Shown piece by piece: positions 1 to 64,000 of a stretch of 64,000 nucleotides of DNA. Made by a program: the position numbers and the translations under genes. Under the pieces are notes generated by a model. The model worked only from the letters and a program-made list of their open reading frames with translations, ran no database searches and was not told the origin of the DNA. How positions within the stretch are numbered: position 1 is the first letter of the stretch; each line of letters starts with the position of its first letter. Source of the stretch: Mobula hypostoma (lineage: Eukaryota); contig NC_086097.1 of NCBI RefSeq assembly GCF_963921235.1, forward strand, positions 145,640,001 to 145,704,000, in the 5' to 3' direction.

Positions 1-739
1 ATTTGCAACTTTCCACAAACTACCTGGACAAAATCAAGCAGCTATATTAATGTACTAGTACTCCAGAGATCAGGCATCAAAATCCAGAGATTTAAATTTA
101 AGAACCACCATCCCACCCAGTGAATTAATTTAGTTCATTAAATAAGCTTTCACAAAAAAAAAGCCAGGATCACGAATAGTATCCATCAAACTACTGTGTC
201 ACAGAATCCAAGCTGGCACATTAAAGTCAATTTAGGAACTGGTCTTACATCTTCTGATTTCTTCAAGGTTTTCAACCTACAGTTTATGCTTTAACTGTCC
301 TTCACAAACTTTATCCAATCACAAATGCTGATAAATTTGGACGAATAATCTACATCAATTTGGGCACCAGATAGGAAAAATCCAAAAGCAATCGTGCAAA
401 TTCAACTTTTGTTTACACATTAGGACTTGACCAAAACTTCAGTGTTGTCTAAAATCAGACATTTAATGGCCTAGCATTATCAGCATTGTACCTTTCAGCC
501 AACAGCACGGAGCTCACATTTTCTGGACATCAATGTATGCCTGTGGTACACATTGGGATGAGGGGAGGCAATGACCCAGATATCCTCAGCACTGACTTGA
601 TGATAGGTCACAAAGTGCAAATGAAAGCCCTGTTGGCAGCTGATGGAGTAACATCGTTTCAGATTGCTCCTACCCTGTTTACTTAATTGTCTCCTACCAG
701 CCTTTTTTTTGAAACCTTATTATAATGCTTTAATACTGC

Positions 740-3700
740 TTTGCTACGGCTGGGAAAAGAACAAAAGCTTCTGCTAAAGAAAGAGAAACAGAAAATGAAT
801 CCCCAGTCACTCTGGATTCAATCAGTGACTTCCTTAAACAGCAAAAATCCGAACTTTCTGAGGATTTTCAACGACTTAACAGCAAACTGGATACAATTCA
901 ACAAACTCTATCTAAGCATGAGATCCGAATTCAGGAAAATACTGCGAAGCTGCTGACACTTGAAGAGGACGCTGACAATACAATTAAACTCTGCAAAGAG
1001 TTATCTTTATCCAATGATAAAATGATGAAAAGGATCATCAGTCTCGAAAATAGAAACAGGAGAAATAATCTGCAAATTCTGGGTCTTGAAGAATCAATTG
1101 AAGGCACTGACCCTACGAAGTTTTTAATCAAACTTTCTGAAACAGCTATTCCCTGCTTTATTCACTTCCGAGCCGAAGCTCTATCAAGCATATCGCTCAC
1201 CGATTTTGATGGCATTGTCGGCGGCTGCAAGACCCAGATCAGTCATTCTAAGCTTTCATGAATTTCGTATTAAAGACCTTAAAATTCACCATACCCGTCG
1301 ACAAGGAATGATCGATTTCCAAAGTTAAAAGGTTAGATTCCTGGAAGACTATTCGCCTGAAGTTACGGCTGATCGCATGAAGTATACAGTTATATCGGAA
1401 TTTTACAATAAAGGATATAAACCATTCCTTCAGTTTCCTGCCCGTCTGAGTATTGTTTTGAAGGACAGATTGAGAAAAAGAATAAAGTTGGATGAAGAAG
1501 CAGAAGAGTTTCTGAAGGATGAAGTCTAAAACTGATATTTCTTATTTAATCAATTTTTTCTTCTGTTAATATGAATTTGAAATAAGGTTTCATTAAGCTT
1601 ATGTTTTGGCTGTTCATATATTGCCTTTCGTTATTTTTTTGATACTTTTTTATTATATCCCTTTTTGAGGCTTTATTTTAATACAGCTTTCTTTGAATTT
1701 GTTTTAAACTGATCCTTTCATATTTTCGAATACTGAGTTATTTTTCTTTTTATGTTGTGTCTTGGCAGGGACATAATAACCTTGTAGAACTGGAGTTTTT
1801 TGTCAACAGGATTTTTTGGGGAGGGAACGTAGTTCTTAGCTCGCTGACTGCTTATTGGTCAACTTTCTTGCTTTGGGTGGGGGAGGGGTAGGGTCTATTT
1901 TTTCCTCTGGGAGCTGTGTTGGGTTGAATATATGATTGTTTGTCTGAATACCTACCTTACGGTTTACTTTCTAGTTTTAATAACTTATGGCCAGATCTTT
2001 TAATTACATGTTGATTGGTATTTAATATGGTTCGAAATATTAACTTATTTAGTTTGAATGTGAAAGGGCTGAATCACCCCATCAAAAGTAACAAAGTGTT
2101 TGCTCATATTAAATTAAAAGCACCCATTATTTGCTTACAAGAAACACACATACGCAGCTGTGACAGCTTACGTTTTTTTACTCAGTGGAAGGATATGCAA
2201 TTCCATTCTTCGTTTAATGCAAAATCACGAGGAGTTTCAATTCTTGTAGCTAATACAGTTTCCTTTGTTCAGCATAAAGTTGTTTCAGACCCTAATGGTC
2301 GATTTGTTATTGTATCAGGGAACTTAGACAGTAATTTGATTGTTTTTGCTAATGTATATGCCCCAATGTAGACGATCCAGGATTTTTTGAACATCTATTT
2401 TCATTTTTGCCAGATTTGTGTACTTACTGTAGTGATGGGAGGAGATTTTAACTGCTGGTTCGATCCAGTATTAGATCGCTCATCTATCAAACCAGCCACA
2501 CTTAATAAATCAGCTTTGTTTATCCAATCCTTTCTAACTAAATGTGGTATAGTTGATGCTTGGCGTTTTCTCCATCCGACGGACAGGGAGAATTCTTTTT
2601 TCTCTCATGTTCATCATTCTTATACCAGGATTGATTATTTTTTATTGATAGTCAAATGATTCCATAAGTTTGATCGATCGAATATAAAGAGATTGCTATT
2701 TCTCACCACTCTCCTGTACTTCTATCTTTAAATCTTCCTGGTCCTATCCCTATGAGTAGATTTTGGTGATTTAATCTGTTATCCTCTATTATCCAATGAG
2801 GACTTTTTAAAACTTATGGAGAATCAAATAACTCTTTTTTTGAAGAAAATACATTGGAAGAGACATCTAGTTTTATTATATGGAATACTTTCAAAGCATA
2901 CATCCGGGGTCAAATTATTTCTTATACCGCAAACATCACTAAAAAAGCTAACAAAGAGAGAAATGAACTAGACAATCAGTTAAAACAACTGGACCATAAA
3001 TATGCTTCGGTACCCGATCCTGAAGCATACAAGAGACGTATTGAAACTAAAACTAAATATGATCTTCTTTTAACGTATCCAATTGAAAGCCAACTTTTAA
3101 AAGATAGAAGTCAATTTTATATTCACAGAGATAAAACTGGTAAGCTACTGGCTAATCAATTGAAGCCATTTATAGCCAAGAGGTAAATTAAAGAAATAGG
3201 TAAAATTAATGGGGATATGACAACTGACCACCTTGAAATTAACGACATTTTTAGGGAATTTTATTCTAATTGTATAGTTCTGACTCTGTTAATGATAATA
3301 TTGCAATAATTTTTTAGATCAATTAAATATTCCTAATCTTTTGTTAGATGATCGTAGGCAATTGGATCAACCTATTTCCCAGGAGGAAATTGCTCAGGCT
3401 ATTCGAGAATTGCATTCTGGGAAATCCCCAGGACCCAATGGATTCTCTGGAGAGTTTTATAAGGCTTTTTCCTCTTTGCTTATACCACACTTATGTTCTA
3501 CCCTTGCAGATTCCTTTAAGGTAGGAAGGTTACCGCAATCTTTTTACGAAGCTTCCATTTCACTCTTTCTCAAAAAGAATAAGAATCCTACTGAATGTTC
3601 TTTGTACAGACCTATCTCTTTACTCAATTTTGATACTAACATTTTATCTAAAGTGTTGGCTCGCAGACTTGAAACTATTATCTCTTCTATAGTTTTGGAT

Positions 3701-6420
3701 GATCAGACAGGATTTATTAAAAATCGATATTTCCATTTTAATATACAGCGTTTGTTAAATGTTCTCCATCTAAGGAAATATCGGAATGTGTGATATCTTT
3801 GGATGCAGAGAAGGCTTTTGACAAGAGTTGAATGGAACTATCTATTTACATCCTTAGAAAAATTTAATTTTGGATCTAATTTTATTCATTGGATTAAATT
3901 ACTTTATTTATCTCCCTCCGTTCGGGTTCTTACTAATTTTCAGAATTCTAAACCCTTTAAACTCCAACGTGGAACTAGACAAGGTTGTCCTTTGAGCCCT
4001 CTGCTCTTTGATTTGGTATCAGAACCCTTAGCAATTGCTTTTTGAGAGACTGAAGAGATTACTGGTATTTTAAGGAGAGGTACTATTCATAAAGTGTCAC
4101 TCTATGCTGATGACTTATTGCTTTTTAATCTAATGTTACAACCTCCTTACCATTTATGTTCCACTTAGTGACTAATTTTAGTCAGTTCTCAGGATATAAA
4201 TTAAATTTACAGAAGAGTGAACTGTCTCCTTTAAACAACTTAATACCAACTGATATTAAACTTCCTTTTAAAATTTTAAGTAAATAATTTACGTATTTAG
4301 GAGTAGCAATTACTAAGAATTATAAAGATTTATTTAAGGAAAATTTTTTAAGTTAATTGAATTATGTTAAAAGAACACTTTCTAATTGGTCGCCTCTTTC
4401 TTTATCACTGATTGGCCGAATCAATTTTCAAGCTGTACCTGTTTTTAGTCCTAAATCTTTTTGTGACTCTTTGGATTCAATTCTTTCCTCCTATATATGG
4501 AAGAATTAAAAACCTCGTATAAATAAAGCTCACCTTCAGAAAACCAAACAGAACGGAGGATTTGCCTTACCCAATTTTAGGTTATATTATTGGGCAGTTA
4601 ATATACAAAATATTACGTTCTGGATATATTACATTAACCATGAGAATTGCCCCACATGGGTTTCTTTGGAAGTCAACTTCCATAAAATTTTTCCTGTATT
4701 TCTTTACTTAGATCGCTTCCTTTATTTTTAAATAAACTAATTGACAATGTGGTGGTTAAACATACATTAAGGATTTGGTTACAGTTTAGAAAACATTTTG
4801 GTTTATTGAGATTCTCCCTCTCAAGTCCCATATTTTCTAATTGTTTTTTTAAACCATCTTTAATTGACTTATCTTTTAAAGAATGGGATAGATTGGGTAT
4901 TAAACGATTTCAGGATTTGTTTGATAGAGGGAATCTCTTCTTTTGTGCAACTTTCAACGAAATTTAACCTATCCAACTTTTTTCCATACTTACAGATGAG
5001 ATTTTTTAAGATCTCAATTACTTACATTTCTTATAAATCCAGATAAGAATATAATAGATACAATTTTTAATCTGAAACCCTTCGATAACGGTTCAATATC
5101 TCACATTTATGGTCTACTGTTGGGACTGAAAAAGGCCTCTTTAGATAAAATTAAAGGAGATTAGGAAAAGGATTTACAGATTCTCATATCTGAAGAGCTG
5201 GAAGATTACTTTAAAATTGATTAATTCTTCATCATTATGTGCTTGTCATTCTTTATTACAATTCAAAGTGGTACATAGAGTTCATATGTCTAAAGACAAG
5301 CTCTCCGTTTCTACGCAGATATTAGAGAGAGTTTTTTTGGGTAGATGATTTGTTTACACTTAAATGACTTTCGCCACCAGACTTCTATTTGACAAAGTAC
5401 TGTGGATTGAGTCCACAACAATGCGCTTCCGAAAAAGGTGTTAATACCAGATGTTTCTGGCACCATAGTTTGACCTGATGTTGTGGTTTCGAAGACAGTA
5501 TTACCTATACATTATAAATATTAATTGTCTTCTATGTTAGCACGTAAAATGCCAAATAAATGTATTGTGGATTTAACTTGCATTCCAGACATGTTGGCGT
5601 TGGAAGGAAAAGGATGAATTCAGAAGGTGTGATGTTTGTATGTAGCTTCAAAAGGAAGCAATGTCTATAACTTTTTAAGTAGCGATTACCTTTGTGTTTA
5701 GCATATAAATATCAAGCCCACATTGGACTAGCAGACCTTGCTACCGAAAGCATCTCCATCCGTAGATGCCTGCTGTACCTTGTTGTGTCGAATAAAGAAG
5801 CTGCTTTGTATCTACCAGTGACTCTGTCTCTCTGATGATTTCATCCATGCTACAACAGCAGATATTTCCCCTTACTGTGATAGATGTACTAATTGAGTGG
5901 CCACACTAATTCATAAGTTTTGGACATATCCGAGCCTTGAAAAGTTCTGGAAAGATGTATTTCAAACTTTTTCTGCACTTTTCAATGTCAGCTTTAAGCC
6001 TAATGTCAGCTTTGACTGCCTTGTTTGGTATTGTTGAGGATAGTGCTACAAAATTGAAGTCATCTAATTTGCAGGTATTGGCCTTTATGTCTCTTATGGC
6101 CAGGAGGGCAATCTTGCACAAGTGGAAGGAGGCCACCCCGTCCACTCATATTCAAGGGCTATCTGATGTTATGTTATGCCTTGATCTAGAGAAGATTCGT
6201 TGTTTGATTTCTGATTCTAAACATGATTTTCTAATGTAATGGGGGACCCTTTGAATTATTTTCACAATCTTTGAACTGTTATTAAAGTACGGATCTGAGC
6301 CATTATTATTATAACATATGGCAAGGTATTTTTCTTTTTTCTTCTTTTTTTTAAACCAACCAGCTAATTTTGGTAGTGGGGGTAGATTTATTATAATACA
6401 ATTATTTTATCTTATTTCAT
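740..6420 (+). mobile_element. Degenerate L1-clade LINE (ORF1 remnant ~800-1530, ORF2 remnant ~2027-6239); ends approximate
   Basis: LENRNRRNNLQILGLEE (ORF1); SLNVKGLN, CLQETH, GGDFN, RIDYF (APE endonuclease); [17 protein letters not shown] (RT); many stops and frameshifts. Confidence 0.92.
5324..5857. mobile_element. 534-bp insertion in the L1 fossil; its 3' part (5479-5857) is LTR-like
   Basis: 9-bp direct repeat GCAGATATT at 5315-5323 and 5858-5866, with L1 coding sequence resuming across it; TGTTGTGG...AATAAA...CTACAACA. Confidence 0.7.
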
Positions 6421-6565
6421 AATTTAAAGCTGCAACACATGTAAACATCCTTAGCCAAAAGTACCACCTCCTAAGGTTCCCACTTCTCCAGAAATTGAGG
6501 AATTTTCAGGTGTTAAAGGAATCAAGATGTATGAGGATAGCGTAGGAAAGTGGCACTGAGATAAA

Positions 6566-6670
6566 AGCAACACACGTAAAATGCTGGAGGAACTCAGCAG
6601 GTCAAGCAGCATTTACAGAAATGAATAAACAGTCGACATTTTGGGCTGAGACCCTTCTTCAGGACTGGAA
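6566..6670 (-). mobile_element. Penelope-like terminal fragment with a decayed hammerhead motif (copy A)
   Basis: Minus strand reads CAGTC-CTGAAGA-AGGGTCTCAGCCC-AAAA-TGTC-GACTG; same body as the other copies. Confidence 0.7.
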
Positions 6671-6814
6671 AGTTCGGGGGAAGACATGCAGGATTACTTG
6701 CGTTTATGAATTACTGAGATAAAAGATCAGATATGAACTCAATGAAACATGGAACTGACACAAGAGGACAATGTTCATTTCATATTCCCATCACTTGATA
6801 GCAAGAACTCCCAA

Positions 6815-7025
6815 GCCTGGCTGCGAAAGGAAGATGGTTGGGCAGGGGGCTAGCAACCCACCCCATATAAACCCAGAGCTACAGTAACGCCAACAGACGT
6901 TCCAGAGACCTCATCCCTGGGAAAGGAAGAATCTTTAAAGATGGGCTGCAACTTGAAGGCCTGGCCCAGGATAGAGGACTCTGGCGAGCTACCGTTGGCA
7001 GCCTATGCCCCAGTAAGAGTAGTAA
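6815..7025 (+). mobile_element. Short RTE-derived non-autonomous retroposon fragment
   Basis: GGGCTAGCAACCCACCCCATATAAAC 5'-type motif followed by an RTE-like C-terminal/3' end (LAQDRGLWRATVGSLCP). Confidence 0.55.
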
Positions 7026-7199
7026 AAGTATGTTGATAGTGGGACATGACTGAGTGCACTGACACAGCAAATGCAGTAGGTCCCATACAACTCTGATGTA
7101 CCTCCTATGCCAAAGCACAGAAGCCAACTAGTGCACAGGCCAGAGACTAATTATGTGATGTTCATGATAGGTATGTGTACATCTAAAGCAGCTACTCAC

Positions 7200-7351
7200 T
7201 TCTGTTCTGCTTCGGTGAGAGATTTCCTAACTGCAGCATACTTAACATTAGCGTCTGTCAAAGCCTTCAAGATGTTTTCTTGGGCAGCAAGGTTTTGATC
7301 AATGTAAACTCTCAGCTGGTCATATTTCTTCAGTTGTTCTTCAAAGAGCTT
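7200..7351 (-). CDS. PTPN23: PTPN23 exon 18 (152 nt) KLFEEQLKKYDQLRVYIDQNLAAQENILKALTDANVKYAAVRKSLTEAEQK
   Basis: CAG/GTGAGT boundaries. Confidence 0.94.
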
Positions 7352-10300
7352 CTGCAATCAAATTAATTTTAACAACATGATACATGCGATATTGATTAGA
7401 TTATGAATGTTACTTGCTTTTCCATCATCAATTTTGCAATCACAACCCCAACAATCATTAACTATATTCTTGCAAGCAAGGTAACAGATAAATCAGCAAT
7501 AGATTCTCCTACGCACATTCTTGGTGAATTATGCAAGTGCAGAATAATAAAAAAGATAGGTATCCAATATATGGGGAAAAATAAAGAATCCATTAATGAG
7601 TGGTTAAAGGCATTCAGAAAATTGATTTGTATAAATATGACAAAAAAAAGAGGAAGTGACTTTACAGTACACACAAAATGCTGGAGGAACTCAGCAGGCC
7701 AGGCATGCTCTGAAAAAGAGTAAACAGTCGACATTTTGGGCCTGATGAAGAGTCCCGAGTCCTGATTAAGGGTCTCAGCCCGAAACATCCACTGTTTACT
7801 CTTTTTTGCAGATGCTGCTCAGCCTGCGGAGTTCCTCCAGTATATTTTGTGTATTGCTTTGATTTCCAGCATCAGCAGATTTTCTCTCGTACGTGATTTT
7901 GCGAGTCTTGTCATTTTTTTATGTGGTAAACTGAATAGCTAGAAGGAAACCCACCATTCTGGATGTAAATCTTCTGTTAATCTTCTTTACAAAGCAAACT
8001 ATCTCAGCCTAGTCAGTTCCTTTTCAGAACTAATATTTTCAAGACTTGCTAATATCCTTCTAAACCTACTCAACATTATGAACATTGCTACAACATCCTT
8101 TTCTATAATGCACTGACCAGTAAAGTACACTGTAATCTATTTGTAGTTCAATTGATACCTAGCATAATAAGCCTGTTCTTGCATTTTACATTTCAGCAAT
8201 AGGAGAAAGTACCCCACACATTTTCTTAAATATTTTATATGCAGGGCCTGCTACCTTAAAGAATCTATGGATCCAAGATCCTTCCCCACACTTCTTTATA
8301 TCCAACCACTTAACGCGCATTTCTTTTCTTCTTTCACCTTCCCCATGTATTGTTTTAGTCTCTTGACTAAATTCCAGATGCATGTGGTGACATAACTAAT
8401 CCACTTTCTAAATGAAACCAGAAAATGGTGGAAATATACAGGCAACATGTAGAGAGAGAAACAGTTCACGGTTTACATCCGCCAGAACCAAAGAGAAAAT
8501 AGGATAATTTGAAGTTGCAGAGTTGGTAGGATTTGGAAATGGAGGACAAAGGATAAATACCAGTGTTGCTATGAGGACCAGTTGTAGAGATCCACCAAAG
8601 TAATGGATTAAGGGGAGCAGTAATAGGTTGATTAATATAGTGAGAAGCACAGTGTGTTGCAACAGAGGGGCATGACTAGCAGGATAGTCTGTACTAATGC
8701 CGAAGAGCTGGGCTAACCAATAATAATATACAGCAGAAATAGTCAATTCCAATACAGGGAGAGATCATGAACTACATAAACTACAATATTTTAACCAGGA
8801 GGTCTCAGATGCCGAGATGAAGCATTAAAAATGATATGCAACAAGCTCAGATTGCCACTGCATGCTGAATGGAAGTGCTTTAAACAAAGCAACTGCAGTG
8901 ATTATAGGGAGTTAGGAAAGAGGCTGAAAAGACCTCAAAAGGTAGTAATCGCCGGATTACTCCTGGTGCCACTTGCTAAACTGGGCAGGAACAGAAAAAA
9001 AAAAGTGCCAGCTTAACCTATTGAAGATTGCGTACGCAAGAGGGATGAAGAAAATTTCTCTCAATTAGTAGTGAATCGCTGAAGTTCTCGGCCCTGGAGG
9101 GTAGCAGTGGCCGGAGACTGAGAAATACTAAAAAGGCGGATATAGATTAATACAATAGATTCCAGTTCACTGGGACACATGGGGACCAGTATATTTTGGC
9201 CCAATTAAGCAGGTGCCCCAATTAGCCGAAGTTTCATGGAAATAGTTAAAAAGGTATATAAAAAAGACAAACTACAGTCTGAATAACAAATTATCTATTT
9301 AATTGAAAACTGAAGAAATTCGAACACTACCAAAACTACTACAGTATTATAAAGCTGTGTATTAGATCCTGATAGTTATTGACAGAGGAATTAATCTAGC
9401 GTCCACTGCCACGTTCTTTTGATTCAATACAAATTAACAAAATCAGCGCAGACAGCAAGTGTTGAAAATGGACTGCCTTCCTGCAACACTTTCTACTCAT
9501 TTGATCATCTTGCCATAATCAAGACTACACTGCACAAATCCAGAATTTTTGAGTTAGTCATATTAGTGTCATAGAGTTGCTCACCAACCTTCATTTCTGA
9601 ATGGTCTGTTGTAACTAGGGTTGTAGTGATATCATCCTTTTGAATGGCATCTCTGAGCTGCTGTAAAAGAGATGAGCGCTGGTCTCTCATTTCTTCAACC
9701 TTCAATAAAATACGTTTCATGTTCTGCAGTGTAGCCTTTTCCTCTGTGAAACAAAGAACCAAAAATATTGCTAGGCATTGCCATACCTTGGGACAGGGAT
9801 TTTGACTACATAAATAGCCAAATTGAAAAAAAAACACAATTTTACACAAATACATCCAAACAAATAGAAAACACAGCTTAATACCATCTGAGACAGTGGG
9901 GCTTGGAAGAGCAGCTCGAAGATCTTCTAAGGGTCCACTTAGCAGTCGCAAGTTACTAATGTGTAAGTTCATTGCTTTGTGCAGCTCAGTATTGGTGAAG
10001 CTAGCTTTCTCATGCACTTCCATGTACTTGGACCATTCCTTGCTGAGTTCCAACGTTTTGCCTTGCTGGGTCATTTTCCCAGTCACCTCTTGAAATTTCT
10101 TCTCCATTAATTCATCCTGGTCTATAAGTTCCTTCAATTCTCTTAATGACACTTCTACATCAGTGTAGAGTCCAGACAGAACTGTGAGGGGAAAAAGGAA
10201 CTAAATTAACATTTGGAGAGCAATTTTCAATGCACATCATACAAAACTAAAACAACCAGGGGAGCGGTAGGGAAAGAGTGGGAGAGTGGGGGCAATCAAC

Positions 10301-13300
10301 AGTCAGGGCAGAGTAATCAAATAGAAACGGTCAACAAGCTACAGATGTGGCTATTAAGGCAACATTTAAACTTCTGAACCAAACTTTTCTATTTTACCAC
10401 ATGTATGGGTGTCTCTCAGCCAGGGCAGAGTAATCAAATAGAAACGGTCAACAAGCTACAGATGTGGCTATTAAGGCAACATTTAAACTTCTGAACCAAA
10501 CTTTTCTATTTTACCACATGTATGGGTGTCTCTTAGAAAAATAAAGCAACACACAAAAAGAAAAGACTGCACAAGATTGTTACACATCAGAAAATGAAAA
10601 TTATCTGAGAAAAGAAGTTTTTAAATTGTAGAGACTAGCACACTCCATTAACCGATAGAGCAAAGGGTAACAATTTACATTCGTCTACTAACGTACTTTG
10701 CATAGATTGAACCAAACTTTTCACAGTATCTGGTCGGACACTCAGCGCTGCACACTTTTCCATCAGGACTGGAGGTATGTGATTATACATGTCTAAATTA
10801 TCAACTGAATCTGGATCAATCCTCAGAGAATCCATGAACTGCCTGTTACAAAGATACAAAACAAATCAGATTTTAAATTAATCCATGTGGCATTATAAAT
10901 GTTATGTTCACTTTTAAACTAATTGTTCAATATACAAAATTAAAAATACAAGATATCATATGTATCAAAACAGTAAGGGAACAGAAGTGGGGGCAGTGAA
11001 CTATGTACTTTAGCTGATAACTCCTTTTAAATCATGGTATTCATTTGGGTCCAACAGAAGCCAGTCAAGACAATTCTGTACTCCTTTTAGAAAATGGACT
11101 TGAGAACTATCAAAGACAACAACATCATTACCTTTGACATCTTCTCCATCCTAGATTCACGAAGAAATATACCCCAAATAAAAAACAAACCCGATCCTTT
11201 CTTGTATAGCTTCAATTGAAATTGATGAGATGCCAATTTAAAACAGGATTGAAAGGCCAAATCAACTAATATACTTAAGAAGATGGATACATTTCTAGGT
11301 GCAAAAAATATTATAGGCTAGAGAGCAGGAAAATGTATTGAGTGAGACAGATGATCAACCACAATTGTACTGAAAAGTAGAGTTAGCTCAAAGAATTGAA
11401 TGCTCTATTTTTGCTCTTATTTCTTTTCTTGCTATATTACACCATACACAGTAAAAACCCCATTGATCAGTTCCAGAATATTAATACTGTTATGTCCCTA
11501 CAAATCCATTTGAAAAATAAAACAAATGTCAACTCAATATTTCAACTACAGGAAGGAACCTCTGATAACCCACTCAGTTGCAAGAAAAGGTTTGTAAACC
11601 CTTTGTAATTACCTGGTTTTCTGCATTAATTACTCATAAAATGTGATCTGATCTTCATCTAAGTCACAATAACAGACACACACCATCGGTCTAAACTACC
11701 AACACAAAAACAATTGTACTTTTCTCATCAATACTGAGTGCACCATTTAAACAATCACCCTCTAGCTTCAAAAAAGTATGTCAACCTCTAGGGTAATGCC
11801 TTCCACAAAAGCTATTTGGAGTCAGGTGTTCCAATCAATAAAATGAGATTAGTGGTGTAGGTTGTAGAGGTGCCGTACCCTATATAAAAAAAGAAAATCA
11901 GGTTACTGACAGAGCCTGCTCTCCTCAAGAAAGATCCGTTTATGTGCAGCATGTCTCGATCAAAACAACTTTCAGAGGACCTTAGAAGAATTATAGAGAC
12001 GCATAAAGCTGGAAAAGGCTACAAAATCATTTCTGAAGACCTGAGTGATTATCGGTCCACAGTAAGAGAAATTGTCTACAAATGGAGGAAATTCAGTACT
12101 GTTGCTACTCTCCCTAGGAGTGGGTGTCCTGCAAAGATCACACCAAGAGCACAACGTAAAGTGCTGAAGGAAGTGTAAAAAAAACCCAAGAGTAACAGCA
12201 AAAGACCTGCAGAAATCTCTAGGACCCGCTGAAGTTTCTGTTCATGTGTCCACTATAAGAAAAACACTGAAAAAGAATGGTTCATAGAAGGACACCACAG
12301 AGCAAACAACCGCTCTCCAAAAAAAAACATTGCTGCACATCTCCAGTTTGCGAAAGACCACCTGGATGTTCCACAACACTTCTGGAACAATGTTCTTTGG
12401 ACATTGAGGAAACAATGAATTCAAAATTGTATCAAGACATTTTACAGGAGAATATCAGGGTAGCAGTCAGTCACCTGAAGCTTAATAGAAGTTGGATGAT
12501 GCAACAAGACAATGATCCGAAACACAAGAGTAAATCAACAAAATAATGGTAGAAAATGAAGAAAATTTGTATTTTAGAATGGCCAAGTCAGAGTCCAGAC
12601 CTTAACCCAATTGAGATGCTGTGGCATGACCTGAATGGGGCAGTTCATGCAAGGTATTCCAGAAATCTTGATGAACTGAAACAGTTTGGTATGGAGGAAT
12701 GGTCTAAAATTCCTCCTTGCTGTTGTGCAAGTCTGATCAGCTGCTACAGGAAATGATTGGTGGAGGTTATGGCTGCTAAAGGAGGTTCTACCAGTTATTA
12801 ATTACAGGGGTTCACATTTTTTTCCAGCATGGACAGTCTGTGAATGATTAAACTGTGTTCAATAAAGACAATTGTTTGTGCGTTAGCAGCTTAGGCAGAT
12901 TGTATTATCTAGAAGATCAGACCACATTTTATGAGTAGTTAATGCAGAAAACCAGGTAATTGCAAAGGGTTCACAAACTTTTTCTTGCAACTGTAAGTGA
13001 CAGTTAAGCTATAAGAATGTAATAATACACACACAGTTACTTGGCCATCGGTTAATCAGGGCATCCACTTATTTGAGGCAACTCTTAAAAGTACAAAAAC
13101 TAATCCAGAAAACAGCCAAGATTCCCTTTGTTTATTTGGGACACTATGCTGCTTAACTGGCTTCAGGGTTTAATTGGTTTTACACCTTTTTAATTATTTT
13201 CATAAAACTTCAGCTATTTGGGCAGCCATTTAATTGGGCCTAAGAGTACTAATCTTGATGTGTCCCATTAACCAGAATTCACTGTATATTAGAAATTCCC

Positions 13301-16300
13301 AAGGTTTTTAAACACCTTGCACAAGCCATGGTTTGAAAACTCAAAAGATACTTAAAACTTTCTTGCAAACACAATGGGATTCCAAATTGGCACAATCCAA
13401 TGTTAACTGCTCACATTTTTTCATCCTTCATTAGTGCCCATGATTTATTTCAACTGTAGTTATGATGCCAGCTTTTCTCTACAATTAAAGCTAATGAGCA
13501 TATGCTTTTCAATTTGTTACTGTAAACATGAGCATCACAGTTTACATTGAGAGAAATTTCACTGGAACTTTTTACTACATTCAATGACTAATTTTTCTGT
13601 GAAATTTCTCGCAGCAGTGCTTGCTTTAGCTACCTTTTAAAAAATATACACACACATTTCCCAAGATAATTTGCATAATAAATTATTTTTGAAAATATTG
13701 CTACTACTGTGCAGGCAAAGGTATTAACTTTGCCACAATACCTACTCTAAGACTTCATTCTTGGTGTCTATTTTATCAACGACTTCACGCAATAATTTTG
13801 CTTTCTCTTCACTGGAAAAAAATGAAAAGCAGAAATTACAATCACAAAGATATATTAAGAACAATACAATTGTATACTAATATTAGAATCAATGTTTACT
13901 TTTCAGTAACATAGCCCTGCATCAAAATTCCACATCTCATGCTCACCTGTACAGAGACGAGGCTTCGTGAGCTTCAATTGGTACCAATTTTGCAAAGATA
14001 TCAGGACCAGTCACATTTGGATCAGTTGGGTTAACAGGAAGGGCTTTTACCAGAGACGCTCCTATTAAAAATAGGTTATTACAGGATTTAAACTATCTGT
14101 ATTTATTTCCAAAAATAAAACTGCAATTAATGATAAACTATAGCTCTGTTGTTTATTGTGTAAGTTTCCAAATAAACAGCTTACTTTGAGGGCTTTATAT
14201 GAGACACAGTATTATCTAGATTACAGCAAGGAAAGTGTTTGAAATGAAGAATCCAGCATTTTTAATCCAGCAAAACGTGTTAGATGAGAGCTAGTATCTC
14301 TACATAACATCTTACATAGGGAGAAAAATTATTCGGCTTCATGAAAGAAATGCTCAAAATACTTGGTAGAATCATAGAAAACCTGCCTTTCACAGACGTC
14401 AGCGAATCAATGGGAGGAACAGCCTCATGGTAGATGAAATCATTATCCTTCTTGGCAGCAGTGTACCTACACACAAGAAAGGTTATTAAAACCGTAGGAA
14501 AAAAAATCTCCAATATTTCTCCAATATTTCTTCTCACCCAAACTTCAAAATGTGAAATATGTTGATAACACTATCAAGACAGAAGTGAAGTACTCCTCCA
14601 ACTGCATAATGAGACATCAACTAGAAAAGGTCCTCACAGTGGACCTAACAGCGTTAACTGATCTAGGATCAGTTACAGAGCAGGAAGTGACAAGCGAACC
14701 CTGAATGCAACTAGGGAATAAGATGCAGATTCACCTCATAGCACCAGGGCTTAGAATTAAAATTATAAAGTAATGGCGCATATATTTTGAATTTCTTTGA
14801 CAATTGTATAAATGTGGTGTGATGCTGTTGTGGGACATGCACTTTCAGTGATTATTTTCAACAGTGAATGGCATACTGGCTTTAAGATGTATCATAATAA
14901 TGGTGCTAGTTACGAGACACGTTACTTAACCTACTTATATTAATTGATTCTCATTTACACTTTTTGCTATCAAAAACTATTATGCAGAGGTCAGTCATTT
15001 TTTCTACCACATGCCACATACAGTGGGAGTGAGCCACAGCAACAACTAAATGGCAAAACTGCATTTTGTTTCAGCAGCACATTGAAAAGTGCAAGAGAGG
15101 GTAGAAATTGATTGCTTTACTTGTCAACCTTCAATATAAAGGTAGCTGCAAACTTCAGTATTATCCTTTGCACTTACATACCAAGCTTTGCCATTGATAA
15201 TTTTTATTTCCATTAGTTATTTCAGTGTTTTATTTAATCAATGGATTTTTTAAATTAACATTAAAGATAAAAATAATGACAAGTGGCTTGTTTCATTATC
15301 ACCATTACTGATCCTAGTTTTCTTAATTATTAAGTCAAAGGGCATTAAACAGGGTAAATATAGAGAAAGCCAGAACAAGCAGCACAATCTAAAATTTTGT
15401 ATGAGGCCATTGAGGACTGAGATTGTAAATAGTTTTACCAAACTACAGGACAAATCTCATGTACAAAGACCAAGAATTTTATTATAGCATAAAATCAAGG
15501 ACACAGACCAAGTGTGGAAGCAAGGGAGGAGGAGAAGATGGCGCAATGCAGTGCGCGCGGCCTCTCCAGTGAATGATATCTGTAATCTGTCAAGTAGGGT
15601 ACCGTGCACAATTCTGATTTGATGGAGGCAGACGTGAGAGTACGGAGGAACATCTGGAGAAACTTCTGAAATGCCCGCCTCGCTGCCGCTGCTACTGTGT
15701 GGTAACCGGAATCTCCGGAGCAGAAGGCCCCGAATCCTCGGCTTTGCTTGTTTCAGAGGTTGAAGGCGCTTGGCAGAGGATGGCGCTCAGGAGGCTGTAT
15801 CGGAGGGGCTGGTCGGAGGCTCGAAGTTTTCGGATGGACAGACTCAGTGTCGGCTGTGGTCGGGTACTTCCAATGCATCCGCAAGTTGTCGGTGCCTGGA
15901 GGTTTATGGCAGGGAGTTTCTCCCTTTTGCCGCCTGCTACCAGGAACTCGGGAGTCGATCGGGACGTGACTTTTTTTTACCGTACCCATGGTCTGTTCTT
16001 TATGAAATTATGGTACTGCTTTGCACTGCTGTAACTATATGTTATAATTATGTGTCAGTGTTAGTCTTTGGTCTGTCCTGTTTTTCTGTGATATCACTCT
16101 AGAGGAACGTTGTATCATTTCTTAATGCATGTATGCATTTCTAAATGACAATAAAAAAGGACTGAGTGTTCTCATAATCTAATCTAATCTAAAAAAAAAT
16201 TGCCAATGATTACCGACAGGAGTTCTCCACATACCAACACACATCAACGTTGCTGGTGAACGCAGCAGGCCAGGCAGCATCTCTAGGAAGAGGTACAGTC

Positions 16301-19300
16301 GACGTTTCAGGCCGAGACCCTTCGTCAGGAACAGCCTGAAACGTCGACTGCACCTCTTCCTAGAGATGCTGCCTGGCCTGCTGCGTTCACCAGCAACTTT
16401 GATGTGTGTTGCTTGAAATTCCAGCATCTGCAGAATTCCTGTTGTCTCTACATACCATGTGGGTTTCCTTCCACATTCCAAACACGTACTGGTTAGGATT
16501 AGTAAATTGTGGGTATGCTGTCTTGGCCGTGGAAGCATGGTGATACTTGACCTCTGCTCCCAACAATCCTCTGACTGTGTTGGTCACTGATGCAAAAGAC
16601 CGTGTGTTTCGATATACAATTGAGAAATAAAGCTAATCTAATCTTAACTCAAGTGCTTAGACAGTGAATTCTAGTTAATTGTAGACATCCCACCTCTCCC
16701 AGAAGTTCCAGGAGTCTCTCGCATATTGATGGCAGCTTCCTGAAACCCACAAATTATATACAATATCCCGGAAATTTATTTTTTTGAGAGGGAGAGCGGG
16801 AGCGGGAGATCGAGAGCGATCATCCTGATTGGTCTCTCTTTGTGCTAAGTAGACCTATCAGTTTTCTCTGTGGGCAGGCTTTACAGTCAACGTCTGTCCT
16901 CCATCAGTTAAGTTTCATGTCCTGCACCGCCATGGCAGAGTGTTTCAAAAAAATATATAAAACGCACTTCACCCCAGACTACGTTAAAGTGTATCCCTGC
17001 CTAATAGGGGTAAAAAAATAATGACAATGTTGCTCGTTGCACTGTTTGCAACAGTGACTTTGCTATTGCCCAAATGACTGTAAAAGACATGTTGAGGCGA
17101 GTTTAACAGGTGTCATTCATTCATTAGCATAGCTAACAATATTTAAACTAGCTGGCTAGCTGCTAAGGAGCCACTCTATTGATGTCCTACGTGATGAGGC
17201 CCAACTCCCTGTAGACATGCTTAAAGTTGTAATAGAATTAAAAAAAACTCCATGATAAAGATAGCAGAATCAAGGGATATGAGGAGAAGGCAAGATCGGG
17301 GTACTGATTGTGGATGATCAGCCATGATCACAGTGAATGGCGGTGCTGGCTTGGATGGCCTACTCCTGCACCTACTGTCTATTGATAATATAATATAAAA
17401 AAAGTGCAGAAATAGCAAAAAACTATGCCTGCTCATCAACCAAGACAGCAGCAATTGTGAATATGGCACTGGAATATTCAGAGGATCCGTACAAGTCCAT
17501 CCAGACAGAAAAAAGGCCATACAGTATTTTGGTTGATGAAAGCAACGATATCATGTGTGAGAAGGAATGTACTACTTTAGCCAGGTACTAGAATGAAACA
17601 CAGGATAAGGTAACAGTTGGATTTGTAGACATGCCAGTGTGCAATGATGCCAAAGCTGAAAACATATTCAACTGCATTGCACCATCCGTACATGACAAAG
17701 GCCTTGAATGGTCTAACCGTGTAGGATTTAGCAGTGACAACTGCAATGTGATGATTGGCAAAAACAACTCTGTCTTATCAAGAGTGAAAGCACAAGCCCC
17801 TCATATTTACAGCGTTGGCTGTCCAAGTCACCTGGTTAACATTTGTGCCAAAACTGCTGCTAAGGAGCTCTCAATGTCACCTGAACAACTGCTCATTGAC
17901 ATCTACTACTACTTTGAGAAAAGTTCCAAAGAGAAGACTTAAAACAGTCTGAAGAGTTCTGCAATGTTGCCCAGGAGAGATTACAAAAGTATTGTCCTAC
18001 ACGCTGGCTTTCTTTAGGAAAAGGTTTGGGCCATCTGCTCCACCAATGGCCAGCCTTATTTCATATTTTGAGTCAAAGAGTGAGAATCAGAAGTCATCTC
18101 ATATTCAGAAGAGGCTGAAAGACCCCCAAATGAAAATATACACTTGCTTTCTCCATAATGTCACACAATGTTTTGACAAATTCAATTTGATTTTTCAAAA
18201 CAAGGCACCTATCCTCTTCAAGTTGGATCAGAGTGTAGAAGAGCTCCTGCATGACATAGCAAGCAGATTTATTGAGCCAAAGGTTTTGAGAGAACAGAAC
18301 ATTCAGGAGAAAGATGTGAGCAACCCTGAAATTCACTACCCAGATGAAGAGCTTTTTACTGGGTACCTGGCAAGGAGGCAGTTGCTAAGAGAGGAAGCAC
18401 AAGAGATTCCCCCCTTACAAGACAAAGCAGTTCTTCAAAGATGGCAAAGCATTTTATGTCAGGTGCTTTCAATAAATCTTGGAGAAGTTCCCAATGAGAG
18501 ACCAAATCTTGAAAAATCTGTCAGTGGTCATCTTGGCTCTCTGTATTGAGGTGAATCCAGACCAGATTTTGACTTTGGCAGAGAGATTTCCAAATGTGAT
18601 CGCAGCAGATGCAAAAGAAGAGCTCCACTTGGAAGTCCTGGATTATGTCTCAACTAACCTTGAAGGACTGATGCCAAACTACAAAAGTTTGCCAGTTGAT
18701 GAGTTCTGGGGTTCTATATGAGATATGTAGATATAGATATGTAGATATAGATATGTAGATATAGATATGTAGATATAGATATGTAGATATAGATACGTAG
18801 ATATAGATACGTAGATATAGATACGTAGATATAGATATGTAGATATAGATATATAAAAATAAATAGTTTCAAAATGTGATCAAATAAATTGTTGGGTTCT
18901 TTCCTAATCAAATGTCCTGCATACATGCACCCTTGGAGGTCGACCCGGGGGAGGAAGGGGATATGGGGTTGTGGGGGGTGGGGGTGGGGGTGCTACCTCC
19001 CTGAAATGAGTTTCTGCAGGGTGGGATGTCTGTAATTGGGACACCTTGGGGCCAGTATATTTTGGCCCAATGAAAGCAGCTTCCCCAACTAGCCAAGGTT
19101 TCTTGGAAATAGTTAAAAAGGGATAAAAAGGACAATCTACTGTTTAAGTAACAAATTATGTACATATTTAAATGAAGTACAGAACAAATTAGACCACCAA
19201 AACTACTACAGTACTATGGAACTGTATTAGTTCCAAAGAGTTATCGACAGAGGAATTAATTTAGTGTCCACTGCTGTGTTCTATTGATTGACTGTAAATG

Positions 19301-22300
19301 AACAAAATCAGTACAGACATCAAGCAGATAATGGACTGTCTTCAAACAATGCTTTCAATGATTACATCCTCCAAATCTTCATTTCCATTGTAACATTCAA
19401 GATCTTCGTAGGTCCTAACTTGCTGAAATACTGAAACAGTTTCATTTTCATTCCTGACCATTTTTAGCATCTCCGCACCTGAAACTGCAGTGAGCGAAAC
19501 AATTCTGAATTATCTTTCTGCTTTTTTCTTGCCAACTTTTAGTGACAAAAATCACTGCTTTTTGAACACAAACACGTGACGCTATTTAAAAATAGCTCAC
19601 TCTAAGCATGCTGTGTCTAATGGCCACACGACTGATGCTAGTTAGAAACTTTTCAGCAACAGTCTCCTGTTTCCAATTAAGCAGCATAATGTCGCACATA
19701 TACAAAGGTGATCCCAGCTATTTTCTCTATTTGTTTTTGTTCTTTAGGAGTTGGCCCACATAAGCAGCTGCCCAATTAACTGTAATCCATTGTAAATAGA
19801 GTTTAGGTACAATTGTATACTATAGGTTTTTCTTAAGGTTAGGAATGAGTGGAAGGAGGAATAAGGGTGGATGGTGGTCAGAGAAAGAGGGATGAAGAAG
19901 AGAATGAAGCATTTATCCAAATGTCCTATCCTGACTTGTTATCTTGTGATCATTGTGGTAAACTGCCAAACAGAAACATGATTAGATTACTAATGTCATT
20001 TTGACTGAATGTTCAGTCATTTTTCCTTGCAGATTATAAAGCTGGTTAGAGTCTCTTTAAGCATTCCTTTAAAATTTCGAGACTTCCAGTAAGATGACGA
20101 CAAGCGAGAATACAGCGGCTTCTCGGGGGGGCCAACCAAAGGTGCTTTATTTCTTTGTAAAATTTGTGTTTTTTCTTTACAATCCAAAGACAATTCTACT
20201 CCAACAGCATTGGGTGCTGCAGGGCTACTCCACTGGTGATAGTTGAAGGGGGTTGGCCCCAGTGTTGGACAGAGAGCTGGCCAAGTATCAAAGGTGTCAC
20301 GGAGCCCACTGGGATGTCAAAGGAGCCAGTTTGGGTACAGACAGTTGACCTGGCTGCTGCCTGCTAGTCAGAAGCACTAGAGTTGGTGCAGTATAACTGT
20401 GGGAGATTGTCTTGGACATTGCACTTACGATCACAAGACTCTGTTGGACAATGATAACGCAAGTTGCTGCGGGCCCGTTACCCTTGTCTGGTGGAGGGAC
20501 AGACAACACAGGAGCTGTGTAGCCTCAGTTGAGGCGAGGACTAGGTCTCAAGCTTTGGGTTGCCTGCTGCTGCAGACCAGGTGAGAGATGAGGAAGCATT
20601 TACAGCATGGTGTCTGAGCTCAGCTGGGTCCTGGCCTCTGCTGTCGGTGCTGCCCTGTCATGTTGAGCTGTGGAATGACAAGCTGGATTACATGCATCTG
20701 CACACTGCCAGGAGTACCATCAACTGAGCGACATTGTCGCTCAGAATCATGGACTATATATGTTTTTTGTCCACCGAGTGAACATGATTCTTTGCTCGCT
20801 ATTTTGATTACATTACTCACTATTTTTGACTGTTTGCTCGCTATTTTGAATATTTTGCACCTTGGCCCTCGTCTCGTTCACTGTATCTATGTATGGTTTG
20901 AATAATAATTAAACTTGATTTGATTTGAAAATTTCAAATATCTTAATTATGCTTGCAGAGCATGTCCTCATCATGGACATTTACAAATTTTCCTGAAGTA
21001 AGCTAAAACATTTAGCTTGATCCCATTTGGAAAAGCAAAGCAAAATGTCTTAGCTATATTTCAATTAGAGAGCATGGATTGCTTCAGTTAGAGAGAGACT
21101 GGCAAACTGCATCTGGAATACTGCGTACAGCACTGGTCTCCATGCAGAAGGAACCATGTAAATACATTATAAACATTTCAGGCTACGTCAACCACAGCAA
21201 TACCAGAAATGAGGAAGGTAGGTTTGTACAGGGAAGGCTTGTATCTGCTGGAGAGAGAAGGGATCTAATTGAAACAAGACTCATAAGTATCTTAACAGGA
21301 TATAAGTGAAGAAAATACTTTCTCTAGTGGAAGAGGTAGTAGTCACTGTTTAAAAATGAGGGAAGGAGGTCACAAACAAGGCAAACATTCCTCTCTCCGT
21401 CAGTCATCTTTGGAAATCTCTTAATTAAAAGACAGAAAAAGCATTTTTTGAATTTTTTTTAAGGGATGGTTGGAAAGATTCTTGTTAAAGGGGGTGAAAG
21501 ATCACTGGAGTAGGTAAAATGAGGAACAGAGATTACAATCAAATCAGCCATGATCTTATGAAAGACACAGCAGACTCAAGGGACCATATGCCCTGTGTCT
21601 GTTCAAATTCCTATGCTCATAGTTCTGGCAGAAAGGATATTCTGTTCAGTGAACACAGCAAACTAAGTTCCAGTTTTACAAAAGCGAAATCTTTCCACTA
21701 TCAGATTAATTATTCAATTTTAGCTTGTTACATTACCTCCTTAACCAATGCTTAAAATGTCCATTGTGCAAAGCTGACAACCAAAACCAAGTCTCCCAAT
21801 GATGTCCCAATGGAATGCAGAGATCTACTTTCCTATTCATCCTTAGAATTCACCAATTTTAATTTTCTAAAATATTTATTTCACCTTCTGTAAAACTACT
21901 AGAGCATATTCTTTCAAAAGATTTCAAAATATAAAACTATTCAATGAAAATAAATGAGTACTACTTTTTCTCCATAAGACACAAGATCCAGAGAAAATTA
22001 AGAAGGGCTAAAATTACAGATGGATAACAGGCGCACACCAAGAAATCAAGTTACCCACAGTTTTTGAATTCAATATTAAGCAATTTCACACCTCCCCAGG
22101 TTCTTACCACACCCCCCCCCCCAGATACTTCTTCCTCTCTGGGAGAAAGGCTGAACATTTCCAATTTTTCTTTCAGATTTCAACATTTGCAGTTACTTAT
22201 CTGCAGTTATTTATTTTTATTTTCTCATGAAATACAAGTTCATATCAGAAGAGTGCCAATTTTAATTCAACTTGCAAATGGATCCAAGCACAAAAAAGTT

Positions 22301-25300
22301 CTTACTTTAAACAAGAGTATCACTGGGACTTACAGTACATGGACTCTTGGAGCATTGTACTGAATTACATTGGATCAAACATACTATATCAGTATATAGT
22401 ATATATACACACAAGATAAGGAAAACTGAGGGGGAAACTTTCTACTTCTGCTGCTACACTACACAAAATGAGTAAGAAGCACAGTAATTTTTTTGATTAC
22501 TTACTTTCCTCCAATTACATCCATAGTAAATCGCAATGCTTCTTGTACAGTCTCTGGCTGCCCCTAAAGAAAGGGGAAAAGTTCTTGGTCAATTTTTTGT
22601 ATTGGAGACTAGTATCAAATTAAATGCAGGTGCAACAATTGACAACTCCTTCCCTATCCACCAACACAGGGCACATTTTCAAATCTATTTTTATACGTCT
22701 TTCCCTTGAATTCTCATTTATTGAAATCACACAGTATTAAGATGATTTTACACCTGCTAGTGCTTTTATATTCTCCAGCTTTAAATTACAGTAATGTAAA
22801 CAGTACAAGTGCAAAAAAAAAGTAGAGCATTTACCTCATGCACCTAAGCTACTATTTTACTCAACACACATCTCCTTTTACTGACTATATCCCTTGATTC
22901 ATAAAAGCAAAAAAGAGAAAATAGGAGAAGGCCACTCAAGTCTCTGCCATCGTTCAGAATCAGGTTTATTATGTGAAATGTGTTGTGGCAGCAGTACAGT
23001 GCAAGATAACAATTATTACAAGTTACAAAAATAAATCAGGTGAAACAAGGCTAATCAACCTCAATATCGTATTCTTCCTCTTTCTCAAACTCTGATATCA
23101 TTTAAGGAGATAAATTTCTAGATGTAAGCTTATTCAACGGCTTGGTAGTGAATTCCATGGTTCACCGACATCTCAATGAAACCTTTTCTCATCTTATAAT
23201 TATTCCTCATTGTCTATTACTCCTTCCAAGTTTTCAATTTGAAGACAACTCTCAAAGAAAACTACTTTGACAAGATCTTAAATGGACCTCATGTTCAGTA
23301 CCAGAATTTCCACTGAATAATTCCCCATCAGTAAACCAATTTTAAAACACCAGCAGCACTGAGCTTTTGAGAGAATTTTTAACAAATTTTAAGATTGATG
23401 GATTCTAATATTACTTCTTGCTTAAAACTCTTAAGGTTAGATTCACTTGAAGCCTTAACTCAAGAAATAGAAGGAATTGAGGAGAATTACAGAACCCTTA
23501 TAAAAGGAAAATATTAGCTAGAATACACAATGTGCTTTAGACAATGACTTCAGTCCAACCAAATCACACTGATCTTAGTGCATATGTACAATATCAAGTT
23601 TCACCAACCAAAAGAAACATTCAGTAAAGTTAGAAACTGAAAGTGAGAGCAAAATTTAAGGTTTAAATAAATGCAGGAAACTCAGAATTACAGTAAATGT
23701 TCTATGTTCACAGATCTGCCCGCATCCTCCTGGCAATGAGGTTATGAAACCTACACTCACAACACGCTGGAGGAACTCAGCAGGTCGGGCAGCATCTGTG
23801 GAAAAGATCGGTCGACGTTTCGGGCCGGAACCCTTCGTCAGGACTGAGGAGGGAAGGGGCAGAGGCCCTATAAAGGAGGTGGGGGGAGGGTGGGAAGGAG
23901 AAGGCTGGTAGGTTCCAGGTGAAAAACCAGTAAGGGGTGGGGGAGGGGAAGCAGGGAGGTGAAGAAAGAATAGGGGAAAACACAATGGGTAGTAGAAGGT
24001 TATAAAACCTGTAGTGAGGAGGACGTTGACAAGTGAGCACTTCATTAGGTTGAAGTGCTAATTTATTTCCTTTAAGAAATAAATTCAAAATAGCTTAATA
24101 TGATACAATCACATCATTTTGTACTGTTTACCAGGCATTCTTTATATAAACAAGCTGGAGCTTACCTTTGCATACTTCATTGCTTCATTCAACTTATCTA
24201 ATGAACTTTGAAAGTAAGCAAGCTGCAACAACAGAACAAGAGTCATTTGTAAATATTCTACAATGTAGTTAAGCAGATGTGAAAATTTTAATGTAAAGTC
24301 ATATTCATTTTACAAATCGAGGGGAAAATTAATATGTTCTGCTCACCCTTTCTCCATATTTCTGTTGTTCCTCTGACTGTTTGCCCATATGAAGCTATAA
24401 TAAAGTACAAAAAGTTTTCAGATTGGTAGTTAGCAAGAATCACAAAGTAGTCCAGTGACTAGAAAAAGGAAATAACAATGATACTGTGTCCATTACATTT
24501 ATGGAACAAGTTGCTGTCCCAACTGAAGTAGCAATAGTAGAAAACATTCAAAATAAATATCCCATACCTATGCTACATTGGAAAAGCACAATTGGCAATA
24601 GCTTCCCTTTCAAGTGACTAACAATTTGCAACAGTGATCTTAAATATTAAAAGGGTACAAAAAAGTCAGTTTGAAAGTCTCCTAAACTTTTAGCCATATG
24701 ATAGATATTTTTCCCCACCTGTAAGCTTAATTAAGTAACTATTACAATTTTGGTTTAAAACTGACCTTGAAACAATAGGCACTTTGAGTAATCTAATGAA
24801 ATGGCAACAATTACTGCAGGGAACTTCAAATAATTGATAAACTCTGCAGAAAAGATTACATCATTTGCAAAATCAGGTCATGGCATGAATGTTCAGAAGT
24901 ACTGAACACAACGTAAAGTTCCTCTTTTTCCTTTAATTAGAAGGGAGTCCTTGAAACACCTTTGGATACTTACACTGCCTTACAAAGTCATACAATGAAG
25001 GTCATATTGGTGCCAGCTCTCTACCAGAGAAACTCATTTTGTTTCCTATTGAAAATCACAATTACGCTTGTCTCCACCATATCTGTAATTAAAACGTTCC
25101 AGTTTCGATCAGACATTACACAAAAATATTTTTTCTTTCACTTTATACCCAAGACCTCTAGACCGCCACCAAACTGAACATCCTCCCATTATCTGCTCTG
25201 TCCAGACTCATCACCTTGTATCCTTCAGGAATCTTCCCTCAGCCTTCTCTCCTCTAAAGTAAAAGAAACTGTCTCTAAGCTAAATCTCGTGACTGCAGCC

Positions 25301-28300
25301 CTAAATCCCAGGAACCAGTCTCATAAATCTTTCTGGGCCTTCCTCAACGCCTGCTCATCTTTCCTATAACGAGACTACAATATCTTCCATCCAGACCAAA
25401 CCAGTGTTTTATTAAAAATTAGAAGCATCCAACAATTAATGTTGGAAATCATTATTGTTAATAGTTAATTGTAGTAACATTTCTTACAGTAAGCTATCTT
25501 GTACTTGAACAAGTTCTTACAGAAAGCAATTAATTGAAAGCTAATTGGACAGAGACATTGACTAAGTGCAACTGATCCTGCTTCCACTGGCACCCTGTTA
25601 GTATCTAACTGAAGCAACCCTGTGACAGTGCCAAATTAGGGCTGAACTATGCCGGTTAAAGAAGCTTTGAACTTTTGTCGAACAAGGCCTGGAGTGTTAT
25701 TGTTCAAAATTTAGTTATTTCTATAAAACTTAAAGCTTTCTCGAGACTGATGTACTTTTGTGCTTTGACAAGCGGTATTTTCAGGAAAAAAAAGAGTTGG
25801 AGAAAGGGTAATTTCACTTTCTTCATAGGATGTGGACAACGGACAAAACTAGCATTTACTAGCTATTCTTATTACTCTAGAAAAGGTGAAAGCCAGCTAC
25901 TGTGACATTGGAGTAGTCACTAGCAGTTGCCATGAGCCTGGAATCAGAAAGGCTAGAAATGGAAAGGGAAGCAGATTTCCTTCCTTAAAGTTAGTTACAG
26001 ATGGAAATGGACTGTTAGGGCAACCTGTTAGTTTTGCAGTTGGCATTATTAATGCTAGCTTTCTCCAAACTAAGTATTCCTCTTTGTTGATTAAGTGAAT
26101 TTATATTTCTCAGCTATGTGGTTCCATATACATAGTTCCTCAACATTAGTTAAGGTCTCTGGATCAATGGTCTAGTTACCCACCAATATACCATCAACCT
26201 GTGGGAAATACTTTTGCAGATATGTAGATTGAAAAGCTGTACTTCATCTTTCTCCATACAATGCTACTTACATGTGCAACTGCTGCATAGTAATAAATCT
26301 TCATCTGTACCAGCTTCTTCCAGTCTTTCTGAAATTTTCCTATAAGTGAAGCTGTCTCAGAATTTTCCAGTGCACGACAAGCTTCCTTATAATAATCAAC
26401 CACCTGCCAACAATTCAAACTATAAATATCGACCATATTTCTGACACACCATATTTAAAACCAGTGAAATTTCACATTCACAACAATCCAATAACTATAA
26501 ATTGTCACTCAGAATCCATCGGCCAGTTTGTGGGTGTGTGGATACATTGTCTAAACTTGGGTAAGTTTAGACAATATATCCACTTCCCATATAATCAGTT
26601 ATAATATGAAGCATCAGTTAATAATGTTAAACATGACAGCAGAACTTCTGATGAACCTTGGGGATGGAGAGAGAGTCACGAGTGCAGTTACCTCAAAATT
26701 GTTTGAATAGAACGACTGGAGGTTATAAATACCCAAAGTATTAAACTCATTTAGAAAGCCACAGTGTGCATGATGTCACTTAAACAAGGGCAGTATCCAA
26801 GGTAAAAGAAAGCAAGTAGGTTCTTTTGATAGAGGGCATGTGCCTGAAATAAAGCATAAAATAAATTCACAAGCCTAAAATCAGTCTTTTTGATCTCCAC
26901 CTACAAAGAATGAGATTATGAGAAAACTTTACACTATTTTTTTAATAAATTGATCAATTTAAATAGGTCCTATTAAAATCAGTTCTGAGATAAAGATCCA
27001 AAGTGATTAAAGGGAATGGGGATTTTTCAGCTGGGATAGAAAAGGGAAAAGCACACACTGATTAAGTGCTTTCAGAAATGGATTTAATGCTGCAAATAGG
27101 ACTTTAAAGTGTACATGGTATATACCTACTTGAGCACTGATTCTTGCTACAAGAAAACATTTTCTGTTGTCCAACATGGATTTTTCCAAAAGACACTCTT
27201 GAGCTTGTCCCTAAACGTAATGATAGCAAAATGTACGATTAATGAAAAATAACTTGACATTAACTTAATAAAAACCTAGCAGTCATTTATAAAAGTCTTT
27301 TAAATAGAGACATGAAAACATACTTAATTTGTAGTTTGTCGACTGGTAGTACAGATGCTATGATTTCTCGTAACAAAAAGCTACATCTTCTAAGAATGTA
27401 CCATATCAAAGGACATAGCTTCTTATTATACAAACTATAATCTACTTTATTGCAGAAATAATACCTGCAAAAAAGTCCATCACTTTTTTGCTTTACCTCC
27501 TCAACCATTCTCTGCTCAAAAGAATGTCAGTATCAATACCATATGATTTTTCTATGCATCGCCCTATTTCAAACTGCCTCCAAAATCCCTCATTTGGGTC
27601 CAGCACATCAAGACTGTTACTAACAATGTTTTCTTCCACTCTGGGTACAGCAAAGTCACTGGAGTAGATCCTGGGATGGCATGGTTGCCATTTGAGAGAT
27701 TATACGGAAAGTTGCAACTTCTTTTTAAAAAAAAAAGGGGGGGATGGCATGGTAGGTGCACGTAGCTATACATTACCCCTGGCTAAGGAGTCAAGGGTCC
27801 TTTAAAGAGAAAGGTAAGTTTAAAGATAAGGGAAAGTCATTTAGTTGTGGTTCAAGATGGTCAATAATAGTTTTATTGCATTTAATAGGTGTTTTTTCAA
27901 AGTATTATTTAGGTTTATATGGAGTGGATAGGTAAAAAACTTGGCATGTAGTTGGCGGGTTAAAGACTATTTCTGTACTGTACAAATCTTGTAATTAACC
28001 AAATCCAAAGTGATTCTTTTTGCTCTTACACCAAAGTATCTTGGCAAGATAAACTTAAATATTCATCTCCATCCTCCTAAATTAAAATTTCAATGACTGG
28101 CTTGCAAGACCATTGTGAACACGCATTTCGCTACAAGAACGACTTAAAGCCATCTCTCAGACAGTGGCGGTGCTGAGGTGGTGCTATAGCACCAGCAGAA
28201 ATTACCATAGCACCAGCAGGAAATTAACTGAAACTTGACATACAAATTGCAGCTGCTTTCTCTGTATAGTTTTGAATACAGCTTGTTTCTCCAGTTGATC

Positions 28301-31300
28301 TAGTGAAACAGCGCCCCCAATTACCATAGAACTCACATAGCAATAAAGTTATAAACTCTGTGCTGGTCTAAGGTCAGATCCACTCTACACTTCTGTTTAT
28401 TCATTCATTGTCAATGTCTTGCCGTTGCTGTCCTCAGATCAGTTGAGCTTATCTAAAAATCACTGACCTTATAAGGTGGTGATGTCACTCATGCGAAAGA
28501 TTGATAGTATACGTACATCATGCAGGATCCAGGTGCAGATCCATGGTGTCAGGAGACTAAGGGAACGAACACGAACACGAACACACACACACACACACAC
28601 ACACAGTGCTTTTACAATCTAGTGTGGGCCTGGCATGTGCATTATTTTGACCGGCATGAAAAATGGATCGATTTTTAGTGAGAAAACGACCTCATCCATA
28701 GGAATCAGTGGTGTCTCACCCTGAGCCTGTCTTAATTGAAAGTGACATGCAGAAAGAAGTAAGTGGGGATGAGGATGACAGCAGTTCATCAAAAGAGTGT
28801 GAGGGTGAAGTAAAGGAACAAGAAATGGAGCGGGATTCGGAAGAGAACATGGATGAAGCTGCTCTTAGTGCTAGTGGGAATACTGTTAGCAATGTTAGCC
28901 AGCAGCCTGAGGAAGGACCTTGTCGGCCAGCATTGAAAAAGTACCCTTCACAACAGTTTGGCAATCAGCAAAGGAGTTTTATTCGTGCCTGGTTTGACCT
29001 GTACTCCTGACTGGAATATTCGATCACGAAAGATACTACGTTCTGCTTCGCATGCAGGCATTTCCTGTGTGGAGGACATGGGTTCCATTCTGAGTCTACC
29101 TTTACTGTCACCGGTTACCGCAACTGGCGGAAAGCTACAACAGCTTTCAAAACCCACCATGTAAGTGTAGCTCGTAAGTTTGCTATGGAGACATGGGCCG
29201 AATTCAGTTTGAGAAAACAAGACAGTTCAAGATTGGGAAATATGCTTGATAAAGGACATGCAAAGATTGTCCAAGAAAATCATGAGTATATGAGAGCAGT
29301 GGTTGAGTCTCTACGCTATACTGCGTGCCAAGGTGTTGCCCAGCGAGGACACCGGGAGGATGATGGATCTGGCAATAGGAGAAACTGTGTTGAGTTGCTC
29401 AGTGCAATTGGGCAGTTTGATAAGACTGTAGCTAAATAATAGAGGACAATCCTGGAAATGCAAAAAAACACCCATCACGATATCCAAAATGAAATTATGG
29501 GTATTATGGCAACTATGGTCAGACGTCAAATAAGTGCAGAAATCGAGGAGGCTGGACATTTTGCCATCATGGTGGATGAAAGTAAAGACTTGAGTAAAAA
29601 GGAGCAAATATAAGTGGTGGTGCGGTATTTGAATAACGAAACAGTGCTTGAAGAATTCTTGCACTTCACTCCAGCAGAAGGGTTGGACACAGAGTCACTT
29701 CTTAAAAGCATTGAACAGACACCCGCCCAGTGTGTTATTGATAAGAACGCATGTATAGGTCAGTGTTATGACGGGGTGGCAGTGATGTCTGGGTACAGTA
29801 ACGGGGTACAAGAGAGGTTCAGGAAAGAGGTCCCGCAGGCATTATATATACACTGCCATGCTCACAGACTTAACCTTGTTTTAGTGGATGATGTGAGCAA
29901 TGTACCACAAGCGGGTGAGTTTTTTGAAACTGTGCAGCTGCTTTACTTCTTTTCAGACTCTGTTGCCCACGATCTTTTCATGAAGAAAGAGAGAGAACTG
30001 GAATCAACTGCACAGCCCGAGGAGTTGAAGAAATTGTCAAGACACACGCTGGGCATGGCAGTATACAGCTCTGTGGACTATAAGGAAATCACTCCCTACC
30101 ATTCTAGCTACACTACAGATTATTATGGGTCAACCAAATGCACGGAGGAAAACAGAGGCCAGAGCTGTAAATGGACTGATTGACGAGCAGTTTGCTTTAC
30201 TTCTCACTCTGTTTGAGGATTTACTCTGAGTCACCAAGTTCATGTCAGCCCAGCTACAATCTCCCAGTTTGGAGCTTTCATCCACCGTGGATTTAGCTCA
30301 GCCTGTTATCGAAGCACTCTCAGCAAAACGGGGAGAGGAATCATGGAGTGAAATTCAGCCAAGAGCTAGGGACCAGTGCGTCAAGGCCGGTATACAGAGC
30401 AGACCACATGAAAGGAGACAGGCCCAGCCACCCCGCCACCTACATGGTTTTGTTGTTGAGGCCCAAGCCGAACACACACCTGTCACATCCTCTGATGACC
30501 TTCGTAAGCACTGTTTCTATCCGGTTATAGACAGACTTCTAACTGAAATGAAAAGACGGTTCTCAATTGAGACTGGGGGTGTTCTGACTGGAGTCTCAGC
30601 ATTGAGTCCCAAACACAAGCTCTTCCTAGACAAGAATTGTCTTTGGCCAGTGGCCCAATGCTATGGAGTGACTGAAGTGAACCTGACTGCAGAGCTACAT
30701 CAGGTTCGGCGTCTGCTGGAAACAAAACAAAAGCAAGGACGGACAGTGAATGACACAGTGGAATTTCTAGCTCTAATGAGACCCTACCGCGATGCATTTA
30801 TAGATTTATACAAACTGATCTGCATATCACTGACTCTGCCGCATGCAAACGGAGTTTCTCTTGCCTCAGATGCCTCAAAAACTACCTAAGGAATAGCAGC
30901 GGCGATGCACAGAACAGCAACTTGGCCCTGTTGGCCATAAACAGCCGGAGGACCAAAGCACTTGATATCCAGAAAATCATTGATGCTTTCGCCACCAATC
31001 ACAACAACAGACGGATTGTGCTTCTCTGAAAACATCAATGGTGAGTGCAGCTGATTTTTAAAAAAATTTGGGCCTAGACTAATGCTGATTATAATTATTA
31101 TTTTGTGGTGGATACCCCATAGTCCTTTTGTTTCCTGCAAATCCTAAAATATAATATTTACTGTTATTAAGCCTACTGGTTTTGCTTAGACTTCCAAGCG
31201 GTGATTCTGTTGATTTTTGTTTTAAATTCAGTAGCCGAATTACTTGAGGTATTGCATGGTCAGAGTACGATTTGTCCAACTCCTGGTAAAGCCTTGCATC

Positions 31301-34300
31301 TGTTGTTTGCCTTATTTGACTTAAATAATGGTGTATCCTTTGGCATTGTCTGTCTATGTAATGGAAATAGCAGTGAACATTGTGGGTTAGTGTTGTGTTT
31401 TTCAGTTGAAAAGCACGCATTTGACGCTGATTGCGGGATTGGTGCGTGATTCACGTTGTGCGCTGTGGGTCGGATGCTCTGTTGGTTTATTTGTTTATGC
31501 TCTGTGTCGCCCGGGTTGTCTCCGATGCTGTTGACACTGTCACAGTTCACTTCTGTATTAGATCTACCAACTGCTGTTGTTTGTGAATCAACAGAGGCAT
31601 TTATCCTAGGCACATAATGCTTGAAATTGACTTTTGAATGCCATGTGTCTGGCCTTGCCATACATATTACCATACAGTACATTCCTCAGCACCATCATTG
31701 AATAATTCAGCCCCACCGTAGCACCAGCAAGAAAAAAATCTCTGGCTCGCCAGTGCTTTCAGATTAGCCATTCCAATTACTACTTTACAGTCTACTGTAC
31801 CACCTTCAACTTTATGCTCCTATTAAAATTTCCTTCAGCAATGATCTAGCATCACATGAGAACAAATTACTTCTCCATTGTTATTTCACAGACTACCACA
31901 TTAAAACACCATATGTAATATTCCTCTACATTTTTAACAAATCTACATTTTCTAAAGATAGTTACATATTAAAAATGCAATGTCAACCTTTTTTTGAATT
32001 TTCATGTTAAAAGAGCAATCACTGCTGGGATGACATTTATCAAACAGTCCCAAACTCAACACAGTTATAATGCATGCCATTTCAGTCTCAATACAAAATA
32101 CTGAATCCTTAATTTACATATGTAGGGAGGGGCTGGGTGTGTGTGAAGGAATGGGAAGGGAGTGGCGCTATCAGAAATTTTCTCTATATGGATATTGTCT
32201 GACTTGCTGACTATTTCCAATATTTGGATCTTTCAGATTTCTTTCATCAAATCTTATTTTTCAAACCTACTCCTAATGTTACAGCTGTTGGGTTATGAAA
32301 ATTCACCCTTACAGAATTCACAAATCACCATCCAAAAAAAACTAAGACAGAATAATATTCACTCTTACAGAATTGATGCAATTTATTTTTTCAGTTTGCA
32401 TTTCTTGATGTACGCATGGATGATGTAGTATTGTGTTACTGAAAATCAAAATACAGTCTGTTTTATAGGAACACAACTTCCCTATTATTATTAAAGGAGA
32501 ACTACAATCAGAAAATTTTCAAAATATTTACTTTATAATGACAATTTAAATTGCTCCCCTCAAATTCACCTTGGTTCTAATGGCATTGATTGTCATTCAG
32601 GACTCTAATACCAGTTCTAAATGAACTTCCTCTATGAATCAATCCGAGTAGGAAGATTTAGCAGGTTGCTACCAGGACAATGATAAGTGAGCTCAGATGA
32701 TAATCACACAATGCATTTTCAAATAAAGATTAGTAATTAGGAGAAATAATAGTCTGACTTTCACCTCTGACAGGATAGTGAGGACATCTGAGGTAAGCTA
32801 CATCAATTCTGTCCAGGTAACACTCCTAAACATCTTGATGACATCACTGTTAAACACAACTTACCAGCTGACCAGCTGCAAGGTGGTAGAAGACAAGTTT
32901 GCCGAACTTTTGAACCCCATACAAAGACTTGTTCTTACCAGCATGAGATTGATGTTAAGGTTGAGAATCTGGTGGCTCATGTCTACACTGAATGAGTGAC
33001 TGAAGTGATCTCGCAAGTAGGTAAAAGCTCCCGCTGAGCACTGGAAGTGCGTACAGGAAACTTTCATGCCCTGCAAGGGGTCAATGGAAACTCAATTATT
33101 GTATGCATTAAGTGAGAATCTTTATTTTTAGCTTATTTTGCAATTATTTGCTTGTATTGCCTACCTCCTCAGTAACTCTGTTATCCACAGCTCCAAGCAT
33201 CGAGTGAAGGGCTCCTAGAAGAAAAAACAATGCACAACTAGTTCAATGTCTTCGTCATTCATAACCTAGCCCCTTCTGTAATTATCACAATTGAACCTTA
33301 AATGAAAATCCTGAGAAGCCGCAAAATGACTCATGTTGGGATCTGAAAATTGATCCAAATGATCAAGTTAACTCCTCTTCCCAATGCAGCTTCAAATATA
33401 GTTAAGGAAACTAGCCTAAATTACGTTTTCATTTTGCTGGGCCCAAGTTTTAACTAAGAAATTATTTGCATTACATTAATGTAAAATGGTCCAGCAGGGT
33501 TGAATAAGGCAACTTAAGGCACTTGGTTCTGAGCTAACAACCACCATTTATAGTAACATCTAGGTAGAGCAATGATAAATTATGCAATTGACTAAAATAT
33601 AAATAGCTGAAATAGGAATTAAATAAATTGAAATGGAAATTTCAAAATTTTTAAGTAAATGGGCATGAAACAACTACAGCACTGCTAAAATCCATGACAG
33701 TTTCATAACTTTCTCATGAATATATCCACACTATTTGTGAATACCTTCTGAAGTAGCTTTTCAACCACTTAATTCATCAAACCACATCACCCTATTATGA
33801 GCAATATACACTGCAGATAAATACAGGGGGAAAAACAAACATTGAATCATGAATTTCAAAGATTACTGCCAGTGTACAAATTGAACAATGGTTACTTACC
33901 CAAATTATAAAGAATGCAGGCCTGCTCATAGCAAATCTCATCAACCGTTACTGCCTTGCCAGAAAAGATTTCAGTCCTGTCATTTTAAACAAGCAGATTA
34001 GGTTGTCAGTACCTATGCATATTCCTATATAATTATTTTTTTTAAGTTTGAAGATTCAATGATTAGGGAAGTAGTAGGCTATAAAAGTTATATTAGGATA
34101 GTGCATTATCTCAATGTCAAGTTCAAGTGACTGAACATTTGCAAAAGGCAATTCGAAAGGAGAGTGTGAGCACGCCATGGTACCACATTGGAACCAACAA
34201 TTAAGGTAGGAAAAAGGATGAAGTCCTCTGCAAAAAAATTCAAAAGCCAGACCTCAAATTTGGCAATCTCTGATGACTCTATGTTACTCTCTGATCTGGG

Positions 34301-37300
34301 TATCAACAGACACAGACGCCAAAGCAGTATAAACAGTGATAGATACCGGAAATGGATGGCAACATTCAGGGACCCAACCCCGACAGTAGTTCGATAATGT
34401 GTTGCAGGACTTCATGAAGGATGACAAGTAGATGATGAGTGCTTTCTACTGTTCAATTCGTATTTTTTAGACTATAAGAGCTATGAAATGGCTATGCAAC
34501 TCTATCAGATGGAGAGCATTTAATGTCACAAGGATACTTCCAATGACCAAAACAATCATATTTGAAGGAAGTGTCCCCAAATATGGCCTCTCTGGATTAC
34601 AAAGCTGGAGTAGCAACTGAATTCACAACACATATAGGACAGTGAGAAGTTTGTTATTAGCATGTTGTTATTAGGTTGTTAAGAGTACAAGGCAGATAGG
34701 AAACTGCCAAGCTGACTAGAAAGACCAGTAAATGAGCACAAAGCTACTGGTATATTGCAGGTAGTGCAAGAGTCCTAAGAACACAGACCGCTCACTAACA
34801 GATTTTCTATTCTGAATATTGGTGGAGTCTGTGAACCCTTAGGAGAGTATAGCTAGAGTCAGGAGTGTGGCAGTACGAGTGCAAAACACACGATGACAGA
34901 AGAGTCAATAGTTAAGGAGATCGAGAGAATTTGTGTAGCCGTAGAAGGAATTTGTTTTTAGGGAATAAATGTCATACTTCCATGTTTGTCTTTGATACAC
35001 CACCAGGTTGAATTTTAAGTAGATAGTAGAATGTAAACGGGCTTTAACAGGTAAAAACAAAATGAGAAAGTGGGGTAGAACATGGCAAATGGAATACAAT
35101 GTGATCAAAATGTGAAGTCATTCACTTGGTGCTGAAAACAGAAAAGCAGAGGATATAATGAAGACCCCTGAGCATCAGTGGGCAGGTGACAACCCATACT
35201 TCCAATAAAAAAAAAATGAAATCTCGTCAGATGCAAAATTCTGTTCTAACCATGTAACTGGAACAGCTGCTTCCTCTCCTGACCCCATAGGAATGCGACT
35301 CTGCAGATAATGAAGCTGTCCAAAGTACTTCCTCAGTGTACTGCATCCTTCAAAGTCTCTTGTAACATTCACAGCACTCTGTAATGCATAATAAAATATT
35401 TGTGCACAACAAATAAATTTGAACAGACATACAACTATACTTTCAGGCCCCATTTCTCTTATCTCAAGTGTCTCCGCAAAACATCAAGTCTCACAGCATA
35501 CAAATGATCAAACTGCAAGTAACTGAGTACATCACAAACAGCAAAATTGGATGACAATTCCTGATTCAATTTCTTCTATCCTCTCAAATGAAAGTCACTT
35601 ATATAATCTCATTTCATTTTGCATTTTTTCCCCTTGGTGTTGACTGTACCTTAACATCTCAGAATTTTTGATCTTAGTAAAAAAGGATCTTCAAATTATT
35701 TTTTATTTAAATTAACTATAAAATGGAAGTTGCTTAAAAATTACAAATGCTATACAGATGGAAGCCGATAATGAACTTTACATCAAAAGTCTTCCTAAAT
35801 GATACACCATAAACATTAGCAAACAAGAAAAATCACCAGGATACCTACAGTACAGCATCATGGTATCTTCTGTCAAACGCATTTAAAAATGTGGGGAGCT
35901 TACTAGGCCAAGACAAAGCCTAAGAAATATGGTTAAGTCATAGTCATACTTTATTGATCCCAGGGTTGTATCTGGTATAGCACTGCCATCTGATTTTGCC
36001 GGTTAAGTGTTTCTAGGTACATTTTAATATATCTGAAATGGCAGTTAAGTGCCAGAATGATGATAATGTCATAGTTAATCAACAGGATGGACATCAGTGT
36101 GGGGATCGTATTTACGTTTATGTAACTCACTAAACTCTGCCCGCTGTGGTATTCCTAGATGGAGTGAGCATCCTTCTACAAAAGATTAACTTTTAAAATG
36201 CTATTCGGGGACCATATAAAAATCAGACTAGCTCAAGTAACTGCTGATACTATCACAACAAACTAAAGAGATAGCAGAGGCGAAATGTTACATTAAAATA
36301 TTCTATACTGCTAAGAAAACGTGTAGTGGCAGTAATGATGGTCTTAGCTATTAAAGAATGTTTAGACAAAAATATGTCATGTTATTATACTTCGCAATAG
36401 CTGATATTCATGACATTATATAAAAACTCAGCTCTGCTAAGCTTCAAGTTACTTTGGTTTGATCTGAACAGCAGTTGTAATCTCATGCACAAGAATGGAT
36501 TAGAAATACTAACCGCACAGGTACTGAAAAACAACCACAGGTAGTTACATTGATTACACCATTAAAAAAGATGAAGGGTAATTGGGCAGAAAGAGCAATA
36601 GATTTGATTAAAATATAGGATTACAAATATTCTTATACTTAGTTTGCTGTAAGAATAAACACAGTCTCTGTTTATGTTAAAATGTATTAATTTCTAAATC
36701 AATCACTATTTTCAAATGCAATTAAAGATAGTTGGCATGACATCAATGCCCATGTAAGCAAAGTGCCCACTTCAAAGAATATAATGATGTAATAATAACT
36801 CAAGTGTCCTGCTAATCTACAAAATCCTTTTATATACAGCACTGTATTCTGTAACAAAACAGCTAAATAACGGTACAGACTTATTTTGAAATCATGACTC
36901 AAGATTTCCAGAATGGTCAGTTAAGTTCTTAAGGAGTCCTTCTGAGTCAGGAATGATTTTCAAGTGACTGACTCATGATAAGCTATCCTGTGCCTTCTCT
37001 GCTTTCAGCAAGTGGGCCCTGGGGTATTTTGTCCCATACATGGCTTTGATGGCCTTGAAGAATCCAGGATTGTTTTGATTACCTGGAAGTCACTGGACTC
37101 TTTTCACCCACAGTCTGTCCTTCAGTTCACCTTTTTTGCTGTACCTCAGCCTTCAACTGTCTATTTAAAAGTTCCTTAATTCTCTGGACATAGAGTTTTC
37201 ACCAAGACTTTAACCATCATGAAATCTGTCCTCATGTTTTACTTCATAGGTGCTAATTATAGCAAATAATTATCCAGTTCATGTGGGGTTAAATGGTTTT

Positions 37301-38655
37301 CTCAAAGGCTCTGGGCAGCTTTAAAAATTTTCTTTTTCTTTTTTTTTTGAGGTCCAAGAAGCTCCACACAGAATTACTTGTGGTAGTACTTCTGCTACCT
37401 CTTGCCAATAGACACAAATAGAACAAGCAGTGATTCGTCCATCAGTCATCAGTACTCGTTATGGTGTAGACTCTTGTTTTAACAATACTAAACTGAGGCT
37501 GTCATGATGAGATTATTGGAAAAACAAGATGTTGGCCTTAACAACTGTAGATTCTGACTTCATTTCTAAATTCTTGCTCACAAGTCTGCAAGGGTTAATA
37601 ACCCTTAAAAGCTAAGGAACTTGGTAATAGAGTCACTAGATGCACATGTACATACCCATCTCTTCCTCCCAATTAACAAAAAAAAACAAGCTCGGTGACT
37701 TACCAAAAAATGCTAACCAAATTTTATTCCCTCACAGTCCTCTAATCTCCCCACAGATTCTTGCTACAAAGACTAATTTACAGCATCGAACTACACCACC
37801 AACCACACATCTTTGGGACATGATAGGAAATCAGAGCATGTGGAAACACACTAGGTTACTGGAAAAGCATACAAATTCACACACGCAGCACCAGGTCAGG
37901 ACTGAACCCACGTCACTGGAACTGTGAGACAGCACTAAACTAGCTATGCAATGTGTTACTCACAAAATGTTAATACTATAGAAGGATGGGACAAGAAAAA
38001 AATAGGAAGGAAAGGGTGTTGATATTTGCTAAGCAATGATGGTTGGAAACCTAGGCCTCTGTACCTCTCTTTTCAGCTAGATTCTTGACATCTTCACTGG
38101 GAAACCAGTCAGTGCAGATCAGAAGTAACATCTTATCCTCGCTGATAATGAACACCAGCACACCTCAAGGATGCGTAGTCATTGCTCTACTCTATCAACA
38201 CCCATAACTACGTGGCTAGGCACAGCTCAGATGCCATCTACGTATAAATTTACACACACACACACAATTATACATATACATTTCTCATAGTAAATTATAG
38301 GGTTTTTGTGCATTGTACTGTAGTTGCAAGGATTTCACGACATACATCCGTGATATTAAACTGGATTCTGGAAGCACAAGAAACTGGATTAGCTGTAACA
38401 ATATTAGCTTAATGTAAAATAAGTTAATAATGTAGTTGAAAATGTGCTGCCCGTGACATTGTGTTAATTACTTTAAAAAGAAAGTATTTCAAAATGAAAT
38501 TAGTCACACAGGGCGGACAGCAACAAAGTACTCAGAAATGTCTCTAATTGGAACAAGAGTTTGGTGCTAAATGTACCTACCTGTCTGAGCTGTTCAAGCT
38601 TCTTTAATTCCTCACTGTAGTTGGAAGGATTTTCTCCATAATGCTTCAAAATGTA
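7200..38655 (-). CDS. PTPN23: PTPN23 / HD-PTP (Bro1 + V domain part), spliced coding span of exons 2-18; gene extends beyond both window ends
   Basis: 17 exons with AG/GT (one GC) boundaries and consistent phases give 1850 nt of continuous frame from YILKHYGENPSNYSEELKKLEQLRQ to KLFEEQLKKYDQLRVYIDQNLAAQEN. Bro1 motifs AKKDNDFIYHE and GPDIFAKLVP match the HD-PTP sequence as I recall it. Confidence 0.96.
7668..7890. mobile_element. Inverted (foldback) Penelope-like terminal pair with decayed hammerhead cores (copy B)
   Basis: ACACAAAATGCTGGAGGAACTCAGCAGG... mirrored by ...CCTGCGGAGTTCCTCCAGTATATTTTGTGT; central CTGATGAAG and CCCGAAACATC. Confidence 0.72.
9152..9490. mobile_element. Fragment of a Tigger/pogo-like non-autonomous DNA transposon (same family as 13030-13284 and 16662-19792)
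   Basis: Shared GGGACAC..GGGGACCAGTATATTTTGGCCCAAT..AAGCAG terminal region. Confidence 0.65.
9589..9743 (-). CDS. PTPN23: PTPN23 exon 17 (155 nt) EEKATLQNMKRILLKVEEMRDQR...LVTTDHSEMK
   Basis: CAG/GTTGGT boundaries. Confidence 0.94.
9885..10181 (-). CDS. PTPN23: PTPN23 exon 16 (297 nt) ILSGLYTDVEVSLRELKELI...LRAALPSPTVSD
   Basis: CAG/GTATT boundaries; EWSKYMEVHEKASFTNTELHKAMNLH motif. Confidence 0.94.
10300..10533. repeat. Tandem duplication, 2 x 117 bp
   Basis: 10300-10416 and 10417-10533 are identical apart from one substitution. Confidence 0.95.
10697..10842 (-). CDS. PTPN23: PTPN23 exon 15 (146 nt) QFMDSLRIDPDSVDNLDMYNHIPPVLMEKCAALSVRPDTVKSLVQSMQ
   Basis: CAG/GTACGT boundaries; ORF 10635..10859. 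Confidence 0.95.
11575..12993 (+). mobile_element. Tc1 DNA transposon, internally deleted and degenerate
   Basis: TIRs CAGTTGCAAGAAAA...TTTTCTTGCAACTG followed by TA; paired-type HTH (GKGYKIIS), QQDNDPKHKSK, WPSQSPDLNPIE. Confidence 0.92.
13030..13284. mobile_element. Tigger/pogo-like MITE remnant
   Basis: Ends TGTCCCATTAACCAGAATTCACTG+TA, the reverse complement of the terminus at 16662. Confidence 0.6.
13746..13811 (-). CDS. PTPN23: PTPN23 exon 14 (66 nt) EEKAKLLREVVDKIDTKNEVLE
   Basis: CAG/GTAGG boundaries. Confidence 0.94.
13947..14061 (-). CDS. PTPN23: PTPN23 exon 13 (115 nt) ASLVKALPVNPTDPNVTGPDIFAKLVPIEAHEASSLYS
   Basis: TAG/GTGAG boundaries. Confidence 0.95.
14387..14466 (-). CDS. 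PTPN23: PTPN23 exon 12 (80 nt) YTAAKKDNDFIYHEAVPPIDSLTSVKG; GC donor
   Basis: TAG acceptor; the frame into exon 13 is kept only with donor AAG|GCAGGT. Confidence 0.9.
15520..16190 (+). mobile_element. Non-autonomous LINE-derived retroposon, GC-rich, with (AATCT)n tail
   Basis: 5' AAGATGGCG motif, CpG-rich body, AATAAA then AATCTAATCTAATCT; no coherent ORF. Confidence 0.65.
16235..16444. mobile_element. Young foldback Penelope-like insertion with an intact hammerhead core on the minus strand (copy C)
   Basis: 78-bp arms 16235-16312 and 16334-16411; 13-bp flanking repeat TCTC(C/T)ACATACCA; CTGACGA-AGGGTCTCGGCCT-GAAA-CGTC. Confidence 0.8.
17255..17385 (+). mobile_element. CR1-type LINE 3' end fragment inside the hAT
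   Basis: GATGATCAGCCATGATCA...GGCCTACTCCTGCACCTA matches the CR1 tail at 63470-63545 in reverse complement. Confidence 0.75.
18721..18854. repeat. Minisatellite (ATATGTAGATATAG)n, about 9 units, three with an ATACGT variant
   Basis: 14-bp periodicity read directly. Confidence 0.92.
20081..20930 (+). mobile_element. Non-autonomous LINE-derived retroposon with (TTGAT)n tail
   Basis: 5' GACTTCCAGTAAGATGACG; 3' AATTAAACTTGATTTGATTTGA. Confidence 0.55.
22505..22563 (-). CDS. PTPN23: PTPN23 exon 11 (59 nt) GQPETVQEALRFTMDVIGGK
   Basis: TAG/GTAAGT boundaries. Confidence 0.94.
23753..23996 (-). mobile_element. Penelope-like short insertion with the most complete hammerhead motif (copy D)
   Basis: 14-bp TSD AGGTTAT(G/A)AAACCT at 23739-23752 and 23997-24010. 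Confidence 0.82.
23808..23847 (-). ncRNA. Candidate minimal type I hammerhead ribozyme
   Basis: UCAGUC-CUGACGA-A-GGG(UUCCGG)CCC-GAAA-CGUC-GACCGA: both core boxes, stem II, palindromic ACGU stem III, GUC site, 5 of 6 bp in stem I. Confidence 0.7.
24166..24222 (-). CDS. PTPN23: PTPN23 exon 10 (57 nt) LAYFQSSLDKLNEAMKYAK
   Basis: CAG/GTAAG boundaries. Confidence 0.94.
24347..24394 (-). CDS. PTPN23: PTPN23 exon 9 (48 nt) LHMGKQSEEQQKYGER
   Basis: TAG/GTGAG boundaries. Confidence 0.94.
26272..26403 (-). CDS. PTPN23: PTPN23 exon 8 (132 nt) VVDYYKEACRALENSETASLIGKFQKDWKKLVQMKIYYYAAVAH
   Basis: CAG/GTAAGT boundaries; ORF 26194..26436. Confidence 0.95.
27130..27210 (-). CDS. PTPN23: PTPN23 exon 7 (81 nt) GQAQECLLEKSMLDNRKCFLVARISAQ
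   Basis: TAG/GTAGGT boundaries. Confidence 0.95.
28162..31755 (+). mobile_element. hAT (Tip100/ZMYM1-like) transposon, near full length
   Basis: CAGTGGCG...CGCCAGTG ends; 8-bp TSD CTCTCAGA/CTTTCAGA; subterminal TAGCACCAGCA repeats at both ends. Confidence 0.9.
28663..31029 (+). pseudogene. Disrupted hAT transposase (TTF zinc finger, DUF4371-like region, hATC dimerization end)
   Basis: LEYSITKDTTFCFACRHF, QRGHRE, FAIMVDESKD, GQCYDG, YIHCHAHRLNL, SFSCLRCLKNYLR; several stops and frameshifts. Confidence 0.88.
32939..33070 (-). CDS. PTPN23: PTPN23 exon 6 (132 nt) GMKVSCTHFQCSAGAFTYLRDHFSHSFSVDMSHQILNLNINLML
   Basis: CAG/GTAAG boundaries; ORF 32861..33076. Confidence 0.95.
33165..33214 (-). CDS. 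PTPN23: PTPN23 exon 5 (50 nt) ALHSMLGAVDNRVTEE
   Basis: TAG/GTAG boundaries; phase fits neighbouring exons. Confidence 0.93.
33900..33976 (-). CDS. PTPN23: PTPN23 exon 4 (77 nt) TEIFSGKAVTVDEICYEQACILYNLG
   Basis: CAG/GTAAGT boundaries; Bro1 YEQACILYN motif. Confidence 0.94.
35251..35378 (-). CDS. PTPN23: PTPN23 exon 3 (128 nt) SAVNVTRDFEGCSTLRKYFGQLHYLQSRIPMGSGEEAAVPVTW
   Basis: CAG/GTTAG boundaries; lies within ORF 35175..35453. Confidence 0.95.
38581..38655 (-). CDS. PTPN23: PTPN23 exon 2 (75 nt) YILKHYGENPSNYSEELKKLEQLRQ
   Basis: CAG acceptor, GTAGGT donor, phase 0/0. Confidence 0.93.
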
Positions 38656-39169
38656 CTGGAAAAGAAAATAAATTCAGAATCTAAATATTTTTTTTCGTTT
38701 TTAATAACTATCTCTTCATTACTGCAATAACTTTCACCTATTGTTGGATTACAAGTAGTTCCCGGGTTATGAAACTGTTCTGTTCCTGAGAACTGAAATT
38801 AACCAAATTTTTCATAAGTAGAAATGAACAAAAACAGAATGGGAGAGGATCACATCACCCTGTCACAGGACAGCATGCAGGAATGGGAAAAGCAGCTGCC
38901 AGTCAGTCTTACCGACTCCATAACAAGTCAGTGAGTCTGCTCAGTGCTCCCAACTCAGCGGGACTCAAACCAGCACCCAATTCTCGCAACTCAGGGGTTG
39001 GGGAGAGAAGGCACAGGGAAATGCCCCATTCCCACCTGACAGTGGATGCCTGCAGCCCTGTAAAAGCCATAAAAACTATCCCCATCCTTCCTGCCCGTCT
39101 CCTAAATGTCAAGGGGAAAGCCCAACATGACCCTAATAAAGAGTGCCTACAACACCACAGAGACTCACA

Positions 39170-39640
39170 AATCCACCCCCATATTATGTATAAAGTAAAT
39201 AAAACTGGACAGCTACCAAAGTATCCAAAGGTTGTTTAAAATGAGAGAAAGTCAACATGATTTGAGAGGAACATGTATATTTCAAAAACAAAAGATAAGA
39301 ACAAATGTAAAAAATTATTGTATTTCAGTCAGAGGGGTGAATCTATGGAACAGTTGTAGTGAGAATCTAAAAACATGCACCATAATTAACAAGTTTAAAA
39401 AATTATTTAAAAATAGTGAACAAATATAAAATACATGATTTAAAATGAATGGGAGTAATGTAAATAAGTGATACTTAGAACTGGATTTTGTGTTAAAAGA
39501 TTATGAAATTTTTTGTTTTGATGTGATGATTGAAGCCAAATATGTTGTTGTATAAGTAAGAGGTGTAGGCATAATAAGCTGTAGCTTCAGCCTACACCAT
39601 TTCGGTCTGTTTTAAAGAATATCTACTTTTTTTTGTAATT
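39170..39640 (+). mobile_element. L2-group (Crack/Daphne-like) LINE 3' fragment
   Basis: C-terminal motif RTNVKNYCISVRGVNLWNS...FKKLFK followed by an AT-rich 3' UTR. Confidence 0.6.
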
Positions 39641-40252
39641 TTGTCCTATGAAATCATCGTTTCATTCATTCACATTAGACATCCATGAAACTGTGGGCTG
39701 GATCACTTATTCCCACTGCAGATATACTGCCTCAGCAGGATACAGCAGCTGTAGAGTCAGGGTCAAACCAAACTCCAAGTCACTATTTGCCCCACATTCA
39801 CCTGTGAGGCTCTGCTATAATGTAAGGGAAGCTTAGCTAACTTCAAAAAGATGCCTAAAAATTTATCAGAGATTTTTAAAGTTAAAAATTCCTAAGTCAT
39901 CTTGCTCATATGTGTACTTGTAACCCAGGACAGCCTGCATATTTAAGTAGCATGCATTATAAATCATGCAGCTTACCCTTAAACACAATTGCAGTTATCA
40001 AAGATTGAACAGCCACTTTTCCAAAGTCTCATTAGTCCTAATTACACCTGACTGTTCATCAGCTCAGAGATTTAACATCTGCTAAGCATTAGGTAGGAAC
40101 GCAAACGTGAATAGTTACGGGTGTGAACTGTCTCACTTGGCCAAAATCAAAATCACTAAGCAAGAAATGAGTCACAAAGATATCTTCAAGCACTTTCTGC
40201 CAGATTATTGTAATTTGTTCCAACTGTTAACATTGCCCTCTACTGCGACTTT

Positions 40253-40445
40253 AGCCGGCTGGTGGTGTAGTGACATCAGCAAAGGCCTTCGAGGTCAATG
40301 GTCATGAGTTTGAGTCCCTTGCACGGTTTCTATCGTGCTGGGTTAGGCGTCAAGCTAGCGACTCAACCTCGTAAAAAGGTCAAATGCTACAGAAACAGCA
40401 AAAATGGTACCCGATGTGCCACAAGGCACGAAAAGGAACGGCTTC
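40253..40445 (+). mobile_element. tRNA-derived SINE-like element
   Basis: A-box-like TGGTGTAGTGA and B-box-like GTTTGAGTCC, followed by an RTE-5'-like AGCTAGCGACTCAACCTCGTAAAAA. Confidence 0.5.
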
Positions 40446-41182
40446 TTTGTTCTTGGTCATCTGAACACCAAGAACAAGATCATAGAAATTTGAAGATTTA
40501 GAAGGATATCTAAATTATGTTTGAGCTGCTGGAATAAAGCTATGCATCCTAATACAGGCTGAGTACCCCTTATCCAAAAACCTATGAAACCCAATAATTT
40601 TCTTTTGAGCGCAGACACGTCACAAATGGAAAACTTCACAAGACATTGGAAAGGTTCTCAGTTGATGGGCAAGTCTGTGCATCACGGTTCTGAGAAGTGA
40701 CCTCACAAATGTAACGAACAGAAGTTAATCAAAAATAGAAAAATAACTTTGCATGAAGCGAAAAATTAAGATCTCAATCGTGTGTTGAAAGAGTGGATTC
40801 AGTGTCTGAGTGAATTTATGCCATTTAACAGTATGCTGACCATAAAACAAGCAAAAGATCTTCATGACAAACAAGAAATTGAAGGTAATCGTGAATATGC
40901 AGCAGGCCGATTGCAGAAATTTAAGAAAAAAGCATGGCATTAAATTTTTAAAGATCCAAATTCTTTTTTCAAGATAAAGCATCTGCTGATCACGAAGCTG
41001 CAGAGAAATTCATTGATGAGTTTGAAAAGATCATCACTGCTGAAAAGTTAACACCAGAACAAGTCTATAATGCTACTTTTTACACCTTAAATAAAACCCA
41101 ACAAAAAGTAAAATACAAATACAAGTGCTGCTTTTGTTACCCTATATACATCAAGACAAAAACTGCTTACTGGTAGCGTATA

Positions 41183-42793
41183 CAGGTGTCCCCCGCTTTT
41201 CGAACGTTCGCTTTACAAAACCTCACTGTTACGAAAGACCTACATTAGTACCCTGTTTTCGCTTTCAGAATGTGTTTTCACTGTTACGAAAAAAAAGCAG
41301 AGCGCGATAAAAGGCAGCGCGCGCCTCGAGTAGCCGCTCTCCCAGGATTCGGAACTGCATTCTCGCCGGCATTGCTTAACCATGTCTCTGTGAGCAGCTG
41401 TTTGCAAGACGAGTTCTATGGTATCAGAAGAGCCTAAAAGAGCTCCTAAGTGCTACACTTAGCGTAAAATTAGACATAATTAAGCGTTTTGATCATGATG
41501 AATGAAGCAAGGGCAAAGTGAGTTTGGCTTGTGGAAGCTGACGAAGATGATGTTGAAGAGGTTTTGGCATCCCATGACCAAGATCTGATAGATGAAGAAC
41601 TGAAGCAATTGGAAGAAAAAAGGATAACAATCGAAACCGAATGCAACAGCGAACTGAACGTGAAGCAACTGTGTGAGATTTTCGCTGCAAAGATAAAGTA
41701 CGACTTTAATTTTGAAAGGGTACGTAGGTTTAGGGGATATTTGCAAGATGGTTTGAGTCCTTACAAAGAACTGTGTGATAGAAAAATGCGTGGGGCACAG
41801 CAGTCAAGCAAGCCTTCCATATCAGCCACACCACAGCAGACGCGAACCTAGACCTTCGACATCGAGGTGGGCAGTCACAGGAGAAGATGAGCCACCTGCC
41901 CTAATGGAAACAGACGAGATGACACCCCAGTGTCCCACCACCCCAACCCCCAAGCCACGGACAGACACCGATTCGCAGAGAATGCAGCAGTAGCCAGGAG
42001 GCACACAGCACATCTTTAAGAAAAAAGCCAAAATAAATATGCTAATTAATTAGGTGCCGCCCGACACGTAATTGTTGGCCCAGATCAGAGACAACGCAAT
42101 CGGAAATCGGCACTGATCTGGGCCAACAATTACGTGCCGGGCGGCACCCAATTAATTAGCATGTTTGTTTCGGCTTTTTTCTTAAAGATGTGCTGTGCGC
42201 CTCCCGGCTACCGCTGCATGCTTCGTGGCAATATAATCGCTCGGCGGCCTGGAGGGTGGGGGCCACTGCACCACCCCAACCTGCGACAACCCAGTCTAAC
42301 ACACCATCATAAGTGTGCTCGGCACTGAACCAATTCCGGTAAATGATACTACACTGTACATACATTATTTCTACTTTATATCAGCTGTGTATTTTTACGT
42401 GTTATTTGGTATGATTTGGCAGCTTCATAGCTTAAAGCTTACTGGAGAGCGCTTGCGCTGTGTTTTTGCCAACAGTGCTTGCATGAGATTTTCTGCCGAC
42501 GGCGCTTGCGTGAGATTTTTGGTACGGAGAACAGTGCAGTAATGATTGTGGAAAAGCATTTCTACTTTATATAGGCTGTGTATTTACCATATCATTCCTG
42601 CTTTTACTATATGTTACTGTTGTTTTAGGTTTTATGTGTTACTTGGCATGATTTGGTAGGTTATTTTTGGGTCTGCGAACGCTCACAAAATTTTCCCATA
42701 TAAATAAATGGTAATTGCTTCTTCACTTACGACATTTCGGCTTACAAACTGTTTCATAGGAACGCTCTACCTTCGGATGGCGGGGGAAACCTG
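41183..42793 (+). mobile_element. Tigger-like non-autonomous element nested in the outer Tigger
   Basis: TA+CAGGTGTCCCCCGC ... GCGGGGGAAACCTG+TA; 5' part homologous to 62867-63180; acidic Tigger C-terminal remnant (ORF 41531..41851). Confidence 0.85.
41982..42219. repeat. Long inverted repeat (~107-bp arms, 24-bp spacer)
   Basis: 41982-42088 is the near reverse complement of 42113-42219. Confidence 0.92.
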
Positions 42794-43579
42794 TAGTTTC
42801 AGAGTTGGAAATGATGCCAGTCCCAAGCTATCTTATTATATATTCCATAATCCAAAACAATCCAAAATCTGAAACAGTTCCAGCCCCAAGTATTTTGGAT
42901 AAGGGGTACTCAAAGTGTACCACCATGGTTATCCATTTATTCAGACATACAGCATGGAACAGGCCCTTTCCGCCCTATGGAAATCAAAGACAGTTCTACA
43001 AATCCATTTCCAAGTATCTACTGAATTGTTTCTATCTCTACTACTCTTTCTGACAATGAATCTATAATTCCTACAAACTTCAGGATTTAAAAAATCTCAT
43101 TACCCCTCTAATTTTTCCAGTTGCTTTAAATCAATGTACTTTGGTCTTTAGTATCTCTGCTGAAGAAAACAATACTACTTTATTTACTCTGTTAAGGCCC
43201 CAATGCAAACAATCTTTCCTTTTTCCACTATTTCCAATTCTTATTGAACAATTTTAATGCAATCAAATTTCCTATCATGTTAATCAGAATCCTATACAAT
43301 AAGCTGCGATCAAACTGGTATTATTTACAGTTTTAGCAAATCCTCTCCGATCTCATTAGAGAGTAAAGGAAAACATCCCACCTATGTTTTAAATCAGATT
43401 ATTAACCTGCCCCACAACCTTAAAGGATGTATGAACATATTATATTTTTCAATGCAGTCTGCAAACTTTCTGTCCCGTCGCCAACCAAACATAATTTTTA
43501 AATTATTTTCAGAACATTATCACACATTAAAGTCTGCATCATCAATACTTGCTACAAAAATCAAAGCTCAAAGTACCAA

Positions 43580-46030
43580 GTCAATAATCAGCTTGGTCTT
43601 GCTGACATTGAGTAAAGGTTGTTGTTAGGGCAGATTCCCTCCTATATGCTGATTCATCACCACCACCTTTGATTCAGCTCATGACAGTGGTGTCTTCAGC
43701 AAACTTGACTATGGCATTGGAGCTGTGTTTAGCCACATAGTCATGAAGTGTAAAGTGTAAAGAGCAGGGGACTAAGCACACAGCTTTGGTAGTGTACCTG
43801 TATCGATGGAGGTTGTGGAGATGTTGTTGCCAATCCGAACTGACTGAGGTCTGCAAGCGAGGAAATCCAATTGCATAGGCAGGTATTGAGACCAAAGTCT
43901 TGGAGTCTATTGATTAGTTCTGAGGGGATGGTGGTATTGAATGCTGAGCTTTAGTCGATAAAGAGTATCATGATGTAGGCATCTTTGCTGACAAGGTGTT
44001 CCAGGGTTAAATGAAGAGCCAATAAGGTGGCATCTTAGCCTGTGCCCCTCAGCTATATGGAGTACTTTGCCATGTCTTCAACCTGAGCCTGAGGCTCCGG
44101 AGGGTTCCTGTGCTGTGGAGGACGTCCCGCCTCGTCCCTGTGCCGAAGACGCCGCGCCCCAGCAGCCTCAATGACTACAGACTGGTGGCATTGACCTCCC
44201 ACATCATGAAGACCCTGGAGAGACTTGTTCTGGAGCTGCTCCGGCCTATGGTCAGGCCACACAGAGATCCCCCTCCAGTTCACCTACCAATCCCGACTAG
44301 GAGTTGAGGATGCCATTGTCTACCTGCTGAGCCATGTCTACGCCCACCTGGACAAGCCAGCAAGCACTGTGAGGGTCATGTTTTTTGACTTCTCCAGTGC
44401 GTTCAACACCATCGGCCCTGCTTTGCTGGGGGAGAAGCTGACAGCGATGCAGGTGGATGCTTTCCTGGTGTCATGGGTTCTTGATTACCTGACTGGCAGA
44501 CCACAGTACGTGTGCTTGCAACAGTGTGGGTCCGACAGAGTGATCAGCAGCACTGGGGCTCCACAGGGGATTGTCTTGTCTCCCTTCCTCTTCACCATTT
44601 ACACCTCGGACTTCAACTACTGCACAGAGTCTTATCATCTTCAGAAGTTTTCTGATGACTCTGCCATAGTTGGATGCATCAGCAAGGGAGATGAGGCTGA
44701 GTACAGGGCTACGGTAGGAAACTTTGTCACATGGTGTGAGCAGAATTATCTGCAGCTTAATGTGAAAAAGACTAAGGAGCTGGTGGTAGGCCTGAGGCGG
44801 GCTAAGGTACCAGTGACCCCTGTTTCCATCCAGGGGGTCAGTGTGGACATGGTGGAGGATTACAAATACCTGGGGATACAAATTGACAATCAACTGGACT
44901 GGTCAAAGAACACTGAGGCCATCTACAAGAAGGGTCAGAGCCGTCTCTATTTCCTGAGGAGACTGAGGTCCTTTAACATCTGCCGGATGATGCTGAGGAT
45001 GTTCTACGAGTCTGTGGTGGCCAGTGCAATCATGTTTGCTGTTGTGTGCTGGGGCAGCAGGCTGAGGATAGCAGACACCAACAGAATCAACAAACTCATT
45101 CGTAAGGCCAGTGATGTTGTGGGGATGGAACTGGACTCTCTGACAGTGGTGTCTGAAAAGAGGATGCCGTCCAAGTTGCATGCCATCTTGGACAATGTCT
45201 CCCATCCACTACATAATGTACTGGTTGGGCACAGGAGTACATTCAGCCAGAGACTCATTCTACCGAGATGCAACACAGAGCGTCATAGGAAGTCATTCCT
45301 GCCTGTGGCCAAACTTTACAACTCCTCCCTTGGAGGGTCAGACATCCTGAGCCAATAGGCTGGTCCTGGACTTACTTCCTGGCATAATTTACATATTACT
45401 ATTTAACTATTTATGGTTTTATTACTATTATTTATGGTGCAACTGTAACGAAAACCAATTTCCCCGGGATCAATAAAGTATGACTATGACTATCTGAGTG
45501 GACCTCTTGCGCTGGCAAGCAAATTGAAGCAGATCTAAGTTGCTTCTCAGCCAGGAGTTGATATGTTTCATCACCAACCTCTCAAAACACTTCATCGCTG
45601 TGGATGTAAGTGCTACTGGGCAATAGTCACTACGCTCTTCTTGGGCACCTGTGTAATTGAGGCCTGCTTGAAGCAGATGGATACCACACACTGCAAAGCG
45701 AGTAGTTAAAGATCTCAGTGAACGCTCCAGCCAGTTAATCAGCACAGGTCTTTAGCACTTGGCCAAGTACCCTATCTGGGCTGGATGCTTTTTGTGGGTT
45801 CACCCTCCTGAAGGTTGGGACATCAGCCCCAGAGACTGAACTCATAGGATCATCAGGGTTCCTCCATGTTTTAACTATCAAAGTAAGCATAGAACGCAAT
45901 GAGCTCATCTAGAAGCTAAGCCTTGCTGCTGCCTATGTCACTTGATTTAACTTTGTAAGAGGATATAGTAGTCAAGCCCTGCCATAACTGTCAAGCACCT
46001 TTCGCTGATTCAAGTTCAGTCTGGAATTAA
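43580..46030 (-). mobile_element. Old Rex1/Babar-type LINE remnant, interrupted by the younger copy at 44036-45493
   Basis: DYCPVALTSTAMKCFERLV, DYVAKHSSNAIVKFAEDTTV on the minus strand. Confidence 0.8.
44036..45493 (+). mobile_element. Young 5'-truncated Rex1/Babar LINE (RT domain)
   Basis: VPVPKTPRPSSLNDYRLVALTS, FFDFSSAFNTI, GAPQGIVLSPFLF, KFSDDS; one frameshift near 44270; AATAAA plus (TATGAC)n tail. Confidence 0.93.
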
Positions 46031-47104
46031 CATTTCACCTATGAGATGGCTTTCTGGAGATAATATCTGGACCTCTTGGAACTTTCTTGGTCACCAGACT
46101 AAGGCGGCACTGGTGAACCACAACAATGTTCTGTGGGCTGCGGACAATGCTTCTAAATAAACTTTTAAATATATCTCTTTCGAATTTCACTGCAATCTGC
46201 AGCATGTAATTTCCCACTAAACAATGTACTTTTAAATCAACTTAACGATCTGCAGATTTTACGATCGTCTAAAGGACTCTGCGGACCAGGCGGTTATGGC
46301 ACCTTTAAGTGGACAATGGTTCATCGCCATTGCCAAATGTGAGGCAGGAGAGAAAGGGTCTCCAAGCCATGCTGAAATACAGAGGAATGAGGCCCCCTCT
46401 ACCCAGAATCTTGTTGGCAAATGTGCAATTGCTGCATACTAGCAGAATCTGTTCCACGAGTTGACTGAGTGCTCAGATCCTATGGTCAGTCTCGCTCTCC
46501 CTTTCTCCCCCAGAGATCGCCCTAAAGCAACAAGCTCAGTGACCAGCAAACCCTTGGCTGATGTAATTGCAAATTCATTTTGCATTCCAACCTGCCTTTG
46601 GAAATCTTTCAGACTTCTGTCGTCTGAAGAAGCTATCCAACTCTGCTTTAAGAACAGTCAAATACTGCTTCTGCCACTATTCTAGAAAAAATTGTTTCAA
46701 AGACCCAGTAGACTCAGTCTTAATTGGGAACCTCCCAGTTGCTGTCTATGACCCTAACTCTAGAATCTCTCACAACACTAAACATCTTCTTTCTATCCAC
46801 CCAGTCAAGATTCCTCGAACACTTAGAAGAATGCCATGACTGCACTGAAAAATAGGAAATTTTACAGAACTGGAGAGAATAAATATTAAAAACATCTCCC
46901 CAAAGACTCGATCTCAAATTGAGTCATCAGCCATCAAGCAATTGAAATATGAAGATATAAAGATTCACCCAAGGGGCAGAGAACCTTGAGGCAGAATCAC
47001 TACTTAAAGACAGGTATGTTTTTGGATTTTAAACACTTCATCAAGGTATGGAGTCAGTACACAAGAATGCTTTCAATTTCTTGCTCGTTTCCCACAGCCA
47101 TCCC

Positions 47105-48600
47105 AAATCAGAATAATTATCACTGATATATGCCATACCATTGTGGCAGCAGTTCAGTGCAAGACATGAAAAATATGACGTTTCAATAAAAAAATATATA
47201 GTGCAAAAGTAGTAGTGTTCATGGACAGTTCTGAAATCTGATGGTGAAGGGGAAGAAGCTGTTCCTAAAGTGTTGAGTTTGGGTCTTTAGGCTCCTGCAA
47301 TGAGAGGAGAGCATGTGCAATATGCTGAAGGCCCTTAATGATGAGTGCCACCTTCTGATGTCCTCAATGATGGGAAGGGTTGTGCCTGTGATGGAGTTGA
47401 AAGAGTCTACAACTCTCCGCAGTCTCCTGCAATCCTGTGCGTTGCAGCCTCCATACCAGTCTGTGACACAACCAGTCCGATTGCTCTCCACAGTACATCC
47501 ATAGAACTTCGTAAACATCTTTGGTGACATATCAAGTTTCCTCAAATTCCTAATGAAGTAGACTTGCAGGCAGTCTCTCCATGTGCTGGGTCCAGGACAG
47601 AACCTCTGAGTTGTTGATGACCAGGAACTCAAAGCTGCTCACCTTTACAGTAACTCAACTCCTCCTCTTCTGACTTCCCCTTCCAGAAGTCCATAATCAA
47701 TTCCCTGGTCTTGCTGACATTGAATGTGAGAATGTTAACGCAACATCACTCAACCAGTTGATCTCACTGCTGCATGCCTCCTCATTGCCATTTGAGATTT
47801 TACCAACATTTACAAAATTATAAATGGCATTTGAGCTGTGCTTAGCCACACAGTTACGAGCATACAGCAGAGGTGCCCCTGTATTGATCAAGGGGCATGT
47901 TATCATCAATAAAGGCCTGTTTCTGTGCTGTAGTTTTTCTATGGTTTCTATATGGTCCGGGTGCAGGTCAGTGGGACTAGGCAGAAAATGGTTCGGCACA
48001 GCCAAGAAGGGCCAAAAGGCCTGTTTCTGTGCTGTAGTTTTTCTATGGTTTCTATTTCTAATTTATACTATGGTTTTGGATGAAGATGTCAGGGATCCAG
48101 TTCCAGAGGGAAGCTTGAAGCTTGGCAATTAATACTGAGGTGATGACAGTATTGAATACTGAGCCAGAGTCAATTTTGCTGACGTCCAGGTGCTGCAGAG
48201 TAAAGAGCCAGAGCGATAGCGTCTGTTGTAGACTTGCTACAGTAGGCCCAGGTCCTCTCTCAGGCAGGAGTTGATTCTAGCCAAAACCAGCCTCTCAAAA
48301 CACTTCATTATGGTAGATGTGAATGCTACCAGACCAGTTATTGAAGCAGCTCACTCTGTCCTTTTTGGAGAGCAGAGGAAGATGGGAACCTCAAGAGGTT
48401 ATAGATGTTTTTGAACACTGCAGCCAGTCAGCACATTTTCAGTATACAGCCAGGTACACTGTCAAGGCAAATGCCTTGCAAAGTTACACCCTCTTGACTT
48501 CAGCCTCCAAAACAGAGATCACAGGGTCATGAGATGCTATGGCGATTCACATAGATGTAGTGTTACTCTCCCTTACAAAAGATGCATAAAAAGCATTGGG
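47105..48600 (-). mobile_element. Decayed Rex1/Babar-type LINE fragments
   Basis: FYGCTVES, WYGGCNAQD, FRNSFFP, VAKHSSNAIY on the minus strand. Confidence 0.7.
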
Positions 48601-48619
48601 TACATTCATGAGCGAAGTA

Positions 48620-50232
48620 CAAACCCCATTTCCAGAAAAGTTGGGATATTTTCCAAAATGCAATAAAAACAAAAATCTGTGATATGTTAATTCACGTGAA
48701 CCTTTATTTAACTGATAAAAGTACAAAGAAAAGATTTTCAATAGTTTTACTGACCAACTTAATTGTATTTTGTAAACATACACAAATTTAGAACTTGATG
48801 GCTGCAACACTCTCAACAAAAGTTGGGACAGAGGCACGTTTACCATTGTGTTATATCACCTTTCCTTTTAATAATACTTTTTAATCGTTTTGGAACTGAG
48901 GATACTAATTGTAGTAGATTTGCAATTGGAAATTTTGTCCATTCTTGCTTGATATAAGACTTCAGCTGCTCAACGGTCCGTGGTCTCAGTTGTCTGATTC
49001 TCCTCTTCATGATGCGCCATACATTTTCAATAGGAGATAGATCTGGACTGGCAGCAGGCCAGTCAAGCACACGCACTCTGTGTCTACAAAGCCACGCTGC
49101 TGTAGCCCGTGCAGAATGTGGTCTGGCATTGTCCTGCTTGAAATAAGCGTGGACGTCCCGGGAAGAGACGTCGCCTTGATGGCAACATATGTCTCACTAA
49201 AATCCTAATATGCCTCAGAGTCAATGGTACCTTCACATACATGCAACTCACCCATGCCGTGGGCACTGATGCACCCCATACCATCACAGATGCTGGCTTT
49301 TGCACCTTTCGCTGATAACAATCTGGATGGTCGTTTTCATCTTTGGCACGGAGAACTCGACGCCCGTTTTTTCCGAAAACTAGCTGAAATGTGGACTCAC
49401 CTGACCACAGCACACGGTTCCACAGTCTTTCGGTCCATCTGAGATGAGCTCGGGCCCAGAGAACTCGCCGGCGTTTCTGCATAGAGTTGATGTATGGCTT
49501 CCTCCTTGCATAATACAGTTTCAAGTTGCATTTCTGGATGCAGCGACAGACTGTGTTGAGTGACAATAGTTTTCCGAAGTACTCCCAAGCCCAGGTGGCT
49601 GTAATTGTCACAGTGGCATGACGGTTTCTTAAGCAGTGCCACCTGAGGGCTCGGAGATCGCACACATTCAACAGTGGTTTCCAACCTTGCCCTTTACGCA
49701 CTGAGATGTCTCCGAATTCTCTGAATCTTTTCACAATATTATGTAATATATTATTTCAATATGATGTTGGAAGACCTAAATTCTCTGCAATCTTGTGTTG
49801 AGAAATGTTCCTTTTGAACTGACTAACAATTCTCTTACGAATTTTGGCACGAAGGGGTGAGCCATGACCCATCCTTGCTTGCAAAGACTGAGCCTTTGAT
49901 GGATGCTACTTTTATACCCAGTCATGATACCTCACCTGCTACCAATTAGCCTGCTTAATGGGAGTCCTCCAAACCAGTGTTACTTGAATATTCTGTGCAC
50001 TTTTCAATCTTATTTTAACTCTGTCCCAACTTTTGTTGAGTGTGTTGCAGCCATCAAATTCAAGATTTCTGTATGTTTACAAAATACAATTAAGCTGGTC
50101 AGTAAAACTATTGAAAATCTTTTCTTTGTACTTTTGTCAGTTAAACAAAGGTTCACATGAATTAACATATCACAGATTTTTGTTTTTATTGCATTTTGGA
50201 AAATATCCCAACTTTTCTGGAAATGGGGTTTG
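48620..50232 (-). mobile_element. Full-length Tc1 (DD34E) transposon with frameshifted transposase
   Basis: ~215-bp TIRs CAAACCCCATTTCCAGAAAAGTTGGG, TA on both sides; YARRKPY, VLWSGES, SVMVWG, WPAASPDLSPIE. Confidence 0.95.
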
Positions 50233-50249
50233 TACCATTGCAATTTATA

Positions 50250-50383
50250 CTCGCAAACAGAAGGAAATCTGCAGATGCTGGAATTTCAAGCAACACACAT
50301 AAAAGTTGCTGGTGAATGCAGCAGGCCAGGCAGCATCTCTAGGAAGAGGTACAGTCGACATTTCGGACCGAGACCCTTCGTCA
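50250..50383 (-). mobile_element. Penelope-like terminal fragment truncated inside the hammerhead core (copy E)
   Basis: Near-identical to copy C; 8-bp flanking repeat CAATTTAT. Confidence 0.75.
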
Positions 50384-50769
50384 ATTTATGCTGTTAGGAT
50401 TTGCTTTATTGGAAGTAATGGCACAAAAATCCTGCGCAGCTGTTGTGCATCTGACTGTGTCTCAAATTTCACAGTTGCCTTTTCAGTCTCATAATGGTCT
50501 TCCGCAGGTTGTACCCGGACTTCTTGTAAGATTCTGGACCACGGATCTAGCCTTCAGTAGACTAAATCTCCTGGTTTATCCAGGGTTTCTTGTTTGGAAA
50601 AACTGAGCGTGTTCTTCAAGGCACACACTCGTTCATACAGGTCTTGACAAAGTTAGTGATTGCTGTGGCAGATTCATTCACATCCAAAAATGAATCCCTG
50701 AAATACAGTCCAGTTCATTCACTGATTCAAAGCAATCCTGTAAACACTCCTCCCCTTCCCTTGACTATA

Positions 50770-52663
50770 CAGTGCCTATATAAAAAAATAGTATTCACAC
50801 ACTTGGAAGTTTTCATGTTTTATTGTTCTACAACATTGAATCAGAGTGGATTTAATTTGGCTTTTTTGACACTAGTCAACAGAAAAAACTCTTGTATCAA
50901 AGTGAAAACAAATTTCTACAAATGGTCTAAATGTATTACAATTATTAAACACAAAATAACTAATAGCATAATTATTCACCCACTTCAAGTCAGTATTTAA
51001 TAGATGCACTTTTGGCAGCAATTACAGCCTTGAGTCTGTGTGGGTAGGTCTCCAATCAGTTTTACACATCTGGACACGACAAATTTTCCACATTCTTTAC
51101 AAAACTGCTCGAGCTCTGTCAGATTGCGTGGGGATCATGAGTGAACAGCCCTTTTCAAGTCCAGCCAGAAATTCTCAATTGCATTGAGGTTTGGACTCTG
51201 ACTTGGTCACTCTAGGACATTAACTTTGTTGTTTTTAAGCCATTCCCGTGTTGCTTTGGCTTTATGCTTGGAGTCACTGGCTTAGTGGAAAACAAATCTT
51301 TTCCCAAGTCACATTTCTCTTGCAGACTGCGTCAGGTTTTCCTCCAGGAATTCCCTGTTTTTTTTCTGCATTCATTTTGCCCTCTATCTTCACAAGCCTT
51401 CCAGGGCCTGCTGCAGTGAAGCTTTCCCACAGCATGATGCAGCCACCAGCATGCTTCACAGTAGGGACGGTGTATTTTTGATGATGTGCGGTGTTTGGCT
51501 TTTGCCAAACATAGCGTTTAATCTGATGGCCAAAAATCTCAATTTTGGTTTCATGAGACCATAGAACCTGCTTCCAGCTGACTTCAGATTCTCCCACATG
51601 CCTTCTGGCAAATGCTAGCCAAGATTTCATTAGTCCCCTTCTTGCACAGTCACTCAGTTTTTGAGAACTGCCTGCTCTATGCAGATTTACAGCTGTGCCA
51701 TATTCTTTCCCTTCATTGATGATTGACTTAACTGTACTCCAGGGATATTCAGTGACTTGGAAATTTTCTTGTATCCATCTCCTGAAAAAATAACCTTTCT
51801 GCAGAGTTGCTTGGAGTGTTCTTTTGTCTTCACAGTGTGGTTTTTGCCAGACTACTGACTCACCAGCAGTTGGACCTTCCAGATACAGGTGTATTTTTAC
51901 TACAATCAGTTGAAACACCTTGACTGCACACAGGTCTCCAAAAAGAGATCTCCATTTAACTAATTATGTGACTGCTAAAACCAATTGGGTGCAGCAGTAA
52001 TGATATGGTGTGTCATATCAAAAGAGGTGAGTGCTATCCTCATGGAACCAGCCACTCCAGTATTACCCAGACCAGACACCTGACCCTGACTGAGCTGGAA
52101 GGGCAGCGTCTCGCCCCGCCACCCCCAACCCCCCACCCTCCCGGCAAGTTGCTTGGTCTGCGCCTACGTGGGAGAGGCCAATGGTGTCTGGGTGGGGGGG
52201 CAGCACTGCCCCGCTCTTGTCTTTGTGACCTAGGGGTCCGCCCAGGCCAGGCGAGACAGTGTCTGCATGCTACCAGGTGAGATGCACCTTGGGGTGGCAT
52301 CTGGGTTCTGTCAGGCAAGAAAGTATCCGGGTTCAGTCAGAGGAGGCAGTATCTTCTGATTCATGGCTCCTTCCCCCATTTTTTTTTTAATTTTTCATTT
52401 TGACTGTTGAGTTTTTTTCTCATTAAAGTACAATTTATATTTAAAAAGAGGTGAGTGCTTCTGCAATCAATTATTTTGTGTTTTATATCTGTAATTAATT
52501 TAGATCACTTAGTAGAGATCAGCTTTCACTTTGAGACGAAAAGTCTTTTTCTGTTAATCAATGTCAAAAAAAAAAGCCAAATTAAATCCACTGTGATTCA
52601 ATATTGTAAAATAATAAAATACAAAAAACTTCCAAAGGGGGTGAATACTTCTTACAGGCACTG
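50770..52663 (-). mobile_element. Tc1 transposon, degenerate, carrying a nested retrocopy
   Basis: TA+CAGTGCCT...AGGCACTG+TA; VLWSHETKIEIFG and PTVKHAGGCIMLW motifs. Confidence 0.9.
52036..52443 (+). other. GC-rich retroposed insert with a 16-bp TSD, source unknown
   Basis: AAAAGAGGTGAGTGCT at 52020-52035 and 52444-52459; ATTAAA at 52422. Confidence 0.8.
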
Positions 52664-53654
52664 TATCACGCCACTGGTACCACATAGTGCTGTGATCTTC
52701 AACCTCTGCCCAAATGCTGGGCATACAGCCAGGGGACTGGACTTGCCCAAGTTCAGGCACAGCATTCTCGATGGTATTGCTGATTGAGTGTGTTGGTTCC
52801 TCTGGTGACACGTTGGGAGACAGTTTGTCAGAGACTGTTTTATTTTGACATACAGCACAGTAACAAGCCCTTCTGGCCCAACATGCCTACGCCTCCTAAT
52901 TACACCCATGTGACAAATTATTAACCAGTAGATCTACTGAATGGAGGAGGAAACCAGAGAAGGGGACACAGGGAAAAGGTACAAACTCCTTACAGACAGC
53001 AGCGGAATTGAACTACGCTGTAATAGCGTTACGCTAACCTCTACTCTACTTTCTTCAAATTCAAATTGGCCTTCCTGAAATCCACCGCACCCCCCCCCCC
53101 CCCGCAATGATTGGGAAGGCATCAGTGTGCACAGTCTCACGACTATTGATCACTTTGCACAGCTCCTCCAGTGCCAGCTTAACACTTGCTAAGGGTGGCA
53201 TGTTCACCACTACCAGGATGACAGTAGAGAGCTGCCTCAGCAGGTAGAACAAATGACATTTGACTACCAGATGCTCCAGGTTGGGGGAACAGGACTGAAT
53301 CAGAACTGCCACATTATACACCACACTGAGTTAATGATGGAGTCAATGCCTTTATCCAATGTCACTATTCAGTCCATGTGGTGGACATGAACCCCCTCAG
53401 GCTGGAGCGCTGAAATAAGCTTCATCTCTATAAAGTAGAGGGTACAACAGTTCTGATGCCCCTCTGTTACTGCAATCCATTCCTCTGAGATTATAAGTTT
53501 TATTTTCCAGATACTGTATATTAGCCAGAAAGATGATTGGGTGGGTGTAGGGGTAAAGGTCACTTAGGGTATTTCAGTTTCCTGTAGTGCTTCCCATCCT
53601 TCTCTTCACTCTTAGAATAAAATCTGGAGAGACAGATTCAGATAACGGAATCCT

Positions 53655-53836
53655 AGAGCAACAAACAAGATGCTGGAGGAGTTCACTGGGCCAGGCAGCA
53701 TCCGTGGTGGGGGGGGGGGGGGATTGAATATTCAACCTTTCAGGGCAAGACCCTCAATTTGAAATATTGACTGTCCATTTCCCTCCTCAAATGCTCCCTA
53801 ACCCACTGAGTTCCTCCAGCATCTTGTAAGTTGCTT
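53655..53836. mobile_element. Old foldback Penelope-like pair (copy F), hammerhead core decayed
   Basis: AAGATGCTGGAGGA ... TCCTCCAGCATCTT inverted arms. Confidence 0.6.
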
Positions 53837-54799
53837 CAACATTTCCTGGGATAGAGAATTTCTAAGAGTCACAGTTCTTAGAGGATAAACTTTTCTCCGT
53901 GTCTTAAAAGGGCAATTTCTCCATTCTGAATCTATACACCTCATTTCCAATTTTTTTCCCCCATGAGTGGAAGAGCTCCCAGCATTTAAAAAGGTGGCAG
54001 TACAGTCCAATGCAAGGAGGGATTTGATCTTGAGGTCGTCCAGAGCTCCATGGAAGTTGTGTAGTACAAGGTCAAACACAGGCAAAAAAAAATTGCCTCC
54101 CGGTTATCACTTACCATTCTCCCACGGCTAATTAATAGGTATTTCTCAATGTTGATGAATACATAGAGGCATAGTACAATGAGTACTTTCAAGCATATTT
54201 CACCACTGTCTATTTGTTTCATTCTTCACTCCATTAGTAAGTCAGCGAACCAATTGCTGACTTGGTAATGGAGTGAAGGGAGTGTGCATGAGGGAATGAT
54301 GTAAATCATGCCAAAAATTTCTAAAATTAAGATTCCAACAGTGCAAACAGTTTTACATATTCCAAGTGGTGAAAACAGCATACAAAAGAGCCTACCAAGT
54401 GAACAAATAAATTAGATCCAAATTCCAAGCTGATACATTTTATCCTAAATGGTGAACAACTGAAGAGCCTGTGAAGACAACTCCAAATTATGACCATTCA
54501 CAGTAATGCCAGTATCTACAATGAGAAATTCAGAGACAAGTTTTAAGGATTTATTCCACCTCCAGAGGCATCAGCAGGATGCCCATTTTGGCAAATTCCT
54601 GGGAATGAAGTACTGCAAAAGCTAATTTTCAGGTGACTAACTGACTGAGGACTGGACACAGGGGAGACCATTGCACAGGTCGACCTTCTATAATCCGGCA
54701 CCACTGGGACCTGAGGAGTGCCGGATTAGTGAAAATGCCGAATTACAGAAGGATCACATTAAGCAATAGCTAACCGCCTCATCATACCTTTTAAAATAT

Positions 54800-55126
54800 C
54801 AAAGGATTCAAAGGTTCATTTAATGTCAGAGAAATGTATACAATATACATCCTGAAATGCTTTTTCTTCGCAACCATCTACGAAAACAGAGGAATGCCCC
54901 AAAGAATGAACGACAGTTAAATGTTAGAACCCCTAAGTTCCCCACCCCCCCGGCTCCCCTCCCTCCTGCACGTAAGCGGCAGCGAGCAACAATATCCCTC
55001 CAACACTGGCCAAAAAAAAAGCGCACCCGCTACCAGCACTCAAGCATGAGCTAAGCGAAAGCAAAGACACAGACTTGCAGTTACCCCAAAGACTACATTG
55101 CACTCACAGTTACTGAGGGAATCCTT

Positions 55127-55169
<43 letters not shown>

Positions 55170-55349
55170 AGGTCACCACGTCTGATCTGAGGTCGTAGGC
55201 AGAAGAGAACGGAGTGCCGGCCGGGCAATGCTGGAGGGTAGTGCGCGACTGCCGGCAGGCGGGCGAGAAGACAGACCGACCCAGCGCGCGCCAGATCCCC
55301 CACCACTGGCGGGTGAGATAGGCGGGTGCCGGGCGGCCGTGCCGCACGC
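54800..55349 (-). mobile_element. Chimeric retroposon: ITS2-like segment + 28S 5' end + LINE-type 3' tail
   Basis: AAATAT flanks both sides (54794-54799, 55350-55355); ends ATTAAATGAACCTTTGAATCCTTTG on the minus strand. Confidence 0.72.
55101..55196 (-). rRNA. 28S rRNA 5'-end fragment (non-functional copy)
   Basis: ACGACCTCAGATCAGACGTGGTGACCTGCTGAATTTAAGCATATTACTAAGCGGAGGAAAAGAAACTAACAAGGATTCCCTCAGTAAC is the conserved LSU 5' sequence. Confidence 0.92.
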
Positions 55350-56003
55350 AAATATTAATAAATGCAAGAAAACAAGCAGGAATCGTCTGTCTGTGCTTAC
55401 AAGAGCGTGCCAACACATGAACAGATCTAGCACAACCAAAACAATGCACAGCAGATTCGTACAGTGGCCCGGAAGATTTGAAATTACAGTTGCGCGGAAA
55501 ATTTGAAATCAGTGCGGATTAACGAAGGAACTGGATTACAGGTAATCTGATTATAGAAGGTCGATCTGTACCAACAAATATCCTGCCTATAATTCTGATG
55601 ACATTCACTCTGGAGCTAACAAGTTCTCTAGCCAAGCTACTCCTTTTCTTTTTCTTTTTAAATCTTTTTATTGAGTAAGTATACAAAAAAGGTAAGCCAT
55701 ATAAACATTAATACAATGTTAAAGTATAATAAAATTCCAAAAGATAACAATACCAAAAAGAAAATACTACAAACAATGTAATTTAAGCATAAGAAACCAA
55801 GATAACATAATAGTATACTAGATTTTATATATATCAATGGAAAAAAAGAAAAAAAAAACCCCAAAAAAAAACCCACCGTGCAACTAACTAAAAGCAAAGC
55901 AAAGCAATGGGCTAACTTGAAACCAAACAGAGTTAAACTTAAAATCACGTCCTCAATCCCGACCTCCATTAAAACAGTGAAAAAAAAACAATAAGGGTAA
56001 ATA

Positions 56004-59000
56004 TTACATTAAATGAAAATATCGAATAAAAGGTCCCCAAATCTGTTCAAATTTAAATGAAGAATCATAAAGGTTACTTCTAATTTTCTCCAGATTCAAA
56101 CATAAAATCGTCTGAGAAAACCAAAAAAAGGTAGTTGGAGCATTAAGCTCTTTCCAATGTTGTAAAATACATCTTTTCGCCATTAAAGTAAGAAATGCAA
56201 TCATTCTACGGGCTGAAGGGGAAAGATTACTAGAAATTTTAGGTAGTCCAAAGATAGCAGTAATAGGGTGAGGAGAGATATCTATATTTAATACCTTAGA
56301 AATAATATTGAAAATATCTCTCCAAAAAGTTTCCAAAGTAGGGCAAGACCAAAACATATGAGTTAAAGAGGCTATCTGCCCCAAACATCTATCACAGAAA
56401 GGATTAATATGCGAGTAAAAACGCGCTAACTTATCTTTGGACATACGTGCTCTATGAACCACTTTAAATTGAATTAGGGAATGTTTAGCACAAATAGAGG
56501 AAGTATTAACTAATTGTAAAATCTGCCCCCAATCATCCACAGAAATGGTAAGCCCCAATTCCTGTTCCCAATCTACCCTAATCTTATCAAATGGAGCTTT
56601 CCTAAGTTTCATAATATTATAAATCATAGCCGATGCACCTTTCTGACATGGATTAAGGTTAATTATCGAATCTAAAATATATATAGGAGGAAGCATTGGA
56701 AAGGAAGAAAGTATAGTACTTAGGAAATTTCTAACTTGTAAATATCTAAAAAAATGTATTCTTGATAAGTTATATTTATTAGATAATTGTTCAAAAGACA
56801 TAAGGGAACCATCTAAAAATAAATCCAAAAACCGTAAAATACCCTTAGTCTTCCAAGTTTGAAAAGCGCGATCCGTAAAAGAGGGAGGAAAAAATATGTT
56901 ACCTAAAATAGGAATCGCTAACCCGAATTGATTAAGATCAAAAAATTTTCTGAATTGAAACCAAATACGCAAAGCATATTTAACGATCGGGTTAGAGACC
57001 TGCTTAAGGCGTTTCGAATCAAAAGGAAGAGATGAACCTAAAATAGAACCAAGTGTATAACCCTGAACAGATTGTAATTCCAATGCTACCCATTTAGGAA
57101 TAGATAGTATGTCCCGGTCAAGTAACCAAAATTTCATATGTCGAATATTAATAGCCCAATAATAAAATCTAAAGTTAGGTAATGCTAAACCTCCATCTCT
57201 CTTAGCTTTCTGTAAATGTATTTTACCCAGTCTCGGATTCTTATTCTGCCAAATAAATGAAGAAATTTTAGAGTCGACTTTATCAAAAAAAGATTTAGGA
57301 ACGAAAATTGGTAATGCCTGAAACACATATAAAAATTTTGGCAAAAAAAACATCTTAACTGCATTAATACGACCAATCAAAGTTAAATATAAGGGAAACC
57401 ATTTAGATGAAAGTTGAGTAATATGGTCTATTAATGGTAAAAAGTTAGTCTTAAATAAATCTTTATGTTTACAAGTAATTTTAATCCCAAGATATGAAAG
57501 GTAATTATTAATCAATTTAAATGGAAATTTATAATATAAGGGAAGATGTTTATTAATCGGAAAAAGTTCACTCTTACTAAGATTTAATTCATAACCTGAG
57601 AAAAGACCAAATTGCGCTAATAACTCTAAAACAGCAGGAATAGATCTCTCAGGATTAGAAATATATAAAAGTAAATCATCAGCATAGAGTGATAATTTAT
57701 GGGACTTTAATCCCCGAGTTATCCCAGTAATATTTGAAGATTCTCGAATAGCAATTGCAAGAGGTTCTAATGCAATATCAAATAATAGGGGACTAAGAGG
57801 ACAGCCTTGTCGAGTACCACGAAAGAGAGGAAAAAAAGGTGAATTTAAAGAGTTAGTACGAACCGAGGCTACAGGGGAGTGATATAACAGTTTAATCCAG
57901 GATATAAATTTCAAGCTAAAATTAAACATTTCAAGCACCTTAAATAAATAAGGCCATTCTACTCTATCAAAAGCTTTCTCGGCATCTAAAGAAATAACAC
58001 ACTCAGGAACATTTTGTGAGGGAGTATAAACGATATTTAACAATGTACGAATATTATAAAAAGAGTAACGACCTTTAATAAAACCCGTTTGGTCTTCCGA
58101 AATAATAGAAGGAAGTACTTTTTCTAGTCTATTTGCTAATAACTTAGAAAAAACTTTAGAATCAACATTTAATAAAGATATTGGTCTATAAGATGCACAT
58201 TGAGCAGGGTCTTTATCCTTCTTTAGTATTAAAGAAATTGATGCTCTATTAAAAGATTCCGGAAGTTTACCAAGTTTCAAAGAAGCCTCAAAAACTTTAT
58301 AGAGCCAAGGAATCAATAAAGAAGCAAAACATTTATAAAATTCAACGGTAAACCCATCAGGGCCAGGAGCTTTCCCCAGATTCATAGAAAAAATAACATT
58401 CTTAATCTCATCCATTGTAATGGAAGTATCTAATAAAGAAGACATATCCTGTGAAATCTGAGGGAAGTCTAACTTATCTAAAAAATCATTCATATATTTA
58501 GAATCTCGAGGAGACTCTGATTGATATAAAGAAGAATAAAAATCACAAAAGGTTTGATTAATCCCCACATGATCCAATATCAATCGATCATTTTGGTTAT
58601 AAATCTGATTGATTTGAGATTTAACATAATTAGATTTCAATTGATTAGCCAGCAGCTTGCCAATTTTATCACTGTGAACATAAAAATCACTTCTTGTTTT
58701 CTTTAATTGGTTTACAATCGAGGACGAGAGTAGTAAACTGTGTTCCATTTGAAGTTCAGTTCTTTGTTTGTATAGCTCCTCAGAAGGAGCCATAACATAT
58801 TTCTTATCAATTTCTTTAATCTTGTCCACAATTGCCATCTCCTCCTGCTTCTGTTTCTTCCTCAAAGCAACGGAATACGAAATAATCTGACCCCGAATAT
58901 AGGCTTTAAAAGTGTCCCAAAGAGTGTTAACCGAAATATCTTCTGTATGGTTAATTGTAAAAAAAAAGCTCAATCTGTTCATTCATAAAATTAACAAAGT

Positions 59001-59778
59001 CCGAGTCCTGAAGCAACAGCGAATTAAAACGCCATTGTCTATTGTTTGGTATATTGGCCATAATTTTAATAGAAAGCTTAAGTGGAGTATGATCCGAAAT
59101 GGTTATAGAATCATAATCACATTTAATCACTGAAGGAATGAGACGAGAATCAATAAAAAAATAATCAATTCTTGAATAGGAATGATGAACATGTGAAAAA
59201 AAGGAAAAATCTTTTTCCTGAGGATGCAGAAAACGCCAAATGTCTGTCGACCCAGAATCAGAAAGGAAAAAATTAATCAAATTTGCAGATTTATTAGGTA
59301 AAGTCCGTAAAGGAGCCGAACGGTCCAAAGCTGGAGATAAACAGGTATTAAGATCTCCGCCCCAAATCAATGAAAACTCGTTCAAATTCGGAAACTGATC
59401 AAACAATGATTTATAAAATTCCGGACAATCCATATTAGGAGCATAAACATTAACCAAAACTACTTTTTTATTAAATAGTAAACCACTAACCAATAAAAAT
59501 CTACCATTCGGATCAGAGATAATATCCTGTTGTATAAAAGTAACTGAGGAATCTATAAAAATAGAGACGCCTCGAATCTTAGCATTGGAGTTCGAATGAA
59601 ATTGTTGTCCCTTCCAGAATTTGAAAAAACGTAGTCTGTCCCCCCTCCGTACATGGGTCTCTTGTAAAAATAAAATTTGTACTTTAAGTCTCCGGAACAC
59701 TTTAAAAACTTTTTTTCTTTTAATAGGATGATTAAGACCATTAGTATTCCAGGAGACAAAATTAATAATAGACTCCAT
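56004..59778 (-). pseudogene. L1 ORF2p (APE endonuclease, RT, CCHC), single extra T at 58959-58967
   Basis: [49 protein letters not shown]; removing one T joins ORFs 58951..59832 and 56004..58982. Confidence 0.92.
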
Positions 59779-60499
59779 AAATCCTAAAGTCAACCCACAA
59801 CAAGGAGGATTGACAATAGGCGCGACCCACAAACCCGGAGAGGAAACAGAACATACAAAAGATACCGGGGAAAAGGACGCAACCAGTACTTCAATAATGT
59901 ATATAGCCCAAAGAAAAACAAACTAAAACGTGAAGCCCCTCCCACCACCCCCCACCCCAAGACCCCAAGGCAAAATCTAAAGCAGACCCGCCAGAAAGAA
60001 GCAAGCGCTAAAACTACCCCCATGACTTCCGGTATACGCTCCCTAAAAAAAAGGTATAAATATGAAAAGGATCAGCTAATTGTAAAACAGTAAAAAAATA
60101 AGTAAAAAAAAGTTAGCTCAATTAGAATACACACAGAACAGAACAAAAGCCGGAAAATATATATTAAAAAAAACCACAATAAACCTCAAACTCATGAATA
60201 GACACAGCAACAAAAAAAAATAGGATTATTAACATAAAGTGATTATAAAAAGCAAAACAGAATAAAATTTTAAAAAAACTACAAAATTTAAGGCCGCACA
60301 GGAAATACGTAAGATGACAAAAGGGAAGTAACCACCCAGAATCCCCTGGGAAAAGAAAGAAATGACGCAGTTAAAAAGAAAGTTTAGCAGCCATATTAAG
60401 AAATCAAAAGTAAACTTTTCTGCCCAAATAGGGCACAGAAAAGTTAAAACCAACCAATTCACAGCCTCCGATCAACGGAGAAAATTTAAAAAAAGGCAA

Positions 60500-61381
60500 T
60501 TAAGATGTTGAAGATGAAAGTTGATCCAGATAACTCTGGGCATCCGATGGAGAATCAAAAAAACGAAGGGCTCCATCTAACATGCGAATCCTTAGACGTG
60601 CAGGGTACAGCAGCGCTGGTCTTAAATCCATCTTATAGAATTCCGACATCACGGATCTGTAACGGACCCGTTGGTCCCAGATTGGTTTACTGAAATCTTC
60701 CACGAATCGGAACTTAAGATCCGAAAAATCAATGAAACCTTTAGATCGAGCGAATCGAAACAGTCTCTCCTTGTCTTGAAAGTAATGAAAACGTAAGATA
60801 ACATGCCTAGGTCTATCTGACCTAGACGAGTATGATGGGATTCTGTGAACACGATCCAGTAGCGGTGGTTGGTCAGGAAATACAGTAGGGAATGCATCTT
60901 TTAAAAGTTGAGAGAAATATTTCATAGGGTTGTTAGCTTCAACGGCTTCCCTCACGCCAATCATTCGTAAATTCTGCCGTTGCATTCTAGATTCCAAGTC
61001 AGAGTTTTTAAAAGTCAAAAAGTCAAGTTTCTTCTTCATTACATTAATTGTTTCTTCGATTTTCCCCATCTTAAGCTCACTTTGTTGCGCGAATTTTTGA
61101 AGATCAGATATAGCCGACTGATGTTCCGCAATACATGTTTGCATCTTATCAATTAAATCGGCAATTTTCTGGAAATTAGTTGAGATTTCCGTATGAATCA
61201 GGTCTTTAACAAAGCCTGCAATTTCCGTACGAATCATCTCCCTAACAGAGGTTGAAATTTCCCTCTGAATTAACTCCGATATCGCTTTCAAAGTCACCGG
61301 TGATTCAGTCGGAGGGAGATCCGTAGCTTTCGGTTTAACCGGAGGTTTACCATCCTTGCCGTTTTTCCCGTTCTTAGACAT
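60500..61381 (-). CDS. L1 ORF1p (coiled coil + RRM + CTD), intact
   Basis: DLESRMQRQNLRMIGVRE, LDRVHRI, RHVILRF, LLYPARLRI; the start could instead be the upstream ATG at 61399. Confidence 0.9.
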   Translation of the reverse strand: MSKNGKNGKDGKPPVKPKATDLPPTESPVTLKAISELIQREISTSVREMIRTEIAGFVKDLIHTEISTNFQKIADLIDKMQTCIAEHQSAISDLQKFAQQSELKMGKIEETINVMKKKLDFLTFKNSDLESRMQRQNLRMIGVREAVEANNPMKYFSQLLKDAFPTVFPDQPPLLDRVHRIPSYSSRSDRPRHVILRFHYFQDKERLFRFARSKGFIDFSDLKFRFVEDFSKPIWDQRVRYRSVMSEFYKMDLRPALLYPARLRIRMLDGALRFFDSPSDAQSYLDQLSSSTS

Positions 61382-61820
61382 AGCAGATCTAAGTATCATC
61401 CAATTGTCAGAGAATTCAGTTTAATTCAAAGTATTGTAAAAATTGATGCCTTAATGGTTAATTAAAGTATAGCTGACCATAGAGAAAAAAAAACTCAGAG
61501 GTAATGGAGCGAGTCAAGAACGCGACTTCACTCCATGAGCGCTACCGGAAGTCTCGCCAAGCTACTCCAATTTTCCTAAGAATATGAAAAATCTTCAATA
61601 TATAAATATCACTAATAAAACTGAAATTCATTCTGATTAATTAACAACCAGGCTATTCTCAGTCATCACAAAAAGTAATGGAAGATGTTACCTAGAGAAC
61701 TCCAAATTATGAGCATTAAAAATAAAGCACTTACTTGCCAGCGATTTGCCAACACTCAGCTTGAGTTTTGGCAGAAGCACTCAATTACAGACCATAGAGC
61801 AATCTTGTTCCCAGTATGTA

Positions 61821-62866
61821 CATTGTGTTACGTACCCCGTAACTGGGTTGCCAAACCAGCAGAAATGGATCACTCAGTTGGAGTCTGGATTACTAGAACT
61901 AAGAAAGTTTTATTAAAGAAACAAGCAACACAGTATTCTAATCAAAAGGATAATAAATGCAACAGTTCAGCAATGATAAACACACATGTACACAGAATTA
62001 AGGTAACAGGATCAATCAAGCTCTATCGTTGTCAAGGGGTAAATGACCAGTTTCAAAGTGACGCAAAGTTCAGTTCAATTTAGTTCAGTTCAGTTCACAG
62101 TAATCGCTGCCGTGGGAGATGGACAGTGGGGGGAAGGAGAGAGAGAGCAAAACGAATGAATATTCAAACGGCTTCCACACAGACCTTCGCAGTCAGCTTT
62201 TGGGCGAGTCCTTTGTGATGTCATCTGAGGTCACCGACCGTGACCCCCTCCGTTGCCAGATACGATCGTTTCTCTGCGGTGAACCTGGCACCCAGGCAAT
62301 GTTGGACACCACCAGGTTCCCGCCAATCGTGCCTTTCCACCCTGTGCGTCTATGGCTTGTCCCACGACCAGCCGTCCAAAATTTCCCACCGACTTGTGAG
62401 AGACGCACCACTTCCAGGGTCTCGTTACCTCGGGGTGTCATGTGTGTCCTGCCTTAGCGAACCTGTCCCTTTTTATCCCCCTGCTGGGGTATCGCCTGTC
62501 CATCACTTCAAACAGTTCAGGGTTCAAAGGGTGAGCCGATCTTGACAGCTCTCCTTCCGTTAGACTCTCCCGTCCCTTCATTAACATCTCCAAATGCTGC
62601 TCCATTGTTTTCCTTATCTCTCTCTCTCTCTCTCTCCTGAAGACAGGTGGCAGACCAACTGCTGATCCCACTGGTGCCAGCACAGGACAGCTAACATCTT
62701 AATCTATGTGTATTCTCGTCACAATTGGCATGCAAAAGTTTGGGCACCCCTGGTCAAAATTTCTGTTACTGTGAATAGTTGAGTGAGTAGAAGATGAACT
62801 GATCTCCAAAAGTCATAAAGTTAAAGATGAAAAATTCCTTTCAACATCTTAAGCAAGATTATTGTA
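61821..62866. mobile_element. Left end of a Tc1 element, split by the solo LTR
   Basis: Removing the LTR restores TA+CATTGGCATGCAAAAGTTTGGGCACCCC, a Tc1-type TIR. Confidence 0.75.
61826..62723 (-). mobile_element. Solo LTR (898 bp), Gypsy-like by TSD length
   Basis: TGTTACG...CGTCACA ends; 4-bp TSD ATTG; minus-strand AATAAA at 61909-61914 and GATAAAAG near 62470. Confidence 0.85.
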
Positions 62867-63460
62867 CTGGTGACCCCCATTTTCTGAACGTTTGCTTTAC
62901 GACACCGCGCTGTTACGAAAGACCTACGTTAGTTACTTGTTTTCGCTAACAGGTGTTTTCACTGTTACAAAAAAAGGCAGCGTGCACCCGAACAGTCAAG
63001 CTCCTCCCCAGAACTGCATTCTAGCCACCATTGCTTAAATACATGTTTTATCTCAATTTATTTTGTGCATCCGTTAGCAAGATGAGTTCTAAGGTACCGG
63101 AAAAGCCTAAAAGAGCTCGTAAGGGTGTTACACTTAGCGTAAAACTGGACATAATTAAGCGTTTCGATCGTGGTGAACGAAGTAAGGACATTGTCTGCGC
63201 GTTGATCTTGCCTGCATCCACCATTCGCACAATTTATATACAGACAGAAAGAATTTTGAAAGCTGCCAATGTTGCTGTTGGTTCTGATCGTAGCAAAGTG
63301 GTCTCTCTTAGTTGGCATCCAATAGTGGATAAAATGGAAAGTCTATTGCTTGAGTGGATTGATGGGTGTACAAAGCGTGGTGTTCCATTAAGTTTTCTTA
63401 TACTTAAGGAGAAATCAGTCAGTCTTTTTAATAAGCTGAAACAGAAAGCACTGGATGATA
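62867..63460 (+). mobile_element. Tigger/pogo transposon 5' part with CENP-B/psq HTH ORF, cut by a CR1 insertion
   Basis: MSSKVPEKPKRARKGVTLSVKLDIIKRFDRGE...STIRTI...MESLLLEWI; same terminus family as 41183. Confidence 0.88.
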
Positions 63461-64000
63461 CAAACATAGAAAATAGGTGCAGGAGTAGGCCATTCGTCCC
63501 TTCGAGCCTGCACCACCATTTAGTATGATCATGGCTGATCATCCAACTCAGAACCCTGTACCAGCCTTCCCCCCATACCCCCGATCCCTTTAGCCACAAG
63601 GGCCATATCTAACTCCCTCTTAAATATAGCCAATGAACTGGCCTCAACTGTTTCCTGTGGCAGAGAATTCCACAGATTCACCACTCTCTGTGTGAAGAAG
63701 TTTTTCCTCATCTCAGTCCTAAAAGGCTTCCCCTTTATCCTCAAACTGTGACCCCTCGTTCTGGACTTCCCCAACATCAGGAACAATCTTCCTGCATCTA
63801 GCCTGTCCAATCCCTTTAGGATTTTACATGTTTCAATAAGATCCCCCCTCAATCTTCTAAATTCCAACGAGTACAAGCCTAGTCGATCCAGTCTTTCATC
63901 ATATGAAAGTCCTGCCATCCCAGGAATCAATCTGGTGAACCTTCTTTGTACTCCCTCTATGGCAAGGATGTCTTTCCTCAGATTAGGGGACCAAAACTGT
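63461..64000 (-). mobile_element. CR1 LINE 3' end, running off the window edge
   Basis: LSYDERLDRLGLYSLEFRRLRGDLIE, TRGH, FFTQRVVNLWNSLP. Confidence 0.93.

Follow-up and report, generated by a model that had tools for sequence, protein, structure and literature searches.

The window analysed here is a 64-kb stretch of the Mobula hypostoma genome in which PTPN23 exons lie on the minus strand. The identity of the gene, proposed in an earlier note on this DNA, was upheld: upstream exon sequence matches the HD-PTP chains in the PDB (E 8e-22), and BRO1 matches were obtained on four of five exon stretches. Pfam returned nothing on the short exon adjoining the insert described below, and the first PTPN23 exons were not found by motif search. 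The host intron (22564..24165, minus strand) is 1,602 nt long and has GT-AG borders. It separates a 57-nt upstream exon (24166..24222, minus strand), which we take to be exon 10 in the numbering of human PTPN23, from a downstream exon at 22505..22563 (minus strand). These limits are set by the splice sites and by exon joints in sequencing runs X9, X17 and X19.

Within this intron lies a 244-bp insert (23753..23996, minus strand), delimited by comparison with other copies and by the empty site found in runs X14 and X10. Its flanks are the two copies of a 14-bp target-site duplication, 13 of whose 14 positions are identical: 23739..23752 at the 3′ end of the element, with one mismatch, and 23997..24010 at its 5′ end, where a contig of X14 bridges the site. 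The general repeat search did not list this duplication, which was recognized by eye and with a script, in agreement with the earlier description. The insert is in sense orientation and is thus transcribed inside the host intron. It had been placed about 320 nt downstream of the donor; however, that distance belongs to the hammerhead motif, which starts 319 nt past the donor at 24165 and 1,250 nt upstream of the acceptor, whereas the insert itself starts 170 nt past the donor. At the insert site the window holds only a monomer of the element, with no tandem repeat. Compared with longer copies, the insert starts approximately 85 nt past the stop codon of the element's open reading frame (ORF). 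The window copy lacks any ORF sequence.

Other features surround the insert. The target site at 23997-24010 is itself near-palindromic, and two short hairpins are found close by (24031-24064). A short fragment of another high-copy repeat occupies 22954-23008 of the same intron and gives no alignment to the Penelope end. In the next PTPN23 intron, two stubs from a sister subfamily are inserted head to head as a palindrome (16270-16380), the minus-strand arm of which has an intact core and a broken stem I.

Anatomy of the hammerhead motif

The insert carries a minimal type I hammerhead motif at 23808..23847 (minus strand), recognized by direct reading, by a descriptor match and by its fit to the minimal hammerhead ribozymes (min-HHRs) of PMC4209133. 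The letters from 23847 to 23808 are exactly those read earlier, and the CUGANGA and GAAA cores, the stem II preceded by an extra A and the palindromic ACGU were all located where they had been placed. Read 5′ to 3′ on the minus strand, the motif consists of the 5′ strand of stem I (23847-23842), the CUGACGA core (23841-23835), the extra A (23834), stem II with three G-C pairs, a U.G pair and a 4-nt loop (23833-23822), the GAAA core (23821-23818), the palindrome ACGU replacing stem III (23818-23815), C17 (23814) and the 3′ strand of stem I (23813-23808). Cleavage is predicted between C17 at 23814 and 23813. The motif therefore combines both cores and a UH cleavage site with a G10.1-C11.1 pair in stem II, an extra base after A9 and a palindrome at 15.1-16.1 instead of stem III, as min-HHRs do. 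The core is fully intact and the same as the family majority. Both strands of the closing stem I are present as claimed, but the earlier reading left unmentioned an A.C mismatch at the fourth pair, where A-U is the majority among 29 family copies. Stem I of the window copy thus comprises three contiguous pairs, the mismatch and two further pairs, compared to the 4-5 bp expected of min-HHRs.

A minimal-hammerhead descriptor matches the 64-kb window once, at 23847-23808, and matches none of 150 simulated first-order Markov windows. The earlier note had proposed a covariance-model search; Rfam gave no match at gathering score in the 64-kb window and, over 23600-24150, reported none of its hammerhead families at E<=10. 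Since the library models are unsuited to a motif without stem III, this silence speaks neither for nor against a hammerhead. Folding z-scores of the motif against shuffles were null (0.48, -0.16 and -0.37). Three more decayed motif copies are present in the window, at 6635-6662 (minus), 7762-7789 (plus) and 50357-50384 (minus), and none passes the descriptor.

Min-HHRs have been described in the pseudo-LTRs of metazoan Penelope-like elements (PLEs) (Cervera and De la Pena, 2014; PMC4209133). The hammerhead of the insert is such a PLE pseudo-LTR min-HHR, a class known since 2014. As in that paper's available description, the motif here has type I topology, no helix III loop, a palindromic 15.2-16.2, an extra base between 9 and 10.1 and a G10.1-C11.1 pair, and it occurs mostly as solo copies from truncated PLEs and as opposite-strand pairs. 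There are also differences: stem II is 4 bp long here and 7-8 bp in the Schistosoma families, and approximately 88,500 core matches are found here versus some 2,000-9,000 there (PMC4209133). The available text of that paper makes no mention of cartilaginous fish.

Genomic copies and the parent element

Searching the genome at the DNA level yielded 1,703 candidates, of which 40 were scored and 30 loci were taken, comprising the window's own and the 29 best other copies. All 29 run on 5′ past the insert in shared sequence, and in five (L003, L009, L011, L025 and L026) this sequence includes ORF pieces with reverse transcriptase (RT) and GIY-YIG motifs. Pfam matched RVT_1 on the upstream ORF (E 1e-8) and placed GIY-YIG 0.6 bits below the cut-off (E 2e-4). 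RVT_1 was matched again in L064 and L062, and nothing was matched on the L009 ORF piece. The Atlas neighbours of the ORF carry PF26215, GIY-YIG and RVT_1. Four loci were extended to 9 kb, one of which, L064, is a near full-length element made up of an inverted copy, a hammerhead, ORF pieces and a second hammerhead 3,516 nt downstream. The parent element thereby presents the single ORF with RT and C-terminal GIY-YIG of endonuclease-bearing (EN+) PLEs, every ORF inspected being broken, together with pseudo-LTRs that place a hammerhead at both ORF ends. A CX3CXXC linker (CKRKCYTC) precedes the endonuclease in L011, L024 and L026, and on this one motif, which is also found in Nematis, the clade would be Neptune-like.

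A second sample was chosen solely by the exact 35-nt hammerhead, which has 1,121 matches in the genome; 29 loci were analysed, the window's own being left out. Measured upstream from C3, their 5′ ends fall anywhere between 4 nt and more than 1,500 nt away, and 18 of the 29 copies extend as far as the ORF stop. The 5′ end of the window copy is shared by none of the 29 copies in either sample. Over both samples, the 3′ ends form two classes about 38 nt apart, with 34 of 59 loci ending near the 3′ end of the window copy and 25 being longer, and an adjacent inverted copy is present at 27 of the 59. Target duplications of 12-18 bp flank 24 of 52 evaluable other copies, compared with 2 of 300 random pairs; six of the 59 loci were not evaluable because the element reaches the locus edge. 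The family thus displays marks characteristic of PLEs: truncation at the 5′ end, inverted ends, a 30-40 bp tail in some copies and target duplication. Genome-wide, the core pattern has 88,531 matches, whereas its reversed control has 35.

The earlier note had interpreted the insert as a non-autonomous element of Penelope or retrozyme type. Its Penelope-type origin and minimal type I hammerhead stand; however, the insert is not a discrete non-autonomous or retrozyme unit, as copies continue into an ORF with RT and GIY-YIG, the 5′ end is unshared in either sample, the site holds no tandem and the hammerhead is minimal rather than canonical. In all probability, the insert is the 5′-truncated tail of an autonomous PLE encoding RT and GIY-YIG, namely the pseudo-LTR without its optional tail. 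It was likely inserted through target-primed reverse transcription, and its hammerhead is likely an inactive passenger in the PTPN23 intron.

This copy pattern also bears on whether the insert could be a dedicated non-autonomous unit some 244 bp long, akin to a retrozyme or SINE, with its own ribozyme-processed circular RNA as the means of spread. Its length falls within the 150-450 bp range of retrozymes, the window copy has no ORF, and derivation of retrozymes from PLE pseudo-LTRs, often as monomers, has been argued (10.64898/2026.07.22.740005). Animal non-LTR retrozymes further share with the insert a type I hammerhead, a short non-coding unit and a link to PLEs, yet they consist of tandem units with canonical hammerheads and produce circular RNAs, whereas the insert is one truncated end of a PLE and its motif is minimal (PMC7229834; 10.64898/2026.07.22.740005). 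No fixed-length tandem units were found at the window site or among the 58 sampled copies, the hammerhead lacks the helix III and loop contacts of canonical ones, and the copies grade continuously into the ORF. Together with the unshared 5′ end in both samples, these findings largely refute a dedicated unit, which we consider highly unlikely.

For the truncated PLE tail favoured here, known PLE biology suggests a route of insertion. The endonuclease would have made cuts staggered by 14 nt, RT would have started at the inner of the two start sites of the family and stopped after 244 nt, and repair would have duplicated the target. The insert spans its own cleavage site, with 183 nt before it and 61 nt after it, and its template was therefore uncut or religated RNA. 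In the parent element, the hammerhead of the 5′ pseudo-LTR may help to process the element RNA, acting either in dimeric form or together with the protein that the element encodes.

Characterized PLEs offer close parallels. EN+ elements of the Neptune and Nematis clades likewise have RT followed by a C-terminal GIY-YIG, 5′ truncation, partial tandems, inverted ends, a 30-40 bp tail and target duplications; the CX3CXXC linker fits their CX2-5CXXC, and target duplications measure 12-18 bp here versus 8-10 bp in rotifer PLEs (Arkhipova et al., 2013, PMC3846280; Craig et al., 2021, 10.1101/2021.04.23.441226). The hammerhead of the green anole element Poseidon_Ac cuts only with protein and is dispensable for insertion (Frangieh et al., 2024; PMC11167929). 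Poseidon_Ac resembles the present family in having two RT start sites that give rise to the tail and uncut RNA as main template. Its ORF, however, starts inside the hammerhead, whereas the first ATG of L064 lies approximately 60 nt past the tail, and it has been characterized biochemically, whereas the present family is known here from sequence alone (PMC11167929). The literature search found no paper describing this family; Repbase and Dfam fell outside it, so the family may already be catalogued there. For cartilaginous fish, the same search, which excluded supplements, found only 10.64898/2026.07.22.740005, with one chondrichthyan.

Several further features were observed among the copies. 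Second copies are frequent within 0.1-1.3 kb, often in opposite orientation, as in the flanks of L012, L016 and L021 and in the first 3 Mb of contig G000:C1. A hairpin is possible after the hammerhead at 23753-23800 (minus strand) and in the tails of L002, L009 and L033, with a loop that varies between subfamilies. In addition, AGATGCTG can pair with the tail, and the resulting structure may set the two RT start sites.

Stem covariation between motif families

Within the window copy's own family and two sister subfamilies, stems I and II show one-sided changes only and no two-sided compensatory change. Compensatory double changes in short-stem copies were rejected as evidence of covariation, G>A with C>T being the commonest mutations. 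Motifs whose stem II differs were searched for as well, which gave 465 matches, against 78 for the control, and brought in at least four further families. Across six motif families in which the core is kept, the majority sequences of stems I and II remain paired in 30 of 36 cases, compared to a mean of 17.7 with shuffled partners, a level reached in none of 100,000 shuffles. Stem I alone, which no search pattern constrained, has 13 cells with two-sided change in 12 sequences, matched in none of 500 shuffles, and pairs at 89% versus 23-53% in slid controls. These counts are inflated by kinship among the sequences, one family has a weak majority stem I, and two families comprise 2-3 copies. The earlier note named a lack of covariation of stems I and II across genomic copies, together with a lack of cleavage, as refuting its proposal; the stems do covary between families, although not within that of the window copy.

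These results also weigh on the notion that the motif is a hammerhead look-alike without ribozyme ancestry. Such a look-alike would accord with the missing Rfam match, with a folding z-score of 0.48 against shuffles and with the lack of two-sided compensatory change inside the element family. It would hardly account for a core kept across six families while 30 of 36 majority pairs hold, for two-sided changes in stem I beyond all 500 shuffles and the slid controls, or for a motif sitting precisely where PLE hammerheads are known to sit. We regard it as vanishingly improbable.

The other families include loci L095-L124 (for example L102, L108, L120 and L122), in which at least four other minimal-hammerhead families have a stem II of 6-8 bp and a different stem I. 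A TATA-like word occurs about 35 nt upstream at several of these loci. At 30 loci of the other hammerhead families, the upstream 1.5 kb yielded neither an RT nor a GIY-YIG motif.

Cleavage, splicing and the host intron

A search for the footprint of cleaved templates, made in the commonest of the sister subfamilies, counted 43 junctions that start at offset -1 from the cleavage site, 362 at 0, 154 at +1 and 117 at +2. We did not take the peak at offset 0 to prove cleavage, as joins to inverted copies, internal deletions and CpG decay explain it. Among 100 listed rows of the peak inspected by eye, approximately 30 run into an inverted copy by way of the 4-nt homology that stem I itself supplies, and approximately 18 are internal deletions between short repeats. 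Junctions with host flank were found at 0, 5, 6 and 6 of 30 loci each for the same four offsets, none with a duplication, and four of the five at offset 0 end in T, which fits CpG decay of a -1 junction; the junction classifier labels 51 of 200 random stretches as element. Simple host insertions starting at the cleavage site are therefore not enriched in this subfamily, in line with uncut RNA as template. A separate observation is that, genome-wide, inversion junctions of the commonest subfamily (L155-L184) cluster at the cleavage site via the 4-nt stem I homology; the ribozyme's own stem I may thus steer template switching.

Splice-like sites were also noted in the element. In L011 and L025, a sequence resembling a splice donor runs across the stop codon of the element, and in the window a pyrimidine tract followed by CAG (23846-23870, minus strand) ends inside stem I. 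A suspected pseudo-LTR intron between this donor- and acceptor-like pair would resemble the Drosophila Penelope intron, which ends at helix I. Not one copy in the genome breaks off from the element sequence at the donor-like site (0 matches), and none does so among the sampled loci; unspliced genomic copies are uninformative here, as PLEs keep introns. Within the host intron, the tract and a GTGAGT near the insert end could define a cryptic exon; three runs showed no joint of this kind.

The insert is lineage-specific. In run X14 a single contig bridges 23734 to 23996 with 261 nt missing, corresponding to the insert, one copy of the duplication and 3 nt. Run X10 also lacks the insert, contigs of X5 enter it from both sides, and X11 and X12 are undecided. 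Organisms G and C thus have an empty site, and A and B a filled one. The insert is younger than the splits from the relatives, and PTPN23 exists without it, because two related organisms have an empty site. A domesticated ribozyme would be conserved at the orthologous site, which is empty in X14 and X10 and filled in X5. Known intronic type I hammerheads resemble the window copy in lying on the sense strand of their introns, but they are few and conserved, whereas the window copy is one of tens of thousands and absent from relatives. The insert provides a clean presence/absence marker among related organisms.

Folding models are unfavourable to cleavage by the monomer. In its best fold, which is 4 kcal/mol more stable than the open form, G5-G8 pair with C15.2-C17 at a probability of 0.98-1.0, and helices I and II have a probability of 0.02-0.07 in a 301 nt context. 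A nested model of the active dimer reaches -14.3 kcal/mol, compared with -23.4 kcal/mol for two inactive monomers, all in energies that leave out Mg2+, tertiary contacts and co-transcriptional order. Single min-HHRs show no cleavage, and dimers low cleavage (PMC4209133). For the window copy, poor cutting is predicted because stem III needs a second copy, the core pairs in a competing helix and stem I is mismatched. Alone in the intron, the monomer is thus predicted by these models not to cut at a rate that matters, and the hammerhead is likely an ordinary, inert passenger. Contigs join the flanking exons in each of the probable RNA runs X9, X17 and X19, which come from the two insert-carrying organisms. 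These are three of four such runs, X20 being left out, and their RNA nature is a guess. A spliced contig indicates that some pre-mRNA escapes or tolerates cleavage, which is not proof of zero cutting, and missing intron cover in probable RNA contigs is uninformative.

The intronic hammerhead might nonetheless tune host expression through slow or conditional cutting of the PTPN23 pre-mRNA, assisted by element protein or a second copy. The pre-mRNA strand does carry an intact core, 1,250 nt ahead of the acceptor, the insert is common to two organisms, and the anole PLE hammerhead is protein-assisted in vitro (PMC11167929). Moreover, a second copy with intact GAAACGUC is present on the same strand at 16328-16301; however, it lies 7.5 kb away, its stem I is broken and an inverted arm adjoins it. 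Absence of the insert from two relatives, the spliced joint in carriers and the unfavourable folding also speak against such tuning, and with approximately 88,500 copies a sense intronic copy is expected by chance every few tens of kb. Tuning of PTPN23 therefore appears very unlikely. It is just as doubtful that tens of thousands of intact sense intronic hammerheads are cut in trans by the RT-endonuclease of the element, in which case PLE expression would act as a transcriptome-wide cutter of pre-mRNAs and the PTPN23 copy would be one target. Regarded as the inert passenger favoured here, the single PTPN23 copy matters little, being one of some 88,500 of a known motif class. A genome with so many copies, however, allows counting tests on the role of PLE hammerheads in vivo.
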